DNA of 47,189 nt, from positions 1 through 47,189 of the forward strand of contig CAZJJC010000233.1 in assembly GCA_964546195.1 (NCBI GenBank), in the 5' to 3' direction. The translations under genes and the position numbers were made by a program. Every line of letters starts with the position of its first letter. The stretch's first letter is position 1. Shown here piece after piece: positions 1 to 47,189 of this stretch. The notes under the pieces are model-generated. The model was not told where the DNA came from and did not search any database. It was given only the letters and a program-made list of their open reading frames with translations. The stretch comes from an uncultured Enterobacteriaceae bacterium (lineage in GTDB: Bacteria > Pseudomonadota > Gammaproteobacteria > Burkholderiales > SG8-39).

Positions 1-657
1 AGCATCCCCGAGGGATTCGAGTTCCGCGTCGTCCACGGCCCCACGGGCAGCGGCAAGAGCCGCCTGCTCGGCGCGCTGCGCAGGGCCGGCGCGCAGGTGC
101 TCGACCTGGAGGAGCTCGCCGCGCACCGCGGCTCGGTGCTCGGCAACCTGCCGGGCCGCCCGCAGCCTTCGCAGAAGTGGTTCGAAAGTCAGCTGCTCGC
201 TGCGCTGAGCGCTCTGGACGCCGCAAGGCCGGTGTTCGTGGAGGGCGAATCGAAGAAGATCGGGCAGCTGCAGGTGCCCGAGGCGCTGATCGCGCGCATG
301 CGGGCCTCGCGCTGCCTGCGCATAGAAGCCGCGCTGGAAGCGCGCGTGACGCTGCTGCTGGAGGAGTACCGGCATTTCCTCGCCGACCGCGGCTTGCTCG
401 AGGCGCAGCTCGACTGCCTGGCCGGCCTGCACGGCCGCGAGAAGATCGGCGCGTGGAAGGCGCTTGCCGCGCGGGGCGCCTGGCGCGAGCTCGTCGCCCG
501 GCTGCTCGGCGAGCATTACGACCCGGCCTACCGGCGCTCCTCGCTGAAGAACTTCACCCGCATGCCCGAAGCGCAAAGCGTGCGGCTGGACTCGGCTGAC
601 GAGAAGGCGTTCGCAGGCGCCGCCGACCGCATACTGGACGAGAGGGTTTCGGCGTGA
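1..657 (+). CDS. selU: tRNA 2-selenouridine synthase, C-terminal part (5' end lies outside the window)
   Basis: Frame 1 is open from base 1. The translation SIPEGFEFRVVHGPTGSGKSRLLG... has a Walker A P-loop followed by a SelU/MnmH(YbbB)-like C-terminal region. Stop TGA at 655-657. Confidence 0.8.
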   Translation, partial: SIPEGFEFRVVHGPTGSGKSRLLGALRRAGAQVLDLEELAAHRGSVLGNLPGRPQPSQKWFESQLLAALSALDAARPVFVEGESKKIGQLQVPEALIARMRASRCLRIEAALEARVTLLLEEYRHFLADRGLLEAQLDCLAGLHGREKIGAWKALAARGAWRELVARLLGEHYDPAYRRSSLKNFTRMPEAQSVRLDSADEKAFAGAADRILDERVSA

Positions 658-1304
658 ACCGCGCGGTGATTCTGGCGGCGCTGGCGGCCGCGATGCCGGC
701 GATTGCACAAATTCCGCCGAGTCCCGCGGAAATTCAGCGCTACACCGGATTGCATCGCGCCGCGGCGAGCGGCGATGTCGCGCACATCAAGGCATCTCCA
801 ACCGTGGAATCCCGTGACGCGCACGGCCGCACGCCTTTGCACGTCGCCGCGTACCGCGGCAAGCACGCGGCGATGCGCGCCCTGGTCAACGCGGGCGCCG
901 ACCCGAACGCGCTCGAGAATGACCGCTACGACATCGTGACGATCGCCGCGGTGGCAAACGACCTGCCCACGCTTAGGCTCGCGCTGGAGCTGGGGGCGAG
1001 CGCGGAGAACATCACCAGCCGCTATGACGGCACGGCGCTCATCGCCGCAGCGCACCTGGGCCATGCCGATGTGGTGCGCGCGCTGATCCACGCCGGCGCG
1101 CCGCTCGACCGCGTCAACAATCTCGGATGGACTGCGCTGATGGAATCGATCGTGCTAGGCGACGGCGGCCCGCGCCATGTGGACACGCTCAGGGTGCTGC
1201 TAGAGGCGGGCGCCGATGCAAGCCTGCCGGACCGTAATGGCGTGACGCCGCTGCAGCACGCCCAGCGGCGCGGTTATGTGCAGATGGTGAAACTTCTCAA
1301 ATGA
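654..1304 (+). CDS. secreted ankyrin-repeat protein
   Basis: GTG start overlaps the selU stop (GTGA). N-terminal signal-like segment MNRAVILAALAAAMPAIAQ. Repeated ankyrin motifs (GRTPLHVAAYRGKHAAMRALVNAGADPN, GTALIAAAHLGHADVVRALIHAGAPLD, GVTPLQHAQRRGY). Confidence 0.85.
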   Translation: MNRAVILAALAAAMPAIAQIPPSPAEIQRYTGLHRAAASGDVAHIKASPTVESRDAHGRTPLHVAAYRGKHAAMRALVNAGADPNALENDRYDIVTIAAVANDLPTLRLALELGASAENITSRYDGTALIAAAHLGHADVVRALIHAGAPLDRVNNLGWTALMESIVLGDGGPRHVDTLRVLLEAGADASLPDRNGVTPLQHAQRRGYVQMVKLLK

Positions 1305-1326
1305 GAAAAATGCGGTACGTCCCCAT

Positions 1327-2253
1327 TTAATTCAGGTCCGCCAGCACGCGCAGGTGCTGGACCACGCTGCGGCCGAGCGCGGATAGCGAATAGCCGCCCT
1401 CGAGCATCGAGACGATGCGGCCTTGCGCGTGCCGCTCGGCCACTTGCTTCACCTGCGCGGTGACCCAGGCGTAGTCGGCATCGGAGAAGCGCAGCATCGC
1501 CATGTCGTCCTCGGCGTGCGCGTCGAAGCCGGCGGAGAAGACGATCAATTCAGGTCTGTAGTCCTCGAGCGCGGGGATCCAGGCCTTGCTGACGGCTTCG
1601 CGCAAGCCCTCCGACCCGGTGCCCGCGGCGAGCGGGATGTTCACCATGTTGGCCGCGGGATCCTCGGTGCCGCTGTAGGGGTAGAACGGGTGCTGGAAGG
1701 TCGAGACCATGAGCACGTGCGGATCGCCCTCGAAGACCTCCTCGGTGCCGTTGCCGTGGTGCACGTCGAAGTCGACGATCGCCACGCGCTGCACGCCGTG
1801 CGCCTGCACCGCGTGCCGGGCCGCCACGGCGACGTTGTTGAAGATGCAAAAGCCCATCGGCCGCGCGCGGCAGGCATGGTGGCCGGGCGGGCGCACGCTG
1901 CAGAACGCGGCATTGTGTTTTTTTGTCAGGACCAGATCGGTCGCCATCACCGCCGCGCCCGCGGCCCGCAGCGCCGCCCGCAGGCTCCAGGCGTTCATCG
2001 CCGTGTCGGGATCCAGATGGACCGTGCCCGACTCGGGCGCCGCGTCGCGGATGGCGCGCACGTAGTCCGCTGGATGCACGCGGGCGAGCTGCCCGTCGGT
2101 GGCAAGCGGCGCTTCGTATCGCGTAAGGTGTTGTCCGATCCCCGAGGCGATGAGCTGGTCCTCGATCGCGGCGAGGCGCGCCGGGCGCTCGGGGTGATAC
2201 GCCCCCATGTCGTGCCTGAGGCAGTCCGGATGTGTGATAAATGCCGCAGCCAT
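1327..2253 (-). CDS. histone deacetylase-family amidohydrolase (HDAC/acetoin utilisation/acetylpolyamine amidohydrolase-like)
   Basis: 308-aa ORF with HDAC signatures [18 protein letters not shown] and SAGFDAH. Confidence 0.9.
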
Positions 2254-2261
2254 GCAGGCCC

Positions 2262-2302
2262 TGATGTTAGCGCATCAAGTCCCTGAGGTTAGCGCATCAA
2301 GT
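2262..2302. repeat. tandem direct repeat TGAnGTTAGCGCATCAAGT, two copies with 22-bp period
   Basis: Copies at 2262-2280 and 2284-2302 match at 18 of 19 positions, and GTTAGCGCATCAAGT is identical in both. Located in the 60-bp divergent HDAC/moxR intergenic region. Confidence 0.9.
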
Positions 2303-2313
2303 ACAATCGCTGC

Positions 2314-3261
2314 ATGCTGCTAAAGGCCGAATTCCATTCACAAAACCTCGCGCGCGGGCCGATCCAGCGCGTGATCGAGGCGGCCGGCAGCATCATCCTG
2401 GGCAAGGAAACCCAGGTGCGCCTCGCGCTCGCCTGCATGCTGGCGCGCGGCCACCTGCTGATCGAGGACCTGCCCGGCGTGGGCAAGACCACGCTCGCGC
2501 ATGTCCTCGCCCGCTCGCTCGGCCTGCAGTTCCAGCGCATCCAGTTCACGAGCGACATGCTGCCCGCGGACATCATCGGCGTCTCGGTCTACGAGCGCGA
2601 GACGGGCGCCTTCAAGTTCCACCCGGGCCCGATCTTTGCCCAGGTCATCCTCGCCGACGAGGTGAACCGCGCCACGCCCAAGACGCAATCGGCGCTGCTC
2701 GAGGCGATGGAGGAGCACCAGGTCACGGCCGAGGGCGAGACGCGCAAGCTGCCCTCGCCCTTTTTCGTCATCGCCACGCAGAATCCTTCCGAGCAGGTCG
2801 GCACCTTCCCTCTGCCCGAGTCGCAGCTCGACCGCTTCACCATGCGCATCGAGCTCGGCTACCCGGACCGCGCCGCCGAGCGCGCGCTCCTGCTGGGGAC
2901 CGACCGGCGCGACCTGCTCGCGACGCTCGAGCCGTCGATGACACCGGCCGAGCTGATGGAGCTGCAGGCGGGCGTGCAGCGCATCTACGTCGCGCCCGCG
3001 CTGCTCGACTACGTGCAGGCGATCGTCGAGCATACCCGCCGCTCGCCGAACTACGTCGCCGGGCTCTCGCCGCGCGCGGCGCTCGCGCTGGTGCACTGCG
3101 CGCGCGCCTGGGCGCTGCTCGAGGGGCGCGACAAGGTGCTGCCGGAAGACGTGCAGGCCATCGTCCCGGGCGCGGCCGCGCACCGCCTGCGCCCGGCGCA
3201 CGACTCCTCGCGCCGCGTCGACGTCGGCGCGCAATTGCTCGCCGCCGTACCGATCCCTTAG
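2314..3261 (+). CDS. MoxR-like AAA+ ATPase
   Basis: Walker A LPGVGKTTLA, Walker B ILADEVNRATPKTQSALLEAMEE, and FFVIATQNP...LPESQLDRF, typical of the MoxR/AAA_3 family. Confidence 0.9.
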   Translation: MLLKAEFHSQNLARGPIQRVIEAAGSIILGKETQVRLALACMLARGHLLIEDLPGVGKTTLAHVLARSLGLQFQRIQFTSDMLPADIIGVSVYERETGAFKFHPGPIFAQVILADEVNRATPKTQSALLEAMEEHQVTAEGETRKLPSPFFVIATQNPSEQVGTFPLPESQLDRFTMRIELGYPDRAAERALLLGTDRRDLLATLEPSMTPAELMELQAGVQRIYVAPALLDYVQAIVEHTRRSPNYVAGLSPRAALALVHCARAWALLEGRDKVLPEDVQAIVPGAAAHRLRPAHDSSRRVDVGAQLLAAVPIP

Positions 3262-3262
3262 C

Positions 3263-3279
3263 AGACCCCGGCGGGGTCT
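3263..3279 (+). terminator. hairpin immediately after the moxR stop (weak terminator candidate)
   Basis: AGACCCC-GGC-GGGGTCT gives a 7-bp stem with a 3-nt loop, starting 2 nt after the TAG. It is followed only by a short TT, so this is not a strong intrinsic terminator. Confidence 0.35.
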
Positions 3280-3332
3280 TCACGAGCACCCCGCTGCGAT
3301 CAAATGAAATCGCGCGGCGCGGCGGCCGAGTT

Positions 3333-3364
3333 TGTTGACATGTCAACATTTTTCCACTTATATT
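3333..3364 (+). promoter_or_regulatory. sigma70-like promoter with overlapping 16-bp palindromic operator
   Basis: Perfect palindrome TGTTGACATGTCAACA (3333-3348) contains TTGACA (3335-3340). An 18-nt spacer leads to TATATT (3359-3364), which ends 7 nt before the ATG at 3372. No Shine-Dalgarno sequence is visible. Confidence 0.5.
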
Positions 3365-3371
3365 CGACAGC

Positions 3372-3752
3372 ATGAAACGCCCCGACCGGCGCGCCCAGCT
3401 GCGCGAAGCGAAGCGCGCCCAGCGCCGTCGCGAGCGCCGCGCGGGACTCGCGCCCGTGCAGCTGCGCCTGCCGCGCGCCCTGGGCGCAAAGCTGCTGCAC
3501 GCCAGCCACGACGCGGGCTTTGCCGGGGAGCTGGACCGGTTCCTCGACGGGCTGCTCGTCCGCGTTGCGGACTACCCCGCGCTTGCTGAGCTCGCCTGGA
3601 ACCGGGCGGAAGATCTGATGCCCGCGCGCGACGCCTTCGGCCTGTACGAGCGCAACTGGCGTTTCGTCGACGCTGCGCGTCTTACGTCCGGGGAGCGCGC
3701 GCTGATCGGGCGGCTCGCCGAGCGCTACGGCGGAGGCTTGCTCAATGCCTGA
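3372..3752 (+). CDS. small basic protein with a ribbon-helix-helix-like N-terminus (putative antitoxin/regulator)
   Basis: 126-aa ORF with an Arg/Lys-rich N-terminus, then VQLRLPRALGAKLL (a strand-helix pattern typical of RHH) and an unassigned C-terminal domain. It overlaps the downstream ORF by 8 nt. Confidence 0.6.
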   Translation: MKRPDRRAQLREAKRAQRRRERRAGLAPVQLRLPRALGAKLLHASHDAGFAGELDRFLDGLLVRVADYPALAELAWNRAEDLMPARDAFGLYERNWRFVDAARLTSGERALIGRLAERYGGGLLNA

Positions 3753-4467
3753 GTTCCGCAAGCCGCATCACCGCGCGGTGGCGCGCATGCTCGCGGCCTT
3801 CGACGCCGGCTTCCTCGGGCGCGCCGCTTGCTATTTCGGCGGCGGCACGCAGATCGCGCTGTCGCTCGGCGAGTTCCGCGAGTCGCGCGACATCGATTTC
3901 CTGTGCTCGAGCCGCACCGGCTTCCGGCTGCTGCGCGAAACGGTAGCCTCGGACTCGCTCGGCGCGCTCCTCAGCAGGCCGCTCGAGCTGGCGCGCGAGG
4001 TGCGTGCCGACCGCGACGGCGTGCGCACGTTCCTCGGCGCCGGCGAGGTGCGCATCAAGCTCGAGGTCGTGTTCGAGGCGCGCATCGAGCTAAGCGGGCA
4101 GCTCGATCGCAAGCTCGGCGTTCCGACGCTCGACCTGGCGAGCGCGGTGGCGGAGAAGTTTCTGGCCAACGCCGACCGCGGGCTCGACGAGTCTACCGGG
4201 TCGAGGGACATCGTCGACCTGGCCTTCCTCGCCGCCGCCCACGGCCCGAAGGCGCTCGAGCCGGGCTACCGCCTGGCCGAGGCGGCGTACGGCAAAGCGG
4301 TTCCCAGGTACGCCCGCCTGGTGCTGGACAAGTTCGCCGCCGAGCGGCGCTATGCCGCGCGTTGCGCGCGCGCGCTCGGAGTCGCCGACATCGCCACCCT
4401 GAGGAAAGGGCTCGTCCTGCTGCGCGGTTTCGCGCCCCCGGCGAAACGCGCCGGAAGAAGCGGGTGA
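3745..4467 (+). CDS. AbiEii/DUF1814-family nucleotidyltransferase (putative type IV TA toxin)
   Basis: 240-aa ORF with a pol-beta NTase-type motif (YFGGGTQIALSLGEFRESRDIDF), then IKLEVV, then AEKFLANADRG...SRDIVDLAFL. This order matches the AbiEii family motifs as I recall them. Confidence 0.7.
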   Translation: MPEFRKPHHRAVARMLAAFDAGFLGRAACYFGGGTQIALSLGEFRESRDIDFLCSSRTGFRLLRETVASDSLGALLSRPLELAREVRADRDGVRTFLGAGEVRIKLEVVFEARIELSGQLDRKLGVPTLDLASAVAEKFLANADRGLDESTGSRDIVDLAFLAAAHGPKALEPGYRLAEAAYGKAVPRYARLVLDKFAAERRYAARCARALGVADIATLRKGLVLLRGFAPPAKRAGRSG

Positions 4468-4548
4468 ACGACACATTCCTTGGGTAGAATCCGCTGTTCC
4501 GCGCGCCGACCGTACTGAAGCCGGAACAGCGCCGCGCGGAAAAATTCC

Positions 4549-7098
4549 ATGCCCTCAGGTACCCGCTACTTCCTGGAAGTCAATCCCCGCGTTCCCAAGC
4601 GCCTCGCGCGCATGGGCGAGCTCGCCAACAACCTCTGGTACAGCTGGGACCGCCCGACGCGGGCGCTGTTCGCCAAGCTGAATCCCGCTTTGTGGGAGGC
4701 GGTGGGCCACAGCCCCAAGGCGATGCTCAAGCGCATCGACGAGCAGCGCCTCATCGACGCGGCCACCGACCCGGCCTTCCTCGACAGCCTGACCCGCGTG
4801 CTGGCGGCCTTCGACGCCTATCACGCCGAGCCGCCCTTCAAGCAGAACGCCGACCGCGTGGCGCGCGAGGACGTGGTGGCCTACTTCTGCGCCGAGTTCG
4901 GCGTGCACGAGAGCCTGCCCATCTACTCGGGCGGCCTGGGCATCCTCGCCGGCGACCACTGCAAGGCGGCGAGCGACTTCCAGCTGCCTTTCGTGGCCGT
5001 CGGCCTGCTCTACCGCCAGGGCTATTTCACGCAGACCATCGACGGCGAGGGCCGGCAGCGCGCCGAGTACTCCGACTCGGACTTCGACGACCTGCCGATC
5101 GAGCCGGTGAAGCGCAGGGACGGCGGCGAGCTCAGCGTCGAGCTGGTGCTTCCCGGGCGCAGGCTCCTGGTGAAGGTGTGGCAGGCGCGCGTCGGCCACG
5201 TCACGCTGTACCTGCTCGACACCGATCTGCCGGAGAACAGCGAGCGCGACCGCGACATCGCGCATCGCCTGTACGGCGGCGACCGCACCACGCGCCTCGA
5301 GCAGGAGATGGTGCTCGGCGTGGGCGGCATGCGCGCGCTCGCCGCCATGGAGCTCAAGCCCTCGGTGTGGCACATCAATGAAGGCCATGCGGCCTTCCTG
5401 GTGCTGGAGCGCGCGCGCGCGCTGGTGCTGGAAGGGCTGTCGCTCGAGGCCGCCATCGAGGTGGTGGCGTCGAACACGGTTTTCACCACGCACACGCCGG
5501 TGCCGGCGGGGCACGACCAGTTCAACGACGCCACCGTCGTGCCCTACCTGCGCAGCTGCTTTGCCGAGCTCGGCCCGCCCGAGAAAGTGGCGGCGCTGGC
5601 GCGCCCGCCTGCGGGCGGCGACTTCAACATGACCGCGCTGGCGATCCGCGGCTCGCGCCACAACAACGGCGTGTCGCGCATCCACGGCGGGGTCTCGCAG
5701 CGCCTGCTGCACGACTTCTGGCCGCAGGTGCCGCCCGAGGAGAACCCGGTGGGCTACATCACCAACGGGGTGCACGTCGCCACCTTCCTCGCGCCCGAAT
5801 GGAGCGAAGTACTCGACCGTTTCCTCGGCGTGGGCTGGATGCACCGCCTGGGCTACCCCGGCATCTGGGAAAAGATCCGCGGCATCCCCGACCACATCTT
5901 CTGGAGCGTGCGCCAGGACATCAAGGCGCGCATGCTGTACATGGTGCGCCATCGCTTTGCGGGGCAGCACACGCGCAACCACGGCAGCGAGTCGCACCTC
6001 GAGCGCCTGCTGCGCTACGCCGATCCCGCGAAACCGAACGTGCTGACGATCGGCTTCGGCCGGCGCTTCGCCACCTACAAGCGCGCCACGCTGCTGTTCA
6101 ACGACATGGAGCGCCTGGCGCGCATCGTCGGGGACCGCGAGCGTCCGGTGCTGTTCCTGTTCGCCGGCAAGGCCCACCCTGCCGACGAGCCGGGCCAGGA
6201 GCTGATTCGCGCCATCGCGCAGATGTCGCAGGCGCCGGAGTTCGAGGGCCGCATCCTGTTCCTCGAGGGCTACGACCTGCACCTCGCACGCCGCCTGGTA
6301 TCGGGCGTCGACGTCTGGCTCAACAACCCGGTCTATCCGCTGGAAGCCTCCGGCACCTCGGGGATGAAAGCCGGCATGAACGGCGTGCTGAACCTCTCGA
6401 TCCGCGACGGCTGGTGGGACGAGGGCTACGACGGCGACAACGGCTTCGCGATCAAGCCGGGCTCGCCCGAGCTCGAGCCGCAGCGCCGCGACCGCGAAGA
6501 AGCGCGCACCCTCTACGAGATCCTGCAGGACCGCGTCGTGCCGCTGTACTACAACCGCTCGAACGGCGGCTACTCGCCCGAGTGGATCCGCCTCGCGAAA
6601 CGCTCCATGGCCTCGCTGCTGCCGCGCTACGACGCCTCCCGCATGCTCGGGGAATACGTTTCCAAATACTACCTCCCGGCGGCGCGCCAGGGGCGCAGGT
6701 ATGCCGACCAGGCCTACCAGGGCGCAAAGGCGGTGGCGGCGTGGAAAGCCAAGGTGCGCGCCGCCTGGTCCGGAGTCGCCGCGCGCCGCCTCGATACGCC
6801 GAGGAGCCGCATCCAGTTCGGCGAGAGCATCCCGGTGGAAATCGCCGTGAAGCTGAACGGGCTGTCACCCGCCGACGTGTGCGTGGAGCTGCTGCTGACG
6901 CGCGGGCTGCGCGAGACGCCGGTGGTGCAGCACAGCCACGAGCTTGCCGCCGACGGCACGCTCGACGGCGGCGAGCAGCGCTTCCGGCTCGACCTCAAGC
7001 CGGGTCTCGCCGGCCGGCTGGACTACCGCATCCGCATCTTTCCGCACCACGAGCTGCTCACCCACCCGTTCGAGCTGGGCCTGACCTGTTGGGTTTGA
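4549..7098 (+). CDS. glgP: alpha-glucan (glycogen/maltodextrin) phosphorylase, GT35, DUF3417-type N-terminus
   Basis: 849-aa ORF with N-terminal NLWYSWD and the PLP-lysine region LEASGTSGMKAGMNGVLNLSIRDGWW. Confidence 0.9.
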   Translation: MPSGTRYFLEVNPRVPKRLARMGELANNLWYSWDRPTRALFAKLNPALWEAVGHSPKAMLKRIDEQRLIDAATDPAFLDSLTRVLAAFDAYHAEPPFKQNADRVAREDVVAYFCAEFGVHESLPIYSGGLGILAGDHCKAASDFQLPFVAVGLLYRQGYFTQTIDGEGRQRAEYSDSDFDDLPIEPVKRRDGGELSVELVLPGRRLLVKVWQARVGHVTLYLLDTDLPENSERDRDIAHRLYGGDRTTRLEQEMVLGVGGMRALAAMELKPSVWHINEGHAAFLVLERARALVLEGLSLEAAIEVVASNTVFTTHTPVPAGHDQFNDATVVPYLRSCFAELGPPEKVAALARPPAGGDFNMTALAIRGSRHNNGVSRIHGGVSQRLLHDFWPQVPPEENPVGYITNGVHVATFLAPEWSEVLDRFLGVGWMHRLGYPGIWEKIRGIPDHIFWSVRQDIKARMLYMVRHRFAGQHTRNHGSESHLERLLRYADPAKPNVLTIGFGRRFATYKRATLLFNDMERLARIVGDRERPVLFLFAGKAHPADEPGQELIRAIAQMSQAPEFEGRILFLEGYDLHLARRLVSGVDVWLNNPVYPLEASGTSGMKAGMNGVLNLSIRDGWWDEGYDGDNGFAIKPGSPELEPQRRDREEARTLYEILQDRVVPLYYNRSNGGYSPEWIRLAKRSMASLLPRYDASRMLGEYVSKYYLPAARQGRRYADQAYQGAKAVAAWKAKVRAAWSGVAARRLDTPRSRIQFGESIPVEIAVKLNGLSPADVCVELLLTRGLRETPVVQHSHELAADGTLDGGEQRFRLDLKPGLAGRLDYRIRIFPHHELLTHPFELGLTCWV

Positions 7099-9124
7099 CC
7101 AGCAGCGCAAGCGACCGGGCCTGCAACGCGTAGCTGCCGCTCTGCTGGAACGGCTGGTCGCTGGTGTCGAGGACGAGCTGCCAGCTCCCCGTAGGCAGCG
7201 CGAACGCGATGGTGTCGTCGTGCGCGTTCAGCAGCAGCAGCAGGTCGTCGTCCTCGACCAGCCGGCCGAGCTCGTCGCGCTCGGTGAGGCCGCGGCCCGA
7301 GATCAGGACGCCCAGGCAGCGCGCGGAGGCCTGGTTCCAGTCCTCGTCGCTCATCTCCTCGCCGTCGGGATTGAGCCAGGAGATGTCCTTCATCTCCGGG
7401 TCGCGCACCGTGCGGCCGCGGAAATAGGTCCGCCGCCTGAACAGCGCATGCCGGTTTCTAAGTTGAATCAATTTGCTTGTAAACGCGGCGAGCCCGCGGC
7501 CGGCTTCATCCAATTCCCAATCCACCCAGGACAGCGCGCTGTCGTGGCAGTAGGCGTTGTTGTTGCCGCGCTGGGTGCGTCCGAGCTCGTCGCCCGCCAA
7601 GAGCATCGGCACGCCCTGCGAGAACAGCAGCGTCGCGAGAAGGTTTCTCTTTTGCCTTTGCCTCAAGGCGAGTATGGAGGCGTCAGCCGTAGGCCCCTCG
7701 GCCCCGCAGTTCCAGCTGCGGTTGTTGCCCGAGCCGTCGCGGTTGGCCTCCAGGTTCGCCTCGTTGTGCTTGTCGTTGTAGCTGACGATATCCTGCAGCG
7801 TGAAGCCGTCGTGCGCGCTGAGGTAGTTGATGCTCGCGGTCGGCGCGCGGCCGGCGTGCTGGAAGATGTCGCTCGAGCCCGAAAGCCGCGACGCCACCTC
7901 GCCGATCACGCCGCCCTCGCCCTTCCAGTAGGAGCGCACCGTATCGCGGTACTTGTCGTTCCACTCCGCCCAGCCGGGCGGAAAATTGCCGAGCTGGTAG
8001 CCGCCCTCGGCCACGTCCCAGGGCTCGGCGATCAGCTTCACCTGGGAAATCACCGGGTCCTGGCGCACCGCCGAGAGGAAGGCGCCGTTGCGGTCGAAGA
8101 CGTGGGCGCCGCTGCGCGCGAGCGTCGAGGCGAGGTCGAAGCGAAAGCCGTCCACGTGCATCTCCTGCACCCAGTAGCGCAGGCTGTCCATGATGAGCGC
8201 GAGCACCACGCGATGGCTCGAATTGAGGCGGTTGCCGGTCCCGGGGAGGTTGAGGTAGCGCCGCGGCTGTGCGGGGTCCAGGCGGTAATAGACCAGGTTG
8301 TCGATGCCGCGGAAGCTCAAGGTGGGGCCGCTGTGGTCGCCTTCGGCGGTGTGGTTGTAGACCACGTCGAGGATCACCTCGATGCCCGCGGCATGCAGCG
8401 TCTTCACCATCGTCTTGAACTCGCCCAGCGTGCCGGTGGCCGAATAGCGCTGCTCGGGGGCGAAAAAGCCGATGCTGTTGTAGCCCCAGTGATTGCGCAG
8501 GCCCTGCTGCACCAGGCGCCGCTCGTCGACGAAGCTGTGCACCGGCAGCAGCTCGACCGCGGTAACGCCGAGCTCCTTCAGGTGGCGGATGACCGGCGCG
8601 GTCGCGAGCCCGGCGTAAGTGCCGCGCAGCTGCTCGGGCACCTCGGGATGCAGCTGGGTGAAGCCCTTGACGTGCAGCTCGTAGATGACGCTGTCCTGCC
8701 AGGGCGTGCGCGGCGGCCGGTCGTCGCCCCAGCTGAAGGCCGTGTCGACCACCCGGCAGCGCCCGAGGCCCGCGGCGATCTTTCCCTTCAGAAGCTTGGC
8801 GTACGGATCGAGCAGGATCTTGGTGGCATCAAAGCGGTGGCCGCGATCCGCATCGTGCGGGCCATGGGCGCGGTAGGCGTACAGCTGGCCGGGACGCGCT
8901 TCCGGAAGGTAGCAGTGCCAGACGAAATCGGTGCGCTCGCGCACCTCGACGCGCTCGATCTCGCGCCGCCCTTTCGGGTCGAACAGGCACAGCTGGACGC
9001 GCTCGGCGTGCTTGGAGAACAGCGCGAAGTTGACGCCGGCGCCGTCCCAGGTGGCGCCCAGGGGATAAGGACGGCCGCGCCAGACGGCGGCCGGCGCGAT
9101 CACGATGCGGGAGGGGGCGTCCAC
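7058..9124 (-). CDS. glgX: glycogen debranching enzyme
   Basis: 688-aa ORF with GH13 motifs DVVYNHT, GFRFDLAS, EPWD and NYLSAHDGFTL, plus N-terminal PLGATWDGAGVNFALFS. Confidence 0.92.
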   Translation of the reverse strand: MDAPSRIVIAPAAVWRGRPYPLGATWDGAGVNFALFSKHAERVQLCLFDPKGRREIERVEVRERTDFVWHCYLPEARPGQLYAYRAHGPHDADRGHRFDATKILLDPYAKLLKGKIAAGLGRCRVVDTAFSWGDDRPPRTPWQDSVIYELHVKGFTQLHPEVPEQLRGTYAGLATAPVIRHLKELGVTAVELLPVHSFVDERRLVQQGLRNHWGYNSIGFFAPEQRYSATGTLGEFKTMVKTLHAAGIEVILDVVYNHTAEGDHSGPTLSFRGIDNLVYYRLDPAQPRRYLNLPGTGNRLNSSHRVVLALIMDSLRYWVQEMHVDGFRFDLASTLARSGAHVFDRNGAFLSAVRQDPVISQVKLIAEPWDVAEGGYQLGNFPPGWAEWNDKYRDTVRSYWKGEGGVIGEVASRLSGSSDIFQHAGRAPTASINYLSAHDGFTLQDIVSYNDKHNEANLEANRDGSGNNRSWNCGAEGPTADASILALRQRQKRNLLATLLFSQGVPMLLAGDELGRTQRGNNNAYCHDSALSWVDWELDEAGRGLAAFTSKLIQLRNRHALFRRRTYFRGRTVRDPEMKDISWLNPDGEEMSDEDWNQASARCLGVLISGRGLTERDELGRLVEDDDLLLLLNAHDDTIAFALPTGSWQLVLDTSDQPFQQSGSYALQARSLALLVKPNRSGPARTGG

Positions 9125-9314
9125 TGCGCGCTAGATTACCTCAGGCGCTGACAGCTTGAAGACAGGTTTGTAACGACGGTACTACAAGCGGTCGGCGCGG
9201 CACTACCATCTGAATCAAGTCCGGTCGATAGTCACTGTTAGCACTACTCCCTATCATGCGGCGCGAGACCAACAAGAACCCTCTACACTCTCTCCGGACG
9301 CACCCACCAAAGTT

Positions 9315-10283
9315 ATGAGCATAGTTGCCCTGGTTCTCGCCGGCGGCGAAGGCACGCGGCTCTATCCGTTGACCGCGGAGCATGCCAAGCCGGCGCTGCC
9401 GTTCGCGAACGGCTACCGCATCGTCGACTTCGTGCTGAGCAACCTGGTCAACTCCGACATCTCCACCATCTACTTGCTCGCGCAGTACAAGCCGGCTTCG
9501 CTGGTGCGCCACATCGAGGCGGCGTGGGCGCCGTGGCTCGCGCAGGGCGAGGGCATGATCAAGGTGCTGCTGCCGCGTTCGAACACCTACGGCGGGCAGT
9601 TCAAGGGCACCGCAGACGCGGTTTATCAATATCTCGACGTGCTGCAGGCCCACTCGCCGGACATCGTCGCGGTATTCGCCGCCGATCACGTCTACCGCAT
9701 GGACGTGCGCCAGATGATCGCCTTTCACCGCAGCAAAAAGGCGGAAGTCACCGTTGCCGCGGTCGCGGTGCCGGCGGAGAAGGCTTCTTCCTTCGGCATC
9801 GTGTCGACGCAGGCCGACGGGCGCGTGCACGCGTTCCACGAGAAGCCGCCGCGCGCACCGACGCTGCCGCACAATCCGGCGCGTGCCTACGCGTCGATGG
9901 GCAACTATCTGTTCGAGCCTGACGTCCTGGAAACGGCGCTGGTGGAGGGGCGCAGCCGCGGCGAGACCGATTTCGGGCGCGACATCCTGCCGCGCCTTTG
10001 CGGCGGCGCGCGCGTGTTCGCCTACGACTTCTCCGAGAACCTCGTGCCCGGCGTGCAGGAGTTCGAGGAGCGGGCCTATTGGCGCGACGTGGGCACGCTC
10101 ACCGCGCTCGCCGCCGCGCAGCAGGACGCCATGGGGCAGCGGCCGCGCTTCAACCTGGGGAACGGGCGCTGGCCGATTCGCGGCGAGCACGACGCCGACT
10201 CGCCTGCGCTCGGCGCTACGCCGGCGGCCTGGCAAGCCGCGCATAGAGATCTGCGTATCGACGAGCGGCTGCAGTCCAGCTGA
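9315..10283 (+). CDS. glgC: glucose-1-phosphate adenylyltransferase-like protein with the catalytic domain only
   Basis: LAGGEGTRLYPLT, KPALPF, FKGTADAV and YWRDVGT...WPIR align to the GlgC N-terminal domain. The ORF stops about 25 aa after WPIR (322 aa in total), so the left-handed beta-helix domain is absent. Confidence 0.8.
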   Translation: MSIVALVLAGGEGTRLYPLTAEHAKPALPFANGYRIVDFVLSNLVNSDISTIYLLAQYKPASLVRHIEAAWAPWLAQGEGMIKVLLPRSNTYGGQFKGTADAVYQYLDVLQAHSPDIVAVFAADHVYRMDVRQMIAFHRSKKAEVTVAAVAVPAEKASSFGIVSTQADGRVHAFHEKPPRAPTLPHNPARAYASMGNYLFEPDVLETALVEGRSRGETDFGRDILPRLCGGARVFAYDFSENLVPGVQEFEERAYWRDVGTLTALAAAQQDAMGQRPRFNLGNGRWPIRGEHDADSPALGATPAAWQAAHRDLRIDERLQSS

Positions 10284-11616
10284 AGTCGCATTTCATTCCC
10301 GCCTGCTGGATTCTCGCCCAGCGGGTAGGGTCCCTGTAGGCGGCGAGCGCGCGGCGCACCGCCGCGGCCAGCGCCGCGGGCTCGGCGCGCTCGAACAGGA
10401 ATCCGGTGACGCCGTCGACGATCGTGTCCACCAGCCCGCCGGTGGCGCGGGCCACCGGCGGCGTGCCGTAGCGCTGGCTGTACATCTGGTTCAGCCCGCA
10501 GGGCTCGAAGCGCGAGGGCATCAGGAACGCGTCGGCGCCCGCTTCGATGCCGTGCGCGAGCTCCTCGCTGAAGCCGATCTCGACCGCGATCCTGCCGGGA
10601 TGGCGCGCGGCCAGCGCACGCAGCGCGTCCTCGTGCGCGCGCTCCCCCTTGCCGAGCAGCGCGAGCTGCGCCGGCATCGCGGCGAGCTCCTCGGCGGCCT
10701 GCGCCACGATGTCGGAGCCCTTCTGGTGCGTCAGGCGGCTGACCATCCCGAGCAGCGGCAGGTCCTCGTCCGGGCGCAACCCCATGCGCCGCTGCAGCGC
10801 CGCCTTGTTGGCCGCCTTGGCCTCCAGCGTGTGCGCTTCATACCGCTGGGCGATGCGCGGGTCGGCGGCGGGATTCCACGCCGCGCCATCGATGCCGTTG
10901 AGGATGCCGCTGAGCACCCCGCGCCGGCGGCGCAGCAGGCCGTCGAGCCCGCAGCCCAGCGCCTCGGTCTGAATCTCGCGCGCGTAGCTCGGGCTCACCG
11001 TGGTGAGCGCGTCGGCGTAGGCGATGCCCCCCTTGAGGAACGACAGGCGTCCGTGGAACTCCACGCCGTCCACATGAAAGCTCGCCTGCGGCAGCTCCAG
11101 CCGGCGCAGCAGCGCGGCGTCGAAGCTGCCCTGGAACGCGAGGTTGTGGATCGTCATGACCGACGCGGCGTGCTGCGCTTCGAAATGCAGGTAAACGGGC
11201 GCGAGCGCCGCCGGCCAATCGTGGCAATGCACCACGTCCGGCCGCCAGTCGAGCGGCGAGCGCGCCGTGCCCAGAAGCGCGGCCGCCTTCGACAGCAGGC
11301 CGAAGCGCAGCGCGTTGTCGTCCCAGTCGCGCCCGTCGTGCGTCTGGTAGGGACCGCCGTCGCGCGCGTAAAGCTCGGGGCAGTCGAGGACGAGCAACGC
11401 TCCGGCTTCCAGCAGGCGGCAGTCATGCCCCAATAGATTCAAGGTTGACACCGCCTGCGCGTCCACCCCCGCCAGGACTTCGCGATACCCCGGCAGCAGC
11501 GTGCGCACGTCGATCCCCGCAGCGCGCAGCGCGCAAGGCAGCGCCTCGCTCACGTCGCCGAGCCCGCCCGTCTTGGTGAGCGGGGCGCATTCCGGTGTCA
11601 CGAAAAGCACGCGCAT
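10216..11616 (-). CDS. glgA: glycogen synthase
   Basis: 466-aa ORF starting MRVLFVTPECAPLTKTGGLGDV (KTGGL motif), with the GT5 C-terminal region PSRFEPCGLNQMY. Confidence 0.92.
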   Translation of the reverse strand: MRVLFVTPECAPLTKTGGLGDVSEALPCALRAAGIDVRTLLPGYREVLAGVDAQAVSTLNLLGHDCRLLEAGALLVLDCPELYARDGGPYQTHDGRDWDDNALRFGLLSKAAALLGTARSPLDWRPDVVHCHDWPAALAPVYLHFEAQHAASVMTIHNLAFQGSFDAALLRRLELPQASFHVDGVEFHGRLSFLKGGIAYADALTTVSPSYAREIQTEALGCGLDGLLRRRRGVLSGILNGIDGAAWNPAADPRIAQRYEAHTLEAKAANKAALQRRMGLRPDEDLPLLGMVSRLTHQKGSDIVAQAAEELAAMPAQLALLGKGERAHEDALRALAARHPGRIAVEIGFSEELAHGIEAGADAFLMPSRFEPCGLNQMYSQRYGTPPVARATGGLVDTIVDGVTGFLFERAEPAALAAAVRRALAAYRDPTRWARIQQAGMKCDFSWTAAARRYADLYARLARPPA

Positions 11617-11652
11617 CCGGCAGCTATTCTAGGGAAATGCGACTATCCTCGA

Positions 11653-11880
11653 ATGCGTGAACCTCACGTAGCGGACCCGCTACAGATGACCGTCACTTGC
11701 CTGTGCGCGCTCTGGTGCGACAGCTGCGAGGCCTACCGCCCCGGATTCTTCGAGCTGGCGAGAGAGTTCCCGCAGGCCGTCCTCATAGAGCACAAAGGCC
11801 GGGAGCTTTTCTACGGGCCGCTGCCTCTACAGCATGAGCACCTCAGGCGTCTTATCGAATCCTTCAAGGAAAGAGCTTAG
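11653..11880 (+). CDS. short thioredoxin-like CxxC protein (possibly truncated or degenerate)
   Basis: 75-aa ORF (alternative ATG at 11686) containing LWCDSCEAYRP and a C-terminal FYGPLP...LRRLIESF. No clear SD. The 3' end overlaps the pyrF 3' end by 17 nt. Confidence 0.4.
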   Translation: MREPHVADPLQMTVTCLCALWCDSCEAYRPGFFELAREFPQAVLIEHKGRELFYGPLPLQHEHLRRLIESFKERA

Positions 11881-12561
11881 CGATCGTCTCCTGGATAGAC
11901 TGCGCCGCGGCGCGCGGGTCGCTCGCCTGCCGGATCGGCCGGCCGACCACGATGTAGTCGGCGCCGGCGGCAAAGGCCTGCGCGACGTCGACCGTGCGCT
12001 TCTGGTCGTCGGCCTTGTTCTCCACCGGCCGGATGCCCGGGGCGACGACGAGCAGGCGGTCCTTGAACTCAGCCTTCAGCCGCGCGGCTTCCAGGCCCGA
12101 GGAGATGACGCCGTCGCAGCCCGCCTCGAGGGCGCGGCGCGCGCGCGACAGCACCAGGCGCTCGAGCTCGCAGGAGAAGCCGAGGTCATCCAGGTCGCCG
12201 CGGTCCAGGCTGGTGAGCACCGTGACCGCCAGGATCTTCACCTCGCCCTTCTCGCTGCCCGCCGCCTGCATCATCGCCTGGTTGCCGTGCACGGTGGCAA
12301 AGGTGACGCCGCGGCCGCGCAGCCTGGCCACGGCGCGGCGCACCGTCTCCGGCACGTCGAAGAACTTGAGGTCGACGAACACCTTGTTGCGCCGCGCGAC
12401 CAGCCAGTCGATGAGCTCGAAATACCCGCCGGCCATGAACAGCTCCAGGCCGATCTTGTAGAACCGCGCAGCGTCGCCGATTCTCTCCACCAGCGCGCGC
12501 GCCTCGGCCGGCGTCGGCACGTCGAGCGCCACGATGAGTCGCTCGGCGCGCGGAATTTCGT

Positions 12562-12565
<4 letters not shown>
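11864..12565 (-). CDS. pyrF: orotidine 5'-phosphate decarboxylase
   Basis: Starts at the internal ATG (MNEIPRAERLIVALDV...). Motifs DLKFFDVPETV and VVGRPI are present. The longer upstream extension of the ORF is low-complexity Arg/Gly/Ala. Confidence 0.92.
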
Positions 12566-14318
<1,753 letters not shown>

Positions 14319-14322
14319 CGCC

Positions 14323-14592
14323 ATGGCGCGCGTCGTGTTCACTTCCAATCTGCTGCGCCATGTCGAATGTCCGGAGAGCGAGGTGGCCGCCGAGACGCTC
14401 GGCGGGGCGCTGCAGCAGGTCTTCGCCGCGCATCCCAGGGTGCGCGACTACGTGCTCGACGAGCAAGGCGAGCTGCGCAAGCACGTGGTGGTGTTCATCG
14501 ACGGGCAACGCGCGCGCGACCGCAGCGGGTTGAGCGATGCGGTGCGCCCCGCGAGCGAGATCTACGTCCTTCAGGCCTTGAGCGGAGGTTGA
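14323..14592 (+). CDS. MoaD/ThiS-family ubiquitin-like protein with C-terminal Gly-Gly
   Basis: 89-aa ORF ending ...IYVLQALSGG*. Size and C-terminal GG are typical of sulfur-carrier beta-grasp proteins. Starts 4 nt after the wrbA stop. Confidence 0.8.
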   Translation: MARVVFTSNLLRHVECPESEVAAETLGGALQQVFAAHPRVRDYVLDEQGELRKHVVVFIDGQRARDRSGLSDAVRPASEIYVLQALSGG

Positions 14593-14594
14593 GC

Positions 14595-15641
14595 ATGAAG
14601 CTCTACGTCGGCACCCGGAAGGGGTTGTTCGTACTCGAGGACGGGAAGCTGCGGCCGCCGCACTTCCTCGGCGATCCGGTCAGCATGGTGCTCGCGGATG
14701 GGCGAGATCTGTATGCAGCGCTCAACCTCGGCCATTTCGGGGTGAAGCTGCGCCGCTCGGCAACCGGCGGGGACACCTGGGAAGAAGTCGCCTCGCCCGC
14801 CTATCCGCCGCAGCCCGAGGACGACAAGACCCCCTGGAAGCTCGCGCAGATCTGGTCGCTCGAGGCCGGGGGCGGCAGCCTGTGGGCGGGCACCATTCCC
14901 GGCGGCCTGTTCCGCTCGACCGATCGCGGCGCGAGCTGGCAGCTCGTGGAAAGCCTGTGGCAGCGACCGGAGCGCGCCGAGTGGTTCGGCGGCGGCTACG
15001 ACCAGCCCGGCATCCATTCGATCTGCCTGGATCCGGGCGACAGCCGCCGCGTCACGCTGGCGGTCTCCTGCGGCGGCGTCTGGCAGAGCGGCGACGGCGG
15101 CGGCAGCTGGTCGCTCGCGGCGAAGGGCATGCGCGCCGCGTACATGCCGCCGGACAGGATCGACGACCAGAACATCCAGGATCCGCACCGGATGGTGCAA
15201 TGCGCCGGGCGCCCCGATACGCTGTGGGTGCAGCACCACAACGGCATCTTCCGCTCAACCGACGGCGCGGCGAGCTGGCATGAGGTCGCCGGCGAAACCG
15301 TGTCGAAGTTCGGCTTCACTGCCGCCGTGCACCCGAGGGACGGCGATACCGCGTGGTTCGTTCCCGCAGTGAAGGACGAGTGCCGCGTGCCCGTCGGCGC
15401 GGCGCTGTGCGTAACGCGCACCCGCAATGGCGGCAAGTCGTTCGAGGTCCTGCGGCGGGGATTGCCCCAGGAGCACGCCTACGATCTGGTGTACCGCCAT
15501 GGCCTGGCGCTCGACAGCTCGGGCAACTGCCTTGCGCTCGGCTCGACCACCGGCGGGCTTTGGATCTCGCAAGACCAGGGCGATTCATGGCGCTGCATCT
15601 CCACCCAGCTTCCCCCCGTCTATTGCGTGCGCTTCGGCTGA
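14595..15641 (+). CDS. cytoplasmic BNR/Asp-box repeat beta-propeller protein
   Basis: ATG at 14595 preceded by GGAGG (14584-14588). Repeated SxDxGxSW boxes (STDRGASW, SGDGGGSW, STDGAASW, SQDQGDSW, SATGGDTW). No signal peptide. Confidence 0.8.
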   Translation: MKLYVGTRKGLFVLEDGKLRPPHFLGDPVSMVLADGRDLYAALNLGHFGVKLRRSATGGDTWEEVASPAYPPQPEDDKTPWKLAQIWSLEAGGGSLWAGTIPGGLFRSTDRGASWQLVESLWQRPERAEWFGGGYDQPGIHSICLDPGDSRRVTLAVSCGGVWQSGDGGGSWSLAAKGMRAAYMPPDRIDDQNIQDPHRMVQCAGRPDTLWVQHHNGIFRSTDGAASWHEVAGETVSKFGFTAAVHPRDGDTAWFVPAVKDECRVPVGAALCVTRTRNGGKSFEVLRRGLPQEHAYDLVYRHGLALDSSGNCLALGSTTGGLWISQDQGDSWRCISTQLPPVYCVRFG

Positions 15642-15961
15642 CCGCGGCGAGCAGCCTCGCGCTGCTGTTCGTGCTGTCGATCTCGTGGGAGCTGTGGCTC
15701 GCGCCTTTGCGGCCGGGAGGCTCGCTCGTGGCGCTCAAGGCCTTGCCGTTGGTCCTCGCCTTCCCCGGCATCGCCGCGGGCAGGCGCTACACCTACCAGT
15801 GGTCCAGCATGCTGGTGCTCGCCTATTTCGCCGAGGGCGTGATGCGCGCCTGGAGCGAGCGCGGCCTGTCGCAGGCGCTCGCCGCCGCCGAAATCGCGCT
15901 CAGCCTCTTTTTTTTCGCCGCGGCGGTGAGCTTTGCCCGGCTGACTCGAGCAGCCGCTTAG
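15587..15961 (+). CDS. DUF2069-like small membrane protein
   Basis: About 124 aa with 3-4 hydrophobic segments and YQWSSMLVLAYFAEGVMRAWSE. The start is uncertain: ATG 15587 overlaps the upstream gene by 55 nt, and a TTG near 15620 is an alternative. Confidence 0.6.
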   Translation: MALHLHPASPRLLRALRLTAASSLALLFVLSISWELWLAPLRPGGSLVALKALPLVLAFPGIAAGRRYTYQWSSMLVLAYFAEGVMRAWSERGLSQALAAAEIALSLFFFAAAVSFARLTRAAA

Positions 15962-16757
15962 CGGCGGCGTAGATCGGCACTTCGATAAGCGCGCCGTCGA
16001 CTTTGGCCCGCTCCTTCCCCTTTGCCCGGGCCTTCTCGAACGCCGCCACGATGCGGCGCGCCTTCGCCAGCTCCGCCCTCGAGGCTGAAAAGACCGCGTT
16101 GAGCGCTTTCGCGTGGGCCGGGACGACCAGGCTTTTCATGCGGTAGCCCAGGGATTTCGCGTGGCGCGCGTCGGCCATCAGCCCTTTGAGGTCGCTGAAC
16201 GTGTAGGGACAATCGATCGCCTCGACCCCGGCGGCGCGGCACTCGAGGAGGAAGCGCGCGCGCACGTAGGCGAGCTCGGCGCCGCCACGGGTGCGTACCG
16301 TGCCCAGGTTGGCCACCATGTCCTCGCTCGCCACCAGCATGGCGACGACGCGCTTGCTCGCCTTTCCGATGGCATAGGTGTTCACCAGGCCGGCGGCGGT
16401 TTCGATGTTGGGCACCAGGTCGACTGCGCTGCCGGTGGCCGCCTCGAGCGCCTTCACCTGCTCGGGCGTCTCCACCTTGGACATCAGGATGAGGTCGGGG
16501 CGGGCCGCGATCACCCCGGCAAGGTCTTCGCGTCCGCCGCTTTCCAGCGGGTTGATGCGCACCCCGGCGACGGCGCCCGCGCCGCGCCAGCGCTCGAGCG
16601 CCTGCTCGGAAAGCGCCCGCGCCCTGGGCCGCAGCTCGGGCGGCGTGAAGTCCTCCAGCTCGAGGATGACCACGTCGGCGCCGCTGCGGGCGGCCGCCTC
16701 GTGGGCAGACTCGTCGGCTCCCGGCACGAACAGCCAGGAGCGCCGGTTCAGGGGCAT
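15900..16757 (-). CDS. HpcH/HpaI aldolase / citrate lyase beta-subunit (CitE)-like lyase
   Basis: 285-aa ORF with SWLFVPG, VILELEDF and NIETAAG, typical of CitE/malyl-CoA lyase-like enzymes. Confidence 0.85.
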   Translation of the reverse strand: MPLNRRSWLFVPGADESAHEAAARSGADVVILELEDFTPPELRPRARALSEQALERWRGAGAVAGVRINPLESGGREDLAGVIAARPDLILMSKVETPEQVKALEAATGSAVDLVPNIETAAGLVNTYAIGKASKRVVAMLVASEDMVANLGTVRTRGGAELAYVRARFLLECRAAGVEAIDCPYTFSDLKGLMADARHAKSLGYRMKSLVVPAHAKALNAVFSASRAELAKARRIVAAFEKARAKGKERAKVDGALIEVPIYAAAKRLLESAGQSSPPRRKKRG

Positions 16758-17176
16758 GCGCGCATCGCCTCGCGCACCTGGGCGAGCCGCTCGCCCTTCA
16801 GCTCGTCGGGCACGTAGACGCGCTCGCCGTCGTCATTGATCTGCGCCAGCGGCCGTCCGCTGGAGAGCCGGGCGTGCTCCAGGCGCAGCGCCTTGCAGCG
16901 CGCCTCCAGCGCCGCGCGCAAGCTCGCCTCGGCCTGCGCACGCTCGTTCTGGCGCCGCCTGAAATCGGCCTCCTGCCGCGCAAAGTCCTCGTCGCGCCGC
17001 GCGGGCTGCGCTCCCGAGACGGACGGCAGCGGGCCGATGTCGACCTCGCCGCCCTTGCAGCCCGGCAGCGGGGCGTCGGTGTAGTGCGTCACGCCCTTGC
17101 TGTCGACGCACTTGTACATCTGTGCAGCGCATGGAAACGAGAGAAGCAGCGTGGCCGCGAGGAATATTGTTCTCAC
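16748..17176 (-). CDS. secreted DUF4124-like protein
   Basis: Signal peptide [19 protein letters not shown], then [15 protein letters not shown] (DUF4124-type N-terminus) and a charged coiled region. The GTG start overlaps the leuA stop (GTGA). Confidence 0.75.
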
Positions 17177-18720
17177 AGTTGATGCTGCGGGTTCAAGCGC
17201 TCCATTTTGCTCTCCAGCTTGTTCAGCGCGTTGATGTAGGCCTTGGCCGAGGCCACCACGATGTCGGTATCGGCGCCCACGCCGTTCACTATACGCCCGC
17301 CCTTCGACAGGCGCACCGTCACCTCGCCCTGCGACTCGGTTCCGGTGGTGACCGCGTTGACCGAGTACAGCAGGAGCTCGGCGCCGCTTTTCGCGATGCT
17401 CTCGATCGCCTTGAACGTGGCGTCGACCGGGCCGTCACCCTTCGCATCCGAGCGCATCTCCTCGCTGTTCTGAAGCAGCACGACGCAGGCGTGCGGACGT
17501 TCCCCCATGCCGCTGCCCTGGCTCATCGTCACGAGCTTCCAGTGCTCCTCGGAGGAGCGCCCGGCTTCCTGCGTCACCAGCGCCTGAAGGTCCTCGTCGA
17601 AAATCTCGGCTTTCTTGTCGGCGAGGTCCTTGAAGCGCTGGAAAGCCGTGTTGTACGCGTCCTCGCTGTCGAGCTCGATGCCGAGCTCCTTCAGGCGCTG
17701 CTTGAAGGCGCTGCGGCCCGAGAGCTTGCCCAGCACGATCTTGTTGGTGCTCCAGCCGACGTCTTCGGCGCGCATGATCTCGTAGGTATTGCGCGCCTTG
17801 AGCACGCCGTCCTGGTGGATGCCCGAGGCGTGCGCGAAGGCGTTGGCCCCGACCACCGCCTTGTTCGGCTGCACCACGAAGCCGGTGATCTGCGACACGA
17901 GGCGCGACGTCGGCACGATGTGGGTGGTATCGATTCCCACCTCCAGGTTGAAAAAATCGGCGCGGGTCCTGACGGACATCACCACTTCCTCGAGCGAGGT
18001 GTTGCCGGCGCGCTCGCCCAGGCCGTTGATGGTGCACTCGACCTGCCGCGCGCCGCCGATCTGCACCGCCGCGAGCGAGTTGGCCACCGCCATGCCCAGG
18101 TCGTTGTGGCAATGCACGCTCCAGACCGCGCGGTCGGAGTTCGGGATCTTCTCCCGCAGGCTTCTGATGAATTCGCCGAATTGCTGCGGCACTGCATAGC
18201 CCACGGTGTCCGGGATGTTGATGGTGCTCGCGCCCTCCCTGATCACCGCTTCGAGCACGCGGCACAGGAAGTCCAGCTCGGAGCGCGAGCCGTCCTCCGG
18301 CGAGAATTCGACGTCCGGGCAGGCGTTGCGCGCAAAGCGCACCGACAGCCTCGCCTGCTCGTAAACCTGCTCCGGCGTCATGCGCAGCTTCTTCTCCATG
18401 TGCAGCGCGCTGGTCGCGATGAAGGTGTGGATGCGCCAGGCGCTCGCCCCCTTCAGGGCGTCTATGCCGCGCTGGATGTCCTTGTCGTTGGCCCGGCACA
18501 GGCCGCAGACGGTGGAGTCCTTGACGGCATTGGCGACGGCGCGCACCGCCTCGAAGTCGCCGTTTGACGAGGCCGGGAAGCCCGCCTCGATCACGTCGAC
18601 CCGCATGCGCTCCAGGGCGCGCGCGATGCGCAGCTTCTCGTCCTTGGTCATGGAGGCGCCCGGGCTCTGCTCGCCGTCGCGCAGGGTGGTGTCGAATATG
18701 ATGAGTCGCTGAGTGCTCAT
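17173..18720 (-). CDS. leuA: 2-isopropylmalate synthase
   Basis: Starts at the internal ATG ([21 protein letters not shown]). Contains [17 protein letters not shown] and the C-terminal LeuA regulatory domain. 515 aa. Confidence 0.95.
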
Positions 18721-18870
18721 GGAGTGGTCCCTTGGCCTCTTCTGGCCAGGTTGCGTGCTCGGATTGTGGGCAGGGGTATTTAGCGCGCGGGGCGCAGCAG
18801 CAGGCCGCCCAGCGCGAGGAGCGCGAGCGGGAGGAGGCTCGAAACAAGCATGGCCTGCTGCATGCGTGGC

Positions 18871-18900
18871 ACTATAGCTCGAAAGATGCAAAAAAGGCAA
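18871..18900 (-). promoter_or_regulatory. candidate sigma70-like promoter upstream of a Leu-rich mini-ORF and leuA
   Basis: On the minus strand: TTGCCT (18900-18895), 18-nt spacer, TATAGT (18876-18871). The -10 box ends 7 nt before an ATG at 18863. Confidence 0.3.
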
Positions 18901-18902
18901 CG

Positions 18903-20111
18903 ATGAGCCCCGGTCGCCTCCTCGCGATCTGCGCCGCGCGCGTGTTCCTGTTCGCCAGCTTCATGACCGTCGCCGCGGTCATTCCGCTGATCGCGCTCGA
19001 CTGGCAGCTCAGCGCCACGGCCGCCGGTGCCATCGTCTCCAGCTTTACGCTGTGCTATGCGCTGTCGGTGTTCGGCTTCGGCTGGGCAGCGGACCACTTC
19101 GGCGCCAAGCGCATGGTGATCGTGTCGGCCCTGGTCGCAGCAGCGGGCAGCGCGGGCTTCGGATGGCTGGCGCGCGACTGGGGCTCGGCGATGCTGCTCT
19201 ACGGGCTGGTCGGCCTCGCGCAGGGTGGCGTCTACACGCCCCTCATCATGGTCCTGTCGGACGAGATAGCGCCGCAGGCGCGCGGCAAGGCCATGGGCTG
19301 GCTCATTGCCTCGACCTCGGCCGGCTACGCCGGCTCTCTCGCCCTGGCGGGCCTGGGCGTTGCGCTCGGCGGCTGGCAGCTCGCCTTCCTGCTCGGCGGG
19401 ACGGTGCCGGCGGTGGGCGCCGTGCTGTTGATCATCGCCCTGATGCCGTTCGCCCACCGCGTCCACCCGCGCTCTGCAGGGGTGCGCCTGAGCGACGAGA
19501 TCGTGCGCAACCGCGCATCGCGTCTGCTGATCGCTGGCTACACCGGTCACTCCTGGGAGGTGGTCGGGATGTGGGCATGGATCCCTGCCTTCCTGGCGGC
19601 GGGCTTCGCGCTGAAGGGCGCCGGGGCGGCCGGCGCGACGGTCTCCGGCGCCTATCTGGCCGGCAGCCTGCACCTCGCCGGCGCCATCGCCGCCTTCACC
19701 ATCGGCCGGCTGTCGGATCGCACCGGCAGGCGCCCGCTGCTGGTCGCGCTCGCCGCGGCCGGGGCCTGCGTGTCCTTCGTCATCGGCTGGCTGATACACG
19801 CACCCTCGGCGGTCCTGATCCCGCTCGCGCTCGCCTACGCATTTGTCACTCTGGGCGACTCTCCGGTGCTGACCGCAGCCATTTCCGAAGCGGTGCGCCC
19901 GGGCTATCTCGGTGCGGTGCTCGCCTGGCGCGGGCTCGCCGGCTTCAGCGCGGGCGCGCTCGCGCCGCTCGCCCTGGGGTTGGTCCTGGACGCTGCAACC
20001 CATGCCAGTGCAGGCCCGGCGGTGTCATGGGGCGTGGCCTTCGCAACGCTGGGGCTGGGCGGGCTGGCCGCGACCCTGTGCGCGCTGGCGCTGCGCCGGC
20101 CGGTTGCATAA
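18903..20111 (+). CDS. MFS transporter
   Basis: Starts at the internal ATG ([16 protein letters not shown]...). About 12 hydrophobic segments and [13 protein letters not shown] loop motifs. Confidence 0.85.
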
Positions 20112-20117
20112 TGCCGG

Positions 20118-21260
20118 ATGGAAATGGAAAGGCGCCCGCTCGAGCGCATCGAGCCCGGGCTGCCGGCAAGCTGGTACCGCGACCCCGAGCACTACCGGCG
20201 GGAGCTCAAAGCCTTCTGGTACTCGCGCTGGGTCGCCGTGGCGCGCGAGGAAGAGCTTTGCGCTGCCGGCGACTGGCGCTTGGTCCGCATTGGGACACAG
20301 TCCGTGGTCATCCTTCGCACGCAGGCGGGCGGGATCAATGCTTTCCACAACACCTGCCGGCACCGCGGCTCGGTGCTGTGCACCGAAGACAAGGGCAGCT
20401 TCGCCCGCGAGCGCATCGTCTGCCCGTACCACGCGTGGACCTACGACCTCGACGGCCGCCTGGTCGCCACGCCGCGGCGCATGGAAACGTCGGACTTCCG
20501 CTTCGCCGATTTTCCGCTTTACGGGGTGGCGGTGGACCAATGGAGCGGCTTCGTGTTCATCAACCTCGGCGCGGATCCGGCCCCTCTTGCCGACTCCATC
20601 GGCAAGCGCGCGGAGCGCTTCAAACGTTATGGCCTGCGCGAGCTGCGCATCGGCAGGCGCATCGTGCTCGACGTCCAGGCCAACTGGAAGCTCCTCGGCG
20701 AGAACTTCTCCGAGTGCTTCCATTGCCCGCCGGTGCACCCGGAATTCTGCAGGATCGTCACCGCCTATCAGGACGCCGGTGCCTGGGGGCTGCGCGGCAC
20801 GCCGGAATCGAGGCCGCAGTACAAGGCGGGCGCGGCGACGCTGACGCTCGATGGCAGCTCGCGGCTGCCGCCGTTCCAGGGCCTGCGGCAGGAAGAGCGC
20901 GAAAAACTCTATAGCGCCGACATGGTACTGCCGAACCTCTTCCTGAACGTGCATCCCGACTACGTCAATTCGCAGCTCATGTTTCCGACCGGCCCGCACA
21001 GCGTGCGCATGGTCTACGACTGGCTGTTCGAAGCGCGCCACCTGCCCCTGGCCGGGGACGACCTGCAGCACTATGTCGCGCTATGGGACATCACCAACCG
21101 GCAGGACGCTCGCAACTGCGAATGGCAGCAGCAGGGAATGCAATCGAAAGCCTTCGCGCACGGGGTCTACGTGCCGCAGGAATTCGACGCGCACCGCTTC
21201 GCGCAGTGGGTGCGCGCCGGCCTAGCGGCTAAGCAGCCAGCCGATAAGGCCGAGCGCTGA
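20118..21260 (+). CDS. Rieske [2Fe-2S] non-heme iron oxygenase, alpha-subunit type
   Basis: Rieske motif CRHRGSVLC...CPYHAWTY and a mononuclear iron region ENFSECFHCPPVHPE. 380 aa. Confidence 0.88.
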   Translation: MEMERRPLERIEPGLPASWYRDPEHYRRELKAFWYSRWVAVAREEELCAAGDWRLVRIGTQSVVILRTQAGGINAFHNTCRHRGSVLCTEDKGSFARERIVCPYHAWTYDLDGRLVATPRRMETSDFRFADFPLYGVAVDQWSGFVFINLGADPAPLADSIGKRAERFKRYGLRELRIGRRIVLDVQANWKLLGENFSECFHCPPVHPEFCRIVTAYQDAGAWGLRGTPESRPQYKAGAATLTLDGSSRLPPFQGLRQEEREKLYSADMVLPNLFLNVHPDYVNSQLMFPTGPHSVRMVYDWLFEARHLPLAGDDLQHYVALWDITNRQDARNCEWQQQGMQSKAFAHGVYVPQEFDAHRFAQWVRAGLAAKQPADKAER

Positions 21261-21460
21261 AAGCACCCCGACGAGCGCGCCCAGCACCGGGGAAGCCGAG
21301 GCCTCGCGGGACTGCGCCGGCGCCCGCGGGCTGGCTTGCTCGCTCGGCTGGAAGCGCGGGTAGCATTTTCCGATTCGACCCATACCCCATCATGGGCGCG
21401 CCGCGCCGGGGCGAGAAGCGGCTTTAAACACTTTGACAAGCAAAGACGATCGCTTGTTGC

Positions 21461-22243
21461 TTATTCCTCGGGCAGCACCGGACGGGCGCGGTGCCCCATG
21501 CCCCACATGACATAGCCTGACAGGGCGTAGGACATGAACAGCGCCCAGAGCACCAGCGAAGGGCGCGAGGCCACGATCGAAATGCCGATCACGCAGGCGA
21601 GGATCACCCACAGCGGCACGCGCTTTTTCCAGTTGACTTCCTTGAAGCTCCAGAAAGGCACGTTGGACACCATCGTGACCCCGGCGAACACGGCGACCAG
21701 CCACACCAGGTAGGCGATCCAGTCGGTGGGCCGGATGCCGAAATCGACCAGGAACCATACCAGCCCGGTGATCACGGCCGCGCCCGAGGGGCTGGGCAGG
21801 CCCTGGAAATAGCGCTTGTCGACCAGCGCGATATTGGCATTGAAGCGCGCGAGGCGGATGCCGGCGCCCGCGCAGTAGATGAAGGCGCCGGTCCAGCCGA
21901 GCGTGCCCAGGTCCTTCAGCACCCAGATGTAGGCCACCAGCGCGGGGGCCGCGCCGAAGGCCACCATGTCCGCGATGCTGTCGTACTGCGCGCCGAACTC
22001 GCTCTGCGTGTTGGTCCAGCGCGCCACGCGCCCGTCCATGCCGTCGAGCAGCATGGCGACGAAAATGGCGATGGCGCCGATCTCGTAGCGGCCGTTCATC
22101 GCCTGCACGATGGCGAAGAAGCCGCAGAACAGGACCCCGGTGGTGAAAAGGTTCGGGAGCAGGTAGATGCCTCGGCGGCGCAGCCCGCCCAGCCCCCGCG
22201 GGGCCGGCGCTAATTCGGTGTCGAACTCCGGGTCGTCAGCCAT
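21461..22243 (-). CDS. pssA: CDP-diacylglycerol--serine O-phosphatidyltransferase
   Basis: CDP-alcohol phosphatidyltransferase motif [28 protein letters not shown] in a multi-TM protein. Confidence 0.92.
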
Positions 22244-22887
22244 GCGAGCACGGTCTCCGCTGCATACACCTTCTCGCCGATCGCCGCCTTCACCTGCGCA
22301 TCCAGCGGCAGGTACAAGTCCACGCGCGAGCCGAAGCGGATGAAGCCGAAACGCTGGCCGCGCGACAGCTCGGCGCCCGCGTCAACATAGCACAGGATGC
22401 GCCGCGCGATCAGGCCGGCCACCTGCACGCAGGTTACGTCCCGGTCCTCGAGGGTCCGCAGCCACAGCGCATTGCGCTCGTTGGAAAGCGAAGCCTTGTC
22501 GAGCGCCGCGTTGACGAACTCGCCGGGGTAATACCACCTCTGCCTCACCACGCCGTCCACCGGCGAGCGGTTGGAATGGACGTTGAACACGTTCATGAAC
22601 ACGCTCACCTTGAGCGCCTCGCGCTGCAGGTAAGGGTCCCGCGTGCGGCTGACCTCGACAATGCGGCCGTCGGCGGGCGAGAGCACCGCGCGCTCGTCAT
22701 CGGGAACCTCGCGCGGCGGGTCGCGGAAGAACTGCAGCATGAACAGCGTCACCAGCCAAAACGGCACCGACCAGCCCCAGCCGCCCCACACGGCAACGCC
22801 CAAGGAAACCGCAAGCCCTGCGGCGAGGAAAGGCCAGCCCTCGCGCGCGATGATCGGGTGGGGATAGCGGGTTCTGCCCTCCTTCAT
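22210..22887 (-). CDS. psd: phosphatidylserine decarboxylase proenzyme (short type)
   Basis: 225-aa ORF with [13 protein letters not shown] and the self-cleavage region [10 protein letters not shown]. Its 3' end overlaps the pssA start by 34 nt. Confidence 0.9.
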
Positions 22888-22888
22888 G

Positions 22889-26135
<3,247 letters not shown>

Positions 26136-26182
26136 GTTCCCCCGGGCCGCTGGCAAATGCGGCGGAAAAGCTTTGAACAATA

Positions 26183-26845
26183 ATGGCTTGGTGCGGTGCG
26201 GTCAAGCCGCGCGCCGTCTGGCAGGCAGGCGTTTTTGGTACCATCTGCCGCCAAACAACGCCGCCCCGGCAGAGGGTTCTACTGGCATCCCGCAGCGAGC
26301 TATCGGCGTTTCTCGAGAGCGTCGAGCGGCGCGCATTCAAGCAGGCCGTATTCGCCGTGCGCGAGGAGGAATCGGCGCTCGACATCGTGCAGGACGCGAT
26401 GCTGCGGCTCGCCGAGAAATACGGCCACCGGCCTGCGGCCGAGCTGCCGCTGCTCTTCCACCGCATCATGCAAAACGCGATCCGAGACTGGTTTCGCCGC
26501 CAGAAGGTGCGCGCGCTTTGGACCACGCTGCTTTCGTCGCTGTCGCCGGGGCGGGAAGACGACGACCAGGACCCCCTGGAAACGCTGGAGGCGTCCGATG
26601 CCTCAAACCCCGAGGCACCCGGGATGGAGCTGGAACGGACTCAAGTGCTTGAAATAATTGAGCAAGAAATCACCCGCTTGCCCGAGCGTCAACGGGAAGC
26701 TTTTCTCATGCGTTACTGGGAGGAACTGGACGTGGCCGAAACCGCCCGAAGGATGGGCTGCTCGCAGGGCAGCGTGAAAACGCATTGCTCCCGGGCGGCG
26801 CATACTTTGGCAGCGGCGCTTAGAGTGCGGGGAGTTACGCTCTGA
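26183..26845 (+). CDS. ECF-type RNA polymerase sigma-70 factor
   Basis: Region 2 (ALDIVQDAMLRLAEKY...FHRIMQNAIRDWFRR) and region 4 (LPERQREAFLMRYWEELDVAETARRMGCSQGSVKTHCSRA). ATG 26183 is the only canonical in-frame start upstream of region 2. Confidence 0.88.
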   Translation: MAWCGAVKPRAVWQAGVFGTICRQTTPPRQRVLLASRSELSAFLESVERRAFKQAVFAVREEESALDIVQDAMLRLAEKYGHRPAAELPLLFHRIMQNAIRDWFRRQKVRALWTTLLSSLSPGREDDDQDPLETLEASDASNPEAPGMELERTQVLEIIEQEITRLPERQREAFLMRYWEELDVAETARRMGCSQGSVKTHCSRAAHTLAAALRVRGVTL

Positions 26846-26868
26846 ACCGGCAGGGTCCTGATAAAACC

Positions 26869-27252
26869 ATGAACGAGATGCAAATCGGAAACAAAGTCCG
26901 CCAGGTCCTGAACCGCGGACTGGGGGACGACACCCGCACGGCGCAGCGGCTGAAGGCGGCGCGCTTGCTCGCGCTCGAGCGCCAGCGTCTGGGGCCCTCC
27001 CCTGCCATGGCCTTGGCCGACAACGTGCTGGGCCTCGGCGGCGGCTGGGGCGGCCTGGCGTGGCGCCTGCTCGCTTCCCTCACCATGGCCGCTCTCGCCG
27101 CAGCGGTGATCTACAACTGGCAGCACAATCAGCGCGCCGCGGAGCTCGAGGAGATCGACGCGCAGCTGCTCACCGACGACCTGCCGATCGACGCCTACCT
27201 CGATCGCGGCTTCCAGAACTGGCTCAAGCAGCAACGCAGCGCGGAGCAGTAA
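26869..27252 (+). CDS. DUF3619-like single-pass membrane protein (possible anti-sigma partner)
   Basis: 127-aa ORF with one central TM (WRLLASLTMAALAAAVIY), immediately downstream of the ECF sigma gene. Confidence 0.7.
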   Translation: MNEMQIGNKVRQVLNRGLGDDTRTAQRLKAARLLALERQRLGPSPAMALADNVLGLGGGWGGLAWRLLASLTMAALAAAVIYNWQHNQRAAELEEIDAQLLTDDLPIDAYLDRGFQNWLKQQRSAEQ

Positions 27253-27686
27253 TGGTCCGCGCCGCGCTTGTCGTGCTGGCGCTGTGCTTGGCGACAGGCG
27301 CGCCGGCGCAGCCGGCTGGCAAGAAGGCGAGCAGCCCTTTATGGGCCGCGCTCACCGCCGACCAGCAGATGATCCTTGCCCCGCTCAGGGACGACTGGGA
27401 AAACATAGAGCCCGAGCGGCGCCGCAAATGGATCGGGCTCGCCAAGCGCTATCCGAAGATGACGGCACAGCAGCAGGAACGCGTGCAGCTGCGCATGCAG
27501 CGCTGGGCCGCGCTTACGCCGGAGCAGCGCCGCCAGGCGCGCGAGAACTACAAGCGCATGGCCAAGCAGCGCGCGGAAAAACGCGAGCAGTTGCGCCGCC
27601 AGTGGGCCGAGTACCAGGCGCTCCCGCCGGAGGAGCGCGCGCGCATGGCGCCGCCCCCGGGCCGGCCACCCAAGAATCCGAAGTAG
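27252..27686 (+). CDS. DUF3106-like secreted protein
   Basis: TAATG overlap with the upstream gene. Signal peptide MVRAALVVLALCLATGAPAQ. Repeated W...L.P.QR motifs (RRRKWIGLAKRYPKMTAQQQERV..., RWAALTPEQRRQAREN...). Confidence 0.7.
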   Translation: MVRAALVVLALCLATGAPAQPAGKKASSPLWAALTADQQMILAPLRDDWENIEPERRRKWIGLAKRYPKMTAQQQERVQLRMQRWAALTPEQRRQARENYKRMAKQRAEKREQLRRQWAEYQALPPEERARMAPPPGRPPKNPK

Positions 27687-27689
27687 CCG

Positions 27690-28088
27690 GTGGCGGCAAC
27701 CCCCGGGCTGCCGCGCCGGCTCGCGAGCCTGGGATACGAGGCGCTGCTGCTGTTCGCCGTCGCCTTCTTCGCCGCCTGGACGTTCTACTTTGCCAGCGGC
27801 GGCGCGGACACCATCCACGCCGGCTGGCCGCGCCTCGCGCTGCAGGTGTTCATCGCCCTGGTCTTCGCCGGCTACTTCCTGTGGTGCTGGCTGCGCGGCG
27901 GCCAAACACTCGCGATGAAGGCCTGGAAGATCCGCCTCGTCGAAGTCACGCCTAAACGCGCGCTGCTGCGGTTCGTGCTCGCAGCATTGCTCGTGCCTAC
28001 GCTCATCTCAGTCCTGTGGAGCCTGTGGGACCGCGACCGGCAGTTCCTCCACGACCGCCTGGCCGGGACGCGGCTCGTTTGCGCCTAG
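27690..28088 (+). CDS. RDD-family membrane protein
   Basis: GTG start. RRLASLGYEALLLFAV... with three TM segments and GQTLAMKAWKIRLV, typical of RDD domains. Confidence 0.8.
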   Translation: MAATPGLPRRLASLGYEALLLFAVAFFAAWTFYFASGGADTIHAGWPRLALQVFIALVFAGYFLWCWLRGGQTLAMKAWKIRLVEVTPKRALLRFVLAALLVPTLISVLWSLWDRDRQFLHDRLAGTRLVCA

Positions 28089-28098
28089 CGGCGCCGCC

Positions 28099-29190
28099 TT
28101 ACCTTCTTTCCACCCACCACATCATGAGCATCGCCGCCGCGAGGAAGGCGGCGCTCGGCAGCACCGCGGCGGAGAACGGCGGCCAGTTCTGCAGCAGACC
28201 GATGTGCGAGAACAGGCTGTTCAGCATGTGGAAGAAGATGCCGAGCATGATGCCGAGGAAGACCTTGAGCCCCAAGCCGCCGGCGCGCGCCGACATGTAG
28301 GCGAAGGGCAGCGCGAGCGCCATCATCACCAGCGTGGCCAGAGGGTAAAGCAGCTTCTTCCATAGCGCGATCTCGTAGCGCTCGGTCTTTTGCCGGTTGC
28401 CGGCAAGGTGCTGGGTGTACTTGTGCAGCGCCCAGGCCGACATGCGCTCGGGCCGCACGATCAGGGCGTCGAGCATGTCCGGGCTCACTGCCGAGCGCCA
28501 CTCCTGCTGGGCGAAGCGCGCGGTGCGCGGCCCCTGCGCCGTGAACTGCGTCTCCACCACGTTGGCCAGGTGCCAACGGCCCTTGCCGCGGTATTCGCCG
28601 CGCTCCGCCGCGGTCATCTTGTGCAGGCGGTATTCGGTGTCGAACTGGAAGATGCGCACCCCCTGAAGCACGTTGGCCTGCCGCGCCTCGCGCACGTTGA
28701 TGAAGGAGCCCTCGTCCTTGAACCACAGCCCGGACTGCAGGTCCTGGCCGATGAGCGAGCTCATGGCGCGCAGCTTCACCTTCTGCGCCTGCTCTTCGGC
28801 GGCGGGCGCGACCCACTCTCCGATGAGGAAGGTGAGCACCACGAAAGCGAGGCCGATCTTGGCGAGCACCAGCGCGGCGCGCCGCGGCGACAGGCCCGAG
28901 CCGCGCATCACCGTGTACTCTGAATTGCTGGCGAGATGCGCGAGCACGTACAGTGTGCCGATCAGCACCGCCACCGGAAACAGCTCGTAGGCGTTGGTCG
29001 GCGCCGACAGCAGCACGAAAACGAACACCTGCCGCAGCTGGTAGTCGCCCCTTCCCAGGTCGCCCAGCTCCTTGATGAGGTCGAAGAAGGCGAACAGGCC
29101 CAGGAAGGCGGCCAGCACGAACGTCACGTTGCCGTAGATCTGGCGCGCGAAGTAGCGCTCCAGGGTGCGCAGGCGGGTCCTGGCGGCCAC
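28099..29190 (-). CDS. lptG: LPS export ABC transporter permease
   Basis: YjgP/YjgQ-family permease (LERYFARQI...). I place the start at GTG 29190, 4 nt downstream of the lptF stop. Confidence 0.9.
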   Translation of the reverse strand: MAARTRLRTLERYFARQIYGNVTFVLAAFLGLFAFFDLIKELGDLGRGDYQLRQVFVFVLLSAPTNAYELFPVAVLIGTLYVLAHLASNSEYTVMRGSGLSPRRAALVLAKIGLAFVVLTFLIGEWVAPAAEEQAQKVKLRAMSSLIGQDLQSGLWFKDEGSFINVREARQANVLQGVRIFQFDTEYRLHKMTAAERGEYRGKGRWHLANVVETQFTAQGPRTARFAQQEWRSAVSPDMLDALIVRPERMSAWALHKYTQHLAGNRQKTERYEIALWKKLLYPLATLVMMALALPFAYMSARAGGLGLKVFLGIMLGIFFHMLNSLFSHIGLLQNWPPFSAAVLPSAAFLAAAMLMMWWVERR

Positions 29191-29194
29191 GCGG

Positions 29195-30271
29195 CTAGCG
29201 CCCCAGCCGCAGGCGGATGATCTGCATGCGGCGCGCGAACATGAACACCAGCAGCGCAATCATGCCGGCGTGCACCAGCCAGCAGCCGACGTCGAAGTCC
29301 ATGCGGCCCTGCGCCACGCGCGCCTGGCTCACGCTGAGCAGGTTCGAGTAGACGATGTAGGTGAACAGCGCGAACAGCAGGTTGAGCGAGCGGCCGGCGC
29401 GCGGGTTGACGAAGCTCATCGGGATCGCGAGCAGCGCGAGCACCGCCGCCGAGATCGGAATGCCGACACGCCAGAGCAACTCGCCGAGGTTGGCGTCGCT
29501 GGGGTCCTGGATCAGCGCCCAGGTGGTCAGGTTCTTGTGCGTGAGCTGCGGCGCGGACCCCTCCACGGTCTCGATGCGCGCGGCGTAGCGTTCGAACTCC
29601 ATGACACGGTACTCGTCGTCGCCCGGCGCGCCCTCGTAGCGCCGGCCGTCCTCGAGCACGATGAAGCGGTCGCCGTTGGGCGCCGTCTCGGTCTTGCCGC
29701 TGCGGCTCATGCTGACCCCGCTCTTCTGCTGGTGCACCGAGCTCACGAACACGTTCTGCACCACCGAGGAGTCGCCCGAGATCGACTCGACGAAGAACAC
29801 GCGCTCCTTGCTCGAGGTCTCGCCGAACACGCCGGGGCTGACGCGGCTCACGTCGTCGCGCGCATCCACCTTGGTGCGGTACTGCTCGCTCATCTGGGCC
29901 GCCCACGGCGAGATGAACAGCGACAGCGCGGTGATCACCGCGATCTGCGGCAGCGCGAACAGCATCACCGGCTTCAGCCAGGCTGCGAGCGACAGCCCCG
30001 AGCCGAACCAGATCACCATTTCCGAGTCGCGCCAGCCGCGCGTCAGCGTGAGCAGCACCGAGATGAACATGGTGAGCGACAGCAGCACCGGCAGCGCGCC
30101 GAGCGAAAAGAAGCCGAGGAAGGCGACCACGGCATCGGTGGGAATCTTGCCTCCGGCCGCCTGTCCGAGCAGGCGGATGAGGCGCGTGGTGAGCGCGATC
30201 GCGAACAGCGTCATGAACACCGCGCCCGCGAGTCCAGCGAATTCCCTGAGGAGCGCCCGGTGGAAGATCAT
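29195..30271 (-). CDS. lptF: LPS export ABC transporter permease
   Basis: 358-aa YjgP/YjgQ-family ORF (MIFHRALLREF...). Divergent from pepA, as in E. coli. Confidence 0.9.
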   Translation of the reverse strand: MIFHRALLREFAGLAGAVFMTLFAIALTTRLIRLLGQAAGGKIPTDAVVAFLGFFSLGALPVLLSLTMFISVLLTLTRGWRDSEMVIWFGSGLSLAAWLKPVMLFALPQIAVITALSLFISPWAAQMSEQYRTKVDARDDVSRVSPGVFGETSSKERVFFVESISGDSSVVQNVFVSSVHQQKSGVSMSRSGKTETAPNGDRFIVLEDGRRYEGAPGDDEYRVMEFERYAARIETVEGSAPQLTHKNLTTWALIQDPSDANLGELLWRVGIPISAAVLALLAIPMSFVNPRAGRSLNLLFALFTYIVYSNLLSVSQARVAQGRMDFDVGCWLVHAGMIALLVFMFARRMQIIRLRLGR

Positions 30272-30285
30272 GCGATACTTTCGCT

Positions 30286-31770
30286 GTGGAATTTAGCATA
30301 AAGACGCTCTCGCCCGAGGCGGCGAAAGCGGGCTGCGTGGTGCTCGGGATCCATTCCGGCCAGGAGCTCACGCCCGCCGCGAGGCGAGTCGACCAGGCCG
30401 GCAAGGGCGCGCTGAAGAAGGCGCTCGGCGATCTCGCCGGGCGCACCGGATCCACCCTGCTGCTGCGCGCGCTTCCGGGCGTGGCGGCCGAGCGCGTGCT
30501 GCTGGTGAGCCTGGGGGAGCGCAAGGACTACGCCGAAGCGGCGTATCGCGATGCGCTGCGCGGCGCAGGAGCCGTGCTCAGGGAGCTGGGCACCAAGGAC
30601 GCGGCGCTGTTCCTCGTCGATACCAAGCTCGGCACGCGCCCCCTCTCGTGGAACGTGCAGCACGCGGTGCTCGCCCTGCGCGATGCCTTCTACCGCTTCG
30701 ACCAGCTGAAGACGCAGAAAAAGCCGCCTTCGCCTTCGCTCGAGCGGGTCGTGCTGCCGATCAGCCCGACGGCGCAACTGCAGCAGGCCCTCGCCGAGGC
30801 GCAGGCCACCGCCGAGGGCTGCGCCCTGGCGCGCACGCTGGGCAACCTGCCGCCCAACATCTGCACGCCTGCCTACCTCGCCGACGAGGCGAAGAAGCTG
30901 GCGAAGCAATTCAAGCTCGGCATCGAAGTGCTCGAGCGGCGCGACATGGAGCGCCTGGGCATGGGCGCGCTCCTCTCGGTGGCGCGCGCCTCGCACCAGC
31001 CGCCCAAGCTCATCGTGCTGCGCTATTCCGGCGCGGCCAAGGGCGCACGACCGCTCGCGCTGGTCGGCAAGGGCATCACCTTCGACACCGGCGGCATCTC
31101 CCTCAAGCCTGCGGCCGAGATGGACGAGATGAAATACGACATGTCCGGCGCCGCCAGCGTGCTCGGCACGCTGCACGCGCTTGCCGCGCTGCGCGCGCCG
31201 GTCAACCTTGTCGGCATCATCCCCGCCTGCGAAAACATGCCCGGCGGCGCGGCCTCCAGGCCCGGCGACGTGGTGACGTCGATGTCGGGCCAGACGGTGG
31301 AAATCCTCAACACCGACGCCGAGGGCAGGCTGATCCTGTGCGATGCGCTCACGTACGCGGCGCGCTTCCGGCCCGAAGCCGTCGTCGACGTCGCCACCCT
31401 GACCGGCGCCTGCGTGATTGCGCTCGGGCACGTCGCGAGCGGGCTGTTCGCCAACGACCAGAAGCTCGCCGACGAGATGCGCGAGGCGGCCGACGAGGCC
31501 TGGGACCGCGTCTGGCAGATGCCGCTGTGGGAGGACTACCAGGAGCAGCTGCGCTCCAACTTCGCCGACTTCGCCAACATCGGCGGCCGTCCCGGGGGCA
31601 GCATCACCGCGGCCTGCTTCCTCGCCCGCTTTACCCGCGAGCTGCGCTGGGCGCATCTCGATATCGCGGGCACCGCCTGGAAAAGCGGCCGCGAGAAGGG
31701 CTCCACCGGAAGGCCGGTGCCCCTGCTGGTTCGATTTGTTCTGAAGCATGCGGCAGGAAAGCGCCTCTGA
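30286..31770 (+). CDS. pepA: leucyl aminopeptidase (M17)
   Basis: GTG start giving MEFSIKTL... M17 signature NTDAEGRLILCDAL and VGKGITFDTGGISLKP. Confidence 0.93.
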   Translation: MEFSIKTLSPEAAKAGCVVLGIHSGQELTPAARRVDQAGKGALKKALGDLAGRTGSTLLLRALPGVAAERVLLVSLGERKDYAEAAYRDALRGAGAVLRELGTKDAALFLVDTKLGTRPLSWNVQHAVLALRDAFYRFDQLKTQKKPPSPSLERVVLPISPTAQLQQALAEAQATAEGCALARTLGNLPPNICTPAYLADEAKKLAKQFKLGIEVLERRDMERLGMGALLSVARASHQPPKLIVLRYSGAAKGARPLALVGKGITFDTGGISLKPAAEMDEMKYDMSGAASVLGTLHALAALRAPVNLVGIIPACENMPGGAASRPGDVVTSMSGQTVEILNTDAEGRLILCDALTYAARFRPEAVVDVATLTGACVIALGHVASGLFANDQKLADEMREAADEAWDRVWQMPLWEDYQEQLRSNFADFANIGGRPGGSITAACFLARFTRELRWAHLDIAGTAWKSGREKGSTGRPVPLLVRFVLKHAAGKRL

Positions 31771-32204
31771 CGACCATCGATTTTTACTTCAACGCGCAGG
31801 ATCGCTTGCAGGTGGCGTGCCGGCTCGCCGGAAAGGCGGCGGGCCAGAAGAAGCGCCTGCTGATCTACGCGCCCGGGCCCGAGCTCGCCAGCCGCATCGA
31901 CAAGATGCTGTGGACCTGGCCGGCGATCGGCTTCGTGCCGCACTGCGCCGTGCACGACCCGCTCGCGCCCGACACGCCGGTGCTCATCGCCGCCGATGCC
32001 GAGACTGCGCCGGGCTGCGATCTGCTGCTCAACCTGGGGGCCGACTGCCCGCCGCACTTCGAGCGCTTCGAGCGCCTGCTGGAGGTGGTGGCCGCCGAGG
32101 ACTCGGAGCGCCAGGCCGGGCGCGGCCGCTACCGCTTCTACCTCGAGCGCGGCTATAAGATCAGGCACCACGACCTCGCCAAGGAAGCCGAGCGCAGTGA
32201 GTGA
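31767..32204 (+). CDS. holC: DNA polymerase III chi subunit
   Basis: TTIDFYFNAQDRLQVACRLAGKA...LLIY...MLWTW matches the HolC N-terminal pattern. Sits between pepA and valS as in E. coli. The start is provisionally CTG 31767 (AGGAAAG SD at 31755-31761), because no ATG/GTG/TTG is available. Confidence 0.75.
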   Translation: MTTIDFYFNAQDRLQVACRLAGKAAGQKKRLLIYAPGPELASRIDKMLWTWPAIGFVPHCAVHDPLAPDTPVLIAADAETAPGCDLLLNLGADCPPHFERFERLLEVVAAEDSERQAGRGRYRFYLERGYKIRHHDLAKEAERSE

Positions 32205-32223
32205 CCCGAGCGCAGTGAGTGAC
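32188..32223. repeat. perfect 18-bp tandem duplication CCGAGCGCAGTGAGTGAC, two copies
   Basis: Copies at 32188-32205 and 32206-32223 are identical. The first copy contains the holC stop (TGA 32202-32204). Confidence 0.95.
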
Positions 32224-32490
32224 GACCCGCTGGTTCCGGTCCTCACCGAGGTAGTCGACGAAGCCACCGCGTCGCAACCGCCCGCGGTAAGCGCCGCCGG
32301 CCTGGAGGCGCTCGCGCGCGAGCTGGAGCGCGCGCTTCTCTCGCGGCTCGCGCCGGAGATCGAGCGCGTGATCGCCCGGGCGCTCGAGGGCGCGCGCGCC
32401 GAGCTCACCGTGAGCCTCTCCCAGATCGTGCGCGAGGCGCTCGCCGCCTCGGTCGCCCACGCCGTCGCGCCGCCGCCCAGAAGAGACTGA
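32197..32490 (+). CDS. small Ala-rich conserved-position hypothetical protein between holC and valS
   Basis: GTG 32197 is preceded by AAGGAAG (32181-32187); the alternative GTG 32215 lies in the second repeat copy. The ORF ends 1 nt before the valS GTG start. No family recognised. Confidence 0.45.
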
Positions 32491-32491
32491 A

Positions 32492-35275
32492 GTGCTCGAC
32501 AAGAGCTTCGACCCGGCCGCCGTCGAGCAGGCCTGGTACCGCCGGTGGGAAGCCGGCGGCTATTTCGCCCACCGGGATCATGCCGCTCCGGCCTACTGCA
32601 TCCAGCTGCCGCCGCCGAACGTCACCGGCACGCTGCACATGGGCCACGCCTTCCAGCAGACGCTGATGGACGCGCTCATCCGTTATCACCGCATGCGCGG
32701 CTTCAACACCAACTGGGTGGTCGGCACCGACCACGCCGGCATCGCCACCGAAATCGTCGTCGAGCGGCAGCTCCAGGATCAGGGGAAGAGCAAGCGCGAG
32801 ATCGGCCGCGAGAAGTTCGTCGACCTGGTGTGGAAGTGGAAGCATCAGTCGGGATCCACCATCACGCGCCAGATGCGGCGGATTGGCGCCTCGGCGAACT
32901 GGGACTACGCCGATACGGAAGGCGCGAAGGCCGGCTATTTCACCATGGACGCGCGCATGTCGCGTGCCGTCGTCGAAGTATTCGTACGGCTCTACGAAGA
33001 AGGTCTCATCTACCGCGGCAAGCGGCTGGTCAACTGGGACCCGGTGCTCGGCACGGCCGTGTCCGACCTCGAGGTCGACAGCGAAGAAGAGGATGGCCGG
33101 ATCTGGGAGATTCTCTATCCGTTCAAGGATGGACCGATCGGCGATCTCAAAGGCCTTACGGTAGCAACGACACGTCCTGAAACCATGCTGGGCGATGTCG
33201 CCGTGGCGATTCATCCCGGCGACGAAAGATACGCGAAGCTCCTCGGCAAGCAGGTGGTCCTGCCGCTGAGCGGCCGGACGATCCCGGTCATTGCCGATGA
33301 TTATGTCGACCCCGAGTTCGGCACCGGCGCCGTGAAGATCACGCCCGCGCACGACTTCAACGACTACCAGGTCGGCAGGCGGCACGGCCTGCAGCCGATC
33401 AGCATCATGACGCTCGATGCGCACCTGAACGACCAGGTGCCCGCGAGCTACCGCGGGCTGGAACGCTTCGCGGCGCGCAAACGGATCATCGAGGATCTGA
33501 AAAAAGAAAGCTTCCTGGTATCCGAGAAGCCTTACAAGCTTCGGGTACCCCGCTCGGGACGCACCGGCGTGATCGTCGAGCCGATGCTCACGGATCAGTG
33601 GTTCGTGAAGATGGAAAGCCTGGCGAAGGATGGGCTCGACGTGGTGGCGCGCGGCGAAGTGAAATTCTTCCCGGAGCACTGGACCGCGACGTACAACCAC
33701 TGGCTGAAAAACATCCAGGACTGGACCATCTCGCGTCAGCTGTGGTGGGGCCATCAGATACCGGCCTGGTACGACGACGAGGGAAACGTCTACGTCGGCC
33801 GGGACGAGAGCGAGGCGTCGAACAAGGCCAAGGGCAGGCCGCTGCGACGCGATCCGGATGTGTTCGATACGTGGTTCTCCTCGCAGCTGGTGCCGTTCAG
33901 CTCCCTCGGCTGGCCGGACAGCACGCCGGACCTCGACACGTTCCTGCCTTCGTCGGTGCTGGTCACCGGCAACGACATCATTTTCTTCTGGGTGGCGCGC
34001 ATGATCATGGCGACGCGCCACTTCACCGGCAAGGTGCCTTTCCGCCACGTTTACATCAACGCCATCGTGCGCGACGCCGAGGGCGAGAAGATGTCCAAGT
34101 CGAAGGGCAATACCCTCGATCCGCTCGATCTCATCGACGGCATCGCGCTGCCGGAGCTGATCAAGAAATCCACGGTCGGGCTCCTGAAGAGCGAGCACAA
34201 GCAGAAGGTCGAATCGTACGTGCGGAGCCATTTTGCAAACGGCATCCCCGCCTTCGGCGCGGACGCGGTGCGCTTCACCTTCGCTTCGCTCGCCAGCTTC
34301 TCGATCACCCTCAACTTCGACCTGTCCCGCTGCGAGGGCTACCGCAACTTCTGCAACAAGCTGTGGAACGCCACGCGCTTCGTGCTCATGAATACCGAAG
34401 GAAAGGACTGCGGCGCGGACGAGAAAAGCCCCGTGAAGCTCTCCTTTGCCGACCGCTGGATCGTGAGCCGCCTGCAGCGCGTCGAGGCGGAAGTCGAGCA
34501 GGGCTTCGCCGAGTACCGCTTCGACAACGTCGCCGGCGCCATCTACCGCTTCGTCTGGGACGAATACTGCGACTGGTACGTGGAATTGGCGAAGCTGCAG
34601 CTCCAAAGCAGCGACGCGGAGGCGCAGCGGGGCACTCGCCGTACCCTGGTACGCGTGCTCGAAACCGCCCTGCGCCTGGCGCATCCCGTCATCCCCTTCA
34701 TCACCGAGGAGCTGTGGCAGAAAGTGGCTCCGCTCGCCGGCAAGAAGGGCGACACCATCGTGCTGCAGCGCTATCCGAAGTCGCAGCCGGAGAAGCTCGA
34801 CGAGGCGGCGGAGCGCGAGGTGGCGGTGCTGAAGGAATGGACCGTGGCGGTGCGCAACCTGCGCAGCGAGGCGAAGATCCCGCCTTCGGAGCGCGTGCCG
34901 CTTTATGCGACCGGCCTTCCTCCCGTCACGGACGTCGCCGCGACCGTGGCCGCCGTGCAGGCGCTCGGGCGCCTGGATGCGGTGAAGAAGGTAGCGGTCC
35001 TGCCTGAATCGCCCTCCCCGGTTGCCGTGGTGGGTGAAGCGCGGATCATGTTGCACAAGGAAGTCGATCCCGCCGCGGAGGTCGAGCGCATTTCCAAAGA
35101 GATTTCCCGCGTCAGCGGCGAGATCGCCAAGTGCAGGGCCAAGCTCGCGAACGCCTCGTTCGTCGAGCGGGCACCGGCGCAGGTCGTCGAGCAGGAGCGC
35201 AAGCGTCTCGCCGGCTTCGAGGAGATCCTGACGAAGCTGCAGGACCAGCTGAAGAAGCTCAGTCCCCGCAAGTGA
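32492..35275 (+). CDS. valS: valine--tRNA ligase
   Basis: 927-aa ORF with a HIGH-type motif ([14 protein letters not shown]), KMSKS, and a C-terminal coiled-coil. Confidence 0.97.
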
Positions 35276-36516
35276 GCCTGCCGCAAGGCCTGCGGGCCCT
35301 GCAGCACCGCGACTTCCGCCTGTTCTTCGCCGGCCAGGGCGTGTCGCAGATCGGCACCTGGCTGCAGCTCATCGCCACCAGCTGGCTGGTCTATCGCCTG
35401 TCGGACTCGGCCTTCCTGCTGGGCCTCGCCGCCTTTGCGATGCAGATTCCGTTCCTCGTGCTCGCGCCGCTCGCGGGCGTGTTCGTCGACCGGCTCGACC
35501 GGCGCCGCGTGCTGCTGGTCACCAACTCCATCGCCGCGCTGCAGGCGCTGCTGATGTTCGGCGTAGTGGCGCTCGGCGTGGTCGAGCCCTGGCATCTCAT
35601 CGCCGGCAACCTGGTGCTCGGGATCGTGAACGCCTGCGATGCGCCGGCGCGCCAATCGATCCTTATCCAGCTGGTGGGCGGGCGGCGCGACCTGGCGAAC
35701 GCCATCGCCCTGAACTCCATCATGATGAACCTGGCCCGCTTCGTCGGGCCGATGTCCGGCGGGCTGCTGATCGCGGCGTTCGGCGAGCGCTGGGGCTTCG
35801 GCGCGAACGCGCTGTCCTACTTCCCCATGCTGCTCGCGCTGTCGCGCATACGGAGCAGCTCCCGGGGATCGGTTCCGGCCGAAAAAGGCGTGCTCCGCCA
35901 GCTCGCCGCCGGAGCGCGCTACGCCTACGGCTTCCTGCCCGCGCGCAGCGCCCTGCTGCTGCTCACGGCGATCAGCGTGACGGTGGGGTCCTACGTCGCG
36001 CTCATGCCGTGGTTCGCGCGCGAGGCCTTCCACGGCGACTCGGGCACGCTCGGCCTTTTGATCTCGGCGGCGGGGCTGGGCGCGCTGACCGGCATGTTCT
36101 ACCTCGCGATGCGCTCGGGCATCCGCGGCCTGTTCGGCCTGCTCGCCTGGACCTCTTCGATCGCCGGCGCGGCGCTGTTCGTGTTCTCGATCTCGACTTC
36201 GCTGTGGCTCGCGCTGCCGGCGCTGTACTGCGTCGGCCTGGGCATGATGCTCACCGCCGCCTCGACCAATACCGTGCTGCAGACCATCGTGCCCGACGAG
36301 CTGCGCGGGCGGGTGGCGTCGCTCTACGTCATGTCGTTCATCGGCATGTCGCCGCTGGGTGCGCTGGCGGCGGGCTGGGTGGCCGAGCGCGCCGGCCCGC
36401 CGCTGACCCTCGCCGCCTGCGGCATGGCCGCGCTCGCGGCCGCCGGCGTGTATGCCAGCCGCCTAGGCGCGATCCGCCGCGAGATCCGGCCGGTCTACGA
36501 GCGGCTTGGCGCCTAG
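35272..36516 (+). CDS. MFS transporter (EntS/MFS_3-like)
   Basis: GTG start overlaps the valS stop (GTGA). [18 protein letters not shown]..., [12 protein letters not shown], and about 12 TM segments. Confidence 0.85.
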
Positions 36517-36987
36517 CCAGGAGTGATCGAACTGCCAGCCGTGCTGCGCCTCCAGGCGCACGCGGAAGGCGTCTTCCAGCTCGCGCGAGGGCGTGCAGAC
36601 GCAGGCGGCGGGAAAGCGCAGCAGGAAGCTCGAGGTCACCACCGCGCATCCGCCGATCGCCTGCACCGAGCTTCCGGCGATGCGCCGGCCGTGCAGCCAG
36701 ATCGCCTGGTCCTCGAGATAGGCGGCGAGGCCGAACTGACGGTAGGTGGCGACCGCGGGCGCAAGCGCCCAGGAGAACCAGCGCGCGACGCGCCCGGGCG
36801 CGAGCCTGCGCGGCGCGATGAGCGCGAAAAGATACTGCGCTTCGGCCTGCGCCCACAGCAGCACCGGCGCGGCGCTTTGCGGCTGCGTCGCGGCCAGCCG
36901 CGCGCACACCGATTCGAAGTCGAGCGGCTCGATTGCGCCGAGCCGGATCCAGCGCGCCATCATGCGATCGATTATTCCACAGTTCAT
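36463..36987 (-). CDS. hypothetical protein with faint BPL/LplA-like resemblance
   Basis: 174-aa ORF with coding-like composition. The segment IWLHGRRIAGSSVQAIGGCAVVTSSFLL resembles the K-I-x-G-S-A...H-G-x-L region of lipoate/biotin ligases, but the catalytic motifs were not found. Confidence 0.45.
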   Translation of the reverse strand: MNCGIIDRMMARWIRLGAIEPLDFESVCARLAATQPQSAAPVLLWAQAEAQYLFALIAPRRLAPGRVARWFSWALAPAVATYRQFGLAAYLEDQAIWLHGRRIAGSSVQAIGGCAVVTSSFLLRFPAACVCTPSRELEDAFRVRLEAQHGWQFDHSWLGAKPLVDRPDLAADRA

Positions 36988-37032
36988 CTTCGTGCCAAGG
37001 AAGAACGTCTCGGCACGGTTAATGCAGAAGCG

Positions 37033-37518
37033 CTAGAGCTCGATGTCCTCGCGGATCGCTTCGATGCCGGCGGCGGCGCAGCTGTCGTCTTCCTTGCCGC
37101 CCGGCGCGCCCGACACGCCGATCGCGCCGAGCAGCGAGCCGCTCGCCTCGATCATCAGGCCGCCGCCGACTGCCGCAACGCCCGGGCGGTGGCGGATGCC
37201 GCTCTGGGCGCGGCCGGCCTGCGTGGCTTCGGCGAGCTCGCTGGTATTGGTGCGGAAGCTGACCGCGGAGTACGCCTTGGCGCTTGCCATGTCCACGGTG
37301 TGCGGGCCGGCGAAGCGGTCGCGCAGCAGCACCTGCAGCACGCCCATGCGGTCCACCACGGCCACCGCGGCCTGAAAGCCGCTGTCGCGGCATTTCTTCA
37401 GCGCCGCCTGCGCGGCCTTCAGCGCCGTGTCCGGCGTAAGAACCTTCACCGTGAACGTGGCTTCGGCCCATGAAGCGGCCGAGACCAGGAACAGCGCGAG
37501 GAAAGCGAGCTGCCTCAC
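37033..37518 (-). CDS. secreted GlcG/HbpS-family (DUF336) haem-binding-like protein
   Basis: GTG start. Signal peptide RQLAFLALFLVSAASWA. AVAVVDRMG...AKAYSAVSF...GGGLMI...GAIGVSGAPGGKEDDSCAAAG is typical of GlcG/DUF336. Confidence 0.8.
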   Translation of the reverse strand: MRQLAFLALFLVSAASWAEATFTVKVLTPDTALKAAQAALKKCRDSGFQAAVAVVDRMGVLQVLLRDRFAGPHTVDMASAKAYSAVSFRTNTSELAEATQAGRAQSGIRHRPGVAAVGGGLMIEASGSLLGAIGVSGAPGGKEDDSCAAAGIEAIREDIEL

Positions 37519-37521
37519 TTC

Positions 37522-37677
37522 TTATTCATGAAAAAAAGTGAATTCGCGGTTCGCCTCGCCGTGCGACAGCAGCCCGTGCCCGGTCTGGCGCGCGAAGCTC
37601 TGGAAGTCCTTCTTGGTGCGCAGGATGGGAAGCGGGCAGTTCAGCCCGCGCGCATCGAGTGCCTTGTCGAAATTCAT
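37522..37677 (-). CDS. TusA/SirA-like sulfurtransferase remnant (51 aa, central region missing)
   Basis: MNFDKALDARGLNCPLPILRTKK carries the CPxP active-site motif. It runs directly into DFQSFARQTGHGLL...EFTFF, which matches the TusA C-terminus. About 20-25 aa of the usual middle are absent. Confidence 0.55.
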   Translation of the reverse strand: MNFDKALDARGLNCPLPILRTKKDFQSFARQTGHGLLSHGEANREFTFFHE

Positions 37678-37720
37678 GATCGCTTCTGCCAAAGGTTCAC
37701 AAGTATAAGATGTAACGCCC

Positions 37721-38641
37721 ATGCAATCCGCGGCCCAATGGCTGGTGATGGTGGCGCTGATGCCTCTCGAGGATCCGGCGGCGCGCATGCGCGTGCTGCG
37801 CAGCCTGGAGTCGCTCGGCGCGGCGGCGATGCGCGAAGGCGCGTACCTGCTGCCCGACTCGCCGGCCAGCCGGCGCTCGCTCGAAGCGCTCGCCGACTAC
37901 ATCGTCAAATGCGCCGGTCAGGCGCACGTGCTGCATGTCGCCGCGAGCTCGGCGGGGCAGGAGGAGACCTTCAAGCGCCTCTTCGACCGCAGCGCCCGCT
38001 ACGAGCACCTGGTGAAGGCGGTCGAGAGCCTGCGCGCGAGCTTCGGGCAGGCGGACCCGAGTGCGATCTCGCGCGAGCTCCACAAGCAGCGGCGCGAGCT
38101 CGAGGCGATCGAGGCGCTCGATTTTTTCCCGACCCCGGCGCGGGAGCGGGCCGAGCGCGTCCTGGCGGCCGCCGAGGCCGCGGTGAAGAAGCTCCTCTTC
38201 GGGCAGGCGGCGGGCCTGCTCGGGCGCACCTGGGCCACGCGCAAGCCGCTGTGGGCCGACCGCTTGGCCAGCGCCTGGCTGGTACGCCGCTTCGTCGATC
38301 CGCAGGCCAAGCTGGTGTGGCTGGATGAATCGCAAGAGCCGCCGGAGGGCACCATCGGCTTCGCCTTCGACGGCGCGCACTTCGCGAACACCGAGGTGCG
38401 GGTTGCCTACGAGGAAATCCTCGCCCGGCTGAAGCTCGGCGGCAACGCGGCGCTGGCGAGGATCGGCGGCCTGGTGCACTACCTGGAAATGAAAGGCGAC
38501 CCGGTAGCCGAGGCCGCGGGCGTCCAGATGCTCCTGCAGGGCGCCCTGCGCCGCGCGCGCAGCGAGGACGAGCTGCTCGCCGAAGCAGAGAAGACCTTCG
38601 ACCTGCTCTACGAAGCGTACTTCGAGCCGGCGAAAGGCTGA
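37721..38641 (+). CDS. ChrB-domain (chromate resistance regulator-like) protein
   Basis: 306-aa ORF with N-terminal LESLGAAAMREGAYLLP and C-terminal WATRKPLWADRLASAWLVRRFVDPQAKLVWL, characteristic of ChrB-family proteins. Confidence 0.78.
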   Translation: MQSAAQWLVMVALMPLEDPAARMRVLRSLESLGAAAMREGAYLLPDSPASRRSLEALADYIVKCAGQAHVLHVAASSAGQEETFKRLFDRSARYEHLVKAVESLRASFGQADPSAISRELHKQRRELEAIEALDFFPTPARERAERVLAAAEAAVKKLLFGQAAGLLGRTWATRKPLWADRLASAWLVRRFVDPQAKLVWLDESQEPPEGTIGFAFDGAHFANTEVRVAYEEILARLKLGGNAALARIGGLVHYLEMKGDPVAEAAGVQMLLQGALRRARSEDELLAEAEKTFDLLYEAYFEPAKG

Positions 38642-38648
38642 CCCCAGC

Positions 38649-40076
38649 TTAGCGTTTTTCCTGGGCGAAGGCGGTACGCAGCTCCTTCAGGCGGGCGTCG
38701 ACCACGGACAGCTGGTAGAAGTCCCCGTCGCCGGCACTGCGCGCCAGCTGGAGCTGCTCTATGGCGGCGGGCACGCTGCCCTGCAGGGCGTAGTACTCGG
38801 CCTGCGCCTGGTGCTGCAGCAGCCGCTTTCCGAGCGCCGCGTACGATTTTGACTGCAGCGCGCGCAGCCGCGGGTCTCCCGGGTGCGCGCGCACCGCGTC
38901 CATCAGCATGCCGGCGGCCTGCTCGTGGCGCGCAAGCTCCTGCAGCGCGGCCACATGCGCATAAAGCACCGGACGCGAGTAAGGGTAGCGCGCGCGCGCT
39001 TCGGCGAGCAGCTTGTGCGCGCCGGCGGGGTCGCCGAGGGCCTGCCGTACCCTGGCCTCGAGCGTCCTGATCATCGGCCCGCCCACGCCGGTTTTGCGAA
39101 GGCGCGCCATCTCGGCGGAGGCGTCCTTCGCGCGCCTCGCGCGCAGCAGGGCGTTCACCAGTCCATAGCGCCCCGCGGCCTCGTTGGCGTAGCGGCCGTC
39201 GCGCACCGCGCCCTCGAAGTGCGACACCGCCTCGCCCGCGTCGCCCGCCTCGGCCCGCAGCTTCGCGCGCACCAGATGGAACTCCGCGCTGTCCAGATGC
39301 TGCCGGTAGGGCAGGCCGGCGACCCGGTTCTGGGCGTCCGCGATGCGCTCGGTGCTCATCGGGTGGGTGCGCAGGTAGCCCGGCAGCGTGCCGTCGTCGG
39401 CCACGCGCTGCATGCGCTGCATCTTCTCGAAGAAGGAGGCCATGGCGCGCGCGTCGAAGCCGGCATCGGCGAGCGCCTGCAGGCCGACGCGGTCGGCGTC
39501 GCGCTCGAAGTCGCGCGTGTAGGCGAGCTGCGCCGAGACCGCGCCGGCCTGGGTCGCGGCGGCCGCGCCCGCGGCGAGGTCGGGACGCGAGCGGCCGAGG
39601 AGGATCGCAGCGGCGAGCGCCGCCAGCACCGGCAGCTGCATCTGCTGCTGCTGGCCGAGCATGCGCGCGATATGGCGTTGCGTGACGTGCGCGATCTCGT
39701 GCGCCAGCACCCCGGCGAGCTGCGACTCGGTCTCGGCCGCGTTGAGCAGACCCGTGTGCACGCCGACGAAGCCCCCCGGCAGGGCGAAAGCGTTGATCGC
39801 GGGGTCGCGCACCGCGAAGAACTCGAAATCCTGCCGCGCGCCCGGGGTCACCTGGGACAGGCGCGTGCCGAGCAGGCCAAGGTACTCCGAGATCTCCGGA
39901 TCGTCGATGAACTGGGGATCGCGCCGCATGTCGCGCACGATGCTTTCCCCCAACCGCCGCTCGACCTGCGGCGACAGCGCAGCATCGCCGCTGCCCCCGA
40001 GATCCGGCAGCGGCTGCCCGGCTGCGCTCGCCGGAATAAGCATGGACAAAGCAGTCAGAAGGGCGATGGCCCGCAT
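38649..40076 (-). CDS. periplasmic M48 metalloprotease with TPR domain (BepA/YfgC-like)
   Basis: Starts at the internal ATG (MRAIALLTALSMLIPASAAG signal peptide). HEIAHV zinc motif, then a C-terminal TPR-like helical region. Confidence 0.88.
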   Translation of the reverse strand: MRAIALLTALSMLIPASAAGQPLPDLGGSGDAALSPQVERRLGESIVRDMRRDPQFIDDPEISEYLGLLGTRLSQVTPGARQDFEFFAVRDPAINAFALPGGFVGVHTGLLNAAETESQLAGVLAHEIAHVTQRHIARMLGQQQQMQLPVLAALAAAILLGRSRPDLAAGAAAATQAGAVSAQLAYTRDFERDADRVGLQALADAGFDARAMASFFEKMQRMQRVADDGTLPGYLRTHPMSTERIADAQNRVAGLPYRQHLDSAEFHLVRAKLRAEAGDAGEAVSHFEGAVRDGRYANEAAGRYGLVNALLRARRAKDASAEMARLRKTGVGGPMIRTLEARVRQALGDPAGAHKLLAEARARYPYSRPVLYAHVAALQELARHEQAAGMLMDAVRAHPGDPRLRALQSKSYAALGKRLLQHQAQAEYYALQGSVPAAIEQLQLARSAGDGDFYQLSVVDARLKELRTAFAQEKR

Positions 40077-40098
40077 GCGATTATGATAACGCCTCTCA

Positions 40099-40590
40099 AT
40101 GGGAAGAAAACTGCAGGCAAGAAAACTGAGCCACTTCGACCCCAAGGGCGCTGCCCACATGGTCGACGTAGGCGCGAAAGACAGCACCCCGCGCAGGGCG
40201 ATCGCTACCGGCCGCATCCGCATGCAGCCCGCCACCTTTCGGCTGGTCGCCGGCGGCAAGGCGAGCAAGGGCGATGTGCTCGGCGTCGCGCGCATCGCGG
40301 CGATCCAGGCCGCCAAGCGCACGCCCGAGCTCATTCCGCTTGCCCATCCGCTGGCGCTCACGCGCGTCGCGGTGGACTTCGAACTGGAGCAGAAGCGCTC
40401 TACGGTCGTCATCCGCGTGCAGGTGGAGTGCCGCGGCCAGACCGGCGTGGAGATGGAGGCGCTCACCGCGGCGGCGGTCGGCTTGCTCACCATCTACGAC
40501 ATGGTGAAAGCCGCGGATCGCGGCATGATTGTGAGCGAAGTGCGCCTGGAGGAGAAAGCCGGAGGAAAATCAGGGGTATTTCGCCGCTAG
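40099..40590 (+). CDS. moaC: cyclic pyranopterin monophosphate synthase
   Basis: 163-aa ORF with [44 protein letters not shown] and GVEMEALTA. Confidence 0.93.
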
Positions 40591-40665
40591 AATACGCCTC
40601 CAGGCGCTGCCCCGCCTGATCGGCGTCCAAGGGGATTCCGGCATTTCGCCGTAGAGTGGCAGCGC

Positions 40666-41946
40666 ATGAAGGCCACGCTCAAGCTCCTCGCCTCGCTCGT
40701 CGTAGTCGCCGCCGTCGCCGCGGGCGCATGGTATTGGTGGCAATCGCGCACCGGCGAGGGCGAGATGAAATACCGCCTCGCCAAGGTCGAGCGCGGCCCC
40801 ATGGCGGCCGTGGTGGCAGCGAGCGGCACGCTGAACGCGGTCACGACGGTGCAGGTCGGCTCGCAGATTTCCGGCCAGGTCAAGGAGATCCACGCCGACT
40901 TCAACACCCCCGTGAAGAAGGGCCAGGTGATCGCTCGCATAGATCCCGCGACCTACGAGCTGCGCGTCAACCAGGCGCGCGCCGACCTGGATGCCGCCGA
41001 GAGCGCCGTGGCGGTGGCGCGCTCGGGCCTGGCGGCGCAGCAGGCGGAAGTGGGGCGCGTGAAGATCGCCCTGGTCGACGCCGAGCGCGACCTCGAGCGC
41101 AAGAAAATGCTGGTGGACAAGAAGTTCATCTCGCCGGCGGAGCTCGACAAGGCGCGCACCGTGCTCGACACCACGCGCGAGGAGCTCAAGGCGGTCCAGG
41201 CCCAGATCCAGGTGAGCGAGGCCCAGGTGCGCACCGCGCTCGCCGCGGTGAAGCAGCGCGAGTCGCTGTTGCGGCAGGCGCAGGTGGACCTCGAGCGCAC
41301 CATCATCCGCGCGCCCGTGGACGGCACGGTGATCCTGCGCAACGTCGACGCCGGGCAGACCGTGGCGGCAAGCCTCCAGGCGCCGGTGCTCTTCACCATC
41401 GCGCAGGATCTGCGCGACATGCAGGTGGAAGCGGCGATCGACGAGGCCGACGTCGGCCGCCTGCGCGCGTCCATGCCGGCGAGCTTCGCGGTGGATGCCT
41501 TCCCGCGGCGCAGCTTCAGCGGCGAGATCCGGCAGATCCGCAAATCGCCGCAGAACGTGCAGAACGTGGTGAGCTACACCGTGGTCATCTCGGCGCGCAA
41601 CCCGGACCTTGCGCTGCTGCCGGGCATGACCGCCAACGTGCGCATCGTGGTCGAGGACCGCGCCAGCGCCCTGAAGGTGCCCAATGCGGCGCTGCGCTGG
41701 CGTCCGGCCGACGCCGCAGCCCCCGCCGACTTGCCGAAGACGCGGCCGCGCGAACGGCGCTCGAGCGTCTACGTGCTGGACGACGGCGGGCCCAGGGCGC
41801 TCGAGGTGCAGCTCGGCCTCAACGACGGCTCGAGCACCGAGATCGTCGGCGGGGCGCTCGCCGAAGGCGCCGAGGTGATCGTCGGCGTGACCGGCCCCGG
41901 CTCCGGCGCAGCCGGCGGCGGCTTCCCGCGCGGCCGCTTCTTCTGA
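40666..41946 (+). CDS. efflux transporter periplasmic adaptor (HlyD/MacA-like)
   Basis: N-terminal TM, a coiled-coil hairpin region, and beta-barrel segments (IRAPVDGTVILRNVDAGQTV). 426 aa. Confidence 0.88.
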   Translation: MKATLKLLASLVVVAAVAAGAWYWWQSRTGEGEMKYRLAKVERGPMAAVVAASGTLNAVTTVQVGSQISGQVKEIHADFNTPVKKGQVIARIDPATYELRVNQARADLDAAESAVAVARSGLAAQQAEVGRVKIALVDAERDLERKKMLVDKKFISPAELDKARTVLDTTREELKAVQAQIQVSEAQVRTALAAVKQRESLLRQAQVDLERTIIRAPVDGTVILRNVDAGQTVAASLQAPVLFTIAQDLRDMQVEAAIDEADVGRLRASMPASFAVDAFPRRSFSGEIRQIRKSPQNVQNVVSYTVVISARNPDLALLPGMTANVRIVVEDRASALKVPNAALRWRPADAAAPADLPKTRPRERRSSVYVLDDGGPRALEVQLGLNDGSSTEIVGGALAEGAEVIVGVTGPGSGAAGGGFPRGRFF

Positions 41947-41951
41947 TTGCG

Positions 41952-42614
41952 ATGCTGATCCGCACGCGCGAGCTGGCGAAGGTGTACCGCATGGGCGAAA
42001 GCGAGGTGCACGCGCTGGCCGGCGTAAGCGTCGACATCGATAGCGGCGAGTTCGTGGCCGTGACCGGGCCCTCCGGGTCGGGCAAGTCGACCTTCATGAA
42101 TCTCCTCGGCTGCCTCGACCGCCCGAGCAGCGGCGAGTACCGGCTTGGCGGCAAGGCGGTCTCGTCCATGGACGGCGACGAGCTCGCCCGCACGCGCAAC
42201 CGCCAGATCGGCTTCGTGTTCCAGCACTTCAACCTGCTCGGGCGCACCTCGGCGGTGGAGAATGTGGCGCTGCCGCTCGTCTATGCCGGCGTGCAAAAGA
42301 GGGAACGAACCGAAAAAGCCATGCGCGTCCTGGAGCGCGTCGGCCTGGCGGATCGCGCGCAGCATCACCCCGCCCAGCTGTCCGGCGGGCAGCAGCAGCG
42401 CGTCGCCATTGCGCGCGCGCTGGTATCCGAACCGCTGCTGATCCTTGCCGACGAGCCCACGGGCGCGCTAGACACGCGCACCAGCCAGGACATCATGGCC
42501 CTGTTCCAGGAGCTGAACCGCCAGGGCATGACGGTTGTGGTGGTGACGCATGAGCCCGAAGTCGCCCGCTTCGCGCGGCGCGAGCTGCACTTTCGCGACG
42601 GCAGGACCGAGTGA
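41952..42614 (+). CDS. ABC transporter ATP-binding protein (MacB/LolD-type)
   Basis: Walker [10 protein letters not shown], signature [15 protein letters not shown], Walker [13 protein letters not shown]. Confidence 0.92.
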
Positions 42615-43843
42615 GCCTCGGCGCGCTGCTCCACATAGCGCTGCGCGCGCTTGCCATCAACAAGCTGCGCAGCGCGCTCACCATGCTCGGCATCGTCATC
42701 GGGGTGGGCGCGGTCATCGTGATGATCGCGGTGGGCGCGGGCGCGCAGGCACGCGTCGAGGAGCAGATCCGCGCGCTCGGCTCGAACCTCCTGCTCATCA
42801 TGTCGGGGGCCCGCACCCAAGGCGGCGTGCGCCTGCCGCAGGGCTCGAGCCAGACGCTGTCGGAGGACGACGCGCTCGCCATCAACCAGGAGCTCCCCGA
42901 CGCGCTCGCCGCGCCGGCGCTGCGCGGCGGCGCCCAGGTGGTGTCGGGCAACGCCAACTGGTCGACCCAGATCTACGGCACCACGCCGGAATACCTCCAG
43001 GTGCGCGAGTGGCCGCTCGCTTCAGGACGCAATTTCAGCGCGGCGGAGATGTCGGGCGCGGGCAAGGTCTGCCTGCTCGGCGCCACGGTGGTGCGCGAGC
43101 TCTTCGGCGGCGCCGACCCGATCGACGAGGTGATCCGCATCAAGCGCGTGCCCTTCACCGTGATCGGTGTACTGGAAACCAAGGGCCAGAGCCTCATGGG
43201 CAGCGACCAGGACGACATCATCGTGGTGCCGATCAGCGCCGCGCGCAGCCGCGTGCTCGGCGCGCCTGCTCAGGCGCGAAGCCGCGCGGTCAGCACCATC
43301 TGGGTCAAGGTGGCCGAGGGCACCGACACCAAGGAGGCCGAGCAGCAGGTGCGCCTCCTCCTGCGCCAGCGCCACCGCCTGCAGCCCGGGGCGGACGACG
43401 ACTTCTCGCTGCGCAACCTCGCCGAGGTGATGGCGGCGCGGGAGGCTTCCAGCCGCGTGCTCGCGCTGCTGCTCGCCGCGGTGGCTTCGGTATCGCTGCT
43501 GGTCGGCGGCATCGGCATCATGAACATCATGCTGGTCTCGGTGACCGAGCGCACGCGCGAGATCGGCCTGCGCATGGCGCTCGGCGCGCGCACCCGCGAC
43601 ATCCTCGGCCAGTTCCTGGTCGAGGCGGTGACCCTCTCGCTCATCGGCGGGCTGGTGGGCGTGGCGCTGGGCATCGCCGGCGCGACGGCCATCGCCGGCT
43701 TCGCCGGCTGGCGCATCGTGCTGTCGCCCGCGGCGGTCGTCCTCGCGGTCGCCTTCGCCTTCGCCATCGGCGTGTTCTTCGGCTTCTACCCCGCGCGCAA
43801 GGCAGCGGGGCTCAACCCGGTCGAAGCGCTGCGGTTCGAATAG
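42611..43843 (+). CDS. ABC transporter permease (FtsX/MacB-type)
   Basis: GTG start overlaps the upstream stop (GTGA). MacB_PCD-like periplasmic domain, then an FtsX domain ([30 protein letters not shown]). Confidence 0.9.
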
Positions 43844-43862
43844 GCGGTGCCAGAAAACAAAA

Positions 43863-43884
43863 CGCCCCGGACGAATCCGGGGCG
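43863..43884 (-). terminator. rho-independent terminator of the pilin gene
   Basis: The minus strand reads CGCCCCGG-ATTCGT-CCGGGGCG followed by TTTTGTTTTCTG. It lies 74 nt downstream of the pilA stop. Confidence 0.7.
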
Positions 43885-43957
43885 CTTCCAGTTTGCTCGC
43901 GTGCCGCTGGTTCTTGTACAGGCTGCGCGGCGCGCTTTTCCGGTTGCTATTTTTCGA

Positions 43958-44506
43958 TTAGCGGCACTCGCTCGGCACGTACTTCGCGAGCATGCTGCCC
44001 GCCACGATACCGGTGTCCATCGCTCGCGCCGTCGCAGTCGCGTTCGTCGCAGACGCGCATGCCCAGTCGAGGGCACCGGTCACGCCGGCGGCGTAGGAAG
44101 CCGCGAGCTGCGTAAAGGTGGAAGCGCCGCCGGCGACGGCGGGGGGCACGGCGATGTAGGGCGTCAGCACAACCGTATTCTGACCGGCGGCAAGCGCACC
44201 CACGTTGGCGGCGTTGTACGTGATCGTAATCGCGCCGGTAGCCGGTGCGATAGCGATGGTGGACACGTACTTGCTGCTCGGCGGCGTCGCGTTATACGCG
44301 TTAGCGGTCGCAGTGAGCTCGGCCGCGGTCGCGGACCCGGTGCCGATGATCGTCTTCGCGTCGGACGCGATGGACAGACCTTCCGTCACCCGGGCACGCA
44401 CGGTGTAGTCCTGATACGCCGGCAGCGCGACCGCCGCCAGAATGCCGATGATCGCGACCACGATCATCAGTTCGATCAGCGTGAAGCCTTTCTGCAGGTG
44501 TTTCAT
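43958..44506 (-). CDS. pilA: type IV major pilin
   Basis: [34 protein letters not shown] is a class III signal with a prepilin peptidase site. C-terminal Cys pair (WACAS...PSEC). SD GGGAG 5 nt upstream of the start. Confidence 0.92.
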
Positions 44507-44567
44507 TTGTTGCTCCCTCTCGTCGTTAATAAGGCGGCCGCCTTAGACCGCGACCTGCCCTTCATCC

Positions 44568-44583
44568 TGCAACGTCCATGCCA
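44568..44583 (-). promoter_or_regulatory. sigma54 (-24/-12) promoter for pilA
   Basis: The minus strand reads TGGCATGGACGTTGCA, matching TGGCAC-N5-TTGCW with correct GG/GC spacing. It ends about 60 nt upstream of the pilA ATG. Confidence 0.65.
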
Positions 44584-44647
44584 TGCTTTCGGGGCCTCCA
44601 AATGGCGCTTTTTTGCGACAAAAGTCGCACCCAGGACGCAGGAATCG

Positions 44648-46327
44648 TCAGGTGCTGCCGTTTTTCGTCACTTCGCGGCCGTAGCCGGGGATGACGGATT
44701 CGTCGACCGTGTCGATCTGCTCCGGGTCGAGGAACATCTCCGCGTAGCGCCGGTAGACCTTGCGGCGCACGAATATGTCGAAGAGATCGGGGTCGACATG
44801 GCCGTTCTGCGCCATGCGGCCGAGGATATGCAGCGACTCGGACAGCGACTTGCCTTTCTTGTAGGGCCGGTCCTTGGCGGTGAGCGCCTCGAAGATGTCG
44901 GCGATGCCCATGCAGCGCGCCTGCACCGACATCTGCTCGCGGGTGAGGCCCCTGGGATAGCCCTTGCCGTCCATGCGCTCGTGGTGGCCGCCGGCGTACT
45001 CCGGCACGTTGGCGAGGTGGCGCGGCCAGGGCAGCGCCTCCAGCATCCGGATGGTGGCCACGATGTGGTGGTTGATGATCTTGCGCTCCTCCTCGGTCAG
45101 CGTGCCGTGGCGGATGGTGAGGTTCTTCACCTCGTCCTCGGTGAGGAAGCCCGCCTCGTGGCCGGCGACGTCGCGCCAGCGGTACTGCGCGATGCGGCGC
45201 ACGCGGTCCATGTCGTCGTCGCGCATGCGCTCGGTGCCGACGTTGCACGCGTGCAGGAAGTTGCGGTCGTCGTCGAGCTGGCGCAGCCGCTCGCGCAGGC
45301 GCTTTTCCTCCTCGGAGCGCTCCATCGGCCCGAGCGACAGGCTTTTCCTGAGCGACGCGAGCTCGGCGTCGCGCTTGAGCACCTCGAAGCGCGTGTCGAT
45401 GAGCTGGATGCGGTCGAAAATGGACTCGAGCTTGGTCGCCTTGTCCACCACGTGCACCGGCGTGGTCACCTTGCCACAGTCGTGCAGCAGGCCCGCGATC
45501 TTCAGCTCGTAGCGGTCCTTGTCGGTCATCTCGAAGTCGCGCAGCGGGCCATCGCTCGTCTCGTTGACCGCCTCGGCCAGCAGCATGGTGAGCACCGGCA
45601 CGCGCTGGCAGTGGCCGCCGGTATAGGGCGATTTCTCGTCGATTGCCGTGTTGATCAGGTTGATGAACGACTCGAACAGCTGCTCGAGCTGGTTGATCAG
45701 CATGCGGTTGGTGAGCGCGATGGCCGCCTGCGAGGCGAGCGACTCGGCCAGGCGCTGGTCGGAGGGCGAGAACGCCCCGATCTCGCCGCTGCGCGGGTCG
45801 CGGGCGTTGATCAGCTGCAGCACGCCGATGATTTCGCGCTCATGGTTGCGCATCGGCACCGTAAGGAAGGACTTGGAGCGGTAGCCGGTCTTCTGGTCGA
45901 ACGCGCGCGTGCCCGAGAAGTCGAAGCCCTCCGCCGAATAGGCGTCGGCGATGTTGACCGTCTTGCCGGTGAGCGCGGCGTACGCCGCCACCATGCTGTG
46001 GTTGGGCTTGTCGTCCTTGTAAAGCTGGATCGGGTAGAAGGGCACCGGGTTGCCGGTGGTGCCGCCCAGGTAGTACTTGAGCGAGCTCGTGCGCACGATC
46101 TCAAAACGCAAAGTCCGCTCTTCAGTCAGCCGGTACAGGGTGCCGCCGTCGGCCCGGGTGATCGACTTCGCCGCGGTGAGGATCGTTTCCAGCAGCCGGT
46201 TGATGTCCCGCTCGCCGGAAAGCGAGGCGCCGATCGCGTTGAGCTGCTCCAGGCGCTGGCCCAGGTCGTCCGCGGCCGTGGCTGCGCCGCCGCTGCCGAA
46301 ACCCAGGCTCTCTGTCGTATGCAGCAT
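44648..46327 (-). CDS. GAF-domain HD-GYP phosphodiesterase (c-di-GMP-type)
   Basis: Starts at the internal ATG (MLHTTESLG...), overlapping the upstream stop (TAATG). GAF-like N-terminal half. HD-GYP motifs LLHDCGK and GGHHERMDGKGYPRGL. Confidence 0.9.
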   Translation of the reverse strand: MLHTTESLGFGSGGAATAADDLGQRLEQLNAIGASLSGERDINRLLETILTAAKSITRADGGTLYRLTEERTLRFEIVRTSSLKYYLGGTTGNPVPFYPIQLYKDDKPNHSMVAAYAALTGKTVNIADAYSAEGFDFSGTRAFDQKTGYRSKSFLTVPMRNHEREIIGVLQLINARDPRSGEIGAFSPSDQRLAESLASQAAIALTNRMLINQLEQLFESFINLINTAIDEKSPYTGGHCQRVPVLTMLLAEAVNETSDGPLRDFEMTDKDRYELKIAGLLHDCGKVTTPVHVVDKATKLESIFDRIQLIDTRFEVLKRDAELASLRKSLSLGPMERSEEEKRLRERLRQLDDDRNFLHACNVGTERMRDDDMDRVRRIAQYRWRDVAGHEAGFLTEDEVKNLTIRHGTLTEEERKIINHHIVATIRMLEALPWPRHLANVPEYAGGHHERMDGKGYPRGLTREQMSVQARCMGIADIFEALTAKDRPYKKGKSLSESLHILGRMAQNGHVDPDLFDIFVRRKVYRRYAEMFLDPEQIDTVDESVIPGYGREVTKNGST

Positions 46328-47189
46328 TACTTGATGCACACGGAGCGCACTTCCTTGATGTGCGTCACCCCGGCGAGGCACTTCTCCATGCCGTCCTGCT
46401 TCAGGGTGCGCATCCCGTCGTCCAGGCTTTGCGCCAGTATCTCGGCCACCCGCGCATGCTCCTGGATCAGCTTCTTCAGCTTGTCGTTGGCGACGAGCAG
46501 CTCGTGCAGGCCCAGGCGCCCCTTGAAGCCGCTGCCGCCGCACCGGTCGCAGCCCACGGGTTTGTAGAAGGTGAGCTGCCCTTTGTCGTTGCCGTAGTGC
46601 TTCACCCATTCCTTGTACACGCCCTCCATCGCGCCCTTGGGGTCGGCCTTGAAGCGCGCGGTGCCCATCAGCTCCTCGCAGTACTCGCGCAGGAACGAGG
46701 TGAGCTCGGCCGATTCCGGCGTGTAGGCCTGCTTGCAGCTGCAGATGCGCCTTGCCAGGCGCTGCGCCAGGATGCCGAGCAGGGCGTCGGAGAAGTTGAA
46801 GGGGTCCATGCCCATGTCGAGCAGGCGGGTGATGGACTCGGGCGCCGAGTTGGTATGCAGCGTGGCGAACACCAGGTGGCCGGTGAGCGAGGCCTCGATG
46901 CCGGTGGAGGTGGTCTCCTTGTCGCGCATCTCGCCCACCATGATGATGTCCGGGTCGGCGCGCAGGAACGCCTTCATGACCACCGCGAAGTCCAGGCCCG
47001 CCTTCTTGTTCACCTGCACCTGGCGCAGGCCCTTCTGCGTGATCTCGACCGGGTCTTCCGCGGTCCAGATCTTCATGTCCACCGTGTTGATGAACCCAAG
47101 GGCTGAGTGCAGTGTGGTGGTCTTGCCGGAACCGGTCGGGCCGACCACGAGCGCAATGCCATACGGCTTCCCGAGCAGCGTCTTGAACG
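46327..47189 (-). CDS. GspE/PilB-family secretion or pilus ATPase, C-terminal part (5' end outside the window)
   Basis: The frame is open to the window edge. Walker A GPTGSGKTT, Walker B IIMVGEMRD, His box TGHLVFATLHTN, and a tetracysteine cluster CSCK...CDRCGGSG. Confidence 0.9.
   Translation of the reverse strand, partial: FKTLLGKPYGIALVVGPTGSGKTTTLHSALGFINTVDMKIWTAEDPVEITQKGLRQVQVNKKAGLDFAVVMKAFLRADPDIIMVGEMRDKETTSTGIEASLTGHLVFATLHTNSAPESITRLLDMGMDPFNFSDALLGILAQRLARRICSCKQAYTPESAELTSFLREYCEELMGTARFKADPKGAMEGVYKEWVKHYGNDKGQLTFYKPVGCDRCGGSGFKGRLGLHELLVANDKLKKLIQEHARVAEILAQSLDDGMRTLKQDGMEKCLAGVTHIKEVRSVCIK

Follow-up and report, generated by a model that had tools for sequence, protein, structure and literature searches.

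A candidate autoregulated AbiE/MenAT-type cassette that pairs a short antitoxin carrying a YbfE-like domain with an AbiEii/DUF1814 nucleotidyltransferase

The DUF1814/MenT proteins are a large family of tRNA-inactivating toxins with relevance to phage defence and to the physiology of Mycobacterium tuberculosis, and a central open point in the field is how a single catalytic core comes to be controlled by unrelated antitoxins. AbiE of Streptococcus agalactiae has been defined as a type IV toxin–antitoxin (TA) system with no detectable interaction between toxin and antitoxin (Dy et al., 2014, PMC3985639). MenA1, by comparison, sequesters MenT1 and induces its auto-phosphorylation, and MenT3 is likewise phosphorylated at S78 (PMC11375011); MenT1 T39A and MenT3 S78A mutants are still toxic (PMC10435456). 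MenT1 was non-toxic in Escherichia coli and MenT2 shows no toxicity (PMC10435456), indicating that toxicity in this superfamily is host-dependent.

The locus described here lies in a window of 47,189 nucleotides (the whole stretch of DNA that was analysed) and consists of an antitoxin gene, A, followed by a toxin gene, T (Table 1). We put at roughly 75% the probability that it is a self-contained, autoregulated TA cassette of the AbiE/MenAT type, for which toxicity, neutralisation and DNA binding are inferred. Both open reading frames and their 8-nt overlap on the plus strand were as the first-pass annotation had described them. This overlap of −8 is conserved at 58 of 70 loci, with ATGNNTGA/TAA/TAG as its predominant form, and gene order and strand are kept with it across the family. 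Although GGAGG lies 8 nt 5' of the toxin start in the window, a conserved Shine–Dalgarno (SD) sequence for the toxin was dropped as a family feature, an SD-like motif being present in only 9 of 85 relatives. Toxin translation would instead be coupled to that of the antitoxin via the ATGNNTGA overlap, so that toxin synthesis would depend on antitoxin translation.

Table 1. Features of the candidate cassette, in positions of the window.
Feature	Position	Strand	Basis or remark
Segment of ~1,209 bp that four sibling contigs lack, with only CA/CA at its edges	3264..4472	.	blastn breakpoints 3263, 4473
Operator (predicted), perfect 16-bp palindrome TGTTGACATGTCAACA	3333..3348	.	Single copy in window
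Operator core TGACATGTCA	3336-3345		Family consensus tATGtTGACATGTCAtCATaa
Sigma-70-type promoter (predicted)	3335..3364	+	-35 TTGACA 3335-3340 (inside operator), 18-nt spacer, -10 TATATT 3359-3364
Antitoxin gene A (126 aa)	3372..3752	+	ORF; probably translated from leaderless mRNA
A residues 1-61: basic arm (helix 6-23), then YbfE-like ribbon-helix-helix (RHH) domain	3372..3554	+	PRK11675, hhalign, AF2
A residues 62-126: short 'AbiEi-like' domain, presumed toxin neutraliser	3555..3749	+	PADLOC PDLC02278, E = 1.2e-25
8-nt overlap ATGCCTGA of the toxin start with the antitoxin stop	3745..3752	+	Translational coupling (predicted)
Toxin gene T (240 aa), AbiEii/DUF1814 (MenT-like) nucleotidyltransferase	3745..4467	+	Pfam, PADLOC, AF2, Foldseek
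Toxin motifs I-II: F31-G32-G33-(x15)-D49-I50-D51, R45, putative phosphoacceptor S47	3835..3897	+	Invariant in 61 and 28 homologs
Toxin motifs III-IV: K138...R145 (KFLANADR), R154-D155..D158	4156..4218	+	Invariant columns, 61 and 28 homologs

The proposed assignment of the 240-amino-acid protein to AbiEii/DUF1814 was borne out by profile searches, in which T matched Pfam AbiEii PF08843 (E = 6.4e-22; 79.1 bits against a gathering cut-off of 22.5 bits) and the PADLOC AbiEii model PDLC02298 (E = 1.9e-67); homologues of T are labelled AbiEii/AbiGii by NCBI and JGI. The segments quoted in favour of that assignment are present and fall in invariant columns of the family. Motifs I–II fit the published pattern hG[G/S]x15DhD with its motif-II Arg, and the spacing of seven residues between K138 and R145 equals that between K173 and R180 of AbiEii (Dy et al., 2014, PMC3985639). 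The AF2 model of T (pLDDT 95) adopts a MenT-like bi-lobed nucleotidyltransferase (NTase) fold, with JHP933 (4ok0/4o8s) and MenT1 (8an5_B) as the top Foldseek matches (probability 1.00, TM 0.42–0.56) and pol-beta NTase resistance enzymes in the tail of the list. Sequence searches of the PDB with T returned JHP933 alone, by profile (E = 5e-4). This Helicobacter pylori protein is the best match of T by both profile and fold (TM 0.53–0.56), and the two share the GxT...SxDxD and K...RD motifs at ~14% identity. By profile, motifs and predicted fold, T is a genuine member of the AbiEii/DUF1814 nucleotidyltransferases and, by analogy with MenT1 and MenT3, would most likely block translation through the addition of nucleotides to the 3' ends of tRNA.

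The arrangement S47-x-D49-x-D51 in T mirrors T39-D41-D43 of MenT1 and S78-D80 of MenT3. Since in both Men toxins the phosphoacceptor precedes the first catalytic Asp by two residues, S47 is the putative equivalent in T; T35 of the GGT motif was considered for this role and rejected on the same grounds. Because the T39A and S78A mutants stay toxic, the invariance of S47 is more in keeping with a regulatory than with a catalytic role.

The antitoxin family comprises ~198 clusters at 90% identity and 883 at 50%, and was found in the genomes of at least 254 species as well as on plasmids of cultured Burkholderia, Xanthomonas and Rhizobium. Locus flanks were unrelated in 97.8% of locus pairs (shared in 2.2%). 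At the moxR–glgP site occupied in the window, four sibling contigs (L164–L167) are empty, with a spacer of 72 nt, making the cassette a strain-level presence/absence polymorphism of this Burkholderiales population. Two further contigs, L168 (97.5%) and L169 (83%), are filled at this same site; their similarity starts at the operator, and the part conserved among filled sites runs from about 3333 to 4475. The cassette probably moves, or is lost, as a minimal unit reaching from the operator to the toxin stop.

Two further points of the first-pass annotation, an AT-richer patch and bracketing hairpins, make a weak case for an island, although the presence/absence polymorphism of the cassette is genuine. 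The 'AT-richer patch' amounts to the two intergenic spacers (GC 0.63), the genes themselves (GC 0.70–0.76) being like their neighbours, and a compositional sign of recent transfer was discarded as gene GC equals that of the flanks. The hairpins said to bracket the module were rejected as cassette boundaries. The one at 3264–3278 folds better than shuffles (z = −2.75), but neither of the two closest relatives of the cassette that occupy this site has it. The one at 4492–4531 falls short of significance (z = −0.79) and, since it is found at the empty sites as well, is part of the resident moxR–glgP spacer. An Rfam scan gave only a sub-threshold ZMP-ZTP match inside coding sequence (E = 0.51), and a tRNA scan found no tRNA.

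The main role of the cassette could be phage defence by abortive infection, the role of lactococcal AbiE, and not selfish addiction or stabilisation: PADLOC places both proteins under AbiE, AbiE systems can confer phage resistance (PMC3985639), and strain-level polymorphism within one population is often seen for defence genes. However, no defence genes are seen next to the cassette, the flanks in view being moxR and glycogen genes; relatives of the core domain reside on plasmids, making stabilisation an equally good role; and no homologue was found in 50,697 phage records. We consider defence unlikely, though far from negligible, as the main role; the two roles are in any case not mutually exclusive.

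The C-terminal domain of A, left unassigned in the first-pass annotation, can be assigned. Residues 63–125 align to positions 3–65 of the 66-position PADLOC-DB v2 model PDLC02278 'AbiEi' (E = 1.2e-25). The same domain was found beside AbiEii genes as XRE-HTH fusions and as standalone proteins of 65–68 amino acids, the latter matching PDLC02278 end to end, and it is the element that the partners of AbiEii genes have in common, be they standalone, RHH-fused or XRE-HTH-fused. On annotated plasmids, the C-domain protein adjoining AbiEii genes is listed as a 'hypothetical protein'. Its predicted order is beta-alpha-beta-alpha-alpha, with invariant residues W76, L91-Y92-E93 and N95-W96-R97.

Searches for other relatives of A were negative: Pfam gave no family for A (E ≤ 1) or for 30 relatives, none of which matched an AbiEi family, no PDB relative emerged from single-sequence or profile searches, and Foldseek of the model against PDB and BFVD gave no significant match, its best hits (MDM2-like, probability 0.1) being treated as noise. 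At 126 amino acids, and with no AbiEi Pfam, PDB or fold match, A falls outside the canonical AbiEi/MenA3/MenA4 (COG5340) group, whose members are far larger two-domain proteins with an N-terminal winged HTH (Pfam AbiEi_x families). Nor did it group with the MenA1 type (Rv0078B homologues): a profile search of the PDB including 8AN5 gave only chance hits at E ≤ 10, and Foldseek gave no match, a negative of moderate strength given that short helical targets are hard for Foldseek. The C-domain model contains strands, which argues against the two-helix MenA1 type. The suggestion of an uncharacterised antitoxin class holds to the extent that, as far as we could find, there is no experimental study or structure of this family; it fails in that the family is catalogued, PADLOC already modelling the core domain as AbiEi.

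This C-terminal domain of ~65 amino acids forms the core of the family and most likely neutralises T by direct binding; it may also cause T to auto-phosphorylate at the invariant S47, in the way that MenA1 acts on T39 of MenT1. Direct binding is not guaranteed, because AbiE of S. agalactiae was defined as non-interacting, and the same two genes might work by another route in which no stable complex forms, with A acting either transiently (type VII-like, through phosphorylation of T) or indirectly (type IV-like, through the target or through expression). Besides the definition of AbiE (PMC3985639), such a route would agree with the co-expression of MenAT3 and of MenAT4 without a stable complex, with the phosphorylation of MenT3 (PMC11375011) and with an invariant S47 at the SxDxD position. 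Yet a 65-amino-acid domain lacking nucleotide-binding motifs is an unlikely enzyme, and among solved toxin folds with a known partner the nearest is that of MenT1, a toxin that its short antitoxin sequesters. Antitoxins that join a DNA-binding head to a small C-terminal domain are typical of binding-type (type II) systems, and A has this build. Neutralisation without a stable complex is accordingly improbable, and direct binding remains our preferred reading.

More tentatively, and at somewhat less than even odds, the C-domain may represent a fourth, structurally new class of neutraliser alongside COG5340, COG4861 and MenA1, interchangeable on an RHH head, an XRE-HTH head or no head. The RHH branch would then be a minimal SD-free cassette, its antitoxin leaderless, its toxin coupled and its operator merged with the −35 box, in which the antitoxin may force auto-phosphorylation of S47.

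Co-conservation of the two genes, on which the proposed pairing had been made to depend, holds in both directions: T lies directly downstream of A in 71 of 80 antitoxin-seeded loci, and A lies upstream of T in all 61 toxin-seeded loci. At 17 loci T was absent or disrupted beside an intact A, and the reverse was seen at none; orphans in this family are always the antitoxin. The pair thus has the genetic features of a TA system, being adjacent, co-oriented and reciprocally co-conserved in variable contexts, with only the antitoxin orphaned. It might still be argued that A is simply a transcription factor for a non-toxic NTase of housekeeping or resistance function, given that some DUF1814 proteins are non-toxic (MenT2; PMC10435456) or unlinked to antitoxins (PMC3985639) and that other pol-beta NTases, such as those in the Foldseek tail, are resistance enzymes. 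We judge this very improbable in view of the decay asymmetry (A without T at 17 loci, T without A at 0 of 61), the presence of the C-domain beside AbiEii genes with any DNA-binding head or none, the conserved 8-nt coupling overlap, and a cassette that moves alone.

The N-terminus of A had been described as RHH-like, and this was upheld through its homology to E. coli YbfE, for which the RefSeq name is 'ribbon-helix-helix domain-containing protein'. NCBIfam PRK11675 (YbfE) matched 29 of 30 family members (best E = 2.2e-14), and hhalign of the A family against YbfE gave a probability of 96.5% (E = 1e-9). The homology covers residues ~3–45 of A, comprising the basic arm (GRPxT..EQLRxAKRxQR), the strand and helix A; YbfE itself (b0685) is a standalone protein of 97 amino acids that lacks the C-domain of A and has no toxin gene adjoining it. 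The AF2 monomer model of A (pLDDT 89) shows a strand–helix–helix-type pattern, in which residues 24–34 are extended and helices span 35–44 and 50–61. Alignment of A by hhalign with CopG and Arc was in the correct register but not significant, at a probability below 1%; no RHH fold was among the Foldseek matches of the A model, and YbfE has no solved structure in the PDB copy searched, where no chain matched the family profile. Assignment of the N-domain as a YbfE-homologous RHH domain with a putative DNA-binding role is therefore supported by way of YbfE.

Upstream of A, the perfect 16-bp palindrome reported in the first-pass annotation is the only one of its kind in the window even at 3 mismatches (0.05 expected by chance). 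The TTGACA/18 nt/TATATT promoter is the only sigma-70-like site between 3000 and 4800, with an 11/12 match against 0.0 in shuffles; its −10 ends 7 nt before the ATG, a gap that no SD fits, and transcription is predicted to start at A3372 or the nucleotide beside it. These features recur in relatives. With one mismatch or fewer, the core TGACATGTCA was found upstream in 60 of 80 genome loci, compared with 4 occurrences across 438 kb of background, and the operator core was also present in 48 of 55 two-domain metagenome loci. It was recognised in 108 of 127 two-domain loci (the other 19 being without a recognisable core) and in none of the 14 loci with an antitoxin devoid of the N-domain (Fisher p = 1e-10, a value that overstates independence as the loci are phylogenetically related). 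An in-frame start 34–36 nt 3' of the core is present at 53 of 61 loci (45 ATG, 8 GTG), indicating a leaderless mRNA; an SD-like motif precedes the antitoxin start in only 10 of 61, and the family has a −10-like xAxxxT 17 nt after TTGACA that ends 6 nt before the start codon.

Conservation of the palindromic operator and of the leaderless geometry across distant genomes agrees with the autoregulated, probably leaderless operon that had been proposed from the one sequence. Transcription would begin at the A of the antitoxin ATG to give a leaderless mRNA, and the N-domain, probably dimeric with basic arms, most likely binds the 16–18-bp palindrome to repress the operon, as its covariation with the operator suggests. 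On these sequence comparisons, A very probably represses its own leaderless promoter. That the palindrome is instead a mere strong −35 region or a host-factor site (e.g. for LexA), as its consensus TTGACA and the name 'LexA regulated' given to E. coli YbfE might suggest, is hardly credible when the conserved symmetry (TGACATGTCA plus flanks) reaches well past the hexamer, persists in Vicinamibacterales variants with ATGACA as −35, and is missing wherever the antitoxin has no N-domain. The palindrome does not fit the LexA box CTGT-N8-ACAG, which was considered on account of the YbfE name.

The family supplies a very small, confidently foldable neutralising domain without a solved relative, and its natural domain swaps (standalone, RHH-fused and HTH-fused) cleanly part neutralisation from regulation. 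The RHH branch, with its sharply defined operator and conserved leaderless promoter, offers a compact model of TA autoregulation and a functional context for the enigmatic basic-arm RHH domain of the E. coli YbfE type. As the cassette fits established AbiE/MenAT logic and is already in PADLOC, it extends a known kind of system rather than overturning it.

Like AbiE of S. agalactiae and Lactococcus lactis, the pair is bicistronic with the antitoxin first and a DUF1814 NTase bearing motifs I–IV; in the AbiE antitoxin an N-terminal domain binds DNA and a C-terminal one neutralises the toxin, as we propose for A; and the AbiE promoter is negatively autoregulated via inverted repeats over the −35, which the palindrome here also spans (PMC3985639). 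In contrast, AbiEi is a COG5340 winged-HTH protein that acts as a monomer on two 23-bp repeats, whereas A has 126 amino acids, a YbfE-like RHH head and one palindrome of 16–18 bp; its 65-amino-acid C-domain is unrelated to that of AbiEi, and a leaderless mRNA is predicted. Within PADLOC, the two window proteins match PDLC02278 and PDLC02298 and the pair would be called AbiE, although PDLC02278 covers the standalone C-domain only and leaves the RHH fusion, the operator and the leaderless layout outside the model.

MenAT1 of M. tuberculosis (Rv0078B/Rv0078A) resembles the cassette in that MenT1 is among the two nearest solved folds of T, MenA1 is also very short (68 amino acids), and the SxDxD/TxDxD active-site loop is common to both toxins (PMC10435456, PMC11375011). 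MenA1, however, is a two-helix V shape with no DNA-binding domain and MenAT1 is not autoregulating (PMC10435456, PMC11375011), whereas the C-domain of A is predicted to have a mixed alpha/beta order and comes joined to a DNA-binding head, together with a conserved operator. RHH-type II TA systems (RelBE, ParDE, CcdAB and FitAB) likewise combine an N-terminal RHH with a C-terminal toxin-binding part, a palindromic operator over the promoter and overlapping, coupled genes. The cassette differs from these in having an NTase as its toxin in place of an RNase or gyrase poison, a C-domain that is predicted to fold and not to be intrinsically disordered, and an RHH that bears a basic N-terminal arm of ~25 residues of the YbfE type.

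The two overlapping ORFs A (antitoxin) and T (toxin), the perfect palindrome, the TTGACA/TATATT promoter and the lack of a Shine–Dalgarno (SD) sequence before A, all reported in the first-pass annotation, were present in the sequence. The palindrome occurs once in the 47-kb window even with up to three mismatches allowed (0.05 expected by chance), and TTGACA-18-TATATT is the sole sigma-70-like site within 3000-4800, with 11 of 12 positions matched against 0.0 in shuffles. As only 7 nt separate the end of the -10 element from the ATG of A, no SD is possible there. A sub-threshold Rfam match to the ZMP/ZTP riboswitch inside the A coding sequence (3642-3738; E = 0.51) scored 22.9 bits against a gathering score of 39 bits and was taken as chance.

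Coordinates of the A/T cassette features
Feature	Position	Strand	Size	Remark
ORF A	3372-3752	+	126 aa	
ORF T	3745-4467	+	240 aa	start overlaps the end of A by ATGCCTGA
Perfect palindrome TGTTGACATGTCAACA	3333-3348			
Present/absent segment	3264-4472		~1,209 bp	flanked only by CA/CA

T had been assigned to the AbiEii/DUF1814 family, and profile searches confirmed this: Pfam AbiEii (PF08843) matched with 79 bits (cut-off 22.5) and the PADLOC AbiEii model with E = 1.9e-67, and its relatives are named 'nucleotidyl transferase AbiEii/AbiGii toxin family protein' by their sources. Across 61 locus-derived and 28 database homologs, G33-G34-T35, R45-E46-S47, D49, K105/E107, E137-K138, D144-R145 and R154-D155..D158 were invariant, with D51 conserved in at least 90%; the invariant residues match the published AbiEii definition (PMC3985639): hG[G/S]x15DhD, a motif-II Arg preceding the first Asp by four positions, K...R at a spacing of seven residues, and an Asp further downstream. 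The AF2 model was confident (pLDDT 95); its nearest solved folds were Helicobacter pylori JHP933 and Mycobacterium tuberculosis MenT1 (each probability 1.00), and JHP933 was also recovered by a PDB profile search. By every computable criterion, T is an AbiEii protein. The regulatory phosphoacceptor of MenT1 and MenT3 is a Thr or Ser that precedes the first catalytic Asp by two residues (PMC11375011), and its Ala mutant is still toxic (PMC10435456). The counterpart in T is the invariant S47; T35, also considered as phosphoacceptor, was rejected on this correspondence.

For A and its relatives there is no Pfam family, and sequence searches of the PDB with A found no relative. The NCBIfam YbfE model, however, matched 29 of 30 family members (best E = 2.2e-14), and hhalign of the family profile with the real product of Escherichia coli b0685 (YbfE), which RefSeq annotates as a ribbon-helix-helix (RHH) domain protein, gave a probability of 96.5%. 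Judged by sequence, the N-terminal half of A is homologous to YbfE, in agreement with the RHH-like N-terminus proposed earlier. Against CopG and Arc the profile aligned in the right register, with scores that were not significant. In the AF2 model (pLDDT 89) a basic helix (6-23) precedes an extended segment (24-34), predicted to be the expected RHH strand, and two helices (35-44 and 50-61); residues 62-119 form a separate beta-alpha-beta-alpha-alpha domain. Foldseek of this model against PDB and BFVD returned nothing significant; the C-domain (62-126) is therefore, as far as these tools see, unlike both MenA1 and the C-terminal domain of AbiEi/MenA4. The 66-position PADLOC 'AbiEi' model PDLC02278 did match residues 63-125 (E = 1.2e-25).

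YbfE itself (E. coli K-12, NC_000913 711605-711898) is a 97-aa 'LexA regulated' RHH protein sharing a basic arm, strand and helix A with the N-domain of A in the hhalign alignment. The operator ATGtTGACATGTCAtCAT could hint at the kind of site bound by YbfE-type proteins; the 140 nt preceding ybfE showed no such palindrome.

An exhaustive HMMER search with the A family gave 883 clusters at 50% identity. Full two-domain proteins made up about one-third of the top 150, most of the remainder being standalone C-domains of 65–100 aa, which PDLC02278 covers end to end; some members carry an XRE-type HTH_31/HTH_3 head in place of the RHH. On annotated plasmids of Paraburkholderia, Xanthomonas, Burkholderia, Rhizobium and Mycolicibacterium, AbiEii/AbiGii genes have a standalone or HTH-fused C-domain directly upstream, annotated 'hypothetical protein' or 'helix-turn-helix transcriptional regulator'. 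Since standalone, RHH-fused and HTH-fused forms all lie near AbiEii genes, the comparison indicates that it is the C-domain which constantly accompanies the toxin and that the DNA-binding head can be exchanged, which is classic antitoxin modularity. Three members, P0366 (386 aa), P0308 (244 aa) and P0268 (380 aa), have unusual architectures (one with N-terminal ankyrin repeats, one with a weak DUF6088-like N-terminus and one with two family-profile stretches) which may reflect true fusions or errors in gene calling.

It could be argued that A and T are no toxin–antitoxin pair at all. With A as the seed (254 species matched), 71 of 80 genome loci had a T homolog immediately downstream on the same strand, and 58 of 70 retained the 8-nt overlap. 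Flanking genes were unrelated in 97.8% of locus pairs. In the reciprocal test T served as the seed for 80 metagenome loci; 61 of these had 420 nt or more of sequence upstream, and every one of the 61 had A there. Co-conservation held in both directions. A was an orphan or pseudogene in nine genome loci and T was truncated in eight further ones; decay is thus one-sided, the antitoxin surviving alone and the toxin never being seen alone, as a toxin–antitoxin pair predicts. The 17 of 80 loci that keep the antitoxin gene with the toxin truncated or gone are L012, L026, L060, L063, L064, L070, L073 and L074; and L004, L005, L011, L022, L023, L033, L040, L069 and L072, L023 having in-frame stops within the antitoxin gene itself. 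Orphan RHH–C-domain proteins may be retained as regulators or anti-addiction genes.

The operator core TGACATGTCA (at most one mismatch) precedes A in 60 of the 80 genome loci, compared with four matches in 438 kb of background, and in 48 of the 55 metagenome loci with a two-domain A; the operator consensus is tATGtTGACATGTCAtCATaa. A host factor might bind this site instead of A. The main argument for binding by the YbfE-like domain, as we infer it, is covariation: the core was present in 108 of 127 loci with the N-domain and in 0 of 14 without (Fisher p = 1e-10, an optimistic value as loci share phylogeny). Of the 61 operator-bearing loci, 53 have an in-frame start codon (45 ATG, 8 GTG) 34–36 nt past the core. 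A -10-like xAxxxT is spaced 17 nt from TTGACA, its end lying 6 nt ahead of the start, and SD-like motifs precede A in only 10 of 61. With this geometry transcription would begin at the start codon itself, which lends comparative support to the earlier suggestion of a probably leaderless operon. Before T, an SD was found in 9 of 85 relatives and is not conserved, whereas the ATGNNTGA-type overlap is; translation of T is probably coupled to that of A. Eight loci from Vicinamibacterales (Acidobacteriota; L044, L046, L053, L057, L064-L066 and L071) have the operator variant GATGACATGTCATC, an operator-to-start distance different from the 34–36 nt of most Proteobacteria and a 60–160-nt gap in place of the 8-nt overlap, and appear to form a branch of the family that is wired differently.

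The MoxR protein of the window, a 47-kb NCBI contig, clusters with Burkholderiales MAG proteins. Four other contigs encode an identical MoxR with glgP 72 nt downstream and no cassette (operator, A and T); their 98–99% nucleotide identity to the window breaks at 3263 and resumes at 4473, which therefore delimits the present/absent segment. Two further contigs (97.5% and 83% identical) hold the cassette at the same site, similarity starting exactly at the operator and stopping ~8 nt past the toxin stop, with a different moxR-to-operator spacer in each; a single ENA sample contains both an empty and a filled contig. That a more divergent lineage carries the cassette as well makes an ancestral cassette, precisely lost from some strains, no less likely than a recent insertion, and the GC content of the cassette genes, equal to that of the flanks, agrees with this. 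The hairpins thought to bracket the module did not hold up: 3264-3278 is not conserved and 4492-4531 is resident spacer. This moxR–glgP spacer (window 4476-4548; 6949-7020 in the empty contig L164) contains TTGGG(C)TAGAAT and, after it, an imperfect hairpin, both conserved between filled and empty sites, probably a glgP promoter/leader or moxR terminator; the cassette adjoins it on its upstream side and leaves it undisturbed. A second strain-specific indel 2 kb upstream (624-1325) contains ORF 654-1304, a 216-aa ankyrin-repeat protein (Pfam Ank_2, E = 3e-33); it is absent from three of the empty contigs (L164, L165 and L167), where 623 and 1326 lie within 3 nt of each other. The adjoining selU-like segment (19-623) has only 92.9% identity against 98.5% elsewhere, suggesting a recombination boundary.

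The analysis established the identities, architecture, conservation, covariation and geometry of the A/T locus. As to mechanism, T would be a tRNA 3'-end nucleotidyltransferase toxin. By analogy with MenA1/MenT1 (PMC11375011), the C-domain of A would neutralise it through binding and might also induce its auto-phosphorylation at S47. The RHH head and basic arms of A would occupy the -35 and repress the promoter, and leaderless translation of A with coupled translation of T would tie toxin output to antitoxin output. Alternatively, A may neutralise T transiently or indirectly, or phage defence may be the main role of the cassette.

A literature search of incomplete coverage found no paper on the A antitoxin family, on its fusion to an RHH head or on the operator, which is absence of evidence only. 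The proposed A/T system would operate in the manner of AbiE/MenAT and of RHH-type type II modules; A falls outside canonical AbiEi (COG5340) and MenA1, but within the short 'AbiEi' of PADLOC.
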